From IMG/VR virus record IMGVR_UViG_2541047850_000006, positions 1 to 42,657 of that record: a stretch of DNA of 42,657 nt; one strand, written 5' to 3'. Source of the DNA: a virus (lineage: Duplodnaviria; Heunggongvirae; Uroviricota; Caudoviricetes). Of this stretch, positions 1 to 42,657 are shown piece after piece. The position numbers were made by a program, and so were the translations under genes. Positions within the stretch are counted from its first letter, which is position 1, and each line of letters opens with the position of its first letter. Below the pieces are notes generated by a model. That model made no database searches and was not told the DNA's origin. It was given only the letters and a program-made list of their open reading frames with translations.

Positions 1-211
1 TCGTGAAAACGATAAAGCGTGACTACATCAGTATCATGCCCAAACCAGACGGGTTAACGGCAGCAAAGAACCTTGCAGAGGCGTTCGAGCATTATAACGA
101 ATGGCATCCGCATAGTGCGCTGGGTTATCGCTCGCCACGGGAATATCTGCGGCAGCGGGCTTGTAATGGGTTAAGTGATAACAGATGTCTGGAAATATAG
201 GGGCAAATCCA
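1..211 (+). mobile_element. insD: IS2 (IS3 family) right-end fragment: 3' end of orfB/InsD transposase plus terminal repeat; the element body lies upstream of the window
   Basis: ORF 3..200 ends ...[29 protein letters not shown] (rve-type DDE transposase C-terminus) and the DNA ends ...TGTCTGGAAATATAGGGGCAAATCCA at ~211; both match my recollection of IS2, not database-verified. Confidence 0.8.
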
Positions 212-954
212 AGCCCCTCTTTCTCCGTAACTTGTTTACGACAAAGCTATGCTTGATAAGCTATAGCCTCACCACTAGGCCTCTCCATAGGGCTGCGTTT
301 GGGAAACGTACAATATTGTACGGTTGCGTTATCGCGGTAGGGTGTACTCCCATGCTATACGGTGTTTGGCAGATCTCTAGGGACATGAGATAACCTAAAT
401 GCGATAAGAAAAAAGCAATAACTTAAAAGCGATAGCTGATCACGATGAATCAATCAGTTACTTATCCACGTTGGTTAAAAAATGCTCCTGACGTACAATA
501 ATTTCCGTTGCCCAAACCGACCCCTACATACATGATGAAGTGACACAGGCTGGTAGCTACTATCTAAAACCATCGTTTATCACAAGGCTTGTTCGAGTTT
601 GTGTCTCCAATAACTACGTGAAAAAGTTATATGGTTTGATTATGCCGATTGGCGTTGTTGTTAGATGTTAAATGATGTATGGAATCATTATGTTCTCATT
701 TTTAGGAGCGTATCCTTTTCACTAATCTGTTAATTCCCCTCGACCTTCCGGTTTTTGCACGAGCTTAAAGCTAAACGGTTTGAGCTGGCTCCTTGAAATG
801 CCAGACAGTGGATGTATCTTAAAATAAGAGATAGGCTTGGATATATATACCAATGCTTGGAACTTTGCTGGGGCAGGAGCTTCGCAAACGTAAAACTCCT
901 CAGGAAAAAATTGCCACTATTCAGCAAACAATGTAGCTTGGCATGACGGCAGTC

Positions 955-1180
955 AGTAGCCCTCAGAGTAATGGAATGGCAGAACGGTTCGTTAAAACAA
1001 TGAAGGAAGACTACATCTCGTTCATGCCGAAACCGCATGTAAGAACGGCATTGCATAACCTTGCAGTGGCGATCGACATTACAATGAAAACCATCCGCAT
1101 AGTGCGTTGGGTTATCATCGACGTCAGTGGGTCATGTTAACTTAAGATACAACCCCTGTCTGGAAATAAGGGGGCAAGAA
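955..1180 (+). pseudogene. Degenerate second copy of an IS2-like orfB 3' end and terminus (frame-disrupted remnant)
   Basis: ORF 943..1140 (...[30 protein letters not shown]...) is a diverged paralogue of 3..200; it is followed by ...TGTCTGGAAATAAGGGGGCAAG resembling the IS end at 190-211; the frame breaks before the conserved HSALGY motif. Confidence 0.6.
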
Positions 1181-1239
1181 CACGTAAGATAAGCTGTCTC
1201 CTAGTGTGTACATATTAGGCTTAAGTGCGTTCAACTTTT

Positions 1240-1722
1240 TCATTGTTGTTTTGCCTCCATATGTTGATTGATTTGCTCATGTGTTTCTTTTGTTGTTTCT
1301 TCAAGCAACGCCGCATACACGTCAGTGATCGCTGTTTGTGATGTAGCGCTCTTCTTAACCATGCCATTAATCGTTACACCGTCACGTTTTCGTTTTATAG
1401 TTCTGGCTTGTTTATTCCGTTCTTCAACCTCCTTAATTAGCGCGGTCATATCTTCGAAATACAGAGATTCTCCTTTATGAATCTCTTCAACCATCATTTT
1501 TAACGCCTTGCATTTGCCTGCTTTGATAGCGGTTGCGCACGACTGGAATGAAGTTCGAGGAAGACGGTTTTCTTTGAAGGCAAGAATGGTGTGCTGGCAA
1601 ACAGAGTAGCTGCAATATGCCGACTCACCGTTTATCTTTACTTCCTCACAACGAAGTGAATAACCGTTATTTCCTGAAATAGAAGGGATTTTTGACAAAT
1701 CATCTTTCACAATTACCGCCAA
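1240..1722 (-). CDS. Hypothetical protein (160 aa, several Cys; possible zinc-binding)
   Basis: Track ORF; the start codon is TTG with no clear SD, so the start is uncertain; no recognisable catalytic motif. Confidence 0.4.
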   Translation of the reverse strand: MAVIVKDDLSKIPSISGNNGYSLRCEEVKINGESAYCSYSVCQHTILAFKENRLPRTSFQSCATAIKAGKCKALKMMVEEIHKGESLYFEDMTALIKEVEERNKQARTIKRKRDGVTINGMVKKSATSQTAITDVYAALLEETTKETHEQINQHMEAKQQ

Positions 1723-1777
1723 AAATAATCTTGTGCTTACTTATCATTATTTGCGTAAAAAACGACACACAGAGAGC

Positions 1778-2560
1778 TTACCAACTTCCCCAGCTAATCA
1801 TCTTGCGCTGATCGCTTTCTAAGCGATAGGGGGCAAGAAGCTCTGTGACATGATTGGTGGCGTATGATTTAGCCTCTTGCTCTATCATCGGTAATTCGTT
1901 AGCAATCCTGACCATCTTCCCAGCAAATTCCGCCATTACTCCATCACATGCCTTCCCCGCATCAACAACGATATGCACCAGATCCAACTGGCTTTTGCAC
2001 ATGTCCCAAAGAGTCGAATATTCGCTCTCTCTGATTAGGTTTACAGCATCATTAGCCCCTTTATTAATCAAAACCTCCAACAGATTTGTCGGGGTGACGA
2101 AATCGGCTTTCAGAGACAATGTTGGTTCAGCTTTTACCGACTGCAAGTAATCTTCAAAGTTTTGCTTGTCTTCCAGCAAAGCTAAACTGCGCATAGCCCG
2201 AATAGATTCTCGAATGACGGCTTCAATATGTTCGTCACCTGGATGACAGATAATGGTATCTGTATAGATGACTCTGCCATCAAACCACGCCCCAACCTGC
2301 ACTTTTAGAGTACGTAAGTTTTCTTTGGGTACAAAAACAACTAATGCAGAACGTCGTGCATGTGCAGGTTCGCCCCATACGCACAACTTAACCTTCAGAT
2401 AAGGTAGCCCCGGTAGCGGGATCTCGACCAAACGAGTGGCGATATGATCCATTGCTGTTTTTACGGCTTTTTCAATGATGTCTAGCCGATTGCTCTCGCT
2501 GATTTCTAAACCAGTTTTATCAATGATGTCGCAGGCTAATTTCTGAATTTCGTCTTTCAT
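1778..2560 (-). CDS. Hypothetical protein (260 aa), replication-module associated
   Basis: Track ORF with ATG start and AGGAG SD about 6 nt upstream; the 20-bp palindromic motif lies ~40 bp upstream (2602-2621). Confidence 0.55.
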   Translation of the reverse strand: MKDEIQKLACDIIDKTGLEISESNRLDIIEKAVKTAMDHIATRLVEIPLPGLPYLKVKLCVWGEPAHARRSALVVFVPKENLRTLKVQVGAWFDGRVIYTDTIICHPGDEHIEAVIRESIRAMRSLALLEDKQNFEDYLQSVKAEPTLSLKADFVTPTNLLEVLINKGANDAVNLIRESEYSTLWDMCKSQLDLVHIVVDAGKACDGVMAEFAGKMVRIANELPMIEQEAKSYATNHVTELLAPYRLESDQRKMISWGSW

Positions 2561-2635
2561 ACCAACTCCTAGCTAACAGATGAAAGTATTTTTACAGAAA
2601 GATAAGTAATCATATACTTATTTTAAAGGTGATTG

Positions 2636-3889
2636 TTATGATAGAGCCTTAATGCCCAAAACCTTGCTTTGTAACTCCAACTGCTTGGTATACGGTTTTG
2701 CCCGATAATAGGCTTTGATAATTTGTTCTGGCGTTGCACCGCCCGGGTCGAGTCCTTCCTCACCCAAACACGCAACTTTGACATTAAGACCGATACTGGT
2801 CAGTCGCCTAGCTGCGGGCATAGTGTTGCGTATAGCTTGCTTTTCACTATCCCACATCATGATCACATTACGTAACCCACGCGCCTTGAGCGTCAGGAAC
2901 GCGCCTAACTGATCTTCTGCATCCTGAGTGGTGTTGCCAGATAGATGCATCCCGAACGTTCCTATTGGTTCCACGTAATCACGTAATGTTTCTTCATCAA
3001 AAATAGCTCGTTTAACCCCCATAACATCGAACGCCCCCTCACAGACAACTACAGTCTGTTTGCCGACCGCATTATGGCCGTTGTAGAGAAACTTACCTGA
3101 AGCTGGAAGTTGCATAGGAAAGAGGTAGCGGCGTTCTGCTGTACCGGTAATGTCTCGTCCCTGAAATGTCTTCATTACCCCATCCAGATCGTAAATCGGT
3201 ATCAGTATTCGCATATCGAATATCTGCCCTTTAACCTGATCTGTATACGGATCTACATAAGCGTGCTTGCCTTCGACGCAGTATCGTAGGTCAAAATACT
3301 TTGCCATTTCAGGTGATATGTTTCGTTCAACCAGATAGTCTGGAAGACGGCCATCTATAGGAAGCTCGTAATGACGAGGGAGTGCAACTGGCCCCTCTAA
3401 CTCGACTGTGCTTGCAAGCACTAGCTCTTCTTTCTTTGGTGCCCACCCCTGGGAAAGAAGGGCGTTCTGCACATATTCCTCGAACTGTCGTCGTGATTTA
3501 CCGCTGTAGTGCTTGAGGAAGACCAGCTTATTGAACTGAATCTCTTCGGGATGATCACCAGCGAAGCATTTGCCGACGCCACTGGTCAGATTGAAATATA
3601 CCTTCCAGTTGGAGCTGCCGCATACCGGACACTCCTTGATATTCACTTCACGACCGCGAGCACTCACACCTCCACGTCGATAAACGATACCTTCAGTATC
3701 CAACCATTGTTCAAAATCTAATTCGGCAATTAGCTCTTTCAGCTCGCTCACGATAATTCCACTTTTAACAGGCAATATTATGACCAACATAAATGTTGAT
3801 ATAACATAAAGGCTCATGTGTTTTTCTTTTGTGGTTTGGCAAAAGAAAAGTTGTTTCACCAATGAATCAAGCGTGGAGGTGTTCTCCAC
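2636..3889 (-). CDS. DNA primase (zinc-binding domain + TOPRIM), T7 gp4 primase-domain-like; N-terminus probably over-extended (likely ATG near 3817)
   Basis: CPVCGSS...C..GDH zinc-ribbon-like motif; VVVCEGAFDVMG and MMWDSEKQA TOPRIM-like acidic motifs; the track start is GTG inside a hairpin at 3870-3892. Confidence 0.75.
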   Translation of the reverse strand: MENTSTLDSLVKQLFFCQTTKEKHMSLYVISTFMLVIILPVKSGIIVSELKELIAELDFEQWLDTEGIVYRRGGVSARGREVNIKECPVCGSSNWKVYFNLTSGVGKCFAGDHPEEIQFNKLVFLKHYSGKSRRQFEEYVQNALLSQGWAPKKEELVLASTVELEGPVALPRHYELPIDGRLPDYLVERNISPEMAKYFDLRYCVEGKHAYVDPYTDQVKGQIFDMRILIPIYDLDGVMKTFQGRDITGTAERRYLFPMQLPASGKFLYNGHNAVGKQTVVVCEGAFDVMGVKRAIFDEETLRDYVEPIGTFGMHLSGNTTQDAEDQLGAFLTLKARGLRNVIMMWDSEKQAIRNTMPAARRLTSIGLNVKVACLGEEGLDPGGATPEQIIKAYYRAKPYTKQLELQSKVLGIKALS

Positions 3890-3900
3890 GCTTATTTTTT
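3870..3900. terminator. Stem-loop (9-bp stem AGCGTGGAG/CTCCACGCT) between helicase and primase genes; followed by TATTTTTT on the plus strand
   Basis: Inverted repeat read directly; the U-tract is strong only for plus-strand (antisense) transcription and weak for the minus strand, so it may be an attenuator or an antisense terminator. Confidence 0.4.
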
Positions 3901-5239
3901 AGGTAACGTCTAAGATTCGCTCAATGAAGCGCATTTGTTCGAGGTTTTGTTTAACGCGAATGCTGATCCCTCCCTGTTGGTTACGTGAACCGGCAAAGTA
4001 GAGACGAGCCTCTCCTTTCGCTTCTTCTTCTTCGGTTTTGTTGATCGTTATTACCAGGTCAGCAATACGTACTTTTTCGATGTTGTCGGCAGCGTGCATC
4101 ATTGTGGCAACTTCTGACGCGCCACCTTCACGGTTTGTCTGCGATGCCGTGATCCCAGCAACGTTATGCTTGTCATAAAGAGCACGTAAATCGGTGTAGA
4201 TACTACGAATGTTGGCGCGATCATCACGAAGGTCATAACTGGCACGCATCAAATCTGCGTAGTCGACAACAACCATGTCAGGCACCATGCCGTTGGCTTT
4301 CATGCTGTTAAGCATACGGTCCAGATCTGCCGGTGACATACTTCCTGACGGACGCTCAACCACCCACAAACTACCAATCCCCTTCGTGGCTCCCAACTCT
4401 GCCAACTTACGGTGAACCTGATCGCGCCGTTCCACCAGCTTGGACATTTCCGTCTCCGACAATCTTGCATCAAAACGGTCAGATAAAATGGTGGTGTGAA
4501 CCTCCAGCGAGAGATACAGAACATTGTAGCCAGCAAGCGTTGCGTTTATGGAAAACTCACCCATTGCGGTCGATTTACCGGATTTAGCGAACCCCATGAA
4601 GAGCACCATTTCACGCTTCGCCCAGCCTTTTTGGTACAGCAACCTATCGAGCAGAGGGAGTCCAGTTGTAATGCTGTTTGGCACATACTCCTCTGAAGCC
4701 TCATATTCACGCGCTTTCAATCGCTCACTTGCGGAGGTGTAGTAGTCATAGATTCCGGTCGCTTCGTTCGATCCAATCTGCTGAACCTTGGCCATGATTG
4801 CCATCGCCCCCTGAAAGTCGCCCTTCTCTTTCAGTTCAGCAGCCTTAATCAGAGCATCATCAAACGCTACACTTTTTGCGAAGGTTGATACCTGGTCAAC
4901 CATGTACGAGGTATCGGACAATTTTTCTGCAAGAATGCGCTTAAACGCAGCAACAACATCGGCGAATAGTTCCTCACGGATAGTCTTATCGCGTTTCGCA
5001 CGCTTAAGCATATCCAGAATTGCAGATGAAGAGGGCGCGCTCTTGTACATACGGTAATAGCCCGAAACCATATTAACCAATATGGCATTGGCCGCATTGG
5101 CAAATTGGCTAGGCACAACCAGATCTCCCGCACGAGTAAGAAACTCGTGATCACGACAAAAATATGCCGTCAGTCTGTTCTGGAAATCTTCATCAAACTC
5201 TTCGGACAGCCCGCGTCCTGTATGGCAAAGTTCGGTCAT
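3899..5239 (-). CDS. Replicative DNA helicase, DnaB/RecA-fold (T7 gp4 helicase-domain-like)
   Basis: Walker A GFAKSGKST, Walker B MVVVDYADL, QTNREG region; ATG start with AAGGAAA SD. Confidence 0.8.
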   Translation of the reverse strand: MTELCHTGRGLSEEFDEDFQNRLTAYFCRDHEFLTRAGDLVVPSQFANAANAILVNMVSGYYRMYKSAPSSSAILDMLKRAKRDKTIREELFADVVAAFKRILAEKLSDTSYMVDQVSTFAKSVAFDDALIKAAELKEKGDFQGAMAIMAKVQQIGSNEATGIYDYYTSASERLKAREYEASEEYVPNSITTGLPLLDRLLYQKGWAKREMVLFMGFAKSGKSTAMGEFSINATLAGYNVLYLSLEVHTTILSDRFDARLSETEMSKLVERRDQVHRKLAELGATKGIGSLWVVERPSGSMSPADLDRMLNSMKANGMVPDMVVVDYADLMRASYDLRDDRANIRSIYTDLRALYDKHNVAGITASQTNREGGASEVATMMHAADNIEKVRIADLVITINKTEEEEAKGEARLYFAGSRNQQGGISIRVKQNLEQMRFIERILDVT

Positions 5240-5282
5240 GTGCTTTCCTTTGTTTTTTAAACAAATTGTTTTCTAGTATTAG

Positions 5283-6032
5283 TTAATTATATAGGGGATC
5301 AATAAACCACCGTGCTTCTTCCAGTTCTTCTGGAAAGTGGGCGGAAATAAGGCGCTCTGGAACGATTTCCATTAGCCAGATAGCGGAGAAAATTGCGCGT
5401 ATGCGCTTGCTGCGAGGGATGGTGCGCAAACGCTCCAGAATCCACTCAAAATAGCTTTCCTGAATCGGGTTGAACTGCATGTCTCCCATATGCTTAAAGC
5501 TAACCAGAGAGTCATCCAGACGGGTTGTTGCGCGTCTGGCTAATTTCTCTTCAAATATCTCAATCAGTTCTGGCTGCCATAAATGCTGCGGACGCGGCAG
5601 CTTGTCCCACAGACGTCGTGCAGCTGCGGAAAGCACGGTGGAGATAAAGTAGTCGTATGAGCAACAATAGCGGTCAGCAAACTGGCGTGCTTTCCATAAC
5701 GACGTTTTATTGGCAGTCGACAACTCCTGATAAGGCAGGCGTTTTAACCCGGTGGTGAACGGAGCTGTTTCAAAGTGTTCGCGACCGTGCGTCAGCATGA
5801 TATTTGAGTACTGACGTTTGTATGCCTCCGTAAAAAGACAGGTGGCCATGAGAGGATGCATGTCGCAGTAATCAAACCACTTCGTCTCGAAGAGTTCAGC
5901 CTCGTCTTTACAGCGCGACAAACCAATGTTTTCAGCGACCCACTTGTCCATAACAGCGGTATTCCACTCTGTCATGAAGTCGTACTGGTCGTTGTCGATG
6001 GTATCGAAAAAGATTTGGCTCATGTGGCTCAC
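5283..6032 (-). CDS. Hypothetical protein (about 246 aa from ATG at ~6023)
   Basis: Track ORF (GTG start); an in-frame ATG 9 nt downstream has an AGGTGA SD; a palindromic motif overlaps the start region (6036-6055). Confidence 0.5.
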   Translation of the reverse strand: MSHMSQIFFDTIDNDQYDFMTEWNTAVMDKWVAENIGLSRCKDEAELFETKWFDYCDMHPLMATCLFTEAYKRQYSNIMLTHGREHFETAPFTTGLKRLPYQELSTANKTSLWKARQFADRYCCSYDYFISTVLSAAARRLWDKLPRPQHLWQPELIEIFEEKLARRATTRLDDSLVSFKHMGDMQFNPIQESYFEWILERLRTIPRSKRIRAIFSAIWLMEIVPERLISAHFPEELEEARWFIDPLYN

Positions 6033-6137
6033 CTGGTAGGTAGTTACTTACTTATTACAATGAGCGGATGATAGCGACTGGTGGCAGTTTTTGGAAGTGG
6101 AAACGAAAGGGAGTTGTTCTGGTTGTGTCTTTTAAAA

Positions 6138-6196
6138 GACCTGCTTCTGTATATATTTAATAAGTTACTTATTATTTATATATACGGAAGCAGGCA
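6138..6196. repeat. Long near-perfect palindrome A (about 17-bp arms CCTGCTTCTGTATATAT / ATATATACGGAAGCAGG around an AT-rich core AATAAGTTACTTATT); copy 1 of 2
   Basis: Read directly; a second copy in inverted orientation at 35661-35716. Confidence 0.75.
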
Positions 6197-6309
6197 TACA
6201 TAACTTGTCGTCTTAGACGCCCAGAAGCTCTACACTTTGAGCCTGTTAAATTGATTAAAAACTTATGTGTAAAATAGAACGCATTAGTCAGTAGCTAAGA
6301 GATGCAATA

Positions 6310-7077
6310 ATGGACGATTTATCGGTATACGCGAGATCATTGGATAAGGCTAAATACTATGTTTACTGTCTCTATGATACAGAAGACAAGATGAAAAGAC
6401 CGTTTTACATAGGAAAAGGCAAATCGACTCGTTGTCTCGATCACATCAAGTATCCCGATGACTCTCCCAAATCCATGCGGATCAAAGAACTTTTGGCTAA
6501 TAAAAAATTAGGCATAGATATACTTCGTCATGGTATGGATGAAACCACAGCCAAACTTGTTGAGGCGACATGCATCGACCTTATGGGGGTCGGAGAGCTT
6601 ACGAATAAGGTTCGAGGAAGTGGTTCCATGATGGGCAGAATATCACTGGACGCCTACCATCACTTAGTGCTGCAAGAGGAAACTGAAATTGCTCCTGAGC
6701 ACGCCGGTCTTGCCTTCCTGCTAAACAGCACCTACAAGTCAGGAATGTCCGCTCTGGCATTATATGAAGCTACGCGTGGCGTATGGGCAAAGGTTCCAAG
6801 AGACGAGAATCTCAAATATGCCTACGCTACATATGGTGGGCTAATAATGGAAGTTTATCGGATTGAATGCTGGGTCAAAGCCGGTTCTCAGCAGTACTTT
6901 ACAAGGGATATAGCTCTTGGCCCCGACACAAAACGTTATGAATTTGTTGGCAGAATAGCCGATGAGCATATTAGAAAACTGTATGTAGGCAAATTAATCA
7001 AGAAGCCACCAAGCTACGGTAGCCCTTTTGTGAAGGTTGGAGTGGTTAGGACTGAACATAGTGTTAGCGCGGCATAA
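6310..7077 (+). CDS. GIY-YIG nuclease-domain protein (255 aa), stand-alone on the opposite strand
   Basis: N-terminal YYVYCLYD...PFYIGKGK...R..H and downstream Glu/Asn consistent with a GIY-YIG catalytic core; ATG start; followed by a strong terminator. Confidence 0.6.
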   Translation: MDDLSVYARSLDKAKYYVYCLYDTEDKMKRPFYIGKGKSTRCLDHIKYPDDSPKSMRIKELLANKKLGIDILRHGMDETTAKLVEATCIDLMGVGELTNKVRGSGSMMGRISLDAYHHLVLQEETEIAPEHAGLAFLLNSTYKSGMSALALYEATRGVWAKVPRDENLKYAYATYGGLIMEVYRIECWVKAGSQQYFTRDIALGPDTKRYEFVGRIADEHIRKLYVGKLIKKPPSYGSPFVKVGVVRTEHSVSAA

Positions 7078-7093
7078 AGCTGACACTGTAGTT

Positions 7094-7140
7094 ATGCATT
7101 GGCGCAATGTACGCGCCAATGCATGATTTTTAACCTTTTT
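7094..7140 (+). terminator. Rho-independent terminator (12-bp perfect stem ATGCATTGGCGC...GCGCCAATGCAT, then GATTTTTAACCTTTTTT)
   Basis: Inverted repeat plus T-tract read directly; sits between the convergent GIY-YIG and partition genes. Confidence 0.65.
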
Positions 7141-7489
7141 TCATCAACTCTCGTTTGATTTCATCGGTACGCATCGTGACATCGGCAGCTGTGATCGCCT
7201 CGTTCAGTTTCACGATGTCCTCGATTTCCTGCGGTGACTTCTCTGCCAGATGGAAAATGGCTGCGCGAATCACGTCAGAACGGGTGAACTTCTCGAAACG
7301 AGGGATGAACTTCATCATCTCCAGCAGTTCGAAGTATTCGTCTTCCAGTGACATTGTGCGGCTTTTAATTTTCTCTTTGCCACGAGTCGGGCGTCCCTGT
7401 GGTCTGACTGGTTGGCGCAAAGGAGTTGTGTTCTTAGCCGGTGCATCAGGCTCTTTGCGCTTTGCTAGGTCACCCATTTTCATGGACAT
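7130..7489 (-). CDS. ParG-like ribbon-helix-helix centromere-binding protein (partition adaptor)
   Basis: Basic disordered N-terminus followed by an RHH-like segment RTMSLEDEYFELLEMMKF...SDVIRAAIFHLAE; its start overlaps the stop of the upstream ParA gene by 1 nt. Confidence 0.55.
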   Translation of the reverse strand: MSMKMGDLAKRKEPDAPAKNTTPLRQPVRPQGRPTRGKEKIKSRTMSLEDEYFELLEMMKFIPRFEKFTRSDVIRAAIFHLAEKSPQEIEDIVKLNEAITAADVTMRTDEIKRELMKKG

Positions 7490-8157
7490 TATTCTTCTTC
7501 CTCCAGACTCAACAGATAATCTACAAATTCTTCAAACTCGGCTTCCGCCTTTTTGTCGCGCTCGCTACCGGTCATTTCAAAGATAGAACGACCAGACTCT
7601 TCCGCATCATCATAGACGTTGCGGTTATATAGATTGACTGGCGCAGACTCGATGCCAAACGTCTCGACAATCTCTTTAGCCGCCAGAATGCGAGACACTT
7701 GTGATGGCAAAGCCGGGCACTGGTTCATGACCGCGCGGACCTTCACTTTATCGTTTACATTACGAACATTGTCGATAATAGGATCGATGTCACGCAGGGA
7801 TTTCAAATCACGACGCTTAGGACGAAGCGGGATAATGATAACGTCGGCCATCAGCATCGCTTGTCGCTGAATTTCGGAGTCGAAGCCACCAGCATCTACC
7901 ACTACAAACTCAGCTCTACCCTGAAGCGATTTTAGGTGCTTAATGATGTCATCCTGAACGTATGCAAAAGGAATCAGCTCAAGGTCTTCGTTCTGTCGAC
8001 GGTCTTCACACCAGCTCGTTGTCGTGCGCTGAATATCTATATCGGTAATATAAACCTTCTTCTTCTTTTTGACTTTCAGGCAAACGGCAATTTGCTGGGC
8101 AACGGTGGATTTGCCAGGCCCGCCCTTTGTGCCGCCAACCACAAAGATCTTGGTCAT
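7489..8157 (-). CDS. parA: ParA/ParF-type partition ATPase (small type Ib, 222 aa)
   Basis: Deviant Walker A GGTKGGPGKST near the N-terminus; size and absence of an N-terminal HTH fit the ParF class; AGGGAA SD. Confidence 0.8.
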   Translation of the reverse strand: MTKIFVVGGTKGGPGKSTVAQQIAVCLKVKKKKKVYITDIDIQRTTTSWCEDRRQNEDLELIPFAYVQDDIIKHLKSLQGRAEFVVVDAGGFDSEIQRQAMLMADVIIIPLRPKRRDLKSLRDIDPIIDNVRNVNDKVKVRAVMNQCPALPSQVSRILAAKEIVETFGIESAPVNLYNRNVYDDAEESGRSIFEMTGSERDKKAEAEFEEFVDYLLSLEEEE

Positions 8158-8290
8158 TGGAGAGTTCCCTTTGCGTATATAATTATCGTCTGAAACAACT
8201 TGTTTTCTTATATGTGATATAGCCTAAATGCCTACGGCTGCTGTGTAAAGGTTTAATGATAGGTACATAGATTTGGTAAGGACTTAATAA

Positions 8291-8316
8291 CAAAAAACCC
8301 GCCGTAGCGGGTTTAG
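8291..8316 (-). terminator. Rho-independent terminator (AACCCGC-CGTA-GCGGGTT followed by a T-tract on the minus strand)
   Basis: Read directly; immediately downstream of the stop of gene 8320..9096. Confidence 0.7.
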
Positions 8317-8319
8317 GAA

Positions 8320-9096
8320 TTAGTGGTTGGTAAACCTGGCATCAAATGTTGTAACGCCCACTTCAATGTGGCGGTCTTCTTTGGAGATGATGGTGAGAAT
8401 CTGACTAGATGGGTCTATGCTGACAGCCATAGGGTTCCAGTGACGTAACTGAGCCTCTCTGTTCAATAGCAGCGCATCCCACGGTTTGACGCCATTCTGC
8501 CCAATACCACCCTCAACAAGGACATCTATAAATTCTTTATTTAAATTGTCATAGATTTGGACACGCCCGACCAGAAGCATACCGACCGCCCAAATTCTGG
8601 CACCGTAAACCGTCTGATGGTCATCACATACCACATGGTCATGCCAATTGAGAAGGAAATTGTAAACTCTTCTAGCAAGTCCCTTTTGTTCCTTTGAAGG
8701 GGTTACAAATGCCCCTTTGATCTGGACACCAAGGTGAGAGCCTTTTTGTGAGCGAAACTGGAAACGCTTGTAGACGAACCTGGCAATCTGAATGCCGTCA
8801 TCATCTTCTTGTTCATCACCAACTAACTCACGAACACTATGAACTATCTCTGCTTCTGAATACCCCTGCTCGTCAAGATCCATTGCATGTTCTTGAAGCC
8901 AATCTGCATCATGGTCGCCTACAAATGACACTGTCAAACAGTAATCATAATTAGACCCGATCAAAGACCACTCTGTGAGCCGTAAAACAGAAAAATCAGA
9001 GTTAACCATGTAGCCAACTCTGATTTTCTCTCTTGCTTCACATTCAGGGAAATCTGACAGTACTTTTGAATACTCTGCTATGAATGATGGTGACAT
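8320..9096 (-). CDS. Hypothetical protein (258 aa)
   Basis: Track ORF, ATG start abutting the stop of 9097..9495; has its own terminator; no confident domain (a GDHDADW segment is only weakly suggestive). Confidence 0.5.
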   Translation of the reverse strand: MSPSFIAEYSKVLSDFPECEAREKIRVGYMVNSDFSVLRLTEWSLIGSNYDYCLTVSFVGDHDADWLQEHAMDLDEQGYSEAEIVHSVRELVGDEQEDDDGIQIARFVYKRFQFRSQKGSHLGVQIKGAFVTPSKEQKGLARRVYNFLLNWHDHVVCDDHQTVYGARIWAVGMLLVGRVQIYDNLNKEFIDVLVEGGIGQNGVKPWDALLLNREAQLRHWNPMAVSIDPSSQILTIISKEDRHIEVGVTTFDARFTNH

Positions 9097-9495
9097 TTAG
9101 TTAGCAAGCCGCATATCCGTAGATGAATCCAGTTTTGCTATTTTAACATCTACGCGGTATTTATCTTTGATAAATTTAGCTATTTTGCTTTCAATCTCAT
9201 AGAAAGCATCCTGTTCACAACGCACAACATCGGGAAACTGTTTTTCTGGCTTAACAAGAAAACGTAACCGATTGTTGAGCACCATCATTTCTGCAAACAA
9301 TTTGATGGTAAACTTGCCTTCTTCAACGTCACTTTTAAGGTTAACGATGAAACGCTGATCCTTAAGCATACCCGGTTTGTTCATTTCACGAATTTGGAGC
9401 GAGTCATTCCAATGCCGCAACGGAACCGATGCGATCATCTTGGTACAGTCTCTTATCGTCTGAATAGAACGAGATGCGTTAAGCGCAGTATGCAT
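9097..9495 (-). CDS. Hypothetical protein (132 aa)
   Basis: ATG start with strong AAGGTGG SD; 174-bp intergenic region upstream. Confidence 0.5.
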   Translation of the reverse strand: MHTALNASRSIQTIRDCTKMIASVPLRHWNDSLQIREMNKPGMLKDQRFIVNLKSDVEEGKFTIKLFAEMMVLNNRLRFLVKPEKQFPDVVRCEQDAFYEIESKIAKFIKDKYRVDVKIAKLDSSTDMRLAN

Positions 9496-9669
9496 GTTTC
9501 CACCTTAGCCGGTAATAACTTTATGTCATAGCGGCGACCTTGTCGGTTTAGAGGCTACGAGTATGCGTCGATTTATTAAAACAAGGTATGATTTACTTGA
9601 CATCCATGCTTCAAATCTACCTTGTGCTCTAATAATATGCAAATTTTATGTTAGAAAATTCCGCTTTTA

Positions 9670-9978
9670 TTATGGCACTTTTCTGCCCCATCCACACAAT
9701 CGCTCCCCTATCATATTGTGAAAAAGTACTTCCCTTTCAGTCTCTTCGGTCATGAGATCATCACGGCTGATGTATAGCGGTGTAGCCGCATCGCAGAAAA
9801 GCACACCAGAGGATTGAGGCTTAATCACGCAACCACTTATTGTGCAACTCATGATGAACAGTAGAAGCATCTTTGCGCCGTAACTCATCAAGCGTTTCAT
9901 TTTTGACATCCACTGTGCTTTGAAGTCGTTTCCTGTCTTCCTGTTTTGCCTTCTCTTCCATTGCTCGTCGCGCCGCAT
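9670..9978 (-). CDS. Candidate o-spanin (outer-membrane lipoprotein), probably starting at an internal Met near 9909
   Basis: Internal MKRLMSYGAKMLLLFIMSCTISGC resembles a lipoprotein signal with lipobox ISGC; the ORF overlaps the 3' end of the i-spanin candidate in another frame. Confidence 0.4.
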   Translation of the reverse strand: MRRDEQWKRRQNRKTGNDFKAQWMSKMKRLMSYGAKMLLLFIMSCTISGCVIKPQSSGVLFCDAATPLYISRDDLMTEETEREVLFHNMIGERLCGWGRKVP

Positions 9979-10072
9979 TTCCGCCCATCGTGTAAGCGCC
10001 GACCAGAACGAAAAGAACGGCAGCCAGAGTAATCAAAGCAACTTTTAGCTTTATCATCAGGCTACCTAGCAT
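9821..10072 (-). CDS. Candidate i-spanin (N-terminal TM + charged coiled coil)
   Basis: Hydrophobic LKVALITLAAVLFVLVGAY followed by an ARRAMEEKAKQEDRKRLQ-type helical region; located after the lysin candidate. Confidence 0.5.
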   Translation of the reverse strand: MLGSLMIKLKVALITLAAVLFVLVGAYTMGGNAARRAMEEKAKQEDRKRLQSTVDVKNETLDELRRKDASTVHHELHNKWLRD

Positions 10073-10073
10073 A

Positions 10074-10793
10074 TTAGGCCATCCCTTTCTGGTGTTTTCT
10101 TACCTGCGACCAGGCAATGAATCCTGCCACAACAATAGTGGCAATACCGAAGATGATGCGTACTGTATCCCCACTAGAGATATGACCTTGTGCTTTATCC
10201 ATAGCAGCGGAAACCTGCGGCATAACATCGGCCAGCTGCGCCAGACCAATACCTGCTGTAACAGTTGCGCCTGCTGTTTCTTTAGTTACAGGAACAGCCT
10301 TCACGGTTTTCACCGGCTTAACGACTCCAGCTCGACGCAGACCTTCCTCAATAACTTCTGCCGCATACCAGGTGTTCAGCGTTTTTAGCGGACCTCGCCC
10401 ATTCTCATGGCGAATGATTGCCTCAACCAAAGGTCGAAGGATGTCGTAATCATGCAGATCGATGATCATGTCTGCGGTTACACCAACGGCTTTAGACACC
10501 TCATTAATGTAGGCGTCAGTATTGTTTTCATTCGGCGGTGCCCAACGTTCAATAACTTCACGAATGGTATCGATACTTGAGCCGTCTTTTGCGCGACGTT
10601 TGTCGTGGTAGGTAATTAGAGTCACCGCCAGCGCACGAATCCCCCAAACAGGGTCTTTAAACGTGCAAAAGCGCGGTTCGTCTGGATTCGCAACCAGACC
10701 TTGCCACGGTGATCCTTTATCCAGATTACCGGGGTTATTATTACGAATGCCTCTCGGAGTCTTCATCCTTGATCTCCTGTTATTGCAGTCCAT
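10074..10793 (-). CDS. Putative cell-wall hydrolase / endolysin candidate with C-terminal hydrophobic helix (likely start at ATG near 10766)
   Basis: Position between membrane proteins and spanin candidates; AGGAG SD precedes the internal ATG (MKTPRGIRNNNPGN...); C-terminal IIFGIATIVVAGFIAW segment; the enzymatic family is not identified. Confidence 0.4.
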   Translation of the reverse strand: MDCNNRRSRMKTPRGIRNNNPGNLDKGSPWQGLVANPDEPRFCTFKDPVWGIRALAVTLITYHDKRRAKDGSSIDTIREVIERWAPPNENNTDAYINEVSKAVGVTADMIIDLHDYDILRPLVEAIIRHENGRGPLKTLNTWYAAEVIEEGLRRAGVVKPVKTVKAVPVTKETAGATVTAGIGLAQLADVMPQVSAAMDKAQGHISSGDTVRIIFGIATIVVAGFIAWSQVRKHQKGMA

Positions 10794-11124
10794 TTTTTAC
10801 GCCATACGCGGCTAACCCCAAAAGCAGTGCGGTAATAATGAACGACGTTATTTTAGATACAATGTCGCCAAAGAACCCACTGGAGATGGAATCTAACCGG
10901 TTAAGGAGTTTGTCCAGATTAGAGTGTTGAATACTATGTTGCGCAGGGGTCATGTCACCAAAGTAGGTTTTAAGCTGGTCGTTGACCTCTTGGCCAATTT
11001 CTTCTCGTAGCTCTTTACCTAATTTGCCAACAACTTCCCTAGCAACGATCGCGGCAATGCGCTCAACTTGCTCTGTTGTCACGCTCGCCATCTCGTTCGA
11101 CATATTTCCTCCATGAAAAGCCAA
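10780..11124 (-). CDS. C-terminally anchored membrane protein, lysis-associated (holin/antiholin candidate); likely start at ATG near 11103
   Basis: GGAGGAAAT SD before the internal ATG; a single C-terminal TM (FIITALLLGLAAYGV) after a soluble N-domain. Confidence 0.4.
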   Translation of the reverse strand: MAFHGGNMSNEMASVTTEQVERIAAIVAREVVGKLGKELREEIGQEVNDQLKTYFGDMTPAQHSIQHSNLDKLLNRLDSISSGFFGDIVSKITSFIITALLLGLAAYGVKNGLQ

Positions 11125-11164
11125 ATCGGGATGGCGGATTTATATCACATTTTATCTTTTTTAT

Positions 11165-11184
11165 ATAGGTATGCACTTACCTAT
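11165..11184. promoter_or_regulatory. 20-bp palindromic motif ATAGGTA-TGCACT-TACCTAT upstream of the lysis genes
   Basis: Perfect 7-bp inverted half-sites with a 6-bp spacer; the same architecture recurs at 2602, 6036, 14260, 27556, 30182 and 38943. Confidence 0.55.
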
Positions 11185-11283
11185 CTGTAAATAACCTTAA
11201 ACACCAACAATAAATTACCTCAGAACATCTCTCTTTATATTTATTACCTTCTTTGCGTAAGCTATATCTCAGTTAATCTTATA

Positions 11284-11568
11284 TTAAATAAAAATATATA
11301 ATAATGTGCACGCTAAAAGTGGAATCGCAAAATCCATCAGGCTTGCCACATCCCATGCACGTGGATCAAAACCGCCCCACCACGGCATATTCATTCGCTT
11401 GCCATGCCCGAACATTTCAATCCAGCGATATTCTGCCTGGGTGTGTTCACGCGCAATGAAGAACGTACAACCGGCTATCGCCCCGTAAGCCCAGTTTCCG
11501 GTAAAAAGACCAGCCAGTACCTGCACCGCCACGGCACAAAGCGCATGAAGTATCGACGTGATATCCAT
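11284..11568 (-). CDS. Small three-TM membrane protein (class I holin candidate)
   Basis: 94 aa with three hydrophobic segments; ATG with AAGGA SD. Confidence 0.4.
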   Translation of the reverse strand: MDITSILHALCAVAVQVLAGLFTGNWAYGAIAGCTFFIAREHTQAEYRWIEMFGHGKRMNMPWWGGFDPRAWDVASLMDFAIPLLACTLLYIFI

Positions 11569-11577
11569 CTGCTATCC

Positions 11578-11856
11578 TTAAAACCACTCCCTGAGCGGGC
11601 GCTCTGGTGTAACCACCCACTCACGGAACACGGAATCATCAAATCCATCGTCAAGAAGACGGATATTAACAAAGTACCCTTCGTTTCGCGTGTATTCTGG
11701 TTCTCCGTCATCAGAAACATCTGTCTCCCTGAACGTAAAACCAATCTCATCAACCAGAACGGCATTCTGCAGCTCTTCGTCCTCTTCCCAGTTAAGTTTC
11801 CTGAGAAATGCCCTGAAATCTGCTTTATCACTGAAACGCAACGTGAAATCTCTCAC
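11578..11856 (-). CDS. Small acidic protein (92 aa), possibly a tail-fiber accessory
   Basis: GTG start overlapping the tail fiber stop (GTGA) with GGGGAGG SD; function unknown. Confidence 0.4.
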   Translation of the reverse strand: MRDFTLRFSDKADFRAFLRKLNWEEDEELQNAVLVDEIGFTFRETDVSDDGEPEYTRNEGYFVNIRLLDDGFDDSVFREWVVTPERPLREWF

Positions 11857-14216
11857 TCCACAACCTCCCCAAGCTGCGCATCTGTTAGCTCTTTATGCCA
11901 GAGACGAAAATTCCTCACATGCCCAAATAAATGGCGTAATCCTGCTGTAGTTTGTCCACCAATGCGAATGGTTGCTGTACTCCGGATATATTCCCATTTG
12001 GTTTTAGTTTCGCTGCTTAACTTACCGTTACTGACTACACATGTGGACCGTTCGGACTTTACCCGCATACCAATAAGCATTTTTTTCAGCCCGGCATTTT
12101 CATTTATTCGTCGGTCTGAACCACCTATATCGCAATACGGAAAACCGTCGTACCCACCTGATGAACCAAACCCCATTACGATCCCCGCTCCGGTTTGATG
12201 ACCGCCGGTATCAAAAACACGCGGCGCTACATTTGGCGTTTTATACCAGTTCTTATGTACCTCACAAAAAACCGTAAAAGGAAGATTATAAAGATTATTC
12301 TTAATCGGAACTGTAACCATATCGCTTGCCCGCGTCGCCGCCGTCGTTCCTGATATAATAAAAGATGATACACACGAACCATCCTCAACCTGAGGGGTAG
12401 CCAGATAAATATAGTCACCAGATTCAACGACACCACCTTTTTTTGGTGCGTATTGTATTGCAGAGGTTATGTAAGTTTCTTTACTTGCTTGAATCGTTGC
12501 CTCTGCAAAAATCCAGCCCGTAACTTCATCTTTGTTAACTCGTGCGGTGAGCCTGTCGGCAGCTACACCGGTGATTTCAACCAATAAAGACCGCGTATTA
12601 ACAATGGCATATCCAAGATTAGATGAAGCGCTGCCATTGAAGGCTTCAAACCTGATCTTTAACAGGAGTTCCAAATCCGTTTTAAATCTGCACGATGTCG
12701 TCACGCACTTATTATCGCCTGATACATCGACAGCCCCCGAGGTTGAAACTACTGCCATATTAAGGGTTGTACTTTGCCCAATTAATGATTCATTACAAAC
12801 AAACTTTCCATAAGTAAAACCAAAACCATCAGTTCCAACCTCAGCGACATTCATATTTGCAGATTTACCCCAAGAAGCTGGAGTTGCTGAATTTAACATG
12901 TAGTTGGTTCGCTGACCTTCAATCAATAAACCTTCTTTTTCAAATCGTGGCTCATTAATTTCCGCCGTTTTCAGTTCGCCAGATTTGTTGATATATGTTG
13001 CCGTTGATGCGCGACTGAAATTAACCTGTTTATCACTGGCAACCTGAACCACATTATCACCAATCTTCACTTTTTTATAACCCGGAGAATAGCCCGTAAT
13101 CATATCCAGCGAATCATTAAAGGGTATCCACACATCCGGCAGCGGCTGTAAAACATATCTGTACGGCTCTGCTGTCTGGTTTGCGTATTCTCTGGCAGCA
13201 TCTTCACTTGCTTTTGCTGCCGTCTGGCTTGCTGCCGATGCTTTCGCCGAGTTCGCCGCCGCTGTTTCGCTCACCTTTGCGTTGGCTTCACTGGTTTTTG
13301 CTGCTTTTTGACTGTTAGCTGATGCAGTGGCAGAAGCAGCCGCCGCGCTTGCAGAACTGGCTGCGGCACTCTCGCTTTGGGCCGCTGCATCCTGACTGCT
13401 TTTCGCCGCAGTTTCACTGGCTTTGGCATTCGTTTCGCTGGTCTTCGCTGCCGTCTGGCTGGACTTTGCGTTAGTTTCACTCGTCTTCGCAGCTTTCTGG
13501 CTGTTAGCCGCGGCAGTTGCTGATCCGGCAGCTGAAGTCGCAGAACCAGCTGCGGCACTCTCGCTTTCGGCTGCCGCCGCCTGGCTGTTTTTTGCTGCGG
13601 TAGCGGAGTTGGCGGCAGCACTCTGACTCGATTTTGCAGCTACCTCGCTATTTTTCGCATTAGTTTCGCTGGTCTTTGAAGCTGTCTCACTCGCTTTTGA
13701 GTTAGTTTCTGATTTTTTGGCCGCTGTTGCGCTCGCTGCCGCCTCTTTAGCTTTTTGTGCAGCGGTGTTAATTATGGGAGTATTTTCTTTATACCATTCT
13801 AGGTTCTCATTGTGCTCATTAACGATCTGCGTAAGGGATTTTACGGTTAATTCCGTGCCATCTTCACGCTCAATTGTTATTTTATCCACAGCAGTCAGCC
13901 AACTACGCATCATTTTTGAATCGGCTGACATGCGAGACATAAGCGCAGTAAAACGAGCACTAAATTGGGTCAAATCACCTTCATAGGTCGTAATTATTCT
14001 GCACGGAACATTTGTTTGGGTGCTGCCACCGTAGGCTTCAACAAGAGTTAACGAAGTGTCACTCTCGATTGATTTTATTTCATATAACTTATTATCGGGG
14101 CCAATCAATATCATACCTGGAAGGACGCCGTTCGTCGTCACTCCCCAGGCTGTGCCTGTTCCCACTACAGTTTTATTTCCTTTAGTGAGATTTATTGTAC
14201 CTTCCCTGTACCACAT
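11853..14216 (-). CDS. Side tail fiber protein (lambdoid Stf-like) with Ala/Ser/Thr-rich KSETNAK-type tandem repeats
   Basis: Repeat block ...AAKKSETNSKASETASKTSETNAKNSE...SQKAAKTSETNAKSSQTAAKTSETNAKASETAAKSSQ... matches my recollection of lambdoid Stf repeats; ATG with SD; located after J. Confidence 0.75.
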   Translation of the reverse strand: MWYREGTINLTKGNKTVVGTGTAWGVTTNGVLPGMILIGPDNKLYEIKSIESDTSLTLVEAYGGSTQTNVPCRIITTYEGDLTQFSARFTALMSRMSADSKMMRSWLTAVDKITIEREDGTELTVKSLTQIVNEHNENLEWYKENTPIINTAAQKAKEAAASATAAKKSETNSKASETASKTSETNAKNSEVAAKSSQSAAANSATAAKNSQAAAAESESAAAGSATSAAGSATAAANSQKAAKTSETNAKSSQTAAKTSETNAKASETAAKSSQDAAAQSESAAASSASAAAASATASANSQKAAKTSEANAKVSETAAANSAKASAASQTAAKASEDAAREYANQTAEPYRYVLQPLPDVWIPFNDSLDMITGYSPGYKKVKIGDNVVQVASDKQVNFSRASTATYINKSGELKTAEINEPRFEKEGLLIEGQRTNYMLNSATPASWGKSANMNVAEVGTDGFGFTYGKFVCNESLIGQSTTLNMAVVSTSGAVDVSGDNKCVTTSCRFKTDLELLLKIRFEAFNGSASSNLGYAIVNTRSLLVEITGVAADRLTARVNKDEVTGWIFAEATIQASKETYITSAIQYAPKKGGVVESGDYIYLATPQVEDGSCVSSFIISGTTAATRASDMVTVPIKNNLYNLPFTVFCEVHKNWYKTPNVAPRVFDTGGHQTGAGIVMGFGSSGGYDGFPYCDIGGSDRRINENAGLKKMLIGMRVKSERSTCVVSNGKLSSETKTKWEYIRSTATIRIGGQTTAGLRHLFGHVRNFRLWHKELTDAQLGEVVE

Positions 14217-14309
14217 TTATCCTTTGCTCCTAGATATGGTGGGCGTTCTATGCTCACCATTAAGTTAGTACCTACCTATTTTTACAGAAATGATTATTTT
14301 TTTCCACAA

Positions 14310-17300
14310 TCAAAGTCGACCAATTCTTACCCTGAGTACATTATTGTCGTCGTAAACGTCGATTCTCTGCCCATTGATAACTAATCTCCCATTTCCGCCA
14401 CTGTTACCGTTAATCTCAAGCGTTCCGTTTTTGCCAAATCTCCATCCGGCTCGTCCTCTTACGAAGTTTGTTGATTGTAAGTCACCTACCTTTGCGTTTG
14501 TGATAGTGCCATCTTTGATATAAGCACCGTTCATATACGCAACGCTGTTTTCGATAACAAATGGCGTTGTGATCTTCCCATTAACATTGTTGACCAAACC
14601 AAATCGATCTGCCCGCACCAAAAACTGAGAAAGCCCCGTTGTATCAATACCCAGCGCAATGCCCGCTACATACTTCTGCCCACCACTCGTTGAAGTTTCC
14701 ATCTTCAATGTGTACGAGGTTGATACTTTTCTATTAGCGTCAGCTATAGCAGAAGCCTGCTGCTGAATAACGGCAACATTTCCATCTACAGACGCTTTCA
14801 GTGTATCAATTCGTTTTCCTAGAGCGTTGTCTGCACTTGTTCTGGCCTTTGACTCTGACGTAATCGCTGCATTGATATAATTTGTTGTTTGCGACTGGAG
14901 ATTAGTTACCCTTGTCGAAAGCGCTGCATCAGCATCAGTTCTGGCTTTCGTCTCTTCTGCTACAGCAGCCTTTATATCTTTACCTGTTTGTGTCTTTAGT
15001 GAGTTAATCTGCGACGTCAATGCGGTATCAGCGGCAGCTCTTGCTTGAGTTTCAACCGCAACAGCTGCACTTATATCCTTAGCAGTTTTTGTTTTAAAAC
15101 TTGCCAAGTCTTTTGCAATGGCAGAATCCTGACTTGTACGAGATGTCGATTCTCGCTCTATCGAGGACTGAAGATTATTAGCCCTCGTAGTAAGAGAAGA
15201 AATTTGTCTGGATAATGCATCGTTAGCGTCAGTTCTTGCTTTGGTTTCAACTGCTACCGCCGCTGCAATATCTTTACCTGTTTTTGTTTTTAAACTACTA
15301 ACTTCTCTTGATAGTGCACTATCGCCTGATGCTCTGGCTTCTCTTTCCTCATTAATAGCAGCAGATATATCGTTATTAACTTTTGTTTGAAGTTGAGTTA
15401 TTTGCCTTGATAATGCTTCATCTTGCGTTGCTCTTGTTTGTTGCTCTTCTCTAATAGCGGTTGAAATATCAGTATTTACTTTAGACTCCAGTTGTGTGAT
15501 CTGCTTTGAAAGAGTCTCATTGGCCGATGCTCTTGCAGATTGTTCGGTCCTTATTGCGGCACTGATATCACCTTCAAATTTACTCTGTAATTGTGTCACA
15601 CGATTGGCTAACGCATTATCACCATCAGTTCTGGCTGTCGCTTCTTCGAGAATAGATGCTCGAATGTTGTCACCAATCTCGGCTCGTATCTCTTCAACCT
15701 TAGACGCCATTGCTGACACATCATCGACAAGAATCTTTTGAGTCGTGGCAATTTTCGCGTTATTTACCAGCTGTCTGTGCTGATCTTCGTCCTGCCGCAA
15801 CGCAAGATCGATATTTGTCTTAGAAATGGCTTCAAGATTAGTTGTGATTTCTGAACTTACTCTTCCTACCTCAGCAACCGTTCTCCGCATTTCTTCTACA
15901 GCCGCAACACTTTCATCAACCGATGATCTCATCGTTTCTATCTTTTTAGCATTCGCTAGATCTGCTTGTGCACGAACTTTACGCTCTTCGGCAATTAAAG
16001 ATGATGCATTTTCAAGTGCCGCATTTGCTGCTTCTACGACACCAGCAACAGAATCACCTTGTTTTGATACTGTATTACGTAGTTCAATAAGTGCTGCATT
16101 TGAATTTTCAACTTGTCGTAATGCATCATCTACTTTTTCCCGAGTGCTAGAAACTTCCGTTCTAAGCTCGCTTTGCGCATTCTCCAGTGTCTCGCTGCGT
16201 TCAGTAAACGATGTTTTGAACTCATCGATACTACTCGTTAGCTCCTTATTTAATGCGGAAATTTCACCTTCCAGAGATTCGACGCTCTGATCGATATGAT
16301 TATTGATTTCATCAACAGCTTGTTGAGAAGCCTTACTGTCAATTTCCTCATTTAAAGCCTGGCCAAGTTCTGACGAGGTAATTTTATTGGCTAAAAATGA
16401 AAGAACATCTCGCGTTGTGGCCTCTGTACCAAGATTTGAGTTTGGGCGACTCAACATGCCACGCTTATTTGCTGATCTAACCCAGTAATACCAAGTTTCA
16501 CTATCCCCAAGACCAGCATGTGTAAAGGTGGTGCTTGCAGACTCTGCGATCAGTTTCGCCGTATCCAGATTGTTGGTCTGGGATGCGTAAACATTAATGT
16601 GATCAAGGTCTACCGAATCTGGATTGACCCAATTCAGTATCACATTACGATAGTCCCCAACTGCCGTTAATGACGTTGGTGCATCCGGCGGTGTCATTGT
16701 GCCCAGCACCTGATAAACGGTACTGATAATCTCTGTTTTTTTACCGTTGAATGAAACCGCATACAGTTGGAAGTCGTAGCGTCCATTCTCCGCGACATTA
16801 ACGATTTCGTATTGCTCTTCGGTTACACGTGCCGATTGCCAGTTCGATACATTGTTTTCATCAGAACGTCGCCAACTGATCCAATACTCTGGAGATTTCC
16901 CTTCCCATGTTGCAGTCAGTTTTACTGACAGGTTGCCTGGGCTTGAGAGATAAGTCCCTTCGGTGATTTGCAAATTAGACGGCTTGGAGTAAGTCGGGTC
17001 CAATACCGTCGTATTCTGCGGGATAAGCGTTGCACCATTGTCGATTGCCTCATATTTAGACGGATTGTTCTCAACAGCGGTGATGTCAAAGCTACCCGAC
17101 GTTTCCCCCTGAGCGATGTTAACGATGCGAACGCGCATAGGTTCGAGATCTGGTTCTGTGATTGTCCATACACCGTTCAAAACAGGCGTTTCCGCTGACG
17201 ACAGAGCTTTTGAAAACGTAACCTTTGTTATGTTTTCGCCAGTTTCAAGAACATCGCGTTCAACGATTTTGCCTTCCTGATTCAATATCCGAATAAAGCT

Positions 17301-18923
17301 GCCGCTTTTAGCTAACGACACAGGCGCATCGAGAGTGATGCTGTTTTTGGTAAACTCCACAATTCGACCGGAGTTACGTTTACCTGCACGATATTTGTTC
17401 TGAATCAGAACGGTTTCACCAGGCATCAGAAACGAGGCGTCTAAACCGGCAGTAAATGTAATTACATCCGACTCCATTCTGGCGGTATACAAAAGCCATA
17501 AACCAACTCGGTGAGCCTGGCCTCGGCTTGTACATCCAAATGCTACGACTTCTGTTTTACGCTCACCATAACGGCGCATTGCGTCCTGATCTTCAACGTA
17601 CTCAATGTTTTGCTTATAACCGTCCTCCTTGTTGTTGTAGGTCACGAGCGCAACGGATGGGCGATCTTTACGCGCAGAACCTTTATAGGTAAACAATCCA
17701 TCTTTGACGTTCGAGTTGGTAAACATCATTACTGGATCTGATGGGCTATCCTGCATGATGTTAACCATGCCACCAGCCCAAAACACCATGCCGCGGAATG
17801 CACCGGCAATATCCTGAATTAGTCGGTATGCATCCTGTCTACTGGTGATCTGCGTATTGATTGCAAAGCGTTTCTCTTTACCACCAAAGCCATCATCAAC
17901 CTCTTCGTCACAATATCGACCGATCTGGTACAGTTGGCCGAGATCAATCATAGATTCCGACACATACTGACCAAGCCCATATCGAGAGTTGGTAAGCAAG
18001 TCGAAGAGAATCCACGCAGGGTTTGAAGATGACAACAGCTTAAAAGAGCCATCCCATACGCCATCATAAGTGTTGCTAGTCTCGTTGTAGTTTGATGGTA
18101 CGCGAATTTTTAATCCCCGCACCAGATAGGAACGAGAAGGCATAGAGCCGCCAAACTGCTCAGAATTAACCTTCAGTCCCACCAACGCAGAGTTTGGGTA
18201 GTTCATCGGTGTATCAACGATCTCACCGATTGAGTCCACCCATGTATCGTTATAAAGATACTGACCGCTGTTATCATCAGTAATACGAACTACTCGAACA
18301 CTGTATGCCCGACCTGGCTTGGGTAACTTCAGCTCATAACTACGATAATAAGCACCGGTTTTCTTCGCTGTTAACTTAATACCAACGTTTTTTTCACCTT
18401 CTGCGACCACATCTACAAATGTTGAATCTCCATTTGAGATCTGGAACTTATACTCAACGGTAGTGCCGTTTGTATCACCCGTTTTTTGGTCTATTCTTCG
18501 CAGAGAAGGGAACTTCATGATGACTCGAACACGATCGGCCTCATCGTTATCTATTGAAACCGTCACATAATGCGATTTCTTTAGTTGGATATTGATCGAT
18601 TTAGGTGTTTCGACGAAATCAAAGCCAGACATTGGTGTCTGGTCTTGCGAGCCGTCTCGAAAATCCCATGAAATTCCGCTAAAGTTTGAAGAGCCGTCTT
18701 CATTTACTATGGGCAAATCGTCGACAAAAATAGATCTTGCGCCATTTACCAAGCCGCCAATTACGCCTTCTCCAAGAAGATCGAGAATAGAGGCCATAGC
18801 ACGAGAATTTACGGTATCGTCTGCTTCAACTGGTGTGCGACTAGAGCTTTTGCTACTTTTTTTGCCACCAGAACCTGCAATTAATAGAGGTAACTTTTTC
18901 TTCTTGAACTGTTCCATGTCCAA
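14310..18923 (-). CDS. Host-specificity / central tail fiber protein, lambda J-like (1537 aa) with expanded coiled-coil repeat region
   Basis: YPNSALVGLKVNSEQFG and AFGCTSRGQAHRVGLWL segments recall lambda J; C-terminal ...KYVAGIALGIDTTGLSQFLVRADRFGLV... recalls the J C-terminus; about nine ~33-aa repeats precede it. Confidence 0.85.
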   Translation of the reverse strand: MDMEQFKKKKLPLLIAGSGGKKSSKSSSRTPVEADDTVNSRAMASILDLLGEGVIGGLVNGARSIFVDDLPIVNEDGSSNFSGISWDFRDGSQDQTPMSGFDFVETPKSINIQLKKSHYVTVSIDNDEADRVRVIMKFPSLRRIDQKTGDTNGTTVEYKFQISNGDSTFVDVVAEGEKNVGIKLTAKKTGAYYRSYELKLPKPGRAYSVRVVRITDDNSGQYLYNDTWVDSIGEIVDTPMNYPNSALVGLKVNSEQFGGSMPSRSYLVRGLKIRVPSNYNETSNTYDGVWDGSFKLLSSSNPAWILFDLLTNSRYGLGQYVSESMIDLGQLYQIGRYCDEEVDDGFGGKEKRFAINTQITSRQDAYRLIQDIAGAFRGMVFWAGGMVNIMQDSPSDPVMMFTNSNVKDGLFTYKGSARKDRPSVALVTYNNKEDGYKQNIEYVEDQDAMRRYGERKTEVVAFGCTSRGQAHRVGLWLLYTARMESDVITFTAGLDASFLMPGETVLIQNKYRAGKRNSGRIVEFTKNSITLDAPVSLAKSGSFIRILNQEGKIVERDVLETGENITKVTFSKALSSAETPVLNGVWTITEPDLEPMRVRIVNIAQGETSGSFDITAVENNPSKYEAIDNGATLIPQNTTVLDPTYSKPSNLQITEGTYLSSPGNLSVKLTATWEGKSPEYWISWRRSDENNVSNWQSARVTEEQYEIVNVAENGRYDFQLYAVSFNGKKTEIISTVYQVLGTMTPPDAPTSLTAVGDYRNVILNWVNPDSVDLDHINVYASQTNNLDTAKLIAESASTTFTHAGLGDSETWYYWVRSANKRGMLSRPNSNLGTEATTRDVLSFLANKITSSELGQALNEEIDSKASQQAVDEINNHIDQSVESLEGEISALNKELTSSIDEFKTSFTERSETLENAQSELRTEVSSTREKVDDALRQVENSNAALIELRNTVSKQGDSVAGVVEAANAALENASSLIAEERKVRAQADLANAKKIETMRSSVDESVAAVEEMRRTVAEVGRVSSEITTNLEAISKTNIDLALRQDEDQHRQLVNNAKIATTQKILVDDVSAMASKVEEIRAEIGDNIRASILEEATARTDGDNALANRVTQLQSKFEGDISAAIRTEQSARASANETLSKQITQLESKVNTDISTAIREEQQTRATQDEALSRQITQLQTKVNNDISAAINEEREARASGDSALSREVSSLKTKTGKDIAAAVAVETKARTDANDALSRQISSLTTRANNLQSSIERESTSRTSQDSAIAKDLASFKTKTAKDISAAVAVETQARAAADTALTSQINSLKTQTGKDIKAAVAEETKARTDADAALSTRVTNLQSQTTNYINAAITSESKARTSADNALGKRIDTLKASVDGNVAVIQQQASAIADANRKVSTSYTLKMETSTSGGQKYVAGIALGIDTTGLSQFLVRADRFGLVNNVNGKITTPFVIENSVAYMNGAYIKDGTITNAKVGDLQSTNFVRGRAGWRFGKNGTLEINGNSGGNGRLVINGQRIDVYDDNNVLRVRIGRL

Positions 18924-18933
18924 AAATCCTTGA

Positions 18934-19527
18934 TTACATAAGCTGGTCGATGGTGATAGAAGAACTCACGACCTGTGAGCCAACTAAAATTTCCTCGCCA
19001 TAGATAAGCTGTACAGGGTTCCCCTGGTTTGTTGTGTTTTGAGGTCCATCAAAGTAATAAGAGTTCGAGTTATCCGCCTGCCTCACACTTTCGTTAGTGG
19101 CTTGCGGAGATATGATTTGCGCTATACCGCCCATCATCAGTGACAAACCGAGAGGGGCAAGAGCGGGCATCATTACCGCCGATACAACCAACAAAGCGGC
19201 CCCTACTACCGTCTGAAACAACCCAAAAGCAGATCCGCCGCTTCCTCGCGGAACAGGGGTAATGCGGATTTTGGCAATGTTGTCAGACTGCCCCATCATC
19301 TGATATTCACTCTCGTCCACAGACCACTTGTGGCCCTGTTTATTGGTGATCTGGATGTGGTATCTGTCATAGGTTTTGATATTGCGCTTCATCCATGCTT
19401 TAAAACCAGGCTTATTGGCCTCAATTAAATCCAGAGCCTGTTTTGTATTGCGCACCTTTAGATGCCAGTGGCGGCCAAAATGTTTGGCCATAGGGCCGCC
19501 AAGCTGCACATGAACTAACTCAGACAC
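18934..19527 (-). CDS. Tail assembly protein, lambda I-like
   Basis: Synteny (K-I-J) and a hydrophobic C-terminal region; size 197 aa. Confidence 0.65.
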   Translation of the reverse strand: MSELVHVQLGGPMAKHFGRHWHLKVRNTKQALDLIEANKPGFKAWMKRNIKTYDRYHIQITNKQGHKWSVDESEYQMMGQSDNIAKIRITPVPRGSGGSAFGLFQTVVGAALLVVSAVMMPALAPLGLSLMMGGIAQIISPQATNESVRQADNSNSYYFDGPQNTTNQGNPVQLIYGEEILVGSQVVSSSITIDQLM

Positions 19528-20339
19528 GTCTCATCTCCCTTGAGCAAGTCTCTATGACGCAAGTGATGCGTCGTATGTTTCTGATACATCCCGCCGTAAT
19601 AAGCACGACAACTAAGGCGGTCGATCTGGTGATGAAGAATCATTCCATCGCCGATATAAACCGCACAGTGGTCAGGCATTTTTCCGTATTGGATAAAGAA
19701 GACGTCCCCACGTTGAGGTTCTGTTCCGGGCGCAAGCCGTACCAATCCTTCGTTTCGGTAGTTCTGGTCGAGAATGTCGTTATCGCCGGTGTACCACGAT
19801 GGAATATGCAGGTGTGCGTTCGGGTTTAGTTCGACGTTAAACTCACGCTTCAAATAGTCCCGACACAACATCCAGCAATCGAATACGCCAAATACATACG
19901 GTCTGCCCAGGTATGGCATTTCGAAACCATCAGGTGTGATCACATTCATCTCGCTAAAATGGAAAGGGGCATCTACCTCAACATTCTTGCGAATAGCCAG
20001 AATCATCCACGGAACTTCCGTCGCTTCGCAGCCTGCACGATCGGCATCAGATGCTTCTGCTGATTCATCAGTATGTGAATGCCAGATTGCGATAACATCA
20101 CCCGCATCCTCTGCCGCCATAATGTCGTCAACGTGCATTACAAAAGTGTTCTGCGGGTTCTCCGAAACATTCCGCGCTTCCATAAAGCGATATTTGTCGC
20201 CATTAGTTCTAACCAGAAAGCCACACGCTTCATTAGGGTAGCGATTTATGGCGCAGAGATAGATTTGCTGCATAACGTCAGAGCCAAGCTCAGGGATTGC
20301 TTTATTACCCATACCGCGTAGCTCCAATAAATCCGCCAA
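19515..20339 (-). CDS. Tail tip assembly protein, lambda K-like (MPN/JAMM + NlpC/P60 domains)
   Basis: JAMM-like AIWHSHTDESAEASD motif; NlpC/P60-like Cys (FDCWMLC) and His (HCAVYIGDGMILHH); synteny. Confidence 0.8.
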   Translation of the reverse strand: MADLLELRGMGNKAIPELGSDVMQQIYLCAINRYPNEACGFLVRTNGDKYRFMEARNVSENPQNTFVMHVDDIMAAEDAGDVIAIWHSHTDESAEASDADRAGCEATEVPWMILAIRKNVEVDAPFHFSEMNVITPDGFEMPYLGRPYVFGVFDCWMLCRDYLKREFNVELNPNAHLHIPSWYTGDNDILDQNYRNEGLVRLAPGTEPQRGDVFFIQYGKMPDHCAVYIGDGMILHHQIDRLSCRAYYGGMYQKHTTHHLRHRDLLKGDETCLS

Positions 20340-21036
20340 AATGGATCACACCGTCGGCAAAATAATTCCGACGCGCATTACAGGCGTCATAACGTTTTGT
20401 GCAGTAATCCGAACCAGACATAGTCGTCTGCTGGTTATTTTTGTCGAAATATGGACCGGTATAGCCGCATTCTGGCCCTCGGTATTTCCACGGGCAGGTG
20501 TTTTTAATGATCTGACGATACGGCAGTTGCACCCCCATCAAATCGAACACACTGGACAATTCAAACTCGACAACCTGATGAGTTTCGAGAGTTTTCTGTT
20601 CGATAAACCACATTTCATCGGGGAAATGTTGGTTTGGATCTGCTGTTGGGTTGCCGTCTTTAAAATTAACGGCATCGAGGAAGCGAGCCAGCGTCATCTT
20701 GCGAATAATGCGGCAGCCAACAAGATCGTCGTTTGCCTGAACTTCCGCAGAGACGGTTCCGGCAAAGTTCGATACCTGAATTTTTGGACGTGGCAACGTT
20801 CCCTGGCCCGTTTTGTCAAAACCTGATGCTTTGATTGGCCACGGCTCGTATGTCACTCCTTGCCAGACGACCGGTTGCATCAGTTCGTTTGTTCCGGCGT
20901 GGAAGAATAGCTTCCCCCCTGAAGTTGTATTCGACATATCCAGTACGAACAACTCAATGAGTGCAGAGGGAGATAAGCTCTGAATATCAGCTTTAATTCC
21001 CATTGTTTCATCCTTGAAATAAGTAGGCGCTGACAT
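20305..21036 (-). CDS. Minor tail protein, lambda L-like
   Basis: NTCPWKYRGPECGYTGP motif matches the lambda L Cys-rich motif as I recall it; synteny M-L-K. Confidence 0.85.
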   Translation of the reverse strand: MSAPTYFKDETMGIKADIQSLSPSALIELFVLDMSNTTSGGKLFFHAGTNELMQPVVWQGVTYEPWPIKASGFDKTGQGTLPRPKIQVSNFAGTVSAEVQANDDLVGCRIIRKMTLARFLDAVNFKDGNPTADPNQHFPDEMWFIEQKTLETHQVVEFELSSVFDLMGVQLPYRQIIKNTCPWKYRGPECGYTGPYFDKNNQQTTMSGSDYCTKRYDACNARRNYFADGVIHFGGFIGATRYG

Positions 21037-21085
21037 CCTGTCAGCGCCACAATAATAGTAAATTAGTACTTACTTATCCAGATGC

Positions 21086-21421
21086 TTAAACCTCAAATAC
21101 TTGTCTGAATGTAGCAGTTAAGACACAGTACCCCTGATATCGCTTGACCGTATGACTGTCACATACAACTACAATCTGCTTGCCTCTTGGATTAACCCAA
21201 TAGAACGATTCAACGCCTGATCGCTCAGTCAGGAAGTCATCGATTGCATTAATTTCGTTGTATGATCTGGTAAAGGTTAACGACCATTCTTCTTTAATAC
21301 GATTAAGACCTTGAGCCTGTCGCTGCTCGTAGTCATCACCAAAATTAAGTACCGTTACATTCGGTTTTACGCTTTTTTCAGATTCGTAATCTGGATACCA
21401 ATTAAACGTTTGTCTTTCCAT
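21086..21421 (-). CDS. Minor tail protein, lambda M-like
   Basis: 111 aa; FGDDYEQR and SFYWVNP segments resemble lambda M; directly downstream of the tape measure. Confidence 0.75.
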   Translation of the reverse strand: MERQTFNWYPDYESEKSVKPNVTVLNFGDDYEQRQAQGLNRIKEEWSLTFTRSYNEINAIDDFLTERSGVESFYWVNPRGKQIVVVCDSHTVKRYQGYCVLTATFRQVFEV

Positions 21422-21463
21422 CTCACATCCTTGTGAGACTACCCCGGTCGGGGCAGTCGATAG

Positions 21464-24400
21464 TTAGTTACGTTGAGTGTTTGGGTTGAGTGATCCGCCA
21501 GGGCGTTTCTCTTGAGCGATAGTCTCAAGCGCGATTGCTTTCATCCGTTGAGCGGCATTGTTCCATATGCTTTCTGTATCGCCGGATTCAGTTGTGCTAC
21601 CGTCACTATGGACGTTGATCTCAATTGATACCGGAGAAAGAACATTTCCTCCTCCACTCATACCATCGGTACTGAGCGTTACAGGGATTGTTCGACCATC
21701 AGGCAATGGAACATACGCCTCATTCATATCGCCTTCCCCAAACAACGCCAATTGAGGTGAGTTGGCGATACCGCCTTTTTGGTATGCCCGGAGCGGGATC
21801 ACGCCGTCTTTTCCGAATATTCCTCCATTTGCAAACTTCGGGATTGCAGGAATGCCTTTAGTTCCGTCAGCCACACTGCTGGTTGCGGTTTTAGCAGAGC
21901 TTGATGTCACGCTGTCGAAACCACCGCCAGCCCAAGCTGAAACAAGACCAGATGCAACCGTTGCTCCAAAACTCAACCACTTATTACCAGAGCCGGAAGC
22001 ATTAGCTCCAAGCATTGCAAACGCGGCAGACAGCGCGCCGGTAACAGAGCTGAGGTTCTGCATCGAGAAGATGGAGTCCTTCACGGCTTTTGTCTCGGCA
22101 TCTTTGGCTTCAGTGCTATCAAATAGCCCTGATACCCAGCTACCAATCGCATTTGTTGCAGTGCCAATTGCGCTGGTGGTCTGCTGTGTTGTTTGCCCCA
22201 ATCCAGTTACCGAACTGGACGTCTCCTTCGTGGCTTCTCCTACAGACTTGTCGCCGTTAACAGTGTTGCCCATTCGTACCCCTTGATTGGCAACGGCGGA
22301 AGCAACCCCGGTCAGCAAATTACCACTCTGTGAACTACCAGCTGCGGTGGTTCCCATCCCCAACATGTTCATTAGAGGCAGCGTGATCTGCGACTTCACG
22401 ACCATATTGGTGATATCTTTCAAAATAGACTGAGATAGGCTGGAGAAACTCATCTTCCCGTTAATAACGAAATCAGTCAGGACATCAGTTAAGCCACTAA
22501 ACAAATCAGTCCAGGTGCTTTCGATCTGCTCTGCCAGGTTTTCGTATTCCAGTGCCAACTTCTGCGTCGCAGTCCCCGTCTCTTTAATAAGCGCGGTATT
22601 GCCAGCAGCAATCAGTTGATTGATTTTCTTTGTATAAAGCGCCACAACTTTAGGATCAGACGCCTTATCACGAAGTTCTATCAACGCTTTGAGATTGCGG
22701 TTGTAGGTGTCTTCGAAATCAGCAACTTTCTCTTCACGAGACGGCGTATAGCCAGCACTAATAATGGAATCCGACTCCGGTGCCCAGGTGGAGATCATCT
22801 GCTCAACATTGCGGCGATTAAACATCTCGCGATATTCAGGTGTCGCATTTTTGAGGTCTTCAAGACGTTTTTTCGCCTTGTCGATCATCTCTTGAGTGAT
22901 GAACTCGTTAGGAACCGCATTAGCCAAATCTGTCAGCGATTTCGTTGTATCGCGAAGAGACTGATCAAACGATACCGTAGCCTTAGAGCTTTCACCCATT
23001 TGCCCCATAAGCTGATCGGCTTTGTCCAGAGCCTTCTGGTATCCGGCTGCCAGTTTCTGTTGCGCTGCCTGTTCTTTCTTGGCCGCACGCTGCGAGGCAT
23101 TAGCTGATCGTTGGGCTGCTTTCTCGGCGGCTGCGGCATCCTGTTCACGAGCTTTAGTCAGTGCGGCAATGGCTGCGGCACGCTCTTCATCGCTCATTTT
23201 CTCCAGAGAGCTGGCACTGGATGCTTTCTGCAAATTAAGCTGCGTCTTGAGTTGTTTAGGCCCAATAATCGGCTTACCTTCGAAGTCCATCATCGGAGTG
23301 CCGTCAGGCAAAGTACGTTGATAAGTCGCAGAATCCATCTGGTTTCGCATATATTGCGCCAGCGCCTTCTGAGCTGCTTTATCAGTTGTACCTAACCCCA
23401 GAACATCTCCATTGATTGACACTAAGCCATTACCACTTTTGGCCGCGTTATCCCTCTTAAACTCTGCCTGAGTCAGTTCTTGAGCAACGACTTCCAAATG
23501 CTCCTGATAGCCACGAATACTTCCTTGCAGTTTCTGAATCTGCTCGGTATTTCCTTCCTTTTTCGCTTTTTCAAGCTGATCATTAAGAGTCGCGATTTGC
23601 TTCTCGGTCGCATTCTTACGAGAAGAAAGTGAATCAACCAGTTTTTGCGCAGGCTCCAGATAGCTTTTGTTTACCGTTTCACGTAACGGTGCCAATAGCT
23701 TGTTCTTTTCGTCATCCGAAAGTGAACCGTCATCCTTGATTTTCTGGATTTTCTCCAGAGCCTCCTGACGAGCTTTCACGAACGTTGCCGCAAAGTCTCT
23801 ATTCTCTTCGAGTATTTTCTCTATCTGGGATTCTGCCGTCTCTTTTGCCAGACGTTTGGCTACAGCAATGTCTCCGCGTTCAATTGCCCCAGTAGTTTTA
23901 TCGTGTTTCTTACGAAGGTCATTTAGCTCATTTTCTATACGCTTACGTTCATCCTGATTAATCTTTACTGTAGTTCCGGCCATACCCGGCCCATAAACCA
24001 CCTTTTCGCCAGATTTTAACTCTTGTTCCTTTTGCGTGATTTGTTGCTCAAGACGCGCTTTATACTCCGCCATCTGTGCACGTTTGGCCGCCGTCATCGC
24101 CTCTGGTATTTTCCTAATCTCGTCAACGACCTTTGAAGTTTCGCTGCGGAGCATGGTCATGTACGTGATTAGGCCAGCAACAGCTACAGTGGCAACTGTA
24201 AATGCTGCCCCTATAGGATTTGCTGCAATGAACGCCGTTAATCCAGCAAAAGCGCCTTTAAGCCCCGTAATCGCCCCACGGATGGCGAAAATAAGAGAGG
24301 GGATCGGAGCCAGCCCCATACGTGCCGCACGATTGAATCGAGTTACTGCTGTAGCGCCGAGGTTAAATGGAGTCTGTATGGCGGTCGCCATCGTGGCAAA

Positions 24401-26047
24401 GGTGCTAACCATCTGGCTGCCTGCGCCAACTACCCCCATGATCCCTGCTCGCATCAGTTTGAACGCAACCATCGCGGCCACGACCTTACCGAGATTAATT
24501 ACCAGCTCTTGGTTCTTTGCTAACCATTGAGCAAGCTGACGCAACCCATCGATTGCCGTTGTTAACCCCGAACCTAAAGAATTGGCAAACGAAATCCCTT
24601 CGGCGCTATTCATGATTGAAGCCAGTTCTTTCATCCCCTTCGATAGAGAATCCAGATATCCGGCCTGACCAACCCGATCAGCAAATAACGTGAATGACGT
24701 CTGAAGTTGCGCCAGCGCACCTGTGTAGGTTTGCATCATGTCTTTCGCTGCGTTCTCATTCTCCGCACGCAGACCAACAAACATCAGAGACAACGCCTGT
24801 TTTGCCTCAACCGTACCGCTGGCAACGGCTTTAGTCAGTTCCCCCATAGTGATGCCTGCTGCGTCTGCCATTGCCTGCATCGCGTTAGGAACGGCTTCAC
24901 CTAATTGCTGACGTAGCTCTTCCATTGACACAACGCCCTTACCGGACATCTGCTGAACGGCCACAGCCGCACGTTTCAACAGCTCACTATCACCACCAAA
25001 ACGAGCAACGGAGTCCACCAGCGCCTTCAGAGAACCATCGGTTGGTTCTAAGCCAGCAGAACGAAACTTCACGAAGGAGTCTGTTAACGCCTGCATCGCG
25101 AACGGCGCATTTTGAGCCATGTCTACGATGTACTTCATATCATCAGCGGCAGCCTGGCCCGGGTTGGACTTCTCCTTATTCAACCCTCGAAGCATCACCC
25201 GCATACGTTCCATTTCGGCCGCAGCTTCAATAATAGGCTTCTGCCAACCAAACATGATACTGGTGACGGTTCTTGCAGCATCTCCGATCTCACCAAGCAG
25301 GAAAATGTTGCCACGAAGGCCAGAGAACATACTGCCTTCGTTATTTTTACCGATATGCCAAGAGTAACCACCACGTCCACCGCTACCCCCACCATTTCCG
25401 CTTCCTGATGTGCGAACGCGTACAGGCTTGTTAATCAGTTGCTGACGTCCGATAACTTCGTCCATCTGCTCACGAACTTTTTTTAGTCCCTCGGCAGCCT
25501 GGCTTGTTGTCACACCCCAATTACTGAGTCGCTTCGTCGTGGTATTAAGGCGCGTATTCATGCCACTCACGGACGCAGAGGCTTCTTTGACCTCCGTACC
25601 AAAACGGCTTGCGCTTTTGCTTGCATAGGTCGCCCAGTCAGAGAAATCATTTAGCTCTGATTGCACTTTACGTAATGACGCGGTGAGTTTATCTACTGAA
25701 GAAGTTGTCGTATCGACGCGCTCAATCAGAGCTTTAAGACCAGAATTGAGGCTGGTGATGTTGCCACGCATTTTACGCGTAGCATCTGAAGCAAGCTCAA
25801 AACCGACAGCTACATCCTGTAGTTTATCTGCCGTAGAATCGAGCTTGCTTTCCAGAACGCCAATGATACGGGCGACCGAACCCAAAGAGCGTTCAAAGGT
25901 TTGGATTTTTTGAGCAGGCTTTGTTACCTGCTCACCAAATCGAGTAAGCAATTTTCCCGCACGATCGATTGACGCTGTAAACTGTTTGTCTTCCAGCGAC
26001 AGGATAAACTCTACGTTTTGTGACATTCCCTTGTCATCCTCTGCCAA
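21464..26047 (-). CDS. Tail tape measure protein (1527 aa)
   Basis: Very long, Ala/Gln-rich helical protein with hydrophobic internal segments, between the G/T chaperones and M; TTG start as called by the track. Confidence 0.85.
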   Translation of the reverse strand: MAEDDKGMSQNVEFILSLEDKQFTASIDRAGKLLTRFGEQVTKPAQKIQTFERSLGSVARIIGVLESKLDSTADKLQDVAVGFELASDATRKMRGNITSLNSGLKALIERVDTTTSSVDKLTASLRKVQSELNDFSDWATYASKSASRFGTEVKEASASVSGMNTRLNTTTKRLSNWGVTTSQAAEGLKKVREQMDEVIGRQQLINKPVRVRTSGSGNGGGSGGRGGYSWHIGKNNEGSMFSGLRGNIFLLGEIGDAARTVTSIMFGWQKPIIEAAAEMERMRVMLRGLNKEKSNPGQAAADDMKYIVDMAQNAPFAMQALTDSFVKFRSAGLEPTDGSLKALVDSVARFGGDSELLKRAAVAVQQMSGKGVVSMEELRQQLGEAVPNAMQAMADAAGITMGELTKAVASGTVEAKQALSLMFVGLRAENENAAKDMMQTYTGALAQLQTSFTLFADRVGQAGYLDSLSKGMKELASIMNSAEGISFANSLGSGLTTAIDGLRQLAQWLAKNQELVINLGKVVAAMVAFKLMRAGIMGVVGAGSQMVSTFATMATAIQTPFNLGATAVTRFNRAARMGLAPIPSLIFAIRGAITGLKGAFAGLTAFIAANPIGAAFTVATVAVAGLITYMTMLRSETSKVVDEIRKIPEAMTAAKRAQMAEYKARLEQQITQKEQELKSGEKVVYGPGMAGTTVKINQDERKRIENELNDLRKKHDKTTGAIERGDIAVAKRLAKETAESQIEKILEENRDFAATFVKARQEALEKIQKIKDDGSLSDDEKNKLLAPLRETVNKSYLEPAQKLVDSLSSRKNATEKQIATLNDQLEKAKKEGNTEQIQKLQGSIRGYQEHLEVVAQELTQAEFKRDNAAKSGNGLVSINGDVLGLGTTDKAAQKALAQYMRNQMDSATYQRTLPDGTPMMDFEGKPIIGPKQLKTQLNLQKASSASSLEKMSDEERAAAIAALTKAREQDAAAAEKAAQRSANASQRAAKKEQAAQQKLAAGYQKALDKADQLMGQMGESSKATVSFDQSLRDTTKSLTDLANAVPNEFITQEMIDKAKKRLEDLKNATPEYREMFNRRNVEQMISTWAPESDSIISAGYTPSREEKVADFEDTYNRNLKALIELRDKASDPKVVALYTKKINQLIAAGNTALIKETGTATQKLALEYENLAEQIESTWTDLFSGLTDVLTDFVINGKMSFSSLSQSILKDITNMVVKSQITLPLMNMLGMGTTAAGSSQSGNLLTGVASAVANQGVRMGNTVNGDKSVGEATKETSSSVTGLGQTTQQTTSAIGTATNAIGSWVSGLFDSTEAKDAETKAVKDSIFSMQNLSSVTGALSAAFAMLGANASGSGNKWLSFGATVASGLVSAWAGGGFDSVTSSSAKTATSSVADGTKGIPAIPKFANGGIFGKDGVIPLRAYQKGGIANSPQLALFGEGDMNEAYVPLPDGRTIPVTLSTDGMSGGGNVLSPVSIEINVHSDGSTTESGDTESIWNNAAQRMKAIALETIAQEKRPGGSLNPNTQRN

Positions 26048-26400
26048 ATATTTGCATCAGTTGCTCTTTGGCGTCAGGGTCTGCCCTATCCTGGCTTGGA
26101 TCGTAGACTTTATCTGTTACGACTGGTCTTCCAATCCTGAGTTGCAAACCCTCCATGAACGCCTTCACGCTCTCGCCATCTGCCTGAGCAGCGCGAGCGA
26201 CTTGCAGGTTGCGGACATCCTCTTCCGCACGTAGACGGTCGATGTTGCGACTGAGCATCCAGAACATCGTGAGAGGGATGTTCAGTAGTTCTAACGGCGA
26301 CACGGCGTAGTGAGCAACTACACGACTGAAATAGAATCCGAGATCTATTGAGACGGTCCTTGTCCCGGATTCATCGCGGGAAATTACTTTGCCCCTTCGC
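26034..26400 (-). CDS. Tail assembly chaperone gpT-like segment, probably expressed as a G-T fusion by -1 programmed frameshift
   Basis: The frame of ORF 26034..26303 stays open upstream through the G stop and is offset by -1 relative to G; the slippery site is not pinpointed. Confidence 0.45.
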
Positions 26401-26701
26401 CAGCCGCTTTTTCGTTTTCTTCATCAATCACTTCCATAGCGAAGGTGAAGATCTGCTGAAGTTGCGGAACAGTCAGTTTTTCAAGAACTTCGTCGGGCAC
26501 TGAAGGGATAACCTTGCGAACCAGATCTGCATAAGCTGTCACTTGCTCAACAGGAGACATATTGGTCAGATCTTTACCTTCAATCTGCTTAATGGAAACG
26601 AACAGACCTACCGTCATTTCAACGATGGGATATTCCTGGCCGCCAAATTTGACACTTTTTTTAGGAGGTAGGATGGAGTCGAGATCGAGTAATTTTGTCA
26701 T
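26384..26701 (-). CDS. Tail assembly chaperone, gpG-like
   Basis: 105-aa ORF immediately upstream of the tape measure; a downstream ORF is open in the -1 frame across its stop. Confidence 0.6.
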   Translation of the reverse strand: MTKLLDLDSILPPKKSVKFGGQEYPIVEMTVGLFVSIKQIEGKDLTNMSPVEQVTAYADLVRKVIPSVPDEVLEKLTVPQLQQIFTFAMEVIDEENEKAAGEGAK

Positions 26702-26768
26702 TTGTTAAAATCCTTTTAAAAGAGAGGCCCATCATGAGCCTCAATTTATAGATTAATAAGTTGCTTGA

Positions 26769-27506
26769 TTATTGATTAACCGTCACTAATTTGGTTACTT
26801 TCTTGCTACCGCTATTGCTGGTGAATGATATGTTTGCAGAACCTTGTTCCACACCACGCACAAGACCAGTCTGATCAACAGTGGCTTTTTTATTATCAGA
26901 TGACCATACGCCTGTTTTATCAACTACATCATCTGGGGTGAAATTAGCAGTCAGTTGAACTGTCGCCCCGACCTTTACACTCGGAGATTCAGGTGTAATC
27001 GTCACGTTTTTCACCGGTTTTGGGCCACTCATTTTGCCAAGAACCCCCTCATCATCAGGGTACGCGTTGAACTGAACAGAGAACACACGTACATCATCAG
27101 ACTGGTAGGACATAGTGAAGTTGCCAGCGGTTGCCGCTTTCGGGAGCGTCAACACATAGTCGGTGGTGTCCTGCGGTGTCAGGACGAGTTCCTTCGCCAC
27201 GTTGATCAGATTTACGCCCTGTGCAGATGTGATGGTGACGGAGTTGTCATCTTCGCTCAAAGTAGAACCTGGCATAAGATCGACCATGTTTTTGAGCACA
27301 GACTCGGCCAGAGGTGCGGTAATGGTAATGTTACGCCCCTGAACCAATTCAGAGATTACAGTCTGACCTTGTTGATCGACTGTAACTTTAAGCGTTTCAG
27401 TGGCTACTTCAACCTGAACACCACCTTTGGTGTAACCCAGATCCACACCACCAAATGATACCTTGCAGGCACCAAGCTTGATGTTTTTTACATGGGTATT
27501 AGACAT
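26769..27506 (-). CDS. Major tail (tube) protein with C-terminal Ig-like (Big_2-type) domain
   Basis: C-terminal VTITPESPSVKVGATVQLTANFTPDDVVDKTGVWSSDNKKATVDQTGLVRGVEQGSANISF pattern; located upstream of G/T. Confidence 0.75.
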   Translation of the reverse strand: MSNTHVKNIKLGACKVSFGGVDLGYTKGGVQVEVATETLKVTVDQQGQTVISELVQGRNITITAPLAESVLKNMVDLMPGSTLSEDDNSVTITSAQGVNLINVAKELVLTPQDTTDYVLTLPKAATAGNFTMSYQSDDVRVFSVQFNAYPDDEGVLGKMSGPKPVKNVTITPESPSVKVGATVQLTANFTPDDVVDKTGVWSSDNKKATVDQTGLVRGVEQGSANISFTSNSGSKKVTKLVTVNQ

Positions 27507-27555
27507 TGATGGAAACTCCTTTTTCCGTTAATTTCACGCATTCATTGCGCTATAT

Positions 27556-27575
27556 TTAAGTATATACTTACCTAT
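27556..27575. promoter_or_regulatory. 20-bp palindromic motif TTAAGTA-TATACT-TACCTAT upstream of the major tail gene
   Basis: Same half-site architecture as 11165-11184. Confidence 0.5.
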
Positions 27576-27579
27576 TTAT

Positions 27580-28068
27580 TTAATTCAATAAATAGCCAGC
27601 AAATTCAACTGGAATACCGGCTTCTATTAACGATCCATCATTTTTCGGATAAACGACAGGCATAGCCATAGGCCGTACAAGTCGAAAATAGACCTCTCCA
27701 GATTCCGTTTCCTCTACGGGAAACATATCAATGATCTTACGCGCTTTCTCAATAGTCGTTGTAATTGACGAGCCACGCACAATGATTGTGAACGACTCAT
27801 GATAAAAGCCCTGTAACTCATGATCGATACTGATACCGGTATTTGGGTTAATAAGCAGGACACCGGATTTGACATAGGCAGGTAAGTAATGACAGAAAAT
27901 GTCTGTCCCTACCGTGCCAATCTTTGCCTTCTGCATCAAATTTGCAAATGCTTCAATAAACACATTAACCTCTCGTAAACCCGGCTTTTTTGGCAGCCTC
28001 AAGAATCGCTTCGGAGAACTGCTTCTCGCTAATTTCCACCGCTCTTTCCAGAAAGTGTGGACCAACAC
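27580..28068 (-). CDS. Tail terminator / tail completion protein candidate (likely start at ATG near 27936)
   Basis: Synteny only; the track ORF overlaps the upstream gene by ~100 nt, and the internal ATG removes the overlap. Confidence 0.45.
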   Translation of the reverse strand: MLVHTFWKERWKLARSSSPKRFLRLPKKPGLREVNVFIEAFANLMQKAKIGTVGTDIFCHYLPAYVKSGVLLINPNTGISIDHELQGFYHESFTIIVRGSSITTTIEKARKIIDMFPVEETESGEVYFRLVRPMAMPVVYPKNDGSLIEAGIPVEFAGYLLN

Positions 28069-28438
28069 GAGGTTTTACACCTTCAATTGGTGGGTTTGTC
28101 ACGTTCTTCATTCGAGAAAGATAACCGAGACGGTATTTGCCCAGCTCCATGTACTTAGCATAGTCACCTACTTCTACGCCAGGATGCCCCTGACGTGGCT
28201 TTGCCCCAGACACAGAAAGCTCAATGCGCAGCCCTGAATAACCTTCTTTAATCACCCTAGCAAAGATGGCTGTCTCCAGAGATCCGGTTTCCAGCGGGGC
28301 CATTGCACGGCTGAGGCGCTCAACCAAACGCGCCAGCTTTTCCATGTCCCGAATAAGATATCGCTTAAATGCTTTCTGGCTGTTGTTGAGTCTATTCCCC
28401 GCACGTTTGAACTGATGCGCATCGTATTTCAGACCCAT
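27965..28438 (-). CDS. Head-tail connector / tail-attachment protein candidate (HK97 gp10-like by position)
   Basis: Synteny between head and tail modules; 157 aa. Confidence 0.45.
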   Translation of the reverse strand: MGLKYDAHQFKRAGNRLNNSQKAFKRYLIRDMEKLARLVERLSRAMAPLETGSLETAIFARVIKEGYSGLRIELSVSGAKPRQGHPGVEVGDYAKYMELGKYRLGYLSRMKNVTNPPIEGVKPRVGPHFLERAVEISEKQFSEAILEAAKKAGFTRG

Positions 28439-28773
28439 ATATTCGCCCCTACTTCAAGATGCCCAGGTCTTCCTCGTAGCCCCCAGCGGCGATGAACACT
28501 GGACACCTTTAATTTTTGACCTTCAAGGATCAGTACATCATCAAGTTGTACAGCCGATTCCAAAGGGACAACTAACACAGCATCAAACAGCTCCAGACTC
28601 GCCTTGCCACGACTACCAGAGCTATCAGCACGAACTGACGATCTCTCATTACTCTGTTCGAATTTAACTACACCTACATTCGTCTTCCTGACGAACTGCA
28701 ATTGCGCTTCACCGTAGACGTTCTTTGTGCCAAAGCGGTAGATCGCAATTTCTGTTTGCCATGAAATATTCAC
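28429..28773 (-). CDS. Head-tail joining protein candidate
   Basis: Synteny; 114 aa. Confidence 0.4.
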   Translation of the reverse strand: MNISWQTEIAIYRFGTKNVYGEAQLQFVRKTNVGVVKFEQSNERSSVRADSSGSRGKASLELFDAVLVVPLESAVQLDDVLILEGQKLKVSSVHRRWGLRGRPGHLEVGANIWV

Positions 28774-28844
28774 GCTCTCTCCCTGTTGTCGATCTCATTG
28801 CCAGCCAAAACTATTGCTTCCAAAACCAAATAATGAGAAAGACA

Positions 28845-29678
28845 TTACGAACGTCGGACAATCATACGATTGTCTATATAACGGATCAGTAAACGCCAGG
28901 TGCTGCGAGCAACATGCACGTTTGCTGATTTACCGGTACGATACATGTTGGTCGTTTCACCGATAGATTCTGACAAAATGCCATCCTCTCGTGCTGCGAC
29001 GATATCATTGCCATTTGCTATCTCACACGCTTCATTAACAACGGCTAGCATTAACGCTTCTTTGAAGTAGTCAGGGAACTCTTCAAACTTCTCCTGAGTA
29101 ATCTTTTCCCAATCGACTAAATCATGCCGGTACGCTCCATCTGCTCCCCACGGAATGTCATACACATTCAGCATATTTTGAGGGCGATCGTATCGGTCAA
29201 AGTCGATACGTAGAATTTTGCGGATTGAGAACGGTAAAGTTTTAATACGTCTTGTAGCCTCAATGAGACGCTTGCGCATTAAGCCTTCACCATCCGACAG
29301 CAAAGTGTCCCCATTCAGCATATCGATCGCCTGCATTTGAGCATCAGCGACAGTTGCAAACGACTGTTCTGGTATCGACAGTTCAAAAGTATTCAGCAGA
29401 ACATACATTTGACGCTCTTCATGCGTCAGGCCCGATGCAACAGCCTTCACAATGACGTACCGCAGATCTCGCTCTTTCTCAGAGAGCTGGTTATATTCAG
29501 CCGACACGACAACCGGAATCGACATTTGACCGCTGGTAATTTCTAGCGGCTCGCCATCAACGAGAATAGCCCCGGTGCTGTCCTTTACTGTGTAGGTGGC
29601 AGATTCGATATCCAGCACGTTGAAGGCAAATGAAAGAGAAACAGCTTCACCGCTACGATACGAGTCGATCTGCGCCAT
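28845..29678 (-). CDS. Hypothetical head-associated protein (277 aa)
   Basis: Position downstream of the capsid gene; no motif recognised. Confidence 0.4.
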   Translation of the reverse strand: MAQIDSYRSGEAVSLSFAFNVLDIESATYTVKDSTGAILVDGEPLEITSGQMSIPVVVSAEYNQLSEKERDLRYVIVKAVASGLTHEERQMYVLLNTFELSIPEQSFATVADAQMQAIDMLNGDTLLSDGEGLMRKRLIEATRRIKTLPFSIRKILRIDFDRYDRPQNMLNVYDIPWGADGAYRHDLVDWEKITQEKFEEFPDYFKEALMLAVVNEACEIANGNDIVAAREDGILSESIGETTNMYRTGKSANVHVARSTWRLLIRYIDNRMIVRRS

Positions 29679-30112
29679 TACTCACCGCCTTGTGCTTTCA
29701 GGATGCCGTCAATCATTTCGACAATTCCTTTCGCCTTAACACCAATCTTATTCCCAATTGAACGTAAACCGGCAATACCCTCACTATCAGCAATTGACTC
29801 CAGTTCTTCCCGTGTGAAAGTTTGAATTGGTTTAGCTGGTTCATCTGCCGTTCCGCGCTTCATTGGAACAATGTCAGGTGCTGATGGCTCAACAATCTGA
29901 TCTACGTTCAGATCATTACGTTCGCCATATGCAGCAGATGGAGAAACGTTTTTACCCTCAACAGTTGATGCGCGCATTGATGCACAAATCCTCTGCTGGT
30001 CGATAAAAGGTAACTCGGAAACGGATACCCCATTCTCAAACTTAACTCCACACAACATTCCCGAATAATCAGAAAATTGCGGTTCCAATAAACGAATTTT
30101 TGCTGGTTTCAT
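29678..30112 (-). CDS. Hypothetical head-associated protein (144 aa)
   Basis: Position; starts right after the capsid-gene terminator. Confidence 0.4.
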   Translation of the reverse strand: MKPAKIRLLEPQFSDYSGMLCGVKFENGVSVSELPFIDQQRICASMRASTVEGKNVSPSAAYGERNDLNVDQIVEPSAPDIVPMKRGTADEPAKPIQTFTREELESIADSEGIAGLRSIGNKIGVKAKGIVEMIDGILKAQGGE

Positions 30113-30140
30113 TACGCTTTCTCGCTATACAGGCATATTT

Positions 30141-30177
30141 AAAACCTACAAAAAGGGTGGGCGTATAGCCCACCCTT
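30141..30177 (-). terminator. Strong rho-independent terminator after the major capsid gene (10-bp stem AAGGGTGGGC/GCCCACCCTT, then TTTTTGTAGGTTTT on the minus strand)
   Basis: Read directly. Confidence 0.8.
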
Positions 30178-30181
30178 AAGC

Positions 30182-30201
30182 ATAGGTAATTACATACCTA
30201 T
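30182..30201. promoter_or_regulatory. 20-bp palindromic motif ATAGGTA-ATTACA-TACCTAT between the capsid stop and its terminator
   Basis: Perfect inverted half-sites; same family as 11165-11184. Confidence 0.5.
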
Positions 30202-30209
30202 TGTTTTAG

Positions 30210-31130
30210 TTAAATTTTTACATTGTTCAGTGCAGCGATAGCCTTATCGTGCTTATTCGCCAGAGAGCAGTACCATTTCACACGAGTACGTACTGCATCT
30301 TTATTCTGTACCGTGCCAATGTTCTCCACAACGATACCAGCATTGTCACCGCCATACAGACCGGTAAGACCATTTTCTTCTGACAAATGCAGACAATAAA
30401 TGTTAGCAGTACCTTCCTGGCCTTCCGTTTTCTGCTCTGAACCTTCAGTAACTTTAACCCCATTTTTAGGAATGAAGTCGTTAACAATAAATGGAATACC
30501 ATTATGGCACAGCATAGGACGACCGAAGTTCTCCATCATGATTTCAGACGGGCCTACGTTTACTGTACGCAGCAGCGCACGGTAAGCACGCAGGTGCTCT
30601 GAACGCATCATGATGCAGTCAGCGCCCAAATCTTTCACCGCATCGACCAGCTCGTCGAACATAGAGAAAGTCATAGATGCACCAGCAATGTCGATCTTCT
30701 GATCTTTGTGCATCAGACGCGGAATACCATCAAACGCTTTGGTATTAGTTTCAGAATTACCCAAGATCAGATTTCGACGGAATGCACGAGCCAGACCTTT
30801 CACTTTCTGGCGAACCTGAACAGCCAACTGATTGTTAGTATCGGACATAGTTGTTGCCAAGAATTTATCAACGTCAACGTCACCAGCCAGAATACGCAGT
30901 TTTGCAACATGTTCGCTGAATGTTGCTGCGCCTTCCGCAATAGTATCGTTTACATCAATAAAGGTCGCTTCACTAAGCGTTGCTTCGCGATTATAAAGAT
31001 ATGCCTTCGAGTTAATCTTCATAAAAGGCAGAATCGCAAACAGGTCATCGCGATCGATGATAGTTTCGATCACACCCTGTTCAAGTTCATTATTGGATAG
31101 CTTTTCAGCTTCTTCACGCAGTAATGGCAT
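30210..31130 (-). CDS. Major capsid protein candidate (306 aa)
   Basis: Position after portal and scaffold; followed by the strongest terminator in the window (typical of highly expressed capsid genes); sequence family not verified. Confidence 0.6.
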   Translation of the reverse strand: MPLLREEAEKLSNNELEQGVIETIIDRDDLFAILPFMKINSKAYLYNREATLSEATFIDVNDTIAEGAATFSEHVAKLRILAGDVDVDKFLATTMSDTNNQLAVQVRQKVKGLARAFRRNLILGNSETNTKAFDGIPRLMHKDQKIDIAGASMTFSMFDELVDAVKDLGADCIMMRSEHLRAYRALLRTVNVGPSEIMMENFGRPMLCHNGIPFIVNDFIPKNGVKVTEGSEQKTEGQEGTANIYCLHLSEENGLTGLYGGDNAGIVVENIGTVQNKDAVRTRVKWYCSLANKHDKAIAALNNVKI

Positions 31131-31155
31131 CTATCAATTCCCTTTGATTTAGATG

Positions 31156-32043
31156 TTACTTAAGTCCAATTTTCCCAAGACCAGAGGTCAACTTATCCAT
31201 CGTCGACTTAGACTTCTGTTGGACTACCTTATGGGTTGGTTTGCTATTAGAACCAGCACCCTGTTTGGCTTCGCTGCGCATGACTGCGTCAGCCTCTGGA
31301 TCTGCCCGCACAATGCGTTCAATCGCAGATTCAAATGACAACGTGTTTCCTTCACCGTCAACCAGAACAGCTCGATCTTTGTGGCCTGCCGGTTTGTCAT
31401 AACCCACTACGCTACCGTCATCACCGACTTCAAAATGAGAACCGTAGATCACGCGAGCTTTCGCGGGAGTCATTAGAACTTTGTCACGAAGGAAGGCAGA
31501 ATTACTAAATGACGCGCCAACGGTCATCTCAACTAATTGAGATTTCAGTGATGCGTTTTCACTTTCCAGTGCTGCATAACGTTCGTCACGCTGTGCCAGC
31601 TCTGCCTGGTGTGCTTCGATCATCTGTTTTTTAACAGCATCGAACTCACCACGACGCTCCAGTTCAGCTTGCTCCGCCTCACGACGTGTGTTTTCTGCGG
31701 CCTGTTCAGCCTCTAAAAGCTGGCGAGCACGCGCCGGGTCGATATCACCGTACTGAGCAAGCTGATCGGCCAATGTGCGCTCTTTCTCTTTGCGCTTCAT
31801 GTTCTCTTTCAGCAGTTCAGCACCAGCTTTCTTGGTTTTGCGAAGTTCGGCCAGTAACTCTTCATGAGTCATGCCAGCGTATTCGCCATCACCCTTCGGC
31901 TGCTCTTTTTGTTCACCCTGCTTGTCAGGATCTTGTGTACTCTGCTCATTATCAGCAGCTACACCGCCAGCGCCCCCACGCTCATGCGCTTCAGCAACAT
32001 TCATCAGACCACGACGGGCCATAAGCATTTGCCACAAATTCAT
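31156..32043 (-). CDS. Scaffolding protein candidate (coiled-coil rich)
   Basis: Long charged helical region ...RQLLEAEQAAENTRREAEQAELERR...; between portal and capsid genes; AAGGGAA SD. Confidence 0.6.
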   Translation of the reverse strand: MNLWQMLMARRGLMNVAEAHERGGAGGVAADNEQSTQDPDKQGEQKEQPKGDGEYAGMTHEELLAELRKTKKAGAELLKENMKRKEKERTLADQLAQYGDIDPARARQLLEAEQAAENTRREAEQAELERRGEFDAVKKQMIEAHQAELAQRDERYAALESENASLKSQLVEMTVGASFSNSAFLRDKVLMTPAKARVIYGSHFEVGDDGSVVGYDKPAGHKDRAVLVDGEGNTLSFESAIERIVRADPEADAVMRSEAKQGAGSNSKPTHKVVQQKSKSTMDKLTSGLGKIGLK

Positions 32044-32106
32044 AAAAGTTCCCTTTATTACTTATCACTCGTTCTCTTGAGTAGATGAGTCCCCATTCCC
32101 TCGGGG

Positions 32107-33663
32107 TTAATTTTGTCCGCTTTCTTGGACAGCACTGCGATCATAGGTAAGTACAGACTTATTTTCAAGAGCATTAAGATCATTTTTTGGCGGAAATTTC
32201 AAGAGATCTTTATCAAATTCCTTTTTCATCGCTTCAGTGATATTAGGGAAAATCTTCTCAATCAGCATTTCCATCTGCTGACGACGTACAGAGTCCGGTG
32301 CCTGAAGTAACGATAGTTTCTCCGCAACAGAAAATTCATCAGTAAGCCCGCGAATATCAAAACTTTCTGGATATGCTATTAGAGAGTGATCTTCGTCCAG
32401 ATCTACCCCCATCCATTTAGCAACCAGTTGCATGATTTGGCGTTCAGCCCTTTCAAGACGATCTGCTTTTGTGACAAGCAAGCTATTTACACGCTGGAAG
32501 TCATACATTTTTGCAGCACCAGATGAATTATCTATTCCCTGTGCGTTGTCCTGCTTCGTTCGCTCGCCAGCTACACCAACTGAATGGTAGATTTCGTTAA
32601 TCACCGTCTTAATCGTAGTGATGATCATCTGAGCTTGTTTAGGGTCTGGTGATAAATAAAACGGCTGGTTTCCACCTTCAGAATCGTAGGTAAAGACACG
32701 TTTTGTCCCCATTTCAAGAACTTTAGTGTGATTATCATCACCAGGTAAAAGTGACTGCACCGGTATGGCCAACTGGCTAAATGTCTGATCCTGAATAATG
32801 GCATCAAGGTTTGACAGATAGTTTGCAACCGCACGATCAAGATAAGCGATATCATCGATCAACGATGGGCTGAAATACGGTGATTCACTTTCTCCAATAC
32901 AATCAACAGGAAACACAGGAACTACGCCCAGATTATGCTCGTCGCTATCCTCTAAAATAACTTTTGCCTGACGACGAGCTGCTCCACTAGCGCCCTTCTT
33001 CACTTCCTCACGGAACAGATACCACTCGTTTTGTGTCCAAAGACGATAACGTTGGTATTCCTGACCTGTAGAAGTAAAAGGATCTGCGTCATCACGAGCG
33101 ACTTCCACAATTAACGCCCATAACATATTCCCGTCGTCGTCCCATGCCACATCCAGCATTTGCTGCGGTGAAATCCAGTAGGCGTAGGCACGAGCATCTT
33201 TCTTTTTCTCGTCAGCGACTGATTCAACATCACCACTCATCGTGCTATCGACAACAACCCAGATACGACCGTATATAGACGATTGCAAATCAATCGCGGC
33301 CATAAATGAATCAATAGAGGCATTCTGGCGAGTCGCTCGTTTCCAGAAATTGCGGATCTGCTCTGGCGATTCTTCAATATTTCGATGAATATCTTCTTTA
33401 AAAAGATACTTGTTAATGAGATTTACCACTTCACGGGTGTGGTTGAATCGATAAGCACGCTCAACTCGCTCCTTAAATTCCTGGTCGCCCTCTTTAAAGT
33501 ACCTAAATATATTTTCGCTAAACCAACCACGCCCGCCAGCATAGGTGCTAGCGAGAAAGTCCCAATGTTCTTTTTTCTTTTCGTATTCCGGGTGGCGTCG
33601 CGCCACCAGATCCTTAATTTGTTTGTCGTTCAATTCCATTTGAATACCCTTAAATAACCACAC
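32107..33663 (-). CDS. Portal protein candidate (518 aa)
   Basis: Size and position directly downstream of the large terminase. Confidence 0.7.
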   Translation of the reverse strand: MWLFKGIQMELNDKQIKDLVARRHPEYEKKKEHWDFLASTYAGGRGWFSENIFRYFKEGDQEFKERVERAYRFNHTREVVNLINKYLFKEDIHRNIEESPEQIRNFWKRATRQNASIDSFMAAIDLQSSIYGRIWVVVDSTMSGDVESVADEKKKDARAYAYWISPQQMLDVAWDDDGNMLWALIVEVARDDADPFTSTGQEYQRYRLWTQNEWYLFREEVKKGASGAARRQAKVILEDSDEHNLGVVPVFPVDCIGESESPYFSPSLIDDIAYLDRAVANYLSNLDAIIQDQTFSQLAIPVQSLLPGDDNHTKVLEMGTKRVFTYDSEGGNQPFYLSPDPKQAQMIITTIKTVINEIYHSVGVAGERTKQDNAQGIDNSSGAAKMYDFQRVNSLLVTKADRLERAERQIMQLVAKWMGVDLDEDHSLIAYPESFDIRGLTDEFSVAEKLSLLQAPDSVRRQQMEMLIEKIFPNITEAMKKEFDKDLLKFPPKNDLNALENKSVLTYDRSAVQESGQN

Positions 33664-33665
33664 AC

Positions 33666-34922
33666 CTATCTCGAACCACCAAGAATAACACGGTTTTTTA
33701 CTGGATACCTACGATGTACTGGGTAGCCCAATGCGTCTGCACTATGCTCAATGCCACCTGTCTTATCCATATCTCGTGTTCCAGGCTTGTAGATGACCTT
33801 TTCCAGCGAATCAATCAAATGCTTGCATTTCGGATCGATATACAGCCTGATATCCCCAGATGCGGTCATCAGCATTCGGTTAACTGCATTAACACGATCC
33901 GCAATTGGCGGGTGTTTTTTTGAATAATCGACACGCAAGAATCCCTTCTCTTTGAATATGTCGACGTCAGACTCACCGCGAGCATGTTGACGATAAGCAC
34001 CAGCCGGAGCAGGAAATACCGTTATCTGTGATTTCCATCGCCAGAAACGTCTCTCCAGCTCATCACACACTTCTGCCGTGTTAGAGGAAAAGAGCACCAA
34101 TTCATCAATTGCCCATAGCTCACCGTTTGGCTGAGGTTGCAAAATTACGGAAGACATCGGGTCAATGTTGAAGTCCTGCCCTACCCATATAGGCAACCGA
34201 GGGTTGAACTGAAGCGGTTTTACATGCACGTTACGATCGAACGGGTAGTAAACGCGCCCGGACATGTTCTCAAAGCTGGCTAGGTACTCCTGAGCGAACG
34301 ATTTCGGGTCCATATCGTTCTTAGCAGCTTCAATTTCCGCCGTAGGTACGAACGGAGAATCGGCAGTTACAAACTGCCAGCTTTTCCACTGTCCCTTTCT
34401 TTGCAGCTCTACGTTCTGGCCTATAGTCCACAGTTTGTGAAATTCCGAGAAGCCTTTTGGCGTACCAATGATCAGTGCACCGCCACGTGTCGATGAAAGA
34501 GTAGGTCGTAACACCTTGTACCAGGTGTCAGCCTTCATATCCTGAAATTCATCAAGAACTACAAAATGCAACGCTACGCCGCGCAGAGTGTCAGGCTTAT
34601 CAGCACCTTTGAGGGCGATCTCCGAACCGTTCTTCAACACGATTGTCATCGTGGTGTCGTTCTTTTTTCTAACCCACTTACGAGGCAGAACTTCCTGTAG
34701 ATCGTCCCACAAAATCTGGCGAGCCATCTGGTAAGTAGGAGCGACATACCAGACCCTTTGCTTTTTTTCCTTTGCCGCCGCACGAATAATAGTGGAGATC
34801 GACAACCGGGATTTTCCCCAGCGTCGACCAGCACAAACAACTTTAAATCGATGGGGAGACTGGAAGACTTTCATCTGTCCAGAATGCAGTTGCACAAGAC
34901 TGAGCGAGGACGGGATTGCCAT
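33666..34922 (-). CDS. Terminase large subunit
   Basis: Walker A-like VVCAGRRWGKS, Walker B-like VVLDEFQDM, C-terminal nuclease-size domain; overlaps the small-subunit stop. Confidence 0.8.
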   Translation of the reverse strand: MAIPSSLSLVQLHSGQMKVFQSPHRFKVVCAGRRWGKSRLSISTIIRAAAKEKKQRVWYVAPTYQMARQILWDDLQEVLPRKWVRKKNDTTMTIVLKNGSEIALKGADKPDTLRGVALHFVVLDEFQDMKADTWYKVLRPTLSSTRGGALIIGTPKGFSEFHKLWTIGQNVELQRKGQWKSWQFVTADSPFVPTAEIEAAKNDMDPKSFAQEYLASFENMSGRVYYPFDRNVHVKPLQFNPRLPIWVGQDFNIDPMSSVILQPQPNGELWAIDELVLFSSNTAEVCDELERRFWRWKSQITVFPAPAGAYRQHARGESDVDIFKEKGFLRVDYSKKHPPIADRVNAVNRMLMTASGDIRLYIDPKCKHLIDSLEKVIYKPGTRDMDKTGGIEHSADALGYPVHRRYPVKNRVILGGSR

Positions 34923-35554
34923 TATTCGTCCTCCCCTTCACTTCCATCATCTGTCGCATCAAATTCGCTTAGAGCTTCTTCTTCCAACGTCTCAAGCAAT
35001 TCGTCATCGATGATTTCAGGCTCGTCGTCTTCCTGACGTAATTTCGCCACCTGGGAAGGCGTAAGTTCGCCAAATACCAGGTTCGGAATTTCTTCCTCGT
35101 CATTTTCTGCATGATCCATACCCAACGCTTTGGACGAAACTTCAAAGCATTTTGCAAGGGTATTACTTGCTCTCTGTAAGCTCTTGAGAGAATCCTCAAT
35201 CACCCCTAAAGGCTTACCCTCACGTTTGGCCGTAGTGACTTCGACCATCACCATCTGCCCCAACGCATACGCCCAGCCGTCATAACGTGTACGACGTTCT
35301 TCTATCTTTTCCGCACGGGCTTTAGCGCGAAGCTCTGCGTCAGATTTAAGAGACTCACGAACCATCTTCCCAACAGAGTCCGCGCCTTTCTCTAATCCTC
35401 GCTTTTTGAAATGTCTGGAGAGTGTTTCACGACGAATGCCGTACTCTTCCTCCAGCTTTGAGAGTGTATATTCGCCTGACGTCCATTTGGCTTCAGCTTC
35501 GGCCCACTCCGCTGGTGTCAGGCGAGTTTTTACCTCGTCTTTTTCGACAGTCAT
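34922..35554 (-). CDS. Terminase small subunit candidate (N-terminal HTH, acidic C-terminus)
   Basis: Position immediately upstream of TerL; HTH-like LSKLEEEYGIRRETLSRHFKKRG; GAGGGA SD. Confidence 0.55.
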   Translation of the reverse strand: MTVEKDEVKTRLTPAEWAEAEAKWTSGEYTLSKLEEEYGIRRETLSRHFKKRGLEKGADSVGKMVRESLKSDAELRAKARAEKIEERRTRYDGWAYALGQMVMVEVTTAKREGKPLGVIEDSLKSLQRASNTLAKCFEVSSKALGMDHAENDEEEIPNLVFGELTPSQVAKLRQEDDEPEIIDDELLETLEEEALSEFDATDDGSEGEDE

Positions 35555-35640
35555 AGATCCCTCTAAAACACACAGAGCGCGTCCATGCGCTCTAAAACAA
35601 CTTGTTTACTGCATCTACTAACCAACTTGTTTTCTGAGGT

Positions 35641-35738
35641 GTTTAATTAGGTCTGGGCATGTCTTATTAAGCCTGCTTCTGTATATATATTTAATAAGTT
35701 ATTTATTATTTATATACAGAAGCAGGTCTTTAAAATAA
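35641..35738. repeat. Long palindrome B (core 35661-35716 CCTGCTTCTGTATATA...TATATACAGAAGCAGG with extended imperfect symmetry GTCTGGG...CCCAGAC); copy 2 of 2, inverted relative to copy A
   Basis: Read directly; lies between the wHTH gene stop and the terS start region. Confidence 0.75.
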
Positions 35739-35751
35739 GCTCCCAGACCGA

Positions 35752-36018
35752 TTACATCACCAGTAACTTCGCTTTGGCTCGACCTAAAGTGGTTAACCCA
35801 AGAGTTCGGCGGTGATAGCGATTGTCACTGCGTTGGCGCGTATGCCCTTTCTCCACCAGCCCCTTTTTTATCAGAGCGCGAATTGAGAACTGGATACTTT
35901 GCTTTGTTGTCTTGTACGGCAAAACTTCAAGCAATTCGTCCAGATCAAGTAGATGACCTCGCTCATAACCGAGATTGAGCGTTTTGATGATGTCCTTTTG
36001 TTTATTGGTTAATGTCAT
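35752..36018 (-). CDS. Small winged-helix DNA-binding protein candidate (88 aa)
   Basis: Helix-turn-helix plus basic wing pattern ...TKQSIQFSIRALIKKGLVEKGHTRQRSDNRYHRR...; last gene of the coupled operon. Confidence 0.45.
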   Translation of the reverse strand: MTLTNKQKDIIKTLNLGYERGHLLDLDELLEVLPYKTTKQSIQFSIRALIKKGLVEKGHTRQRSDNRYHRRTLGLTTLGRAKAKLLVM

Positions 36019-36027
36019 GGCAAATCC

Positions 36028-36918
36028 TTATGCCGGTAAAGCAATTTCTAACGGTTTATCCAAAGGTTGTTTGTCGAATGCCAGCAGTGGCAGCGTGTCA
36101 GGCAGTCGACGACCAAAGTCAGGGTTTCGGTACACACCATACAACGGAGACGTAAAGCTCAGGTTGTGAATGTCCTTGAGCAGCTTCACAATGCTGGCCT
36201 CGTCCACCAGACTGTCGGCAATGTCCTGAATCGTCGTGCCACGATTCCGCCCAGCTTTTGCCAGGGAACTGTTCTTGTGGTAGTCCGCCACCAGATCACG
36301 CAGTGCACGGCGACGACGAGACTCGCTCATTGCGAACAACTCTTTGACGATCGCCTCGTTATCACCCGTGTCGGAACGGAAATGGCGCTGGAATACACGC
36401 AGTGCACTTTCATAGCTCTTCGGTCGCTCAGGGCGGATAAACTTAAACCCTGCTTTCATGGCGAAGGGATTGTATTTGCTCATCGAGGACTGGATCTCAA
36501 TGATTGGCCGGTCATGCATCCTGCTAACCAGGTTAATCATTCGATAAGAGACGCCTACGCCACGATACTGAGTATCCACAACTGAGCGACTGATCACCGC
36601 AAAGTTGTTATTCACGTACCGACCCCAGTACTGGTTAGCCACGGTGGTATTAGTGGTTGGTTTCAACTTAGGAAACATGCGGTGGCGAGGTGCCAACAGT
36701 AGTTTCGGGTAAGCCATAACCACGACGCCCACCAGACGATCATCAAGTTCGCAGCGATAGTAAGTTGGCGCGAAAGGTTTGCCGTCTGTTTTGTAGTGAA
36801 GCGACTTAAGAGCGTGCCAGTCCTCTACAGTTCCCTTTGTAACAGTCATTCGCTCCAGAAAGTCCAGATGACGCGGAAACTCTTCAGGGCGGTAGCGTTT
36901 AATGATGATGTCCGTCAT
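36028..36918 (-). CDS. GNAT-fold (acyl-CoA N-acyltransferase-like) protein with ~130-aa C-terminal extension
   Basis: QYRGVGVSYRM fits the GNAT Q/R-x-x-G-x-G/A acetyl-CoA loop, preceded by beta-strand-like YYRCELDDRLVGVVVMAY; its start overlaps the ATPase stop. Confidence 0.5.
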   Translation of the reverse strand: MTDIIIKRYRPEEFPRHLDFLERMTVTKGTVEDWHALKSLHYKTDGKPFAPTYYRCELDDRLVGVVVMAYPKLLLAPRHRMFPKLKPTTNTTVANQYWGRYVNNNFAVISRSVVDTQYRGVGVSYRMINLVSRMHDRPIIEIQSSMSKYNPFAMKAGFKFIRPERPKSYESALRVFQRHFRSDTGDNEAIVKELFAMSESRRRRALRDLVADYHKNSSLAKAGRNRGTTIQDIADSLVDEASIVKLLKDIHNLSFTSPLYGVYRNPDFGRRLPDTLPLLAFDKQPLDKPLEIALPA

Positions 36919-37580
36919 AAATGGACCTCATCATGACTACCATTGTGATATTCCACCTTCACGCGTTCTTTGTAGTGCTTGATGATCTGCATATCCGGGC
37001 GCAGCGCGTTCTTCAGGTCTTCGTGAGTCGTCGCCACCATTACCGTCGCACCAACCTTTCGAGCGGCACGCTGGAGGTTAGATGCCACAACCTGAGCGGT
37101 TACACGGTCTAGAACAGCACCGAACTCGTCAGCAGCCCACACTTTAGCGCCTGACTCAATCAGTTTGGCAATCTTGAGACGATATTTCTGGCCGTCTGAC
37201 ATTTCAGAAGGCTTGCGAACAAACAGATATGCATCGTTCAGACCAGCCATAGATAACAACCCAAGCGCATCGCTGGTCGTTTTGCCCAACTGATCGATGA
37301 CGTTAACCTCATTATCGAAGGTAAAATCATCGATGGAGGCTACAGACAGCCCTTCATCCTTCATCTGTCGTTGCAACTCGCGCAGCACAACGGATTTGCC
37401 GGAACCGGATTGGCCGGTGATGTACACCACATCGCCCTGCTTCACTTCCAGCTCCAGATTGTCGTAAAGCGTCCACTCTTTTTCGTCCAGGCCAAGCCCG
37501 AACGACTCAGCGATTTCCAACGTGCGCGTGGTTTTATTTACGTGTGTCTGAAACGATACGTTGATGTTGTATTTGCTCAT
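36915..37580 (-). CDS. Small stand-alone ABC-type ATPase (221 aa)
   Basis: Walker A GQSGSGKS, ABC signature LSDGQKYRL, Walker B VWAADEF, H-loop-like VMVATTHE; 4-nt overlaps with both neighbours. Confidence 0.7.
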   Translation of the reverse strand: MSKYNINVSFQTHVNKTTRTLEIAESFGLGLDEKEWTLYDNLELEVKQGDVVYITGQSGSGKSVVLRELQRQMKDEGLSVASIDDFTFDNEVNVIDQLGKTTSDALGLLSMAGLNDAYLFVRKPSEMSDGQKYRLKIAKLIESGAKVWAADEFGAVLDRVTAQVVASNLQRAARKVGATVMVATTHEDLKNALRPDMQIIKHYKERVKVEYHNGSHDEVHL

Positions 37581-38278
37581 GCAGCCATCTCCCCGGAAGA
37601 GATCTTCTCCGCATATGCCACAAATGCGTCTACCCCGCTTTCTCCCGTCATTTCTTCCATATGGGCAAGCAAATCACCAACAACAATGGCAGAGCCAGCA
37701 GGGAGAGTTTTAAAGCCCAATACGTCGACAACACGTACTTCTTCCGCTGCAACTTCACGACTGATCTCGGTGTGTTCATCCTTCTGTCGTTTAGTTTCTT
37801 CGCCAAGATCGATAACTAGCGAGTCGGTGTCCATTTCTTCTGTCATACTGCCAACGAGAACATTCAACTCACGCTCTTCAAAGCCGAAAACCTCGATATC
37901 GTCCAGAACAAGCGACTCAAGCTCTTTCTGTAGCTTAATTGCATCGTAATCAATGCTGGCAAGTCGGTTATCTTCAAGGCGCTTCGCACGAACCTCGTCA
38001 TCACTGAGATCATCGCGAACAATAACCGGTACACGCTCAAGTCCAGCAAAAATTGCAGCCTCACGGCGGCCGTGGCCAGTAATAATTACGTCGTTCTTAT
38101 CGACCGTAATTGGCTGGTCAAATCCGCGCTTTTTAATGGCTGCGGCCAGATCTCTGATCTGCTGTTCATCATGCTTTTTGGCATTCATCTCATAGGGAAT
38201 AAGATCTGCCGGGTCGCGATATACGATTTCAAACTTTTTGGTCATTACATACGCTCCTTGTAGTAGTCGACCAGCCAC
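37577..38278 (-). CDS. ParB/Srx-fold domain protein 2 (likely start at ATG near 38245)
   Basis: ParB N-terminal-domain-like ...VIITGHGRREAAIFAGLERVPV...; the ATG overlaps the stop of the upstream ParB-like gene. Confidence 0.65.
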   Translation of the reverse strand: MAGRLLQGAYVMTKKFEIVYRDPADLIPYEMNAKKHDEQQIRDLAAAIKKRGFDQPITVDKNDVIITGHGRREAAIFAGLERVPVIVRDDLSDDEVRAKRLEDNRLASIDYDAIKLQKELESLVLDDIEVFGFEERELNVLVGSMTEEMDTDSLVIDLGEETKRQKDEHTEISREVAAEEVRVVDVLGFKTLPAGSAIVVGDLLAHMEEMTGESGVDAFVAYAEKISSGEMAA

Positions 38279-38943
38279 ACCAGAGCCTCACCAGCGTTTT
38301 CCATTTCATTGCCAGTATTAATTGCCTGGTCTTTGATGATGTTTTTTATGGTTTCTGCAACGCGATCTGACGCATCGAAGGTTACTTTGAAGCGCATGGT
38401 CTGATGTTCCGCACCGACACGTTCGGTTTTCTCTCGTTTGTCGGTATCGACAGGCTCATCACTACCACGAGACAACGCCTCCAGTGCTTCAAGGTCAATT
38501 GCCGCCTCTTTTGCTAAAACCATCGAGATTTCGTCGTCATACGGGGCGATTTCAGACAGTTGATAGTCAAGTTCTGACTGAATTTCTTCAATGAAGCGTT
38601 GCAATGCGATTTGGTCGTCTTCACCGTATCGCTCGTTGTCCACCAGTGACATCTGTTTTGCCACGACATCGCTAATTTTGCCCACAGAAAGCACAGGAAC
38701 CGTTGAAATTCCTTGCTCAATAGCAGCACGCCAGCGATGTTCGCCGCCGAGGATTTCAAAAAATCCATCTTCAAGCTCACGAGCCAAAATTGGCTTAAAA
38801 AAGCCCAATTTTTCGATAGAACCTTTCAGTTTTTCGAAATTCTGCGCACCAACCGAATTGGTGTTCCAGGTATTCGGGCGAAGGTTGGCAACATCAACCT
38901 GCAAAATCGTGATTTTTACGTCCATTTTATTGCTACAATCCAC
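38245..38943 (-). CDS. ParB/Srx-fold domain protein 1 (likely start at ATG near 38925)
   Basis: ParB N-terminal-domain-like ...FEILGGEHRWRAAIEQGISTVPV...; first gene of the operon; palindromic motif immediately upstream. Confidence 0.65.
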   Translation of the reverse strand: MDCSNKMDVKITILQVDVANLRPNTWNTNSVGAQNFEKLKGSIEKLGFFKPILARELEDGFFEILGGEHRWRAAIEQGISTVPVLSVGKISDVVAKQMSLVDNERYGEDDQIALQRFIEEIQSELDYQLSEIAPYDDEISMVLAKEAAIDLEALEALSRGSDEPVDTDKREKTERVGAEHQTMRFKVTFDASDRVAETIKNIIKDQAINTGNEMENAGEALVWLVDYYKERM

Positions 38944-38962
38944 TAAGTAATCACTTACTTAT
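38943..38962. promoter_or_regulatory. 20-bp palindromic motif CTAAGTA-ATCACT-TACTTAT in the divergent region between the ParB-like operon and the SF2 helicase
   Basis: Same half-site architecture as 11165-11184. Confidence 0.5.
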
Positions 38963-39007
38963 CATAATAGCCAAATAACATACAAAAGGCACTAAGGAAA
39001 GAGGTTT

Positions 39008-40567
39008 ATGACTGTTCGGATTGTATCTAACGCAGTAAATGCGCTTATTTCTGGCGCAGATGACAAGGTAAAGCAACTGGTGCAGCAAATGTTGAGCTAC
39101 GAAGTCGAGGCTGGCGACTGGAAGGGCACAAGCACAATGTTCAACTGGAGCAAAAACTCGTTCCCTGCTGGCTTTGCCAAGCCCGTGGCGGCTAATTTGA
39201 ACAAGGCGGGCATCAAATGTGTTCATATCCGCAAAGACAAAGCCCCGGCGCTTGGTAAACCAAATCCGGCGGTTAACCCATTCCCATACAATCCTGATTA
39301 TGCGTATCAGGATCAGACTGTGGAAACACTGGTTCGAGAGGGAATGATGATTGCGCAGATCGCTACTGGTGGCGGGAAATCTAACGTTGCCTGCAAAGCA
39401 GCTGCACGTATCGGTCGAATGACATTATTTTTAACAACCCGCTCTGTTCTGATGTTTCAAATGGCCGAAAACTTCCAGAGATCCATCGACTACCGCGCCA
39501 AAAATGGCGAACCGTGGTTAAAAGACCAAAAGGTTGGAGTCATTGGCTCGGGTGAGTTCCAGGTATCACGACATATCAACGTCGCTACAGTTCAAACTCT
39601 TGCAAGTTTCCTCGAAGAACCACCACGCGATGCAACACCAGATAAGAAAAGCTACCACCTCAAACGTCGGGAGTTGGTGAAACGCTTCCTTTCAAGTGTC
39701 TCTCTTCTTATTCTGGAAGAGGCGCATGAGTCTTCAGGCTCAAATTTCTATGACATCGCCAGATTATGTGTGAACGCAGACTATCGTCTGGCGCTTACAG
39801 CCACGCCGTTCATGAAGGATTCGACGGAAGCCAACATGCGCCTGATGGCGGTGGCCGGGCGAATTGAAATTAAAGTCACAGAAAAGTATCTGATTGATCG
39901 AGGCATTCTGGCAAAGCCGTACTTCCTTTATCATAAAGTTGCCTACAAGCCAGACGAGGCCAGAATCAAGGCCGAACTTGCCAACAAACACCTCAATTTT
40001 AGAGTTGGTATGAGCACCGCCTACCAAAAGGCTTATCAGTTGGGGATCGTGTATAATTTGGGACGTAATGAGGCCATTGTTCGCGAAGCATTGCTCTATA
40101 AGCAACATTCTCTCAATTGTATGACTCTGGTTCGTCTTAAACGCCACGGGCAAATCCTGATGGAAATGATGAAAGAGTCCGGCCTTAGAGTTGACTTCAT
40201 CTATGGGGAATCGAACCAGGCGACAAGGCAAGCAAAGCTGAACAGTTTAGCGTCTGGCGAAATAGATGTTTTAATAGGCTCGACTATTCTGGATGTCGGT
40301 GTTGATGTGCCAAGCGTTGGTGCGGTCATTCTGGCTGGTGGTGGGAAAGCAGAAGTTGAAATGAGGCAGCGTGTCGGTCGTGGCTTACGAGCCAAGAAGA
40401 ATCAGGCAAACGTGTGTTTTATCACTGATTTCATTGACATTAGCAACAAATACCTGTTGTCTCACTCTTATGAGCGAAAACACATCATCGACACCACACC
40501 TGGCTTTGCGGAAGGTGTATTGCCTATTGATGGCGCATTCGATTTTGGAGTTCTGAAACGAGATTAG
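39008..40567 (+). CDS. Superfamily-2 helicase (DEAD/DEAH-box, ResIII-like), 519 aa
   Basis: Walker A ATGGGKS, DEAH-like LEEAH, motif III LTATP, motif VI-like GRGLR; ATG with AGGAAAGAGG SD. Confidence 0.75.
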   Translation: MTVRIVSNAVNALISGADDKVKQLVQQMLSYEVEAGDWKGTSTMFNWSKNSFPAGFAKPVAANLNKAGIKCVHIRKDKAPALGKPNPAVNPFPYNPDYAYQDQTVETLVREGMMIAQIATGGGKSNVACKAAARIGRMTLFLTTRSVLMFQMAENFQRSIDYRAKNGEPWLKDQKVGVIGSGEFQVSRHINVATVQTLASFLEEPPRDATPDKKSYHLKRRELVKRFLSSVSLLILEEAHESSGSNFYDIARLCVNADYRLALTATPFMKDSTEANMRLMAVAGRIEIKVTEKYLIDRGILAKPYFLYHKVAYKPDEARIKAELANKHLNFRVGMSTAYQKAYQLGIVYNLGRNEAIVREALLYKQHSLNCMTLVRLKRHGQILMEMMKESGLRVDFIYGESNQATRQAKLNSLASGEIDVLIGSTILDVGVDVPSVGAVILAGGGKAEVEMRQRVGRGLRAKKNQANVCFITDFIDISNKYLLSHSYERKHIIDTTPGFAEGVLPIDGAFDFGVLKRD

Positions 40568-40569
40568 TT

Positions 40570-40848
40570 ATGAGCGAAAAGAAAACAACTTATTGCCAAG
40601 TGGCATTGTCTGATAAGGCCAATGAAAAACTTGGAAAATTCCAAATAAAACTCAAAGAGAAAAAAATCAAGATGTCTAAGGCTGAAGTTATCAATGCCAT
40701 TCTGGAGACGATGACTATGGCTGAATTTGACAAAGTCACATCTGCCGTTGGGGTTTCCGCTAAGACGCGTGAGAAAATCATGCGCATCTATGAAAACTCC
40801 AATATGACAAAAAAAGATCTAGAGGAAATACTGAGCAGGTTGCCGTAA
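40570..40848 (+). CDS. Small ribbon-helix-helix-like protein candidate (92 aa)
   Basis: N-terminal beta-strand-like TTYCQVAL followed by two helices (SDKANEKLGKF..., MSKAEVINAILETM); begins 3 nt after the helicase stop; visibly AT-rich. Confidence 0.4.
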   Translation: MSEKKTTYCQVALSDKANEKLGKFQIKLKEKKIKMSKAEVINAILETMTMAEFDKVTSAVGVSAKTREKIMRIYENSNMTKKDLEEILSRLP

Positions 40849-40880
40849 CATTTCATATTTACCCCCTATCTACTAATTCT

Positions 40881-40916
40881 ATGATGTGCTCACTTGTTAG
40901 AAAGGAGCACATCATG
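40881..40916 (+). promoter_or_regulatory. 11-bp perfect inverted repeat ATGATGTGCTC-N13-GAGCACATCAT enclosing the SD (AGGAG) and ATG of the downstream gene
   Basis: Read directly; either an mRNA hairpin sequestering the RBS or a palindromic operator. Confidence 0.5.
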
Positions 40917-41480
40917 AGTTGGTTAAAAGAATTATCATTTGTTGACACCACTGGCGCTAAGAAAAATCATTCTTTCTGGAAAGTCAGCGATCCTTCTGAT
41001 TTTCTTGTTGGCGTTAATGCTGCTTTTGAATTGCTTAACTTTTATCAACGTTATCCTGAAATGAAACACAGTCCACTCCTGTACAGAATAACAAACGATA
41101 TGAATAGGTCTGGTTTATTATCAAGTGAGTCAGCGAAAGGCTTTTTTAGCAAAATAACGCCACACATATCATTCGATGCTGCAAACGAAATTGATTATCT
41201 ATCCACGAAACCTCAAGAACAATTATCTGTACTACCTGAGAAAAAAGAAAGACGAATTGCCAGCATTGAAAATATATCGAAAGAGCTTCGCACAACAACG
41301 TTGAGGCTGCTGAACTTTCTTACGCTACTAAATTGGATAGATGATCAAACATTGATTCCATCAACCGATGCGTTGGATAACAGAGTCCTTAGGCTGAACA
41401 AAAAATCGCAATTTGGTTTTGTGTTCACCAAAAAAGGTGAAGATTTAATCAAAAGAAAATATAGATTATTGAATGATTAA
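40881..41480 (+). CDS. Hypothetical protein (about 188 aa from ATG at ~40914), AT-rich
   Basis: Track ORF; the ATG inside the inverted repeat is preceded by AGGAG; no recognisable domain. Confidence 0.5.
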   Translation: MMCSLVRKEHIMSWLKELSFVDTTGAKKNHSFWKVSDPSDFLVGVNAAFELLNFYQRYPEMKHSPLLYRITNDMNRSGLLSSESAKGFFSKITPHISFDAANEIDYLSTKPQEQLSVLPEKKERRIASIENISKELRTTTLRLLNFLTLLNWIDDQTLIPSTDALDNRVLRLNKKSQFGFVFTKKGEDLIKRKYRLLND

Positions 41481-41486
41481 TAGTCT

Positions 41487-41536
41487 ACATGCAGGTGTAT
41501 GAGAGCACCTGCATGTGACATTCATCACATTTTTTG
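41487..41536 (+). terminator. Terminator-like hairpin (11-bp stem ACATGCAGGTG/CACCTGCATGT) with a downstream T-run
   Basis: Read directly; the T-tract is displaced ~15 nt from the stem, so efficiency is uncertain. Confidence 0.45.
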
Positions 41537-41624
41537 AAGTGCACACCTCCGGCTGAAAAAAATTCTTGATTGGCTGAATGATATTTGTAGGCTTCATCGC
41601 TGAGTTTGGTCGAAGGGATAGCTA

Positions 41625-42200
41625 ATGGCTCTTTCAAATACACAACTTCACACGATATTGGATAAAGCTTCATATGTATCAAATGGGACACTTAGCGAAA
41701 ATAACATTCAGATACAACGGGGGAAAGAAACGAAAGATAAAATTCACGCTAAAGGTTTCTACTTCGGAAAGAGTTCAGCATTACGAGAATCTTATTCAAA
41801 AAACAACCCTTACTACATTTATTTAATTTCACCAGACAATGAGGAAAGACGAGATGATTATTCATTGGTCATTTTCCCTTTCCAGATAAAAGAAATACTT
41901 CCTGTGATCGAAAGTATAGATGGTATTACCCCAGGATATATTCAGTTAAGCTCAAACTTCAATACGTTCAAAATTCACAATCGCTTAAAAAGTGATTCAT
42001 ATTGTGGCGTAGGCTACTCTATAAAGGTTGAGAACGAAGACAGTCTATGGGAACTTATTGTGCAGATCAAGAAAAGGCTTGAGTTACCTAGAGGAGATAA
42101 GAACAGACTATCGACGCTACCTCAGAATGGATTACCTAAGACAAAAGAGGAAAATACACCTCAAAAGCTGATTGTAGATCTGCTCAACAAACGCTCATAA
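41625..42200 (+). CDS. Hypothetical protein (191 aa), AT-rich
   Basis: Track ORF; no confident domain. Confidence 0.5.
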   Translation: MALSNTQLHTILDKASYVSNGTLSENNIQIQRGKETKDKIHAKGFYFGKSSALRESYSKNNPYYIYLISPDNEERRDDYSLVIFPFQIKEILPVIESIDGITPGYIQLSSNFNTFKIHNRLKSDSYCGVGYSIKVENEDSLWELIVQIKKRLELPRGDKNRLSTLPQNGLPKTKEENTPQKLIVDLLNKRS

Positions 42201-42207
42201 ACTCTCA

Positions 42208-42582
42208 TTGTCAAAGACGGTTAAAAAGATGAAGTCTAAAAAAATTCAATTTTTTTCTATGGCACTCTTGGCATTCTATATAGGAAATACAGTAGCCAAA
42301 CCTTTAACGCCCGTTCAGCAAGATTACATTAAAAATATTATAGAAAAACAATTACTGGCCCCGGATGCAGCTAAATACAAATTCCCAGATCACGTTGAAG
42401 GTAGCAATACATATTGTTTCAAACTAAATGCGACTAACTCATATGGTGGGTATACAGGTTACAGATGGGTACAAATTCCTTACAATGACGTGTTAACCAA
42501 GAACAGCAACACTATTGTAGATCTAAATATCCTACCTAAAGAGGTTTTTGAAGAAAGCTGTAAAGAATTAGGGTATAAGTAG
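42208..42582 (+). CDS. Small secreted/periplasmic protein candidate (124 aa) with N-terminal signal peptide
   Basis: MKSKKIQFFSMALLAFYIGNTVA resembles a Sec signal peptide; two Cys in the mature part. Confidence 0.5.
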   Translation: MSKTVKKMKSKKIQFFSMALLAFYIGNTVAKPLTPVQQDYIKNIIEKQLLAPDAAKYKFPDHVEGSNTYCFKLNATNSYGGYTGYRWVQIPYNDVLTKNSNTIVDLNILPKEVFEESCKELGYK

Positions 42583-42657
42583 CTCATCACTTGGAAGCAT
42601 ACCCTCGACAATATCAGAAAGATTTGTCGAGGGTTCGGACTTTCCCTATGTCTGAAC

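Follow-up and report, generated by a model that had tools for sequence, protein, structure and literature searches.

The terS locus and element B

The window (the whole stretch of DNA that was analysed, 42,657 nucleotides) was assigned to an SSU5-type phage-plasmid because its terS-upstream region is 100% identical to that of the Escherichia phage PhiR41_1 (circular record, 107,998 bp) and 77-98% identical to those of SSU5, Cyrano (pLF82) and Klebsiella phage-plasmids. Homologues of TerS were found in 955 PLSDB plasmids. All genes at this locus lie on the minus strand. terS (34922-35554, 210 aa) is the first gene of the virion block, directly upstream of the TerL gene and then the portal gene, and is separated by an intergenic gap (35555-35751) from an 88-aa gene (35752-36018) that closes the upstream block. 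TerS returned no match in Pfam or PDB sequence searches; the nearest PDB match of TerL was the ATPase domain of P74-26 TerL. The two proteins are 32% (TerS) and 55% (TerL) identical to their Nickievirus counterparts. A module spanning 32107-38943 is common to virulent Pseudomonas Nickievirus phages (compared with L132, L133 and L220) and encodes ParB-like nuclease(s), an ABC-type ATPase, an ATPase/acetyltransferase-like protein, a small winged-helix protein, TerS, TerL and the portal.

The product of the 88-aa gene is predicted to fold as a winged helix of MarR-like topology (pLDDT 81). Foldseek searches with the predicted structure gave TM-scores of 0.70-0.76 to MepR, AdcR and MarR, and a PDB sequence search gave a weak match only.

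The intergenic gap holds an extended dyad-symmetric element (element B, minus strand, 35651-35748, ∼98 bp) that consists of outer arms, spacers and a core. The outer arms are GTCTGGG (35651-35657) and CCCAGAC (35742-35748), the latter 3 nt from the stop codon of the winged-helix gene. The core palindrome (minus strand, 35672-35726) consists of arms CCTGCTTCYGTATATA and, between them, a centre that is AT-rich and likewise palindromic. In the window these arms are CCTGCTTCTGTATATATAT (35672-35690) and ATTTATATACAGAAGCAGG (35708-35726), which are 19 nt long, 95% complementary and separated by 17 nt; on the sense strand the base of the stem is CCUGC/GCAGG. The initial annotation had described a long palindrome between the stop of the winged-helix gene and the terS leader, with outer arms that also pair. 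Both the location and the pairing of the outer arms were borne out and the palindrome is real, but it had been placed 10-11 bp too far left.

Folding of the whole intergenic region as RNA gave -72.6 kcal/mol, against -38.6 ± 4.1 kcal/mol in shuffled sequences (z = -8.2), and folding of the 111-nt element as DNA gave z = -9.2. In neither case did any of 200 shuffles reach the same value. The window contains the 16-nt arm 4 times, where 0.28 occurrences are expected. No Rfam family matched the terS-upstream region at its gathering score, the sole hits being sub-threshold eukaryotic miRNA-hairpin models. A whole-window scan for inverted repeats also returned other short overlapping palindromes (14-20 nt) at 304-325, 27552-27575 and 30596-30625.

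The terS leader

Between element B and terS lie two operator-like palindromes and a hairpin. The first palindrome (O1, 35620-35632, AACCAACTTGTTT) has a 6-1-6 form and is missing from the Klebsiella lineage through a 25-nt deletion; the second (O2, 35595-35607, AAACAACTTGTTT) is conserved in all lineages. The leader hairpin (minus strand, 35563-35594) consists of GAGCGCAUGGACGCGCUC followed by UGUGUGUUUUAG, ends 19 nt before the terS ATG and is terminator- or attenuator-like. It had first been noted as a 7-bp stem between direct repeats; it does lie between two copies of CTCTAAAACA (35561-35570 and 35590-35599), and the stem (35573-35594) has 8 pairs when read on the minus strand. A compensatory GAGCAC/GTGCTC change was found in the leader hairpin of two relatives (L169 and L170).

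O1 and O2 belong to a genome-wide motif, AAACAAnTTGTTT, which is present at 18 places in PhiR41_1 and at 20 in SSU5, where ∼0.4 would be expected. The motif is a 6-1-6 palindrome with an oriented 5' extension, ACCAAnAAG, and most of its sites precede a start codon by 12-36 nt, the parA start among them. Its sites in the window are 5259-5271, 8193-8205, 35595-35607 and 35620-35632, and it is likewise found genome-wide in L006-L008. A reversed variant, GGCCTTAAACAAnTTGTTTTCTACC, occurs just after some stop codons. By analogy with stoperators or P1 C1 operators, AAACAAnTTGTTT looks like a candidate genome-wide operator.

A hairpin with a T-tract 10-30 nt before the terS ATG was also located in Pseudomonas phage Nican01 and in Aeromonas and Acinetobacter plasmids whose TerS is ∼30% identical (L132, ∼3185-3215; L215, ∼1135-1175; L216, ∼1085-1125). 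The long palindrome is absent upstream of terS in these relatives. A terminator-like hairpin before terS is thus a deep feature of the group, pointing either to regulated read-through or to a promoter squeezed into the leader. As far as can be read from sequence, this suggests that the late operon may be entered by regulated read-through. In plasmids with a TerS of 59-65% identity the leader hairpin has no U-tract, while the diverged copy B carries T8 or T5.

Three copies of the palindrome

Element B had been taken as particular to terS, which did not hold: a second copy lies in the window and a third elsewhere in the genome. The second (sister element A, minus strand, 6116-6227) has its core at 6140-6194 and outer arms GTTCTGG / CCAGAAG, and lies upstream of a 249-aa gene (5283-6032) and a helicase/primase block. 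The third, copy C, falls outside the window. The PhiR41_1 genome contains exactly three copies (C, 13435-87; B, 45582-636; A, 75115-69), and the three copies in SSU5 are syntenic with them. Scanning IMG/VR for the arm gave 92 palindromes that could be assigned to a context. The next gene is terS for 30 of them, the 249-aa gene ahead of the helicase and primase genes for 32, and, for the other 30, a 77-aa gene located after an adenine methyltransferase gene. A scan of genome contigs returned only 4 loci. The three copies mark the junctions of the virion/lysis, replication and accessory/early blocks.

In SSU5, 23-28 nt separate each copy from the stop codon before it, and 118-119 nt separate it from the ATG that follows. 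Across the relatives the distance from stop to element is usually 23-28 nt and that from element to start is always 95-122 nt. All copies have a single polarity relative to transcription. In PhiR41_1 and in the window copy A occupies a divergent intergenic region and has no co-directional upstream gene.

The left flank of copy A is mosaic among relatives. In the window the palindrome is adjoined on the opposite strand by a gene (6310-7077, plus strand) whose 255-aa product contains a LEM-3-like GIY-YIG nuclease domain; SSU5 and Cyrano carry a different, co-directional gene at this place.

A MITE-like mobile element was considered and rejected on two grounds: the copies keep syntenic positions from genus to genus, and their cores are conserved although the spacers that lead to the outer arms vary from copy to copy. 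A protelomerase target of the N15 telRL type was likewise rejected on account of the three copies, the imperfect centre and the circular records (PhiR41_1 and PLSDB plasmids). Ungapped self-complementarity of the whole core is 36-42 of 53-55 positions.

The distribution of the copies, ∼30, 30 and 46 kb apart on a low-copy plasmid of ∼105 kb, would suit sites for plasmid maintenance or replication, either dispersed centromeres as in N15 or three lytic origins with an AT-rich unwinding centre. N15, a linear phage-plasmid, has four scattered inverted repeats, dispersed centromeres near late-gene control regions. Copy A lies ∼1 kb downstream of the parA operon, and each AT-rich centre is enclosed by conserved arms. 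However, all copies share one polarity and fixed distances to genes, and there is no inflection of GC skew at either copy in the window. The par locus encodes a small ParA (222 aa) and a 119-aa partner that matches no ParB HTH family, and the region upstream of parA carries the AAACAAnTTGTTT motif (AAACAAGTTGTTT) and not the palindrome. We therefore give this explanation a slight chance.

The gene for the 119-aa protein (7130-7489, minus strand) follows parA and has no Pfam match; the Cyrano annotation calls it a RelE/ParE toxin, other annotations a hypothetical protein. Its product may be the centromere-binding partner of the small ParA.

Packaging and the DNA ends

The initial annotation had proposed packaging recognition as one function of element B. 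Copy B lies 117 nt upstream of terS, which is the classical location of a cos or pac site, and its dyad symmetry recalls the cosN-type nicking site of lambda. Of the three copies, B alone has the leader repeats. Copy B could accordingly be read as a recognition and cleavage site (cos-like, or the boundary of a terminal repeat) at which terminase would cut the AT-rich centre, with specificity supplied by TerS sites in the leader that are absent at A and C. Moreover, the linear GenBank record of SSU5 starts and ends inside B, 8 nt from the centre, and its joined ends restore the element exactly.

The records of SSU5 and Cyrano are both cut at about 35688/9 of the window, inside core B. The Cyrano record is not independent evidence for the ends, because the paper is a re-annotation of pLF82 only, without termini data, and the record starts one base from the start of SSU5. 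Assemblies commonly break at AT-rich hairpins as an artefact, and a search of the literature for the virion DNA ends of SSU5 found no statement. The start of the SSU5 reference record should therefore not be taken as a mapped cos site.

A cos site would be unique and adjacent to the terminase genes. Element B is adjacent to terS, yet each genome has three palindromes, two of them conserved at loci unrelated to terminase or packaging, and a unique cos or pac function of B is hard to reconcile with these further copies. The AAACAAnTTGTTT motif of the leader, at ∼20 sites per genome, is not specific to terS. Among 75 TerS-anchored IMG/VR loci few contig ends lie near terS and none lies in the palindrome. 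The nearest relative of TerL with a typed packaging mode is that of Nican01 (55% identity), which is reported to package with long direct terminal repeats, having been typed as 'DTR (long)' by PhageTerm (PMC11256456). The Nican01 record begins at terL by convention, and the position of the DTR is not readable from it. With the SSU5 record boundary as the sole link to a DNA end, packaging recognition at B is improbable.

Conservation of the arms

Forty-three unique terS-upstream sequences were aligned. These had been collected via TerS and were hence unselected for the palindrome. The conserved blocks are outer GGTCTGGGAG, the arms, the palindromic centre AATAAGTnACTTATTAA and outer CCCAGACC, followed on the leader side by one or two AAACAAnTTGTTT palindromes and then by the leader hairpin and UGUGUGUUUUAG immediately before the ribosome-binding site. 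All three copies keep near-invariant arms across E. coli, Salmonella, Klebsiella, Yersinia and Kluyvera, with drift in the centre and the flanks. The length of the core ranges from 52 to 57 bp, and slippage of a TA repeat shifts the spacing of the arms by ± 2 bp.

Changes within the arms (variants CATCTG, CGTCTG and CGAAAG) are not compensated in the partner arm. Covariation is seen instead in the outer arms, where two pairs change from G-C to A-U; examples are three relatives (L169, L170 and L195) with CAACTGGGAG / ACTCAATT. Mismatches of the arms on the sense strand comprise 24 G.U and 8 C.A, a bias that is not decisive because a T/G ancestor could account for the excess of G.U. Taken together, the near-invariant 16-nt arms and their uncompensated single-arm changes point to sequence-specific recognition, possibly at the level of DNA.

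The intergenic regions of copies A and C were compared in the diverged K. michiganensis plasmid NZ_CP056140.1 (L217; 4083-4264 and 31569-31897). They share a lineage-specific stretch of ∼45 nt, AAAGATTTTAAAAAGAGCTTTAAATACTATCyrGAGCmAGGCT, which is followed by ordinary GC hairpin terminators. This suggests that copies may evolve in concert within a lineage, with partial support from a plasmid that is heavily IS-degraded.

Such conservation would be expected of a DNA-level operator or promoter, at which a regulator of the phage-plasmid (a master repressor or a late activator) would bind arms AGAA-CCTGC-TTCYG and outer CTGGG/CCCAG and control the promoters of the three lytic blocks. The half-sites change independently, the distance to the next ATG is conserved, and concerted evolution, as indicated by the K. 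michiganensis variant shared between A and C, would also fit. Hexamers resembling a -35 box (TTTAAA, TTGAGA and TTAACA) abut the left arm in three lineages, and a conserved candidate promoter, TTCCAA-17-TATCAT/TATGAT, was read from the alignment after copy A. Against this, a consensus scan returned no convincing sigma-70 promoter at A and weak ones at B, the slippage of the TA repeat alters the spacing of the half-sites, and no binding protein was identified. The operator also leaves the U-tracts of A and C (see below) and the position after stop codons unexplained. We regard it as unlikely, though not negligible.

The winged-helix protein encoded beside B had been put forward as the binder. 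The fold is predicted as proposed, but the role is not favoured. Its recognition helix (helix 3) is unchanged in lineages with a diverged palindrome B, so that protein and arms do not co-vary, and homologues are encoded upstream of terS in Aeromonas and in Nickievirus, which have no palindrome. With the helix invariant and these homologues present, the protein is not a likely binder of the palindrome. An equally possible target is AAACAAnTTGTTT, a version of which (TACAAGTTGTT) is present upstream of terS in Nican01.

Transcription across the copies

Tails of the hairpins were compared with the requirements of intrinsic termination. On the sense strand, the first 9 nt beyond the stem contain on average 5.9 T at copy A and 5.3 T at copy C (4.2 and 3.1 on the antisense strand), and 3.0 T at copy B in the lineage of the window (tail CUUAAUAAG). 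A stable GC-based hairpin is present (z of the RNA fold, -8.2 around B and -6.6 around copy A of Cyrano). A U-tract follows A and C and is lacking at B in the window lineage, and this copy therefore does not qualify as a canonical intrinsic terminator. Upstream of the parA promoter region, at ∼8285-8320 (minus strand), stands a canonical GC-rich terminator made up of CCCGCTACGGCGGG and then TTTTTTG; the genome thus also uses ordinary terminators, unlike the three long palindromes.

Published transcript values for the LF82/Cyrano lysogen were then read across each copy. The parA operon, CYRAN_28-30, has 50, 89 and 55 normalised reads, and CYRAN_31, just downstream of copy A, has 6.2, the background being 9.8; across copy A the log2 value falls from 10.4 to 2.6 in condition B6 (PMC9928086, S1 Table). 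The fall across copy A in these published values is thus ∼9-fold and up to ∼200-fold. Palindrome A followed by UCUUUU is the only strong hairpin in the 193-nt gap between CYRAN_30 and CYRAN_31. Across B (CYRAN_123 to CYRAN_1) the drop is 2-3.5-fold with both flanks near background, so that it counts for little as evidence, and across C both flanks are at background in the lysogen (PMC9928086). CYRAN_123, the winged-helix gene upstream of B, is several-fold above its neighbour CYRAN_122 in several conditions (OV696614.1; PMC9928086, S1 Table), which hints at an internal promoter ahead of CYRAN_123.

The drop at A could reflect RNA processing or instability instead of termination. Processing or retro-regulation by RNase III, of the lambda sib or T7 intergenic type, would have an extended hairpin of ∼40 bp, formed in read-through RNA only, cleaved, so that the mRNAs of neighbouring blocks are separated or destabilised. 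The abrupt drop at A fits this as well as it fits termination, the sense stem exceeds 25 bp, the element stands a few nucleotides after stop codons, copy B is a long duplex without a U-tract, and the outer arms co-vary at two pairs. The covariation is sparse, however, and many single-arm changes are uncompensated; RNase III needs no such strict conservation of sequence. We consider this explanation highly improbable.

Discussion

The three palindromes are best read as long-hairpin terminators or insulators at module boundaries, with B and the terS leader forming part of a late-operon control region. We put the probability of this reading at a little under one half (about 0.45). On the sense strand the element would form a very stable stem-loop with a GC-rich base, which would end or insulate the transcription unit before it and so keep transcription of genes active in the plasmid-prophage state from running on into the lytic blocks. 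At A and C the hairpin would act with the U-rich tail of an intrinsic terminator, and B probably works jointly with the downstream terS leader. Element B, the two AAACAAnTTGTTT palindromes and the leader hairpin would then make up the control region that decides the entry of RNA polymerase into the late operon. It is implied that B itself stops or pauses transcription and that late expression would need antitermination, or a promoter between B and the leader hairpin.

A late-transcription control site had also been among the first proposals for this palindrome. It is compatible with the position at a block boundary, the operator-like palindromes, the leader hairpin and the sharp transcript boundary at sister copy A; the notion of a site peculiar to terS has to be given up, given the three copies.

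The strict conservation of the arms is the main point that the boundary hairpins do not explain. Near-invariant arms may reflect a common trans-acting factor or gene conversion. The conservation also leaves room for a single switch: the three hairpins would insulate the lytic blocks in the plasmid-prophage state, and on induction a phage-encoded factor would act on the invariant CCUGCUUCYG arms, as RNA or DNA, to give read-through over the whole 105-kb genome, with B perhaps also serving as the terminase end site. We judge this scheme decidedly unlikely.

Elements of this kind are known. What is new is the triplicated, sequence-conserved, ∼100-bp form at the module junctions of a phage-plasmid. 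Judged by title and abstract, none of the listed papers that mention SSU5 together with 'palindrom-' treats these elements, the matches being taken as the spelled-out name of CRISPR. Phage-plasmids of the SSU5/pHCM2 type are found widely among clinical E. coli, Klebsiella, Salmonella and Yersinia and carry resistance genes, and their lysis-lysogeny and late-gene control are essentially unstudied. The three-copy boundary element, the genome-wide 13-bp motif and the conserved terminator before terS are easily mutated handles with which to dissect how ∼100 kb of lytic genes is silenced during plasmid replication.

Comparison with known systems

Like the cos site of lambda (cosN dyad and cosB), element B is a dyad site ∼120 bp ahead of terS with short repeats after it, and one record is linearised inside the dyad. 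It differs in that the genome has further copies of the site, the repeats are a genome-wide motif and the sole typed member of the TerL family is reported as long-DTR.

As with IR1-IR4 of N15, one inverted repeat is present in several copies around a phage-plasmid, some of them beside control regions of lytic genes. The N15 sites are short SopB boxes that work with a type Ia ParB, whereas the element described here is ∼100 bp long and stands at gene boundaries, and the par locus looks like type Ib.

The AAACAAnTTGTTT motif is comparable with the stoperators of mycobacteriophages and the dispersed C1 operators of P1, with ∼20 short sites per genome, mostly in short gaps upstream of genes. The putative operator departs from them in its symmetric 6-1-6 form and in the oriented extension on its 5' side.

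In the pR'-qut-tR' region of lambda, as here, a regulatory leader with a terminator stands right ahead of the late or terminase operon, which implies regulated read-through. The sib/tI region of lambda shares with the present element an inner hairpin that can be extended by outer arms in read-through RNA only. The differences from lambda late control and sib are that no Q-like protein or strong sigma-70 late promoter was identified and that the element is triplicated; roles of antitermination and RNase III are putative here.

The element shares several features with phage insulators based on intrinsic terminators: a GC-based hairpin 23-28 nt after a stop codon, U-rich tails at A and C, and a drop in transcript at A. 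The element departs from the usual intrinsic terminator in its stem of 25 to 40 bp with an AU-rich top, in its extra outer arms and in the lack of a U-tract at B. Ordinary terminators are not conserved in sequence between loci, whereas the present element has a near-identical sequence at three loci and across genera.

What the first reader, a model, noticed from the sequence alone, without database searches (positions are those of the whole stretch)
35752..38943. Translationally coupled 5-gene operon (two ParB/Srx-fold proteins, small ABC-type ATPase, GNAT-fold protein, winged-helix protein) immediately upstream of the terminase: candidate undescribed system
Seen: five minus-strand genes with overlapping or abutting stop/start junctions (1-nt overlap at ~38245, 4-nt overlaps at 37577-37580 and 36915-36918, 9-nt gap before the wHTH gene), preceded by a palindromic motif (38943-38962) and followed by long palindrome B. 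Motifs: GGEHRWRAA and GHGRREAA (ParB N-domain-like), GQSGSGKS / LSDGQKYRL / VWAADEF (ABC ATPase), QYRGVGVS (GNAT loop). Established: ParB/Srx-fold proteins include CTP-dependent DNA clamps and nucleases; ABC ATPases are dimeric nucleotide-driven engines; GNATs acylate amines. Inference: this is not the partition system (a separate ParA + RHH pair sits at 7130-8157). The combination and tight coupling suggest one functional unit: DNA modification or anti-restriction, a packaging accessory, or a defence module. I do not recognise it as a named system.
Basis: partly seen in the sequence, partly recalled or inferred. Interest (0 to 1): 0.78.

Follow-up and report, generated by a model that had tools for sequence, protein, structure and literature searches.

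The report
Phage ParB–ABC–GNAT predicted DNA-modification operon
The five genes are real and work as a unit, but the core (ParB-like proteins plus an ABC ATPase paired with a GNAT acyltransferase) is a widespread, computationally predicted and still untested virus module that most likely puts an acyl group on phage DNA before packaging.

Summary
In detail: five minus-strand genes at 35752-38943 with the stated junctions, in an SSU5-type phage-plasmid (99.9% to Escherichia phage PhiR41_1; found in more than 740 enterobacterial plasmids, including Y. pestis). The 'undescribed' claim is not supported. The ABC and GNAT genes are a split form of a fused protein (COG2401 type). Iyer et al. 2021 (PMC7824862) cite their 2013 prediction that it performs an uncharacterised acyl modification of a DNA base. 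New here: ParB->ABC(-GNAT) is conserved across unrelated phages, with ParB directly upstream in 45 of 65 informative IMG/VR loci and a terminase usually just downstream. In archaeal proviruses TerL overlaps the fused gene. Some lineages add aspartate decarboxylase, mostly with a CoA-transferase, or a formyltransferase, so the GNAT looks like a working acyl-CoA transferase. ParB2 has the NTPase fold but no detectable HTH, like the ParB activators of phage T-dioxygenases. The wHTH gene is specific to the SSU5 group and abuts the late-operon control region. Best reading (about 0.5): an acyl-modification module acting on replicated phage DNA. The target and the chemistry are untested. Interest is moderate.

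The parts
38245..38943 (-). ParB1: ParB/Srx-fold protein (232 aa from GTG 38943; an internal ATG at 38925 gives 226 aa), paralogue of ParB2
   Evidence: ORF. Pfam ParB_N 3.2e-13. phrog_723 1e-78. It is 33% identical to ParB2 over the N-terminal domain, E 6e-10. SSU5 has ATG where the window has GTG 38943, which supports the upstream start.
37577..38245 (-). ParB2: ParB/Srx NTPase-fold protein with a helical linker and a conserved C-terminal helical module; no HTH DNA-binding domain detected
36915..37580 (-). Soluble ABC-type ATPase (Walker A GQSGSGKS, signature MSDGQKYR, Walker B AADEF, D-loop LD, H-loop TTH) with no membrane partner; the split N-terminal half of the COG2401-type ABC-GNAT protein
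   Evidence: Pfam ABC_tran 5.7e-13. phrog_293 and phrog_11143. It is collinear with the N-terminal 200 aa of the fused homologues. The closest solved chains are generic transporter NBDs.
36028..36918 (-). GNAT-fold acyltransferase-like protein (residues about 20-165) with a conserved C-terminal helical/beta extension; the split C-terminal half of the ABC-GNAT protein
35752..36018 (-). Small winged-helix-like protein (88 aa) with a basic C-terminus; conserved at this position only in the SSU5/nickie/RHEph10 supergroup
   Evidence: phrog_900 7e-45. Weak hits to Sta1/Lrs14/LexA-type wHTH and to the CARF3 C-terminal region. A protein of 78-113 aa sits at the same position in relatives. The RHEph10 one hits Penicillinase_R at 0.0046.
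38944..39007 (.). Divergent intergenic region between ParB1 and the UvsW-like helicase gene; holds the 7+7 inverted repeat 38944-38961 and a conserved TATgATAAGT, probably the promoter region
   Evidence: Sequence. Alignment with relatives. No consensus sigma-70 site was called here.
35672..35726 (.). Long palindrome (19-nt arms) around a conserved AT-rich element; the linear SSU5 and Cyrano records end in its loop
   Evidence: Record ends map to window about 35691/35692.
35573..35594 (-). Terminator-like hairpin with a T-tract 18 nt before the TerS-like start codon; it separates the operon from the packaging genes
   Evidence: A hairpin plus T-run lies at the same position in nickie, L002, L003 and L004.
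33666..35554 (-). Context: TerS-like protein (34922-35554, phrog_867) and TerL (33666-34922)
39008..40567 (+). Context: divergently transcribed UvsW-like SF2 helicase, syntenic with the block in all SSU5-supergroup relatives

Best explanation
The block is an SSU5-lineage version of a virus-borne covalent-modification module whose core is ParB-like protein(s) + an ABC ATPase + a GNAT acyltransferase. Proposed mechanism, with each step marked as shown or inferred. (1) Shown: the ABC and GNAT genes encode the two halves of what is one polypeptide in most relatives, so they act as one enzyme. (2) Inferred from conserved motifs: the ABC half is an active, ATP-sandwich-dimerising NBD, and the GNAT half binds an acyl-CoA through its invariant RGxG loop. 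(3) Inferred from neighbours in other lineages: the enzyme transfers an acyl group. The donor is a host acyl-CoA, probably acetyl-CoA, in the window's version, which encodes no donor-supply genes. It would be a beta-alanyl-type donor where aspartate decarboxylase and CoA-transferase are added, and further tailoring would occur where a formyltransferase is added. (4) Inferred from the ParB partnership, PolB fusions, the position between replication and packaging genes, and the published prediction: the substrate is replicated phage DNA, at an exocyclic amine of a base. ATP-driven clamping or base access would be provided by the ABC half, by analogy with ATPase-coupled cytidine acetylation by TmcA (my recollection, not checked here). 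(5) Inferred by analogy with ParB-dependent phage T-dioxygenases: the two HTH-less ParB paralogues act as an NTP-binding activator or loader pair for the enzyme, not as a centromere binder. (6) Inferred: the biological role is protection of packaged DNA from host restriction or other DNA-sensing defences. The wHTH protein is probably a lineage-specific DNA-binding regulator, of this operon or of the adjacent late operon, and not a catalytic part.
Confidence: 0.5

Rival explanations
1. Packaging accessory. The ParB proteins mark or clamp the phage DNA near the pac/cos region, and the ABC-GNAT protein helps the terminase to start or regulate packaging. It would act as a TerS-like or TerS-assisting factor, with the GNAT domain serving as a scaffold or as a metabolic (acyl-CoA) sensor.
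For: In 57 archaeal or viral loci a Terminase_6N-type TerL lies directly upstream of the fused gene on the same strand, most often with a 4-nt overlap. In bacterial phages a TerL lies within five genes downstream in at least 25 of 50 informative loci and in Sisko, LE4, Pmp13, Javan511, nickie and RHEph10. In the window the operon ends about 200 nt from the TerS-like/TerL genes, next to a long palindrome where the SSU5 and Cyrano linear records end.
Against: The TerL families differ between lineages (Terminase_3 versus Terminase_6N), so the link looks positional. This boundary is also where ParB-domain methyltransferase genes usually lie (my own knowledge, not tested here). Separate TerS genes exist in Pmp13 and Jace, and a TerS-like gene exists here. 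The module is far from any terminase in phiE255 and P12024S and is fused to PolB elsewhere. Aspartate decarboxylase, CoA-transferase and formyltransferase partners make no sense for a packaging factor. A terminator separates the operon from the packaging genes in all SSU5-group relatives.
Confidence: 0.15
2. An acyltransferase acting on a non-DNA target. The target would be a phage or host protein (terminase, portal, RNA polymerase, a defence protein), an RNA such as tRNA, or a small molecule such as a polyamine. ABC and ParB would act as nucleotide-dependent regulators, and the role would be host takeover or anti-defence.
For: The GNAT fold matches mostly protein N-acetyltransferases and small-molecule acetyltransferases. 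Phage GNATs that acetylate host proteins are known (the Rac example in PMC7824862). ParB/Srx-fold proteins include kinases and NTPases that act on non-DNA substrates (SerK, SbnI and sulfiredoxin). Anti-defence genes such as Tad2-like are inserted within the block in a relative.
Against: The constant pairing with a ParB-fold protein, the PolB fusions and the placement among DNA-metabolism genes point to DNA. The family is conserved from archaeal viruses to enterobacterial phage-plasmids, which argues against a host-specific protein target.
Confidence: 0.2
3. An anti-phage defence or superinfection-exclusion cassette carried by the phage-plasmid, with an ABC ATPase sensor plus ParB-type nuclease effectors.
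For: The ABC ATPase gives partial hits to MADS mad3/mad8, PtuA and BrxD. ParB/Srx proteins can be nucleases (literature summarised in PMC10853773). Phage-plasmids often carry defence genes.
Against: No full-length PADLOC model matches, and the hits cover only the generic P-loop or signature stretches. The block is a syntenic core of a whole phage lineage at a fixed position and is not in a variable island. Its relatives are found in lytic phages and archaeal proviruses beside the structural genes.
Confidence: 0.05

Closest known systems
ABC-ATPase + GNAT predicted DNA base acyl-modification system (Iyer et al. 2013 NAR 41:7635, as cited in Iyer et al. 2021, PMC7824862; COG2401 / 'MK0520, ABC-type ATPase fused to a predicted acetyltransferase domain')
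   Same: Same two domains in the same order with the same invariant motifs. The window's genes 3 and 4 align along the full length of the fused proteins. The Cyrano record and JGI annotations use this name. pT24, the example phage in the paper, is hit by the fused homologue.
   Different: Here the protein is split into two translationally coupled genes. It is preceded by two ParB paralogues and followed by a small wHTH gene. The C-terminal extension of the GNAT half is longer than in the bacterial fused forms. No member has been tested experimentally, so the 'kind' itself is only a prediction.
ParB-dependent phage thymidine dioxygenases (5mYOX + ParB; PMC13229309)
   Same: A phage ParB-fold protein that keeps the nucleotide-pocket motifs and a C-terminal module but lacks an obvious DNA-binding domain. 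It is encoded next to an enzyme thought to modify DNA after replication.
   Different: The partner enzyme is an ABC-ATPase/GNAT, not an Fe(II)/2OG dioxygenase. Two ParB paralogues are present instead of one. Dependence of the enzyme on ParB is untested here.
Phage Mu Mom (GNAT-fold DNA adenine modifying enzyme; PDB 8bv8)
   Different: No sequence similarity, and Mom is not the best GNAT match. Mom has no ABC ATPase or ParB partner.
TmcA / NAT10-type ATPase-coupled cytidine N4-acetyltransferases (from my own knowledge, not tested)
   Same: A P-loop ATPase coupled to a GNAT that acetylates an exocyclic amine of a nucleic-acid base using acetyl-CoA and ATP.
   Different: The ATPase there is helicase-type, not ABC-type. 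The substrate is RNA. No sequence relationship was seen in any search here.
Partition ParB of ParABS systems
   Same: The N-terminal ParB/Srx NTPase fold with GxxR and DN motifs.
   Different: No adjacent ParA; the element's ParA is about 28 kb away with its own partner. No HTH domain was detected. No LG[KR]GL-type ParA-binding motif appears in the sequences. The scores are far below the TIGR00180 cut-off.

Membership tests
ABC-ATPase + GNAT (COG2401-type) predicted DNA acyl-modification system | ABC-type nucleotide-binding domain with intact Walker A, signature, Walker B, D-loop and H-loop, and no transmembrane partner | tested here: met
   Pfam ABC_tran 5.7e-13. The motifs are read in the sequence and are invariant in the fused family. 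No membrane protein is encoded in the operon.
ABC-ATPase + GNAT (COG2401-type) predicted DNA acyl-modification system | GNAT-fold domain fused to, or encoded directly after, the ABC domain, with the CoA-pyrophosphate-binding loop | tested here: met
ABC-ATPase + GNAT (COG2401-type) predicted DNA acyl-modification system | Homology to the members named by the authors (Tenacibaculum phage pT24, QAX98348.1) | tested here: inconclusive
   tblastn of the fused homologue P0185 hits the pT24 'ABC transporter ATP-binding' gene at 8e-14, but only over the ABC half. The accession itself and the 2013 paper could not be retrieved.
ABC-ATPase + GNAT (COG2401-type) predicted DNA acyl-modification system | Acyl transfer to a DNA nucleobase | not testable with these tools
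   There is only contextual support: ParB partner, PolB fusions, and the donor-supply and tailoring enzymes in relatives.
Partition ParB (ParABS) | Adjacent ParA ATPase partner and an N-terminal ParA-binding motif | tested here: not met
   The neighbours are ParB, ABC, GNAT and a helicase. ParA is at about 7488-8156 with its own small partner. No LG[KR]GL motif appears in either sequence.
Partition ParB (ParABS) | Central HTH DNA-binding domain that recognises parS | tested here: not met
ParB-activated DNA-modifying enzymes (5mYOX-ParB class) | ParB with NBD + CTD but no DBD, encoded beside the enzyme it activates | tested here: met
ParB-activated DNA-modifying enzymes (5mYOX-ParB class) | Partner is an Fe(II)/2OG 5-methylpyrimidine dioxygenase | tested here: not met
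   No such domain is present in the operon or its neighbours. This is therefore an analogue, not a member.
ABC transporter | Transmembrane permease partner | tested here: not met
   There is none in the operon or in any relative's neighbourhood. The fusion partner is a GNAT. 'ABC transporter' annotations in the records are name spill-over.
Known anti-phage defence systems (PADLOC-DB v2) | Full-length match of the components to a system's models | tested here: not met
   There are only partial hits: the N-terminal ParB part of MTase_II, and the P-loop or signature stretches of mad3/mad8/PtuA. The GNAT gives none.
Mom family | Sequence membership in the Mom clade of GNATs | tested here: not met

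The most novel reading that the evidence does not exclude
This would be a three-part, nucleotide-gated DNA-acylating machine. A pair of HTH-less ParB paralogues would load or activate an ABC-ATPase/GNAT enzyme that writes an acyl mark on replicated phage DNA just before packaging. The mark would be acetyl here, and beta-alanyl-type or formylated variants in relatives that encode aspartate decarboxylase + CoA-transferase or a formyltransferase. That would be a new class of acyl-CoA-dependent DNA base modification beyond Mom. It would be shared by archaeal tailed viruses, actinophages and the SSU5-type plasmids of E. coli, Klebsiella, Salmonella and Yersinia pestis.
Probability: 0.4. Interest if true: 0.8.

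Novelty: new member of a known kind. Interest (0 to 1): 0.55.

Why it matters
If the prediction holds, SSU5-type phage-plasmids would carry an unrecognised chemical mark on their virion DNA. These elements are common in clinical Enterobacteriaceae, with more than 740 PLSDB plasmids including Y. pestis plasmids of 94-141 kb. Such a mark would bear on restriction evasion, host range, and how sequencing reads these elements. The family would add a new acyl-CoA-dependent DNA modification chemistry with lineage-specific donors, and a second case of ParB-fold proteins acting as partners of DNA-modifying enzymes. The window's element is a good test bed, because PhiR41_1 and Cyrano grow on or reside in E. 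coli strains that can be handled in the laboratory. If instead the module serves packaging, it would be a new kind of terminase accessory shared by bacterial and archaeal viruses.

Tried and rejected
1. 'Standalone TerL + ABC-GNAT cassette in archaeal chromosomes'. This was suggested by L013, where the pair is flanked by cellular genes. I rejected it as a general claim after clustering neighbours. Most archaeal loci carry a conserved tail/neck-TerL-ABC-GNAT provirus block, and L013 is probably a remnant.

2. My first reading of TerL as lying 'downstream' of the fused gene was a sign error. Recomputing by midpoints showed TerL directly upstream.

3. Upstream palindrome 38944-38961 as an operator or parS-like site: it is not conserved in SSU5, so I dropped it.

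4. Translational coupling as evidence of a unit: overlaps are common across this genome, so they are not diagnostic.

5. ABC transporter and partition-ParB annotations: rejected (see the membership tests).

6. Defence system: PADLOC gives only partial hits.

7. Sequence search of the GNAT profile against the PDB gave nothing meaningful.

8. The afdb50 fold library was unavailable.

9. The 2013 NAR paper and the 2020 ABC-ATPase classification paper are not held. The exact published definition of the system, and whether ParB or terminase linkage was already described there, could therefore not be checked.

10. Ten literature searches found no experimental work on this module.

11. No consensus sigma-70 promoter was called in the ParB1-helicase spacer.
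Full report
**1. The observation**

The five minus-strand ORFs are present as described:

| Gene | Window coordinates |
|---|---|
| ParB1 | 38245-38943 |
| ParB2 | 37577-38245 |
| ABC ATPase | 36915-37580 |
| GNAT-like | 36028-36918 |
| small wHTH | 35752-36018 |

The junctions read from the sequence are TAATG, ATGA, ATGA, and a 9-nt gap with an AAGGA ribosome-binding site. The quoted motifs are there, except that the ABC signature is MSDGQKYRL, not LSDGQKYRL. Pfam confirms ParB_N twice and ABC_tran, while the GNAT call is only sub-threshold by sequence. Downstream there is a real 19-nt-arm palindrome (35672-35690 / 35708-35726). Upstream there is a 7+7 inverted repeat (38944-38961). That repeat has decayed in SSU5, so it is weakly supported. 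Overlapping junctions are frequent all over this genome, so they do not by themselves mark a unit.

**2. What the element is**

The region is 99.9% identical to Escherichia phage PhiR41_1. It is 98.7% identical to phage Cyrano (the same length, 108379 bp, as an E. coli LF82 plasmid record that also matches at 98.5%) and 85% identical to Salmonella phage SSU5. It occurs in 743-756 PLSDB plasmids of Klebsiella, Escherichia, Enterobacter, Yersinia (Y. pestis, 94-141 kb, about 90% identity), Salmonella and others. All five proteins fall into populated PHROGs (723, 930, 293, 886, 900). The Cyrano record already names gene 4 'MK0520 protein, ABC-type ATPase fused to a predicted acetyltransferase domain'.

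**3. Genes 3 and 4 are one enzyme**

An exhaustive profile search of 1.84 billion representatives found 904 relatives. The distant ones are proteins of 450-500 aa in which the GNAT-like domain follows an ABC_tran domain. Both halves align with window genes 3 and 4, and all ATPase motifs and the GNAT RGxG loop are invariant. Some relatives carry PolB, an intein or TFIIB additions.

**4. Conservation of the block**

At about 45% identity the order is kept in three distant places: an Ectothiorhodospira prophage, a 3.3-Mb contig and a marine contig. The same order is found in the Pseudomonas nickie-type and Rhizobium RHEph10-type phages. The order is: helicase (divergent) | ParB, ParB, ABC, 0-3 small inserts, GNAT, small protein | spacer | ~210-aa protein, TerL, portal. 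The block is therefore a fixed core of a broad phage lineage, not a mobile island.

**5. Beyond that lineage**

The fused form is abundant in Bathyarchaeia and other Thermoproteota, in Planctomycetota, and in IMG/VR contigs.

- In 57 archaeal or viral loci a Terminase_6N-type TerL lies directly upstream on the same strand. The most common arrangement is a 4-nt overlap.
- I first misread the direction, and I first thought these were free-standing cassettes. Neighbour clustering and PHROG hits show they are tailed proviruses with ABC-GNAT as the last gene after TerL.
- Among cultured phages, tblastn finds the family in 91 records.

Annotated neighbourhoods in cultured phages:

| Phage | Gene order |
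|---|---|
| Gordonia Sisko | ParB, ABC-GNAT, formyltransferase, terminase, portal |
| Leptospira LE4 | ParB, ABC-GNAT, three small genes, TerL |
| Pasteurella Pmp13 | ParB, ABC-GNAT, TerS, TerL |
| Streptococcus Javan511, Oenococcus Vinitor-27 | ParB_N (mis-annotated as methylase), ABC, mini-GNAT; then TerL in Javan511, the end of the circular record in Vinitor-27 |
| Rhodococcus/Gordonia Jace | ParB, ABC-GNAT, aspartate decarboxylase (2e-33), family-III CoA-transferase (2e-8) |
| Burkholderia phiE255 (Mu-like) | ABC-GNAT + formyltransferase after the tail fibres |
| Nonlabens P12024S | ABC-GNAT inside the replication module |

In 80 further IMG/VR loci of the bacterial fused type:

- ParB_N is the gene directly upstream in 45 of 65 informative loci.
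- A TerL lies within five genes downstream in at least 25 of 50 informative loci, followed by portal. The TerL is of the Terminase_3 or Terminase_6N type.
- Four loci carry the aspartate decarboxylase directly after ABC-GNAT, and three of them also carry the CoA-transferase.

**6. The ParB proteins**

This is the layout described for the ParB proteins that activate phage thymidine dioxygenases (PMC13229309). A survey of the fold also reports varied NTP preferences and a GTP-binding ParB-acetyltransferase fusion (PMC12704722).

**7. Transcription context**

A terminator-like hairpin lies at 35573-35594, 18 nt before the TerS-like start codon. A hairpin recurs at the same position in relatives, and an AT-rich element conserved across relatives lies within the window's long palindrome. 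The five genes are therefore their own transcription unit, and the wHTH gene abuts what looks like the control region of the late operon. The SSU5 and Cyrano linear records end in the palindrome's loop.

**8. Prior knowledge**

Iyer et al. [quoted passage not shown] The fused homologue hits pT24 over the ABC half. The 2013 paper and the 2020 ABC classification are not held. No experimental study was found in ten searches.

**9. Interpretation**

The fusion evidence shows that genes 3 and 4 are one enzyme. The conserved adjacency shows that ParB is its regular partner in bacteria. The recurrent donor-supply and tailoring enzymes argue that the GNAT is a working acyl-CoA-dependent transferase. 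These are aspartate decarboxylase (mostly with a CoA-transferase) and the formyltransferase.

DNA as the substrate is inferred from four things: the ParB partnership, the PolB fusions, the position between the replication and packaging genes, and the published prediction. I put this at about 0.5. I give about 0.15 to a packaging-accessory role, which is favoured by the archaeal TerL coupling. Against it are the differing TerL types, the separate TerS genes, the enzyme partners and the cases far from any terminase. I give about 0.2 to acyl transfer to a non-DNA target, and about 0.05 to defence.

**10. Verdict**

The claim that the system is undescribed is not supported. This is an SSU5-lineage member (split genes, duplicated ParB, added wHTH) of a predicted but untested virus DNA-modification family. 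It is worth testing because the host elements are common and can be handled in the laboratory.

Noticed in passing
window 35555-35751: The spacer between the wHTH gene and the TerS-like gene has three features. It holds a 19-nt-arm palindrome (35672-35690 / 35708-35726) around an AT-rich element conserved in distant relatives. It also holds a terminator-like hairpin (35573-35594) 18 nt before the TerS-like ATG. The linear GenBank records of SSU5 and Cyrano end in the palindrome loop (about 35691/35692). This could be the cos/pac site or a late promoter with an antitermination arrangement.
   Followed up: partly
L173 5133-5435 (Rhizobium phage RHEph10 gp080); also L006 1235-1489, L172 5130-5465, L002 6961-7999: The junction between the ABC and GNAT genes is an insertion hot spot for small genes in relatives. 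RHEph10 carries a Tad2-like (anti-Thoeris) gene there (Pfam 5e-23). SSU5, nickie and the Ectothiorhodospira prophage carry other small ORFs (Phage_gp49_66, RyR domain). The window has no insert.
   Followed up: partly
L175 5092-6203 (phage Jace gp87-gp88); L250, L209, L211, L232: Aspartate decarboxylase follows the ABC-GNAT gene in Jace and in four divergent IMG/VR contigs. It is followed by a family-III CoA-transferase in Jace and in three of those contigs (L250, L209, L211). This suggests a dedicated beta-alanyl-CoA-type donor supply.
   Followed up: partly
L167 1814-2464 (Gordonia phage Sisko gp3); L170 5089-5703 (phiE255 gp30): Sisko gp3, annotated 'tRNA-methyltransferase', is a Formyl_trans_N protein. 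The same family follows ABC-GNAT in the unrelated Mu-like phage phiE255.
   Followed up: partly
P0206, P0179; loci L128-L130, L149; P0163; P0154: Some relatives are fused N-terminally to a family-B DNA polymerase (1260-1311 aa). One has a Hint/LAGLIDADG intein inside the ABC domain. One has C-terminal TFIIB repeats.
   Followed up: no
L013 (Bathyarchaeota contig CAWGYA010000005.1) 6438-9380: A TerL + ABC-GNAT pair is flanked by ordinary cellular genes (glutamate synthase, UDP-glucose dehydrogenase, glycosyltransferase, flippase). Most other archaeal loci instead carry the full tail-TerL-ABC-GNAT provirus block. This one is probably a remnant, but domestication is not excluded.
   Followed up: partly
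window 37577-38245 and relatives (L169 3486-4004, L171 3297-3980, L173 3417-4079): Short ParB_N-only proteins are annotated as 'DNA modification methylase' or 'type II methyltransferase' in several GenBank records (PhiR41_1, Javan511, Vinitor-27, RHEph10). This is name spill-over from ParB-methyltransferase fusions.
   Followed up: yes
L002 1-1569 and L003 2695-3183: In distant SSU5-supergroup relatives, a dCMP deaminase gene (in both loci) and a radical-SAM gene (in L002) lie a few genes beyond the divergent helicase. Whether they relate to DNA modification was not examined.
   Followed up: no
window 41001-42000: G+C drops to 0.357 from about 0.45-0.50 elsewhere, over plus-strand ORFs of unknown function (40881-42582). 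These are possibly acquired accessory genes.
   Followed up: no

What the first reader, a model, noticed from the sequence alone, without database searches (positions are those of the whole stretch)
40570..42657. AT-rich island of small unknown genes at the right edge (RHH-like protein, two ~190-aa unknowns, small secreted protein)
Seen: from about 40570 to the window end the sequence is visibly AT-rich compared with the phage backbone (by eye roughly mid-30s % GC against about half; not computed). It encodes a 92-aa RHH-like protein, a ~188-aa ORF whose SD and ATG lie inside an 11-bp perfect inverted repeat, a terminator-like hairpin, a 191-aa ORF and a 124-aa signal-peptide protein. Inference: the compositional break plus its own regulatory hairpins suggests a horizontally acquired moron cassette. 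In phages and plasmids such cassettes often encode superinfection exclusion, abortive infection, toxin-antitoxin or anti-defence functions. The window truncates the island.
Basis: partly seen in the sequence, partly recalled or inferred. Interest (0 to 1): 0.65.

Follow-up and report, generated by a model that had tools for sequence, protein, structure and literature searches.

The report
Variable accessory-gene slot of a phage-plasmid
The AT-rich right edge of the window is real: it is the start of a swappable accessory-gene slot found in SSU5-like phage-plasmids (relatives of Yersinia pestis pMT1 and Salmonella Typhi pHCM2), and that slot nearly always carries genes for exported envelope proteins of untested function, most plausibly used to change the cell surface or to keep out other phages.

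Summary

The window is Escherichia phage PhiR41_1, an SSU5-like phage-plasmid.

- orf92 is a core gene, not cargo. It occurs in 790 plasmids, has backbone-like GC3, and its Cyrano orthologue is transcribed in LF82 lysogens.
- The atypical composition starts at orf188.
- orf188, orf191 and orf117 sit in a variable slot between orf92 and an FljA-like regulator. Ten slot layouts were seen in 89 loci, and 87 of them encode at least one exported protein.
- The same gene order, with the same low GC, recurs in Klebsiella and Cronobacter elements at 43-62% amino-acid identity. The cargo is therefore old, fast-evolving and reshuffled, not one recent insertion.

orf188 starts inside a conserved 16-bp RNA hairpin. 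orf191 (weak YgaC/DUF2002-like fold) and periplasmic orf117 (phrog_2320) form a linked pair. orf117 relatives are low-GC morons inside tail operons of other phages.

No known defence, toxin or lysozyme-inhibitor family matched. Function is inferred only: envelope-level lysogenic conversion or superinfection exclusion.

Interest is moderate.

The parts
40570..40848 (+). orf92: a 92-aa basic protein (pI 9.5) starting 2 nt after the helicase stop. It is a core gene of the SSU5 supergroup, not cargo. The beta-helix-helix (RHH-like) pattern is unverified.
   Evidence: ORF. tblastn finds it in 790 PLSDB plasmids, including Y. pestis pMT1 and S. Typhi pHCM2. It matches phrog_1466 only. GC3 is 0.467, like the backbone. 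Its Cyrano orthologue CYRAN_117 is 12-fold above prophage background in LF82 lysogens (PMC9928086).
40872..40923 (+). Stem-loop that buries most of the Shine-Dalgarno (AGGAG, 40903-40907) and the ATG (40914) of orf188. The core is the 11-bp perfect inverted repeat 40881-91 / 40905-15.
   Evidence: Repeat. RNA dG -29, z -5.9. Nine distinct versions from 30 loci all fold at -24 to -30 kcal/mol. The consensus helix is 16 bp with 93% of cells paired, 2 pairs changed on both sides, and G-U wobbles. It occurs only in elements that carry orf188.
40914..41480 (+). orf188: a 188-aa basic cytoplasmic protein (phrog_13473). The family is restricted to SSU5-like elements, and its RNA is at background level in lysogens.
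   Evidence: Among 1.84 billion representative proteins, only two full-length relatives beyond its own cluster were found (43% and 26% identity). It occurs in 179 plasmids. CYRAN_116 RNA is about 1x background. GC3 is 0.319.
41487..41535 (+). Terminator-like element after orf188: a 12-bp hairpin (41487-41516), then a mini-hairpin GTGA..TCAC and a T-run (41530-41535).
   Evidence: Five divergent versions keep the hairpin with different stem sequences (z -4.5 to -7.0).
41546..41595 (+). Conserved non-coding block: CCTCCGGCT (41546-54), TTGATT (41566-71), GTAGGCTTC (41587-95). The junction with the variable cargo lies directly after 41595.
   Evidence: Alignment with Cyrano and CMS-2020a. The block is present in 25 loci, always after orf188 and ahead of whatever cargo follows. 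A related block lies upstream of the orf191-like gene in a divergent K. oxytoca element. No consensus sigma-70 promoter was found here.
41625..42200 (+). orf191: a 191-aa basic cytoplasmic protein (phrog_29155) with an alpha/beta core weakly resembling YgaC/DUF2002. It is the upstream gene of a two-gene module.
42229..42582 (+). orf117 (124 aa if read from TTG 42208): a small exported protein with a signal peptide and two conserved Cys, in family phrog_2320. It is the downstream gene of the module.
42601..42634 (.). An 11-bp perfect inverted repeat between the convergent orf117 and the lipoprotein gene just outside the window. It is the right-hand junction of the orf191-orf117 module.
   Evidence: (dG -27.9, z -4.0). 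Homology with Cyrano resumes here.

Best explanation
Where it sits (shown). The window's right edge is the left part of a variable accessory slot of SSU5-like phage-plasmids. The slot lies between the core helicase-orf92 pair and a conserved FljA-like regulator.

What PhiR41_1 carries there (shown). There are three low-GC cargo units.
(a) orf188, whose ribosome-binding site and start codon are locked in a conserved RNA hairpin. It is followed by a conserved terminator-like element and a conserved non-coding block.
(b) The linked pair orf191 (cytoplasmic, weak YgaC-like fold) and orf117 (small periplasmic disulfide protein, phrog_2320).
(c) Just beyond the window, a convergent lipoprotein carrying the same phrog_2320 domain.

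How the cargo behaves (shown). It is exchanged between relatives at the conserved non-coding junctions. It evolves much faster than the backbone.

What it probably does (inferred). The slot supplies the lysogen with envelope proteins for lysogenic conversion. The most likely role is superinfection exclusion at the periplasm or membrane, meaning receptor masking or a block to DNA entry.

Roles of the cytoplasmic proteins (inferred). The basic proteins orf188 and orf191 would act as control factors, not effectors. The hairpin would keep orf188 untranslated on read-through transcripts from the lysogenically expressed helicase-orf92 unit.

My confidence by layer:
- slot and cargo architecture, about 0.85;
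- envelope-level exclusion or conversion as the function, about 0.35-0.4;
- a regulatory role for orf191 or orf188, about 0.3.
For: Identity: 100% match to PhiR41_1.

Synteny and rates.
- The order helicase-orf92-orf188-orf191-orf117-regulator is conserved in Cronobacter and Klebsiella elements, with the same GC trough.
- Amino-acid identities are helicase 91-93%, orf92 54-57%, orf188 43%, orf191 47-48%, orf117 58-62%.

Nested distribution in PLSDB: orf92 790, orf188 179, orf191 83, orf117 81 plasmids.

Slot survey of 89 loci.
- There are 10 layouts; 87 hold at least one exported protein (phrog_890 lipoprotein, orf117, the 266-aa lipoprotein, or a 204-aa secreted protein).
- orf191 is always followed by orf117.
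- Low GC belongs to particular cargo types, not to the slot as such.

Junctions. The orf191-orf117 module is absent from Cyrano and replaced in CMS-2020a, with the junctions at 41595 and the 42601 hairpin.

Independent linkage of the orf191 family with exported proteins.
- In a 301-kb conjugative K. michiganensis plasmid it lies divergent from a lipoprotein with the orf117-type domain.
- In a K. oxytoca element it lies divergent from a 204-aa-type secreted protein.
- In CMS-2020a a distant homologue precedes a secreted protein.

orf117 relatives as tail-operon morons.
- In Fraca and LMessi it lies between gpK-like and gpI-like tail genes.
- Their GC is 0.38-0.41 against 0.52-0.53 for the locus.
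- The chaperone/tape-measure position is that of the HK97 gp15 exclusion moron (PMC3594210).

Hairpins.

Expression in an LF82(Cyrano) lysogen: helicase 46, orf92 114, orf188 9, lipoprotein 29 normalised units; orf92 is 12x background (PMC9928086).

Phenotype. A Klebsiella SSU5-like plasmid lowers plating of three lytic phages 10- to 100-fold; the gene responsible is unknown (PMC8969562).
Against: - No protein here has a tested function or a significant match to a characterised family.
- Export of orf117 rests on reading the N-terminus. No predictor or experiment supports it.
- Both AF2 models are of modest confidence (pLDDT 63 and 71), and the YgaC match is by fold only.
- There are no expression data for orf191 or orf117, because Cyrano lacks them.
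- The slot survey counts related, partly near-identical elements, so 87/89 is not 87 independent events.
- Exported prophage proteins can serve other ends, such as serum resistance or adhesion.
- No consensus promoter was found ahead of orf191.
Confidence: 0.6

Rival explanations
1. One reading: 40570 to the window end is one horizontally acquired moron cassette, recently inserted into the phage backbone.
For: A clear GC drop, own hairpins, and presence/absence of orf191-orf117 among close relatives.
Against: orf92 is in 790 plasmids across at least nine named genera and has backbone-like GC3. The same four genes, in the same order and with the same low GC, occur in Klebsiella and Cronobacter elements at 43-62% identity. 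The units have nested, independent distributions (179, 83 and 81 plasmids) and combine in 10 layouts.
Confidence: 0.08
2. orf92 plus orf188 form a type II toxin-antitoxin or abortive-infection pair. orf92 would be an RHH antitoxin and repressor acting on the palindrome, and orf188 a toxin held in check.
For: orf92 shows an RHH-like sequence pattern by eye. The upstream gene is small and basic. A palindrome overlaps the orf188 start. orf92 RNA is about 12-fold higher than orf188 RNA in lysogens.
Against: orf92 occurs without orf188 in about three quarters of plasmids (790 against 179). Neither protein hits a toxin, antitoxin or defence model. G-U wobbles in the stem favour an RNA structure over a DNA operator. 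The genes are 65 nt apart.
Confidence: 0.07
3. orf92 and orf188 (and perhaps orf191) are regulators of the phage-plasmid's own life cycle, such as the lysis-lysogeny or plasmid-state switch. On this reading they are not host-directed cargo.
For: All three are basic (pI 9.0-9.5). orf92 is core and expressed in lysogeny at about the level of the putative repressor. orf188 is silent in lysogeny and tightly locked at the RNA level. There are weak sub-threshold resemblances to winged-helix regulators (2esh_A, E 1.4). Conserved non-coding blocks lie next to these genes.
Against: orf188 and orf191 are missing from most family members, which nevertheless persist as phage-plasmids. No DNA-binding domain reached significance. 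This rival overlaps with the best explanation for orf92.
Confidence: 0.2
4. orf191 and/or orf188 are anti-defence proteins that counter host immunity on entry. The exported proteins would be unrelated neighbours.
For: The families are narrow and fast-evolving, and they sit in a variable hotspot. An orf191 relative lies on a conjugative plasmid.
Against: They do not match any model in the libraries used (PADLOC holds defence, not anti-defence, models). They are not acidic DNA mimics. orf191-family genes lie next to exported-protein genes in four different arrangements.
Confidence: 0.08
5. The exported proteins are host-fitness or virulence conversion factors (serum resistance, adhesion, envelope stress), like lambda Bor or Lom, and have nothing to do with phage exclusion.
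For: They are exported or lipid-anchored. The neighbouring lipoprotein and regulator rise in macrophage samples in LF82. Loss of a Klebsiella SSU5-like plasmid changed virulence (PMC8969562).
Against: There is no similarity to Bor, Lom or other known factors in any library. Recurrence of the orf117 family inside tail operons is equally compatible with exclusion. Nothing here separates the two roles.
Confidence: 0.2

Closest known systems
Morons of lambdoid phages (for example HK97 gene 15; Juhala et al. 2000, Cumby et al. 2012, as summarised in PMC3594210)
   Same: Extra genes with GC unlike their neighbours, present or absent between relatives, bounded by their own hairpins, and often encoding envelope proteins. 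An orf117 relative sits in exactly the HK97 gp15 position (chaperone / tape measure) in Klebsiella phage 5 LV-2017.
   Different: Here the cargo lies in one fixed slot of a phage-plasmid, in several nested units. It is old within the family (orthologues at 43-62% identity). Expression from the prophage is shown only for orf92, which is not cargo. There is no sequence similarity to gp15/YebO.
Exported or membrane superinfection-exclusion proteins (P1 Sim, T4 Sp/Imm, T5 Llp, phi80/N15 Cor, P22 SieA). P1 Sim, T4 Sp/Imm and T5 Llp are from my own knowledge; Cor and SieA are also mentioned in PMC3594210.
   Same: Small prophage- or phage-encoded proteins that act in the envelope. P1 Sim is a processed periplasmic protein of another phage-plasmid.
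   Different: No sequence or fold similarity was found. No exclusion phenotype has been tested. orf117 comes with a cytoplasmic partner gene.
YgaC / DUF2002 (PDB 2g7j)
   Different: The sequence relation is not significant. orf191 has an extra N-terminal helical hairpin and a C-terminal tail. YgaC itself has no known function, so the match gives a fold, not a mechanism.
Start-site-sequestering hairpins that block translation of read-through transcripts (for example IS10 'fold-back inhibition'; from my own knowledge)
   Same: The 5' arm lies upstream of the gene's likely own transcription start and pairs with the Shine-Dalgarno and ATG. Transcripts from upstream would therefore be untranslatable. 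A -10-like TATGAT (40880-85) overlaps the left arm.
   Different: The transcription start is unmapped and the promoter match is weak. The stem could instead be an RNase III site, a 3'-end stabiliser for orf92 mRNA, or a protein operator.
Ribbon-helix-helix regulators (CopG/Arc/MetJ)
   Same: orf92 residues about 8-46 show an alternating hydrophobic strand followed by two helices. The protein is small and basic.
   Different: There is no significant match to any RHH family or structure, and no structure model was made.

Membership tests
Moron (as defined in PMC3594210, after Juhala et al. 2000) | [quoted passage not shown] | tested here: met
   GC3 of orf188, orf191 and orf117 is 0.32-0.34 against a backbone of 0.477 +/- 0.053 (minimum 0.382). 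This is not met for orf92 (0.467).
Moron | An addition relative to related genomes (present or absent between relatives) | tested here: met
   orf191-orf117 are absent from Cyrano and replaced in CMS-2020a. There are 10 slot layouts in 89 loci. orf92 does not meet this (790 plasmids).
Moron | Own promoter and terminator | tested here: inconclusive
   Conserved terminator-like hairpins follow orf188 and orf117. Promoter-like hits number 13 against 8.1 +/- 2.9 expected, with none ahead of orf191.
Moron | Expressed from the repressed prophage | tested here: inconclusive
   In LF82/Cyrano RNA-seq, orf92 is 12x background and orf188 about 1x. There are no data for orf191 or orf117.
Ribbon-helix-helix DNA-binding proteins (orf92) | Significant match to an RHH family or structure | tested here: not met
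   There are no RHH hits in Pfam, NCBIfam or the PDB, with single sequences or a 7-sequence profile. The fold itself was not modelled.
Type II toxin-antitoxin pair (orf92 + orf188) | The two genes are inherited together | tested here: not met
   orf92 is in 790 plasmids and orf188 in 179. Most slots lack orf188.
Type II toxin-antitoxin pair (orf92 + orf188) | Recognisable toxin or antitoxin domain | tested here: not met
Known anti-phage defence systems (PADLOC-DB 2.0) | A protein matches a defence-system model | tested here: not met
   The only hit is a spurious SspC match for orf188 (12.8 bits, E 0.004).
Periplasmic lysozyme inhibitors (Ivy, PliC/MliC, PliG) for orf117 | Sequence or fold similarity to an inhibitor family | tested here: not met
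YgaC / DUF2002 (orf191) | Match to the Pfam family or significant profile similarity | tested here: not met
   Pfam gives nothing at E <= 10. The PDB profile search does not find 2g7j. hhalign against E. coli YgaC gives E 0.22.
YgaC / DUF2002 (orf191) | Same fold | tested here: inconclusive
Superinfection-exclusion proteins (a functional class) | Located in the envelope | tested here: inconclusive
   orf117 has a signal-peptide-like N-terminus with two conserved Cys, and the paralogue has a lipobox. These are read from the sequence. No predictor or experiment was used.
Superinfection-exclusion proteins (a functional class) | Blocks infection by the same or other phages | not testable with these tools
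   The only support is plasmid-level: a Klebsiella SSU5-like plasmid lowers plating 10- to 100-fold (PMC8969562).

The most novel reading that the evidence does not exclude
The orf191-family protein together with an adjacent exported protein would be an undescribed two-gene module, in which a cytoplasmic YgaC-fold factor controls or senses for an interchangeable periplasmic or lipoprotein effector that blocks phage entry or remodels the envelope. orf188 would complete the picture: with its start-site lock, its 3' structured element and the conserved block, it would act as a conditional expression platform for whatever cargo is plugged in downstream.
Probability: 0.15. Interest if true: 0.6.

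Novelty: new member of a known kind. Interest (0 to 1): 0.4.

Why it matters
SSU5-like phage-plasmids are common in clinical Enterobacteriaceae. orf92 alone marks 790 plasmids, including Y. pestis pMT1 and S. Typhi pHCM2. Most of their accessory genes are unannotated.

This analysis gives three things to work with.
- A single locus in these elements nearly always encodes an exported protein. That gives a defined place to look for the genes behind the plasmid-level phage resistance and virulence effects already reported.
- Two uncharacterised protein families (phrog_2320 and the YgaC-like phrog_29155/25050 group) can now be tested as a pair.
- A conserved start-site hairpin can be tested with simple reporter fusions.

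If the proteins turn out to be ordinary conversion factors, the result is a modest annotation gain.

Tried and rejected
- Pfam, NCBIfam, PADLOC and PHROGs on all four proteins returned only PHROGs of unknown function.
- Word-indexed homologue searches on orf191, orf117 and orf188 gave narrow families and no names.
- An exhaustive representative search for orf188 found only two full-length relatives beyond its own cluster.
- PDB profile searches for orf191, orf92, orf188 and orf117 found nothing significant. The designed-repeat hits for orf92 and the PadR-like 2esh hit for orf188 (E 1.4) were treated as noise or, at most, leads.
- The sequence test of the YgaC link failed.
- BFVD fold search for orf191 found nothing. 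The afdb50 library was unavailable.
- Rfam found nothing.
- Literature searches for the PHROG ids, for PhiR41, and for fljA in SSU5/pHCM2/pMT1 found nothing relevant. The 'YgaC' in PMC12234827 is a different protein, a DUF402 protein of S. pyogenes.
- Not attempted: dN/dS (synonymous sites are saturated at these distances), and co-variation of slot type with tail genes (confounded by clonal relatedness, and the flanks were not fetched).
Full report
1. WHAT THE WINDOW IS

The whole right end of the window is 100% identical to Escherichia phage PhiR41_1 (PV340561.1, 107,998 bp, circular). It is 95-98% identical to other E. coli SSU5-like phage-plasmids such as Cyrano (pLF82) and CMS-2020a. Window coordinate = L001 coordinate + 31,569.

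2. THE OBSERVATION

GC is 0.368 for 40570-42657 against 0.462 for the rest. No other 2088-bp window falls below 0.419. The four ORFs exist. Three 11-bp perfect inverted repeats lie at 40881-91/40905-15, 41487-97/41506-16 and 42601-11/42624-34. All three fold far better than shuffled sequence (z -5.9, -2.9 and -4.0).

Start codons. The conserved start of the second gene is the ATG at 40914 (188 aa). In Cronobacter the upstream ATG is out of frame (reading). The last gene most likely starts at ATG 42229 (117 aa), as in its orthologues and in the GenBank record.

Codon-position analysis refines the picture. orf92 has backbone-like GC3 (0.467 against 0.477 +/- 0.053) and is AT-rich only at codon positions 1 and 2. 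orf188, orf191 and orf117 have GC3 of 0.32-0.34, below every one of the 27 backbone ORFs. Low GC continues about 0.8 kb beyond the window, through a convergent lipoprotein gene. The compositional island proper begins after orf92, and the window does truncate it.

3. NOT A RECENT SINGLE INSERTION

Cronobacter and Klebsiella SSU5-like elements share this gene order: helicase (519 aa), 92 aa, about 179 aa, 191-201 aa, 117-118 aa, FljA-like regulator (176 aa), 216 aa. The middle genes form the same GC trough there: 0.32-0.42 against 0.50-0.55 in the flanks.

Identities to PhiR41_1 are 91-93% for the helicase and 83-86% for the 216-aa protein. They are only 54-57% for orf92, 43% for orf188, 47-48% for orf191 and 58-62% for orf117. 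The block is therefore old in the family and evolves fast.

4. NESTED DISTRIBUTION

In 72,556 plasmids tblastn finds:
- orf92 in 790 (Klebsiella, Escherichia, Enterobacter, Yersinia pestis pMT1, Salmonella pHCM2 and others);
- orf188 in 179;
- orf191 in 83;
- orf117 in 81.

The exact PhiR41_1 version of orf191-orf117 is in 13 plasmids and in 8 of 5,426 complete E. coli genomes, never on a chromosome. orf92 is thus a core gene. orf191 and orf117 travel together.

5. THE SLOT

pMT1, pHCM2, pAVS0223-B and a Klebsiella plasmid have a single 140-154-aa lipoprotein (phrog_890) between orf92 and the regulator, in either orientation.

I fetched 85 more loci with an orf92 profile. Across 89 loci that contain both anchors, I classified what lies between orf92 and the regulator:

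| Slot content (+/- = strand) | Loci |
|---|---|
| phrog_890 lipoprotein, + strand | 38 |
| phrog_890 lipoprotein, - strand | 11 |
| orf188, orf191, orf117 | 11 |
| orf188, 162-aa, 204-aa secreted | 8 |
| 204-aa secreted alone | 6 |
| orf188, 204-aa secreted | 4 |
| orf188, 266-aa lipoprotein (-) | 4 |
| 266-aa lipoprotein (-) alone | 4 |
| empty (115 bp) | 2 |
| PhiR41_1 layout: orf188, orf191, orf117, 266-aa lipoprotein (-) | 1 |

So 87 of 89 slots encode at least one protein with a signal peptide or lipobox. The N-termini, read directly, are:
- LLLSAC and LLVAGC (phrog_890);
- LLLTGC (266-aa lipoprotein);
- LPAFSANA (204-aa protein);
- GNTVA|KP (orf117).

The loci are related to one another, so these are not independent counts. 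Low GC is a property of particular cargo types (0.37-0.42). The phrog_890 slots match the helicase at 0.50.

6. JUNCTIONS

Aligned with Cyrano and CMS-2020a, PhiR41_1 is collinear up to 41595. It then carries orf191-orf117 where Cyrano has about 160 bp and CMS-2020a has other genes. Homology with Cyrano resumes at the 42601 hairpin.

The last 50 bp before the left junction are a conserved non-coding block: CCTCCGGCT, TTGATT, GTAGGCTTC. It follows orf188 in 25 of 25 loci that have it, whatever cargo comes next. A related block lies upstream of the orf191-like gene in a divergent K. oxytoca element. No consensus sigma-70 promoter is found there. I take it to be a shared control region that also serves as a recombination arm. 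That is inference.

7. orf92

The protein is basic (pI 9.5) and starts 2 nt after the helicase stop. It matches only phrog_1466.

Its strand-helix-helix pattern fits a ribbon-helix-helix by eye. No RHH family or structure matched, with single sequences or a profile.

In published RNA-seq of the LF82 lysogen carrying Cyrano (PMC9928086), its orthologue CYRAN_117 is 12-fold above the prophage background. That is about the level of the putative repressor. Normalised values are helicase 46, orf92 114, orf188 9, lipoprotein 29, regulator 18.

8. orf188 AND ITS RNA STRUCTURES

The inverted repeat extends to a helix spanning 40872-40923. Nine distinct versions from 30 loci all fold at -24 to -30 kcal/mol.

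On the alignment, the consensus helix is 16 bp. 93% of cells pair, two pairs change on both sides (G:C to C:G and G:C to A:U), and several positions use G-U. The G-U pairs favour an RNA structure over a DNA operator.

The hairpin is present only where orf188 is present. Elements with the phrog_890 lipoprotein have a GC-rich terminator after orf92 instead.

The RNA level falls about 12-fold between orf92 and orf188 in lysogens. The simplest reading is that read-through transcripts from the helicase-orf92 unit cannot be translated into orf188, and may also be cut or ended there. A -10-like TATGAT overlapping the left arm would allow a hairpin-free transcript. Both points are inference.

After the orf188 stop, a 10-12-bp hairpin is kept in five divergent versions with different stem sequences (z -4.5 to -7.0). 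It is followed by GTGA..TCAC and a T-run.

The protein itself has only two full-length relatives, beyond its own cluster, among 1.84 billion representatives. It has no domain hit. A sub-threshold resemblance to a PadR-type winged helix (E 1.4) is only a lead.

9. orf191

- Only 7 clusters exist among 5.8 billion proteins, and the six with long contigs (50 kb or more) are the size of phage-plasmids.
- The AF2 model from 7 sequences has pLDDT 63 and pTM 0.66.
- Sequence tests of that link fail. YgaC has no known function.
- BFVD gives nothing.
- The protein is basic (pI 9.0), so it is not a DNA mimic.

10. orf117

- It has a signal-peptide-like N-terminus, two invariant Cys, and a conserved LLDPDSAKY...C..LNA.N.YGGYTGY core.
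- It belongs to phrog_2320, as does the N-terminal domain of the 266-aa lipoprotein just right of the window.
- No Pfam or PDB family covers the domain.

Relatives occur as low-GC genes inside tail operons of unrelated temperate phages.
- In Fraca and LMessi there is a 115-aa lipoprotein between the gpK-like and gpI-like tail genes.
- Their GC is 0.38-0.41 against 0.52-0.53 for the locus.

The first of these positions is that of the HK97 gene 15 moron, a proven exclusion gene (PMC3594210).

11. LINKAGE OF THE TWO FAMILIES

orf191 is followed by orf117 in all 12 surveyed loci that have it. Three other arrangements point the same way.
- CMS-2020a has a distant orf191 homologue (phrog_25050; 26% identity, pairwise E 2e-5) followed by an unrelated 204-aa secreted protein.
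- A divergent K. oxytoca element has an orf191-like gene divergent from a 204-aa-type secreted protein.
- A 301-kb conjugative K. michiganensis plasmid has an orf191-like gene (hhalign probability 98.6%) divergent from a lipoprotein with the orf117-type domain (probability 83.7%, pairwise E 8e-6).

The exported proteins also occur without the orf191 family. A cytoplasmic protein cannot contact a periplasmic one after export. I therefore read orf191 as an optional control factor for its exported neighbour. That is inference, at about 0.3.

12. FUNCTION

No known defence, toxin-antitoxin or anti-defence family matched. The case for envelope-level lysogenic conversion or superinfection exclusion rests on three things:
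- the near-universal presence of exported proteins in the slot;
- the recurrence of the orf117 family at classic moron positions;
- a report that curing a Klebsiella SSU5-like plasmid raised plating of three lytic phages 10- to 100-fold, with the gene responsible unknown (PMC8969562).

Other envelope roles, such as serum resistance or adhesion, are not excluded.

13. VERDICT

- It is a new example of a known kind of thing, a phage accessory hotspot carrying envelope proteins.
- Three points are worth an experiment: the slot itself, the orf191/exported-protein pairing, and the orf188 start-site hairpin.
- I found no description of this slot in the papers searched.

Noticed in passing
L001 12029-12547 (PhiR41_1, about 1.0 kb right of the window end): The conserved right-hand anchor of the slot is a full-length homologue of FljA, the Salmonella repressor of phase-1 flagellin (PF03614, E 1e-68; phrog_1444). 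It is present in every SSU5-like element examined, including pMT1 and pHCM2. I found no paper linking fljA with these plasmids.
   Followed up: partly
L001 11126-11926, minus strand (just right of the window end): A 266-aa lipoprotein (phrog_20234) lies convergent with orf117. Its N-terminal domain is a paralogue of orf117 (phrog_2320, E 1e-19). Its Cyrano orthologue CYRAN_115 is about 3-fold above prophage background in LB (29 normalised units against about 9.5) and higher in macrophage samples.
   Followed up: partly
L011 3474-3827 (Klebsiella phage 5 LV-2017, KY271399.1): [quoted passage not shown]
   Followed up: yes
L003 about 6337 (CMS-2020a), equivalent to window 40906: In this relative the orf188 Shine-Dalgarno reads AGAAG instead of AGGAG. 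The change weakens both the ribosome-binding site and the top of the hairpin (dG -24.1 instead of -29.0).
   Followed up: no
window 41191-41205 and 41334-41348: A 15-nt inverted repeat (93% complementary, arms 128 nt apart) lies inside the orf188 coding sequence. Its meaning is unknown.
   Followed up: no
L007 about 5960-6003 (Klebsiella element): The Shine-Dalgarno of the Klebsiella orf191 orthologue is itself buried in a hairpin (CCTCCATTT...AAATGGAGG). Cyrano keeps a similar hairpin plus an ATG where the cargo is missing. Start-site sequestration may recur in this slot.
   Followed up: no
L019 (JAEWTL010000044.1, labelled 'MAG: Bacillota bacterium'): A contig filed under Bacillota carries a typical enterobacterial SSU5-like locus (orf92 at 57% identity, orf188-like, 204-aa secreted protein). 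It is probably a mis-binned contig.
   Followed up: no
window 38245-38943 (minus strand) and upstream; 39008-40567: Two ParB-N-domain genes and an ABC-type ATPase gene are transcribed divergently from the DEAD-box helicase. GC skew changes sign at about 39,000, where the strand of transcription switches.
   Followed up: no
E. albertii plasmids of about 62 kb (for example CP043247.1): Plasmids about half the usual size keep the orf191-orf117 cassette at 98.5% DNA identity. orf117 is unannotated there and matches only from residue 3-5, which may indicate a decaying phage-plasmid.
   Followed up: no
window 13001-16000: There is a stretch of strongly negative AT skew (down to -0.31) in the structural-gene region. 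It was not examined.
   Followed up: no

What the first reader, a model, noticed from the sequence alone, without database searches (positions are those of the whole stretch)
40881..40916. Perfect 11-bp inverted repeat that encloses the Shine-Dalgarno and start codon of the first island gene
Seen: ATGATGTGCTC...(13 nt incl. AAAGGAG)...GAGCACATCAT, with the ATG at ~40914 inside the right arm. Inference: either an mRNA stem that occludes the RBS (translational control, possibly coupled to the upstream RHH-like ORF) or a palindromic operator for that RHH-like protein. Either points to tight repression of the downstream gene, as expected for toxic or defence-related products.
Basis: partly seen in the sequence, partly recalled or inferred. 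Interest (0 to 1): 0.45.

Follow-up and report, generated by a model that had tools for sequence, protein, structure and literature searches.

The report
RNA hairpin masking a gene's start
A strong, evolutionarily conserved stem-loop buries the ribosome-binding site and start codon of an accessory gene in an SSU5-like phage-plasmid. It most likely keeps that gene nearly silent on read-through transcripts, which is a well-known type of control found here in a new gene family.

Summary
The inverted repeat is real: arms 40881-40891 and 40905-40915, with a 13-nt loop. It is non-random and is the core of a roughly 22-bp RNA hairpin (40872-40923; -28.5 kcal/mol, z = -7.6) that pairs the Shine-Dalgarno GAG, the AUG at 40914 and codons 2-4 of a 188-aa gene.

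The window is an SSU5/pHCM2-like phage-plasmid, 99.9% identical to PhiR41_1. Every homologue of this gene that I found, down to relatives detectable only by profile search, has a hairpin with the SD in its 3' arm. The arms show compensatory changes or are entirely different in sequence, and the loops range from 13 to 24 nt.

Of 46 genes in the window, this one has the least accessible translation start. Published RNA-seq of phage-plasmid Cyrano, whose hairpin is identical, shows a 7-43-fold RNA drop exactly across the hairpin.

Best reading: a cis-acting mRNA structure that silences the gene on transcripts reading in from the helicase/92-aa operon, in the manner of T4 e/soc/I-TevI and IS200 tnpA.

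The RHH-operator idea and the 'toxic/defence' idea are not supported. The product has a MerR/Par-like winged-helix domain. How the hairpin is ever opened is unknown.

This is a new member of a known kind, of moderate-to-low interest.

The parts
40570..40848 (+). Upstream 92-aa gene (phrog_1466; the CYRAN_117 homologue). It is the last conserved gene of the helicase transcription unit, and its transcripts read into the hairpin.
   Evidence: ORF list; PHROG hit; CYRAN_117 is transcribed about 12x above prophage background in lysogens.
40858..40866 (+). Conserved pyrimidine tract TTTACCCCC (TTTTTCCCC or CTCCTTTTTCCCC in relatives), 6-14 nt 5' of the outer helix. Its role is unknown. It could be a single-stranded 30S standby or S1 site, or an anti-SD-like element.
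   Evidence: Seen in nearly all family members, including the distant L090. Not tested further.
40858..40885 (+). Weak sigma-70-like match TTTACC-16-TATGAT, whose -10 overlaps the left arm. A transcript started here would lack the 5' arm.
   Evidence: 9/12 match. Kept in most of the window's own clade but absent from the second clade and distant relatives. Cyrano RNA-seq shows no strong transcription of the gene in lysogens.
40872..40879 (+). 5' strand of the outer helix (ACUAAUUC). U40880 is a one-base bulge.
   Evidence: MFE and centroid structures. The left flank differs between clades in step with codons 2-3.
40881..40891 (+). Left (5') arm of the perfect 11-bp repeat, ATGATGTGCTC. It contains two in-frame ATGs that are by-products of the palindrome.
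   Evidence: The ATGs lack an SD, and the equivalent ATG is out of frame in the second clade.
40892..40904 (+). 13-nt loop ACTTGTTAGAAAG. CUU (40893-40895) can pair with AAG (40902-40904), leaving a 6-nt apical loop. The 3' end of the loop is the start of the SD.
   Evidence: Loop sequence and length vary across the family, from 13 to 24 nt.
40901..40907 (+). Shine-Dalgarno AAAGGAG, 6 nt before the AUG. All seven bases are paired in the MFE structure.
40905..40915 (+). Right (3') arm, GAGCACATCAT.
40916..40923 (+). 3' strand of the outer helix (GAGUUGGU): the G of the AUG plus codons 2-3 and the first base of codon 4.
40914..41480 (+). The controlled gene, 188 aa (phrog_13473; the CYRAN_116 homologue). 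It has an N-terminal helical domain and a confident C-terminal MerR/Par/RacA-like winged-helix domain.
   Evidence: PhiR41_1 annotates the 188-aa start.
41487..41535 (+). Perfect 11-bp repeat (ACATGCAGGTG/CACCTGCATGT) directly after the stop codon, followed by a small GTGA/TCAC hairpin and a T6 run. It is a terminator-like end to the one-gene cassette.
   Evidence: Conserved in Cyrano.

Best explanation
The repeat is the core of a cis-acting mRNA stem-loop. It has about 22 bp: an 8-bp outer helix, a one-base bulge, an 11-bp perfect helix and 3 further pairs in the loop.

Transcripts begin upstream, at the helicase/92-aa operon, which is active in the plasmid (lysogenic) state, and run into the 188-aa gene. 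On those transcripts the hairpin pairs the Shine-Dalgarno sequence, the AUG and the next two codons. The 30S subunit therefore cannot bind and the gene is essentially untranslated.

The same hairpin marks the point where RNA abundance collapses. There are two likely causes. The untranslated downstream RNA may be exposed to Rho-dependent termination and decay. Alternatively, or in addition, the hairpin may act as a 3'-end, stabiliser or processing structure for the upstream message.

Shown: the structure, its conservation and covariation with the gene family, its extreme inaccessibility relative to other genes, and an RNA boundary at this position in a relative with an identical hairpin.

Inferred: that translation is blocked, and the cause of the RNA drop.

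Unknown: what, if anything, opens the hairpin. Candidates are RNase III cleavage of the roughly 22-bp helix, a weak internal promoter in this clade, a trans-acting factor, or simply a constitutively very low output suited to a DNA-binding protein.
For: (1) Thermodynamics: -21.1 kcal/mol for the core (z = -5.05) and -28.5 kcal/mol for the 57-nt element (z = -7.58).

(2) Of 46 genes in the window, this one has the most stable -40..+25 fold (-24.5 kcal/mol against a mean of -12.3, sd 5.2). It also has the lowest SD-AUG unpaired probability (0.07 against a median of 0.48).

(3) The hairpin travels with the gene, not with the upstream gene. Elements that carry the 92-aa gene followed by other island genes lack it (L012-17, L019-30).

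(4) Conservation with change:
- The clade at 43% protein identity has ATCATGTGCTC/GAGCACATGAT, a G-C to C-G swap. Its helices of 12-18 bp run into codons AAC-TAT, with a correspondingly different left flank.
- L060/L071 have a G.U pair.
- L061 and L062 have 1- and 4-nt insertions that shift the AUG yet keep both helices.
- Profile-level relatives have unrelated arms, CGCUCCGUU/AACGGAGCG (L090) and UUUCAUCUC/GAGAUGAGA (L088). Both still pair the SD purines in the 3' arm.

(5) Pair counts. The core helix is 100% paired in 11 and in 16 distinct sequences. Overall 87.5% of cells pair, against 26-53% when partners are slid. Six pairs change on both sides. The covariation score is 0.192 against 0.113 in shuffles, with 0 of 500 reaching it.

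(6) All 11 family start regions tested fold with z = -2.7 to -8.4.

(7) Experimental data: PMC9928086, S1 Table. In Cyrano the hairpin region is 95/95 nt identical. Values in log2(FPKM+5) are 5.0-8.4 for the helicase, 6.3-9.9 for the 92-aa gene and 2.3-5.9 for the hairpin gene. That is a 7-43-fold drop across the hairpin in all 10 samples.

(8) No terminator-like site lies between the helicase gene and the hairpin.

(9) The element is single-copy in the roughly 108-kb genome, as expected for a cis element.

(10) Precedent: T4 e, soc, 49, I-TevI and mobE (PMC3014915) and IS200 tnpA (PMC4513863).
Against: No direct measurement of translation exists.

The arms are almost invariant in sequence down to 40-50% protein identity. 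Pairing alone does not require that, so it hints at sequence-specific recognition by a protein or nuclease.

A DNA palindrome would show the same G-C to C-G swap.

The sense-strand preference from G.U pairs holds only in the window's own clade. It is neutral in most of the second clade and reversed in L082, L086/L048 and L090.

The covariation rests on few independent events, and alignment A7 was fitted to the model.

The hairpin persists, slightly shortened, in two lineages where the gene has been deleted down to a few codons (L018/L031/L032 and L029). Either it also serves the upstream transcript or it simply has not yet decayed.

The RNA-seq data are per gene. They do not show whether the drop is at the hairpin or inside the ORF, and a DNA-bound roadblock would give the same drop.
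Confidence: 0.62

Rival explanations
1. DNA-level site: the palindrome is an operator, roadblock or centromere-like site bound by the gene's own winged-helix product, or by another phage-plasmid protein. Binding would block RNA polymerase arriving from the helicase operon and so autoregulate the gene. This could coexist with the RNA role.
Against: Arm spacing varies (13, 14 and 24 nt) and arm length varies (9 to about 20 bp). The helix extends into coding sequence, with the left flank adapting to it. In unrelated arm sequences the one constant is that the SD pairs with an anti-SD-like CUC/CUCC, which an RNA model predicts and a DNA model does not. No conserved promoter overlaps the site. There is a single copy in the genome, unlike centromere arrays. 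The structural match covers a small domain at modest Z.
Confidence: 0.15
2. Transcript-end element: the hairpin mainly serves the upstream helicase/92-aa message as a non-canonical terminator, an RNase III processing site or a 3' stabiliser. Its overlap with the next gene's start would then be secondary.
For: There is a 7-43-fold RNA drop across it, and the 92-aa gene's RNA is about 2.5-fold more abundant than the helicase gene's. A hairpin follows the 92-aa gene in every island class, including a canonical-looking terminator in L012-17. The hairpin is retained where the downstream gene has been deleted. In this clade the helix is about 22 bp, which from my own knowledge is the typical size of an RNase III substrate.
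Against: There is no U-tract after either helix (GAGUUGGUUAAAAG), and the loop of 13-24 nt is far larger than terminator loops. The terminator scan did not flag it. Distant relatives have only 9-bp stems, which are too short for canonical RNase III sites. This reading does not explain why the SD is always inside the 3' arm.
Confidence: 0.15
3. Operator for the upstream 92-aa 'RHH-like' protein.
For: The gene is adjacent. By eye, the N-terminal half reads strand (TYCQVAL), helix, turn, helix (MSKAEVINAILE), which is compatible with a ribbon-helix-helix.
Against: No RHH hit came from Pfam (single protein or 9 members at E up to 10), NCBIfam, a PDB profile search or Foldseek, and the model has pLDDT of only 66. 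The same protein with an identical strand occurs without the palindrome (L012, L019). Clade-2 elements with nearly the same palindrome have a different strand. Arm spacing is variable.
Confidence: 0.04
4. T4 e/soc/I-TevI-type dual-transcript switch in the strict sense: read-through RNA is silent, while a dedicated promoter at or inside the 5' arm makes a translatable RNA that lacks the left arm.
For: TTTACC-16-TATGAT has its -10 inside the left arm, giving a predicted start near 40892 in the loop. It is kept in 6 of 7 sequence variants of the window's clade.
Against: The match is only 9/12, in a region where 13 such sites were found against 7.9 expected. It is absent in the second clade and in distant relatives even at 8/12. 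RNA of the gene is low in all Cyrano conditions sampled. A phage-specific late promoter cannot be assessed with these tools.
Confidence: 0.1

Closest known systems
Inhibitory RNA structures at the translation starts of phage T4 genes e (lysozyme), soc, 49 and I-TevI, and of Aeh1 mobE (reviewed in PMC3014915)
   Same: The SD and/or AUG of a phage gene is paired in a stable helix on longer transcripts that read in from upstream genes, which reduces 30S binding (about 100-fold for gene e). In several cases the gene concerned is an accessory or mobile gene embedded in a conserved operon.
   Different: In T4 a late promoter just upstream of the RBS produces transcripts that lack the 5' arm. Here no conserved promoter was found, so the release mechanism is unknown. 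The helix here is longer and stronger, at about 22 bp and -28 kcal/mol, and its arms are unusually conserved in sequence.
IS200 tnpA 5'-UTR stem-loop (PMC4513863), and, from my own knowledge, IS10/IS50 'fold-back inhibition' of read-through transcripts
   Same: A cis stem-loop sequesters the SD of a gene in a mobile or accessory element and keeps its output very low. A single-stranded C/A- or pyrimidine-rich stretch nearby may serve as a 30S toehold.
   Different: IS200 adds an antisense sRNA and Hfq. No antisense promoter or terminator is evident here. The gene here is not a transposase but a probable DNA-binding protein.
RNase III-processed intercistronic hairpins of phage polycistronic mRNAs (T7 R sites, lambda N leader; from my own knowledge)
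   Same: A helix of about two turns in an intercistronic region of a phage operon, coinciding with a change in RNA abundance.
   Different: Those sites usually lie upstream of the SD and free it on cleavage. Here the SD and AUG are inside the helix, so cleavage of both strands would destroy the start region. Distant family members have only 9-bp stems.
pSK1 Par / RacA / MerR-type winged-helix proteins with palindromic DNA sites
   Different: There is a single palindrome rather than a repeat array, with variable spacing. DNA binding is untested, and no sequence-level homology was found.

Membership tests
RBS-sequestering mRNA hairpin (translational silencing of read-through transcripts; T4 e/soc/I-TevI type) | The SD and/or start codon is base-paired in a stable local helix. 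| tested here: met
   All SD bases and the AUG are paired in the MFE and centroid structures. -28.5 kcal/mol, z = -7.6. Lowest accessibility of 46 genes.
RBS-sequestering mRNA hairpin (translational silencing of read-through transcripts; T4 e/soc/I-TevI type) | The structure is conserved in homologues through compensatory or structure-neutral change. | tested here: met
   G-C to C-G swap, G.U variants, an outer helix that co-varies, and unrelated arms in L088/L090 that still pair the SD. The number of independent events is small.
RBS-sequestering mRNA hairpin (translational silencing of read-through transcripts; T4 e/soc/I-TevI type) | Transcription from upstream genes reads into the hairpin. 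| tested here: inconclusive
   No terminator-like site upstream. The upstream genes are transcribed in Cyrano lysogens, and some RNA of the gene is detected. No nucleotide-resolution data are available.
RBS-sequestering mRNA hairpin (translational silencing of read-through transcripts; T4 e/soc/I-TevI type) | A dedicated promoter placed so that its transcript lacks the 5' arm. | tested here: not met
   Only a weak 9/12 sigma-70-like site, present in the window's clade and absent in the second clade and distant relatives. Phage-specific promoters cannot be assessed.
RBS-sequestering mRNA hairpin (translational silencing of read-through transcripts; T4 e/soc/I-TevI type) | Reduced 30S binding or translation, relieved by arm mutations. 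| not testable with these tools
   Needs reporter fusions or toeprinting.
Intrinsic (Rho-independent) terminator | G+C-rich stem, a loop of 3-8 nt, and a U-tract immediately 3' of the stem. | tested here: not met
   Not reported by the terminator scan. The 3' flank is GAGUUGGUUAAAAG and the loop is 13-24 nt.
RNase III processing site | A double-stranded RNA helix of roughly two turns. | tested here: inconclusive
   About 22 bp in the window's clade and 12-18 bp in the second clade, but only 9 bp in L088 and L090.
RNase III processing site | Cleavage in vivo or in vitro that depends on rnc. | not testable with these tools
   No end-mapping data are available.
Ribbon-helix-helix repressor with its operator | The regulator has an RHH fold. 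| tested here: inconclusive
   The sequence pattern is compatible by eye, but there is no hit in Pfam, NCBIfam, PDB sequence or Foldseek searches, and the model is of low confidence.
Ribbon-helix-helix repressor with its operator | The operator co-occurs and co-varies with the regulator's DNA-reading strand, at fixed spacing. | tested here: not met
   The same strand occurs without the palindrome, a different strand occurs with nearly the same palindrome, and spacing is 13-24 nt.
RNA thermometer | A marginally stable SD-pairing helix with mismatches that melts at 37-42 C. | tested here: not met
   A perfect 11-bp helix plus an 8-bp helix, -21 to -29 kcal/mol at 37 C.
Any curated Rfam family | A covariance-model match. 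| tested here: not met
   Nothing at or near the hairpin, even at E up to 10.
MerR/Par-type winged-helix protein with an autoregulatory site | The gene product has the winged-helix DNA-binding fold. | tested here: inconclusive
MerR/Par-type winged-helix protein with an autoregulatory site | The protein binds the palindromic DNA. | not testable with these tools
   Needs EMSA or footprinting.

The most novel reading that the evidence does not exclude
The near-invariance of both arms across 40-50% protein divergence means the element is read sequence-specifically by a trans-acting factor. The most interesting candidate is the gene's own MerR/Par-like winged-helix product. Under this reading, one palindrome would work both as an mRNA hairpin that blocks translation and as a DNA (or RNA) binding site that feeds back on the gene. 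This dual-level autoregulatory switch would control a conserved accessory gene next to the ParB/helicase module of SSU5-like phage-plasmids.
Probability: 0.12. Interest if true: 0.55.

Novelty: new member of a known kind. Interest (0 to 1): 0.33.

Why it matters
SSU5/pHCM2-like phage-plasmids are common in clinical Enterobacteriaceae, and almost nothing is known about how their accessory regions are regulated.

This element shows that at least one long-standing occupant of the variable region carries its own built-in silencer. That explains how a gene can sit directly downstream of a lysogeny-expressed operon and yet be nearly off.

It also corrects a widespread annotation. The 199-aa start, used for example for CYRAN_116 and a 483-member protein cluster, is an artefact of the palindrome. 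It flags the product as a probable DNA-binding protein rather than a toxin.

The principle itself, a hairpin that sequesters the RBS, is textbook. The value here is therefore local rather than conceptual.

Tried and rejected
- Rfam scan at a permissive threshold: nothing at the hairpin.
- Search for further copies of the arms or of the whole element, in the window and in the complete PhiR41_1 genome, by mismatch search and by covariance model: none, so there is no regulon or repeat family.
- Genome-contig scan for the protein family: only one locus.
- afdb50 fold library: unavailable.
- Foldseek of the 92-aa model: uninformative because the model is of low confidence.
- PADLOC and NCBIfam for the island proteins: nothing meaningful. 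The SspC hit at 12.8 bits was ignored.
- Translational coupling with the 92-aa ORF: rejected on distance and frame.
- RNA thermometer: rejected on stability.
- FljA-like (Flag1_repress) gene as a hairpin-specific partner: rejected as specific. It is a backbone gene present in every class, with or without the hairpin.
- G.U versus A.C tally as a test of RNA against DNA: my crude count was confounded by flanking pairs. The energy comparison shows sense-strand preference only in the window's clade, so I do not rely on it.
- The covariance model did not detect the most distant hairpins (L088, L090). These were found by inspecting the gene's upstream region.

Full report
**Observation**

The sequence at 40881-40916 reads ATGATGTGCTC / ACTTGTTAGAAAG / GAGCACATCAT / G. 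The repeat finder confirms two 11-nt arms (40881-40891 and 40905-40915) that are 100% complementary and 13 nt apart.

- The SD AAAGGAG (40901-40907) straddles the loop and the right arm.
- The G of the ATG (40914-40916) is the first pair of a further 8-bp helix, 40872-40879 with 40916-40923, which includes two G.U pairs and follows a one-base bulge at U40880.

Three more pairs (CUU/AAG) form inside the loop, so the element is a hairpin of about 22 bp with a 6-nt apical loop.

Folding energies:

| Segment | MFE (kcal/mol) | z-score | Shuffles as good |
|---|---|---|---|
| 42-nt core | -21.1 | -5.05 | 0/200 |
| 57-nt element | -28.5 | -7.58 | 0/200 |

Perfect repeats with arms of at least 11 bp and loops of 3-30 nt are expected about 0.4 times in a sequence of this size and composition. 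The window has six. The other five follow stop codons and mostly precede T-runs, or, at 35674-35724, form a long AT-rich intergenic palindrome. Only this one covers a ribosome-binding site.

**Context**

The window is part of an SSU5/pHCM2-like phage-plasmid. It is 99.9% identical to Escherichia phage PhiR41_1 and 97-98% identical to phage Cyrano (pLF82). Hundreds of related plasmids exist in Escherichia, Klebsiella, Salmonella and other genera.

The local gene order is:
- a ParB-like gene on the minus strand;
- a UvsW-like DEAD/DEAH helicase (39008-40567);
- a 92-aa gene (40570-40848);
- the hairpin;
- a 188-aa gene (40914-41480);
- further small genes.

Neither small protein has a Pfam, NCBIfam or PADLOC assignment. 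They fall in PHROGs of unknown function.

Thirty viral contigs carry the 92-aa gene, and what follows it differs between them:
- the 188-aa gene with the hairpin;
- a secreted-protein gene behind a canonical-looking terminator (L012-17);
- a lipoprotein gene (L019-30);
- decayed remnants of the 188-aa gene (L018, L029).

A FljA-like regulator gene (Pfam Flag1_repress) is present in every class a few genes further on, and it marks the far edge of this variable region. 'First island gene' is therefore a fair description. The gene is nevertheless an old occupant, because homologues sit at the same position in elements from E. coli, Klebsiella, Salmonella, Citrobacter, Cronobacter and Enterobacter.

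**The hairpin belongs to the downstream gene family**

I collected the region upstream of the start codon from 56 loci, which gave 22 distinct sequences. I added two relatives detectable only by profile search. The family has just 21 hits among 1.8 billion representative proteins.

| Group | Arms and helices |
|---|---|
| Window's clade | ATGATGTGCUC/GAGCACAUCAU. L060/L071 change one pair to G.U. L061 and L062 carry 1- and 4-nt insertions before the AUG yet keep both helices. |
| Second clade (about 43% protein identity; E. coli, Salmonella, Klebsiella and others) | AUCAUGUGCUC/GAGCACAUGAU, a G-C to C-G double change. Helices of 12-18 bp run into codons AAC-UAU or AAU-UAC, with correspondingly different left flanks. 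|
| L080 (50% identical to the clade-2 query protein) | Same arms as the second clade, with a 24-nt loop. |
| L090 and L088 (most distant) | Unrelated 9-bp arms: CGCUCCGUU/AACGGAGCG and UUUCAUCUC/GAGAUGAGA. Both have 15-nt CA-rich loops, and the SD purines are again in the 3' arm. |

All eleven start regions tested fold better than their shuffles, with z from -2.7 to -8.4.

Pair counts on a MAFFT alignment of 11 sequences and on a model-based alignment of 16 sequences agree:
- the core helix is 100% paired;
- 87.5% of all cells pair, against 26-53% when partners are slid;
- six pairs change on both sides;
- the covariation score is 0.192 against 0.113 in shuffles, with 0 of 500 reaching it.

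The independent events are few, and the second alignment was fitted to the model, so these figures are supportive rather than conclusive.

**Effect on the gene**

I compared 46 non-overlapping genes of the window, each folded from -40 to +25 around its start:

| Measure | This gene | Other genes |
|---|---|---|
| Fold stability (kcal/mol) | -24.5 (most stable) | mean -12.3, sd 5.2 |
| Mean unpaired probability of SD-AUG | 0.07 (lowest) | median 0.48 |

The upstream in-frame ATGs at 40881 and 40884 yield the widely annotated 199-aa product (P0002, CYRAN_116). They lack an SD and exist only because the right arm contains CAT. In the second clade the equivalent ATG is out of frame. PhiR41_1 annotates the 188-aa start.

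**Experimental evidence from the literature**

The LF82 study (PMC9928086) re-analysed RNA-seq for phage-plasmid Cyrano, whose hairpin region is identical to the window's over 95/95 nt. Its S1 Table gives log2(FPKM+5) across 10 samples:

| Gene | Product | log2(FPKM+5) |
|---|---|---|
| CYRAN_118 | helicase | 5.0-8.4 |
| CYRAN_117 | 92-aa gene (listed among genes expressed in lysogeny, 12x background) | 6.3-9.9 |
| CYRAN_116 | hairpin-controlled gene | 2.3-5.9 |

After removing the pseudocount, RNA falls 7-43-fold across the hairpin in every condition. The upstream operon is therefore on in the plasmid state, and the hairpin coincides with a sharp expression boundary.

Several mechanisms would produce this drop:
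- a translation block followed by Rho-dependent polarity and decay of the naked RNA;
- termination or processing at the hairpin;
- a DNA-bound roadblock.

Per-gene data cannot separate these.

**Testing the alternatives**

*Operator for the 92-aa protein.* By eye its N-terminal half fits a strand-helix-helix pattern. No tool confirmed an RHH fold. Its putative reading strand is identical in elements without the palindrome and different in elements with almost the same palindrome. Arm spacing is also variable.

*Translational coupling.* The stop codon of the 92-aa ORF lies 32 nt before the left arm, the ORF is in a different frame, and intergenic distances in relatives are 62-148 nt.

*Intrinsic terminator.* There is no U-tract, the loop is large, and the scan did not flag it.

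*T4-style internal promoter.* TTTACC-16-TATGAT has its -10 in the left arm. It is weak and restricted to the window's clade.

*RNA thermometer.* The helix is far too stable.

*Rfam.* No match.

*Repeated operator set.* The element is single-copy in the whole genome.

*FljA-like partner.* The gene is present regardless of the hairpin.

**The gene product and the main rival**

The product is therefore more likely a DNA-binding protein than a toxin or defence effector.

Both arms are also near-invariant in sequence down to 40-50% protein identity while the loop drifts. Together these two facts keep a DNA-level reading alive: the protein could bind its own palindrome as an autoregulatory roadblock.

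Several observations count against that reading as the main function:
- arm spacing and arm length both vary;
- the helix extends into coding sequence, with the non-coding flank adapting to it;
- in unrelated arm sequences the constant feature is SD paired to an anti-SD-like sequence.

The strand-asymmetry argument is weaker than it first appeared. The sense RNA is 4-9 kcal/mol more stable than the antisense in the window's clade. The two are about equal in most of the second clade, and the antisense is more stable in L082, L086/L048 and L090.

**Conclusion**

The finding is real and functional. It is best explained as a cis-acting mRNA hairpin that sequesters the SD and AUG of a conserved accessory gene on read-through transcripts from the lysogeny-expressed helicase/92-aa operon (confidence about 0.6).

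It works like the inhibitory start-site structures of T4 e, soc, 49, I-TevI and mobE (PMC3014915) and the IS200 tnpA leader (PMC4513863). It fails one defining feature of the T4 switch, the conserved internal promoter. I therefore file it under the general kind, an RBS-sequestering hairpin, and not under that specific mechanism.

Two things remain unexplained: what opens the hairpin, and why its arms are so conserved in sequence.

Noticed in passing
window 35674-35724 (wider 35650-35750): A perfect AT-rich palindrome with arms of at least 14 bp (CTGCTTCTGTATATA...), nested inside a second inverted repeat (GGTCTGGG...CCCAGACC). About -48 kcal/mol on either strand. It lies in the intergenic gap between the minus-strand ORFs 34922-35554 and 36028-36918. 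It could be an origin, a packaging site, a bidirectional terminator or a protein-binding site.
   Followed up: no
window 41487-41535: A perfect 11-bp inverted repeat immediately after the stop of the 188-aa gene, followed by a small hairpin and a T6 run. It is conserved in Cyrano. The 188-aa gene is thus bracketed by strong hairpins at both ends, like a self-contained cassette.
   Followed up: partly
window 42601-42634: Another perfect 11-bp inverted repeat (CCCTCGACAA.../...TTGTCGAGGG), just after the 124-aa ORF (42208-42582) and near the window end.
   Followed up: no
window 40858-40866; the same position in L033, L036, L080, L083 and L090: A pyrimidine tract (TTTACCCCC here; TTTTTCCCC or CTCCTTTTTCCCC in relatives) is conserved 5' of the hairpin, even in the most distant family member. 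It resembles an anti-SD sequence and could be a standby or S1 site, or could take part in an alternative pairing with the SD.
   Followed up: partly
window 40881-41480; P0002; Cyrano CYRAN_116: Many records annotate a 199-aa product that starts at the ATG inside the left arm (a cluster of 483 member sequences). That start has no SD and is out of frame in the second clade. The 188-aa start at 40914 is the conserved one.
   Followed up: yes
L018, L031, L032 (E. coli / E. albertii) and L029: In two lineages the 188-aa gene has been lost except for a few decayed codons, yet a slightly shortened hairpin with G.U pairs remains after the 92-aa gene. Either the hairpin also serves the upstream transcript or the deletions are recent.
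   Followed up: partly
L019-L030, about 20-45 nt after the 92-aa gene stop: In the island class that carries a lipoprotein gene, a different 7-bp hairpin (GGGAGAC...GTCTCCC) encloses an SD-like GGAG and an in-frame ATG upstream of the lipoprotein start. Start-site hairpins may be a recurring feature at this hotspot.
   Followed up: no
plasmid hits H16-H22 (Escherichia albertii, about 62 kb): Several 62-kb E. albertii plasmids carry window 40300-41700 at 98.3% identity, although typical SSU5-like elements are about 108 kb. They may be deleted derivatives or a different backbone that acquired this module.
   Followed up: no
hit H75 (NZ_JBWDPP010000001.1): One E. coli phage-plasmid has an IS5 insertion within the stretch homologous to window 40300-41700. 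The exact insertion point relative to the hairpin was not determined.
   Followed up: no
window 39008-40567: The UvsW-like helicase gives moderate PADLOC hits to PbeA helicases (E = 6.7e-23). This is probably generic superfamily-2 similarity rather than evidence of a defence system.
   Followed up: no
Cyrano CYRAN_117 = window 40570-40848: The 92-aa gene is one of the genes the LF82 study found expressed in lysogeny (12x background). Its RNA is about 2.5-fold more abundant than that of the helicase gene upstream, which suggests either an internal promoter or stabilisation of its 3' end by the hairpin.
   Followed up: partly
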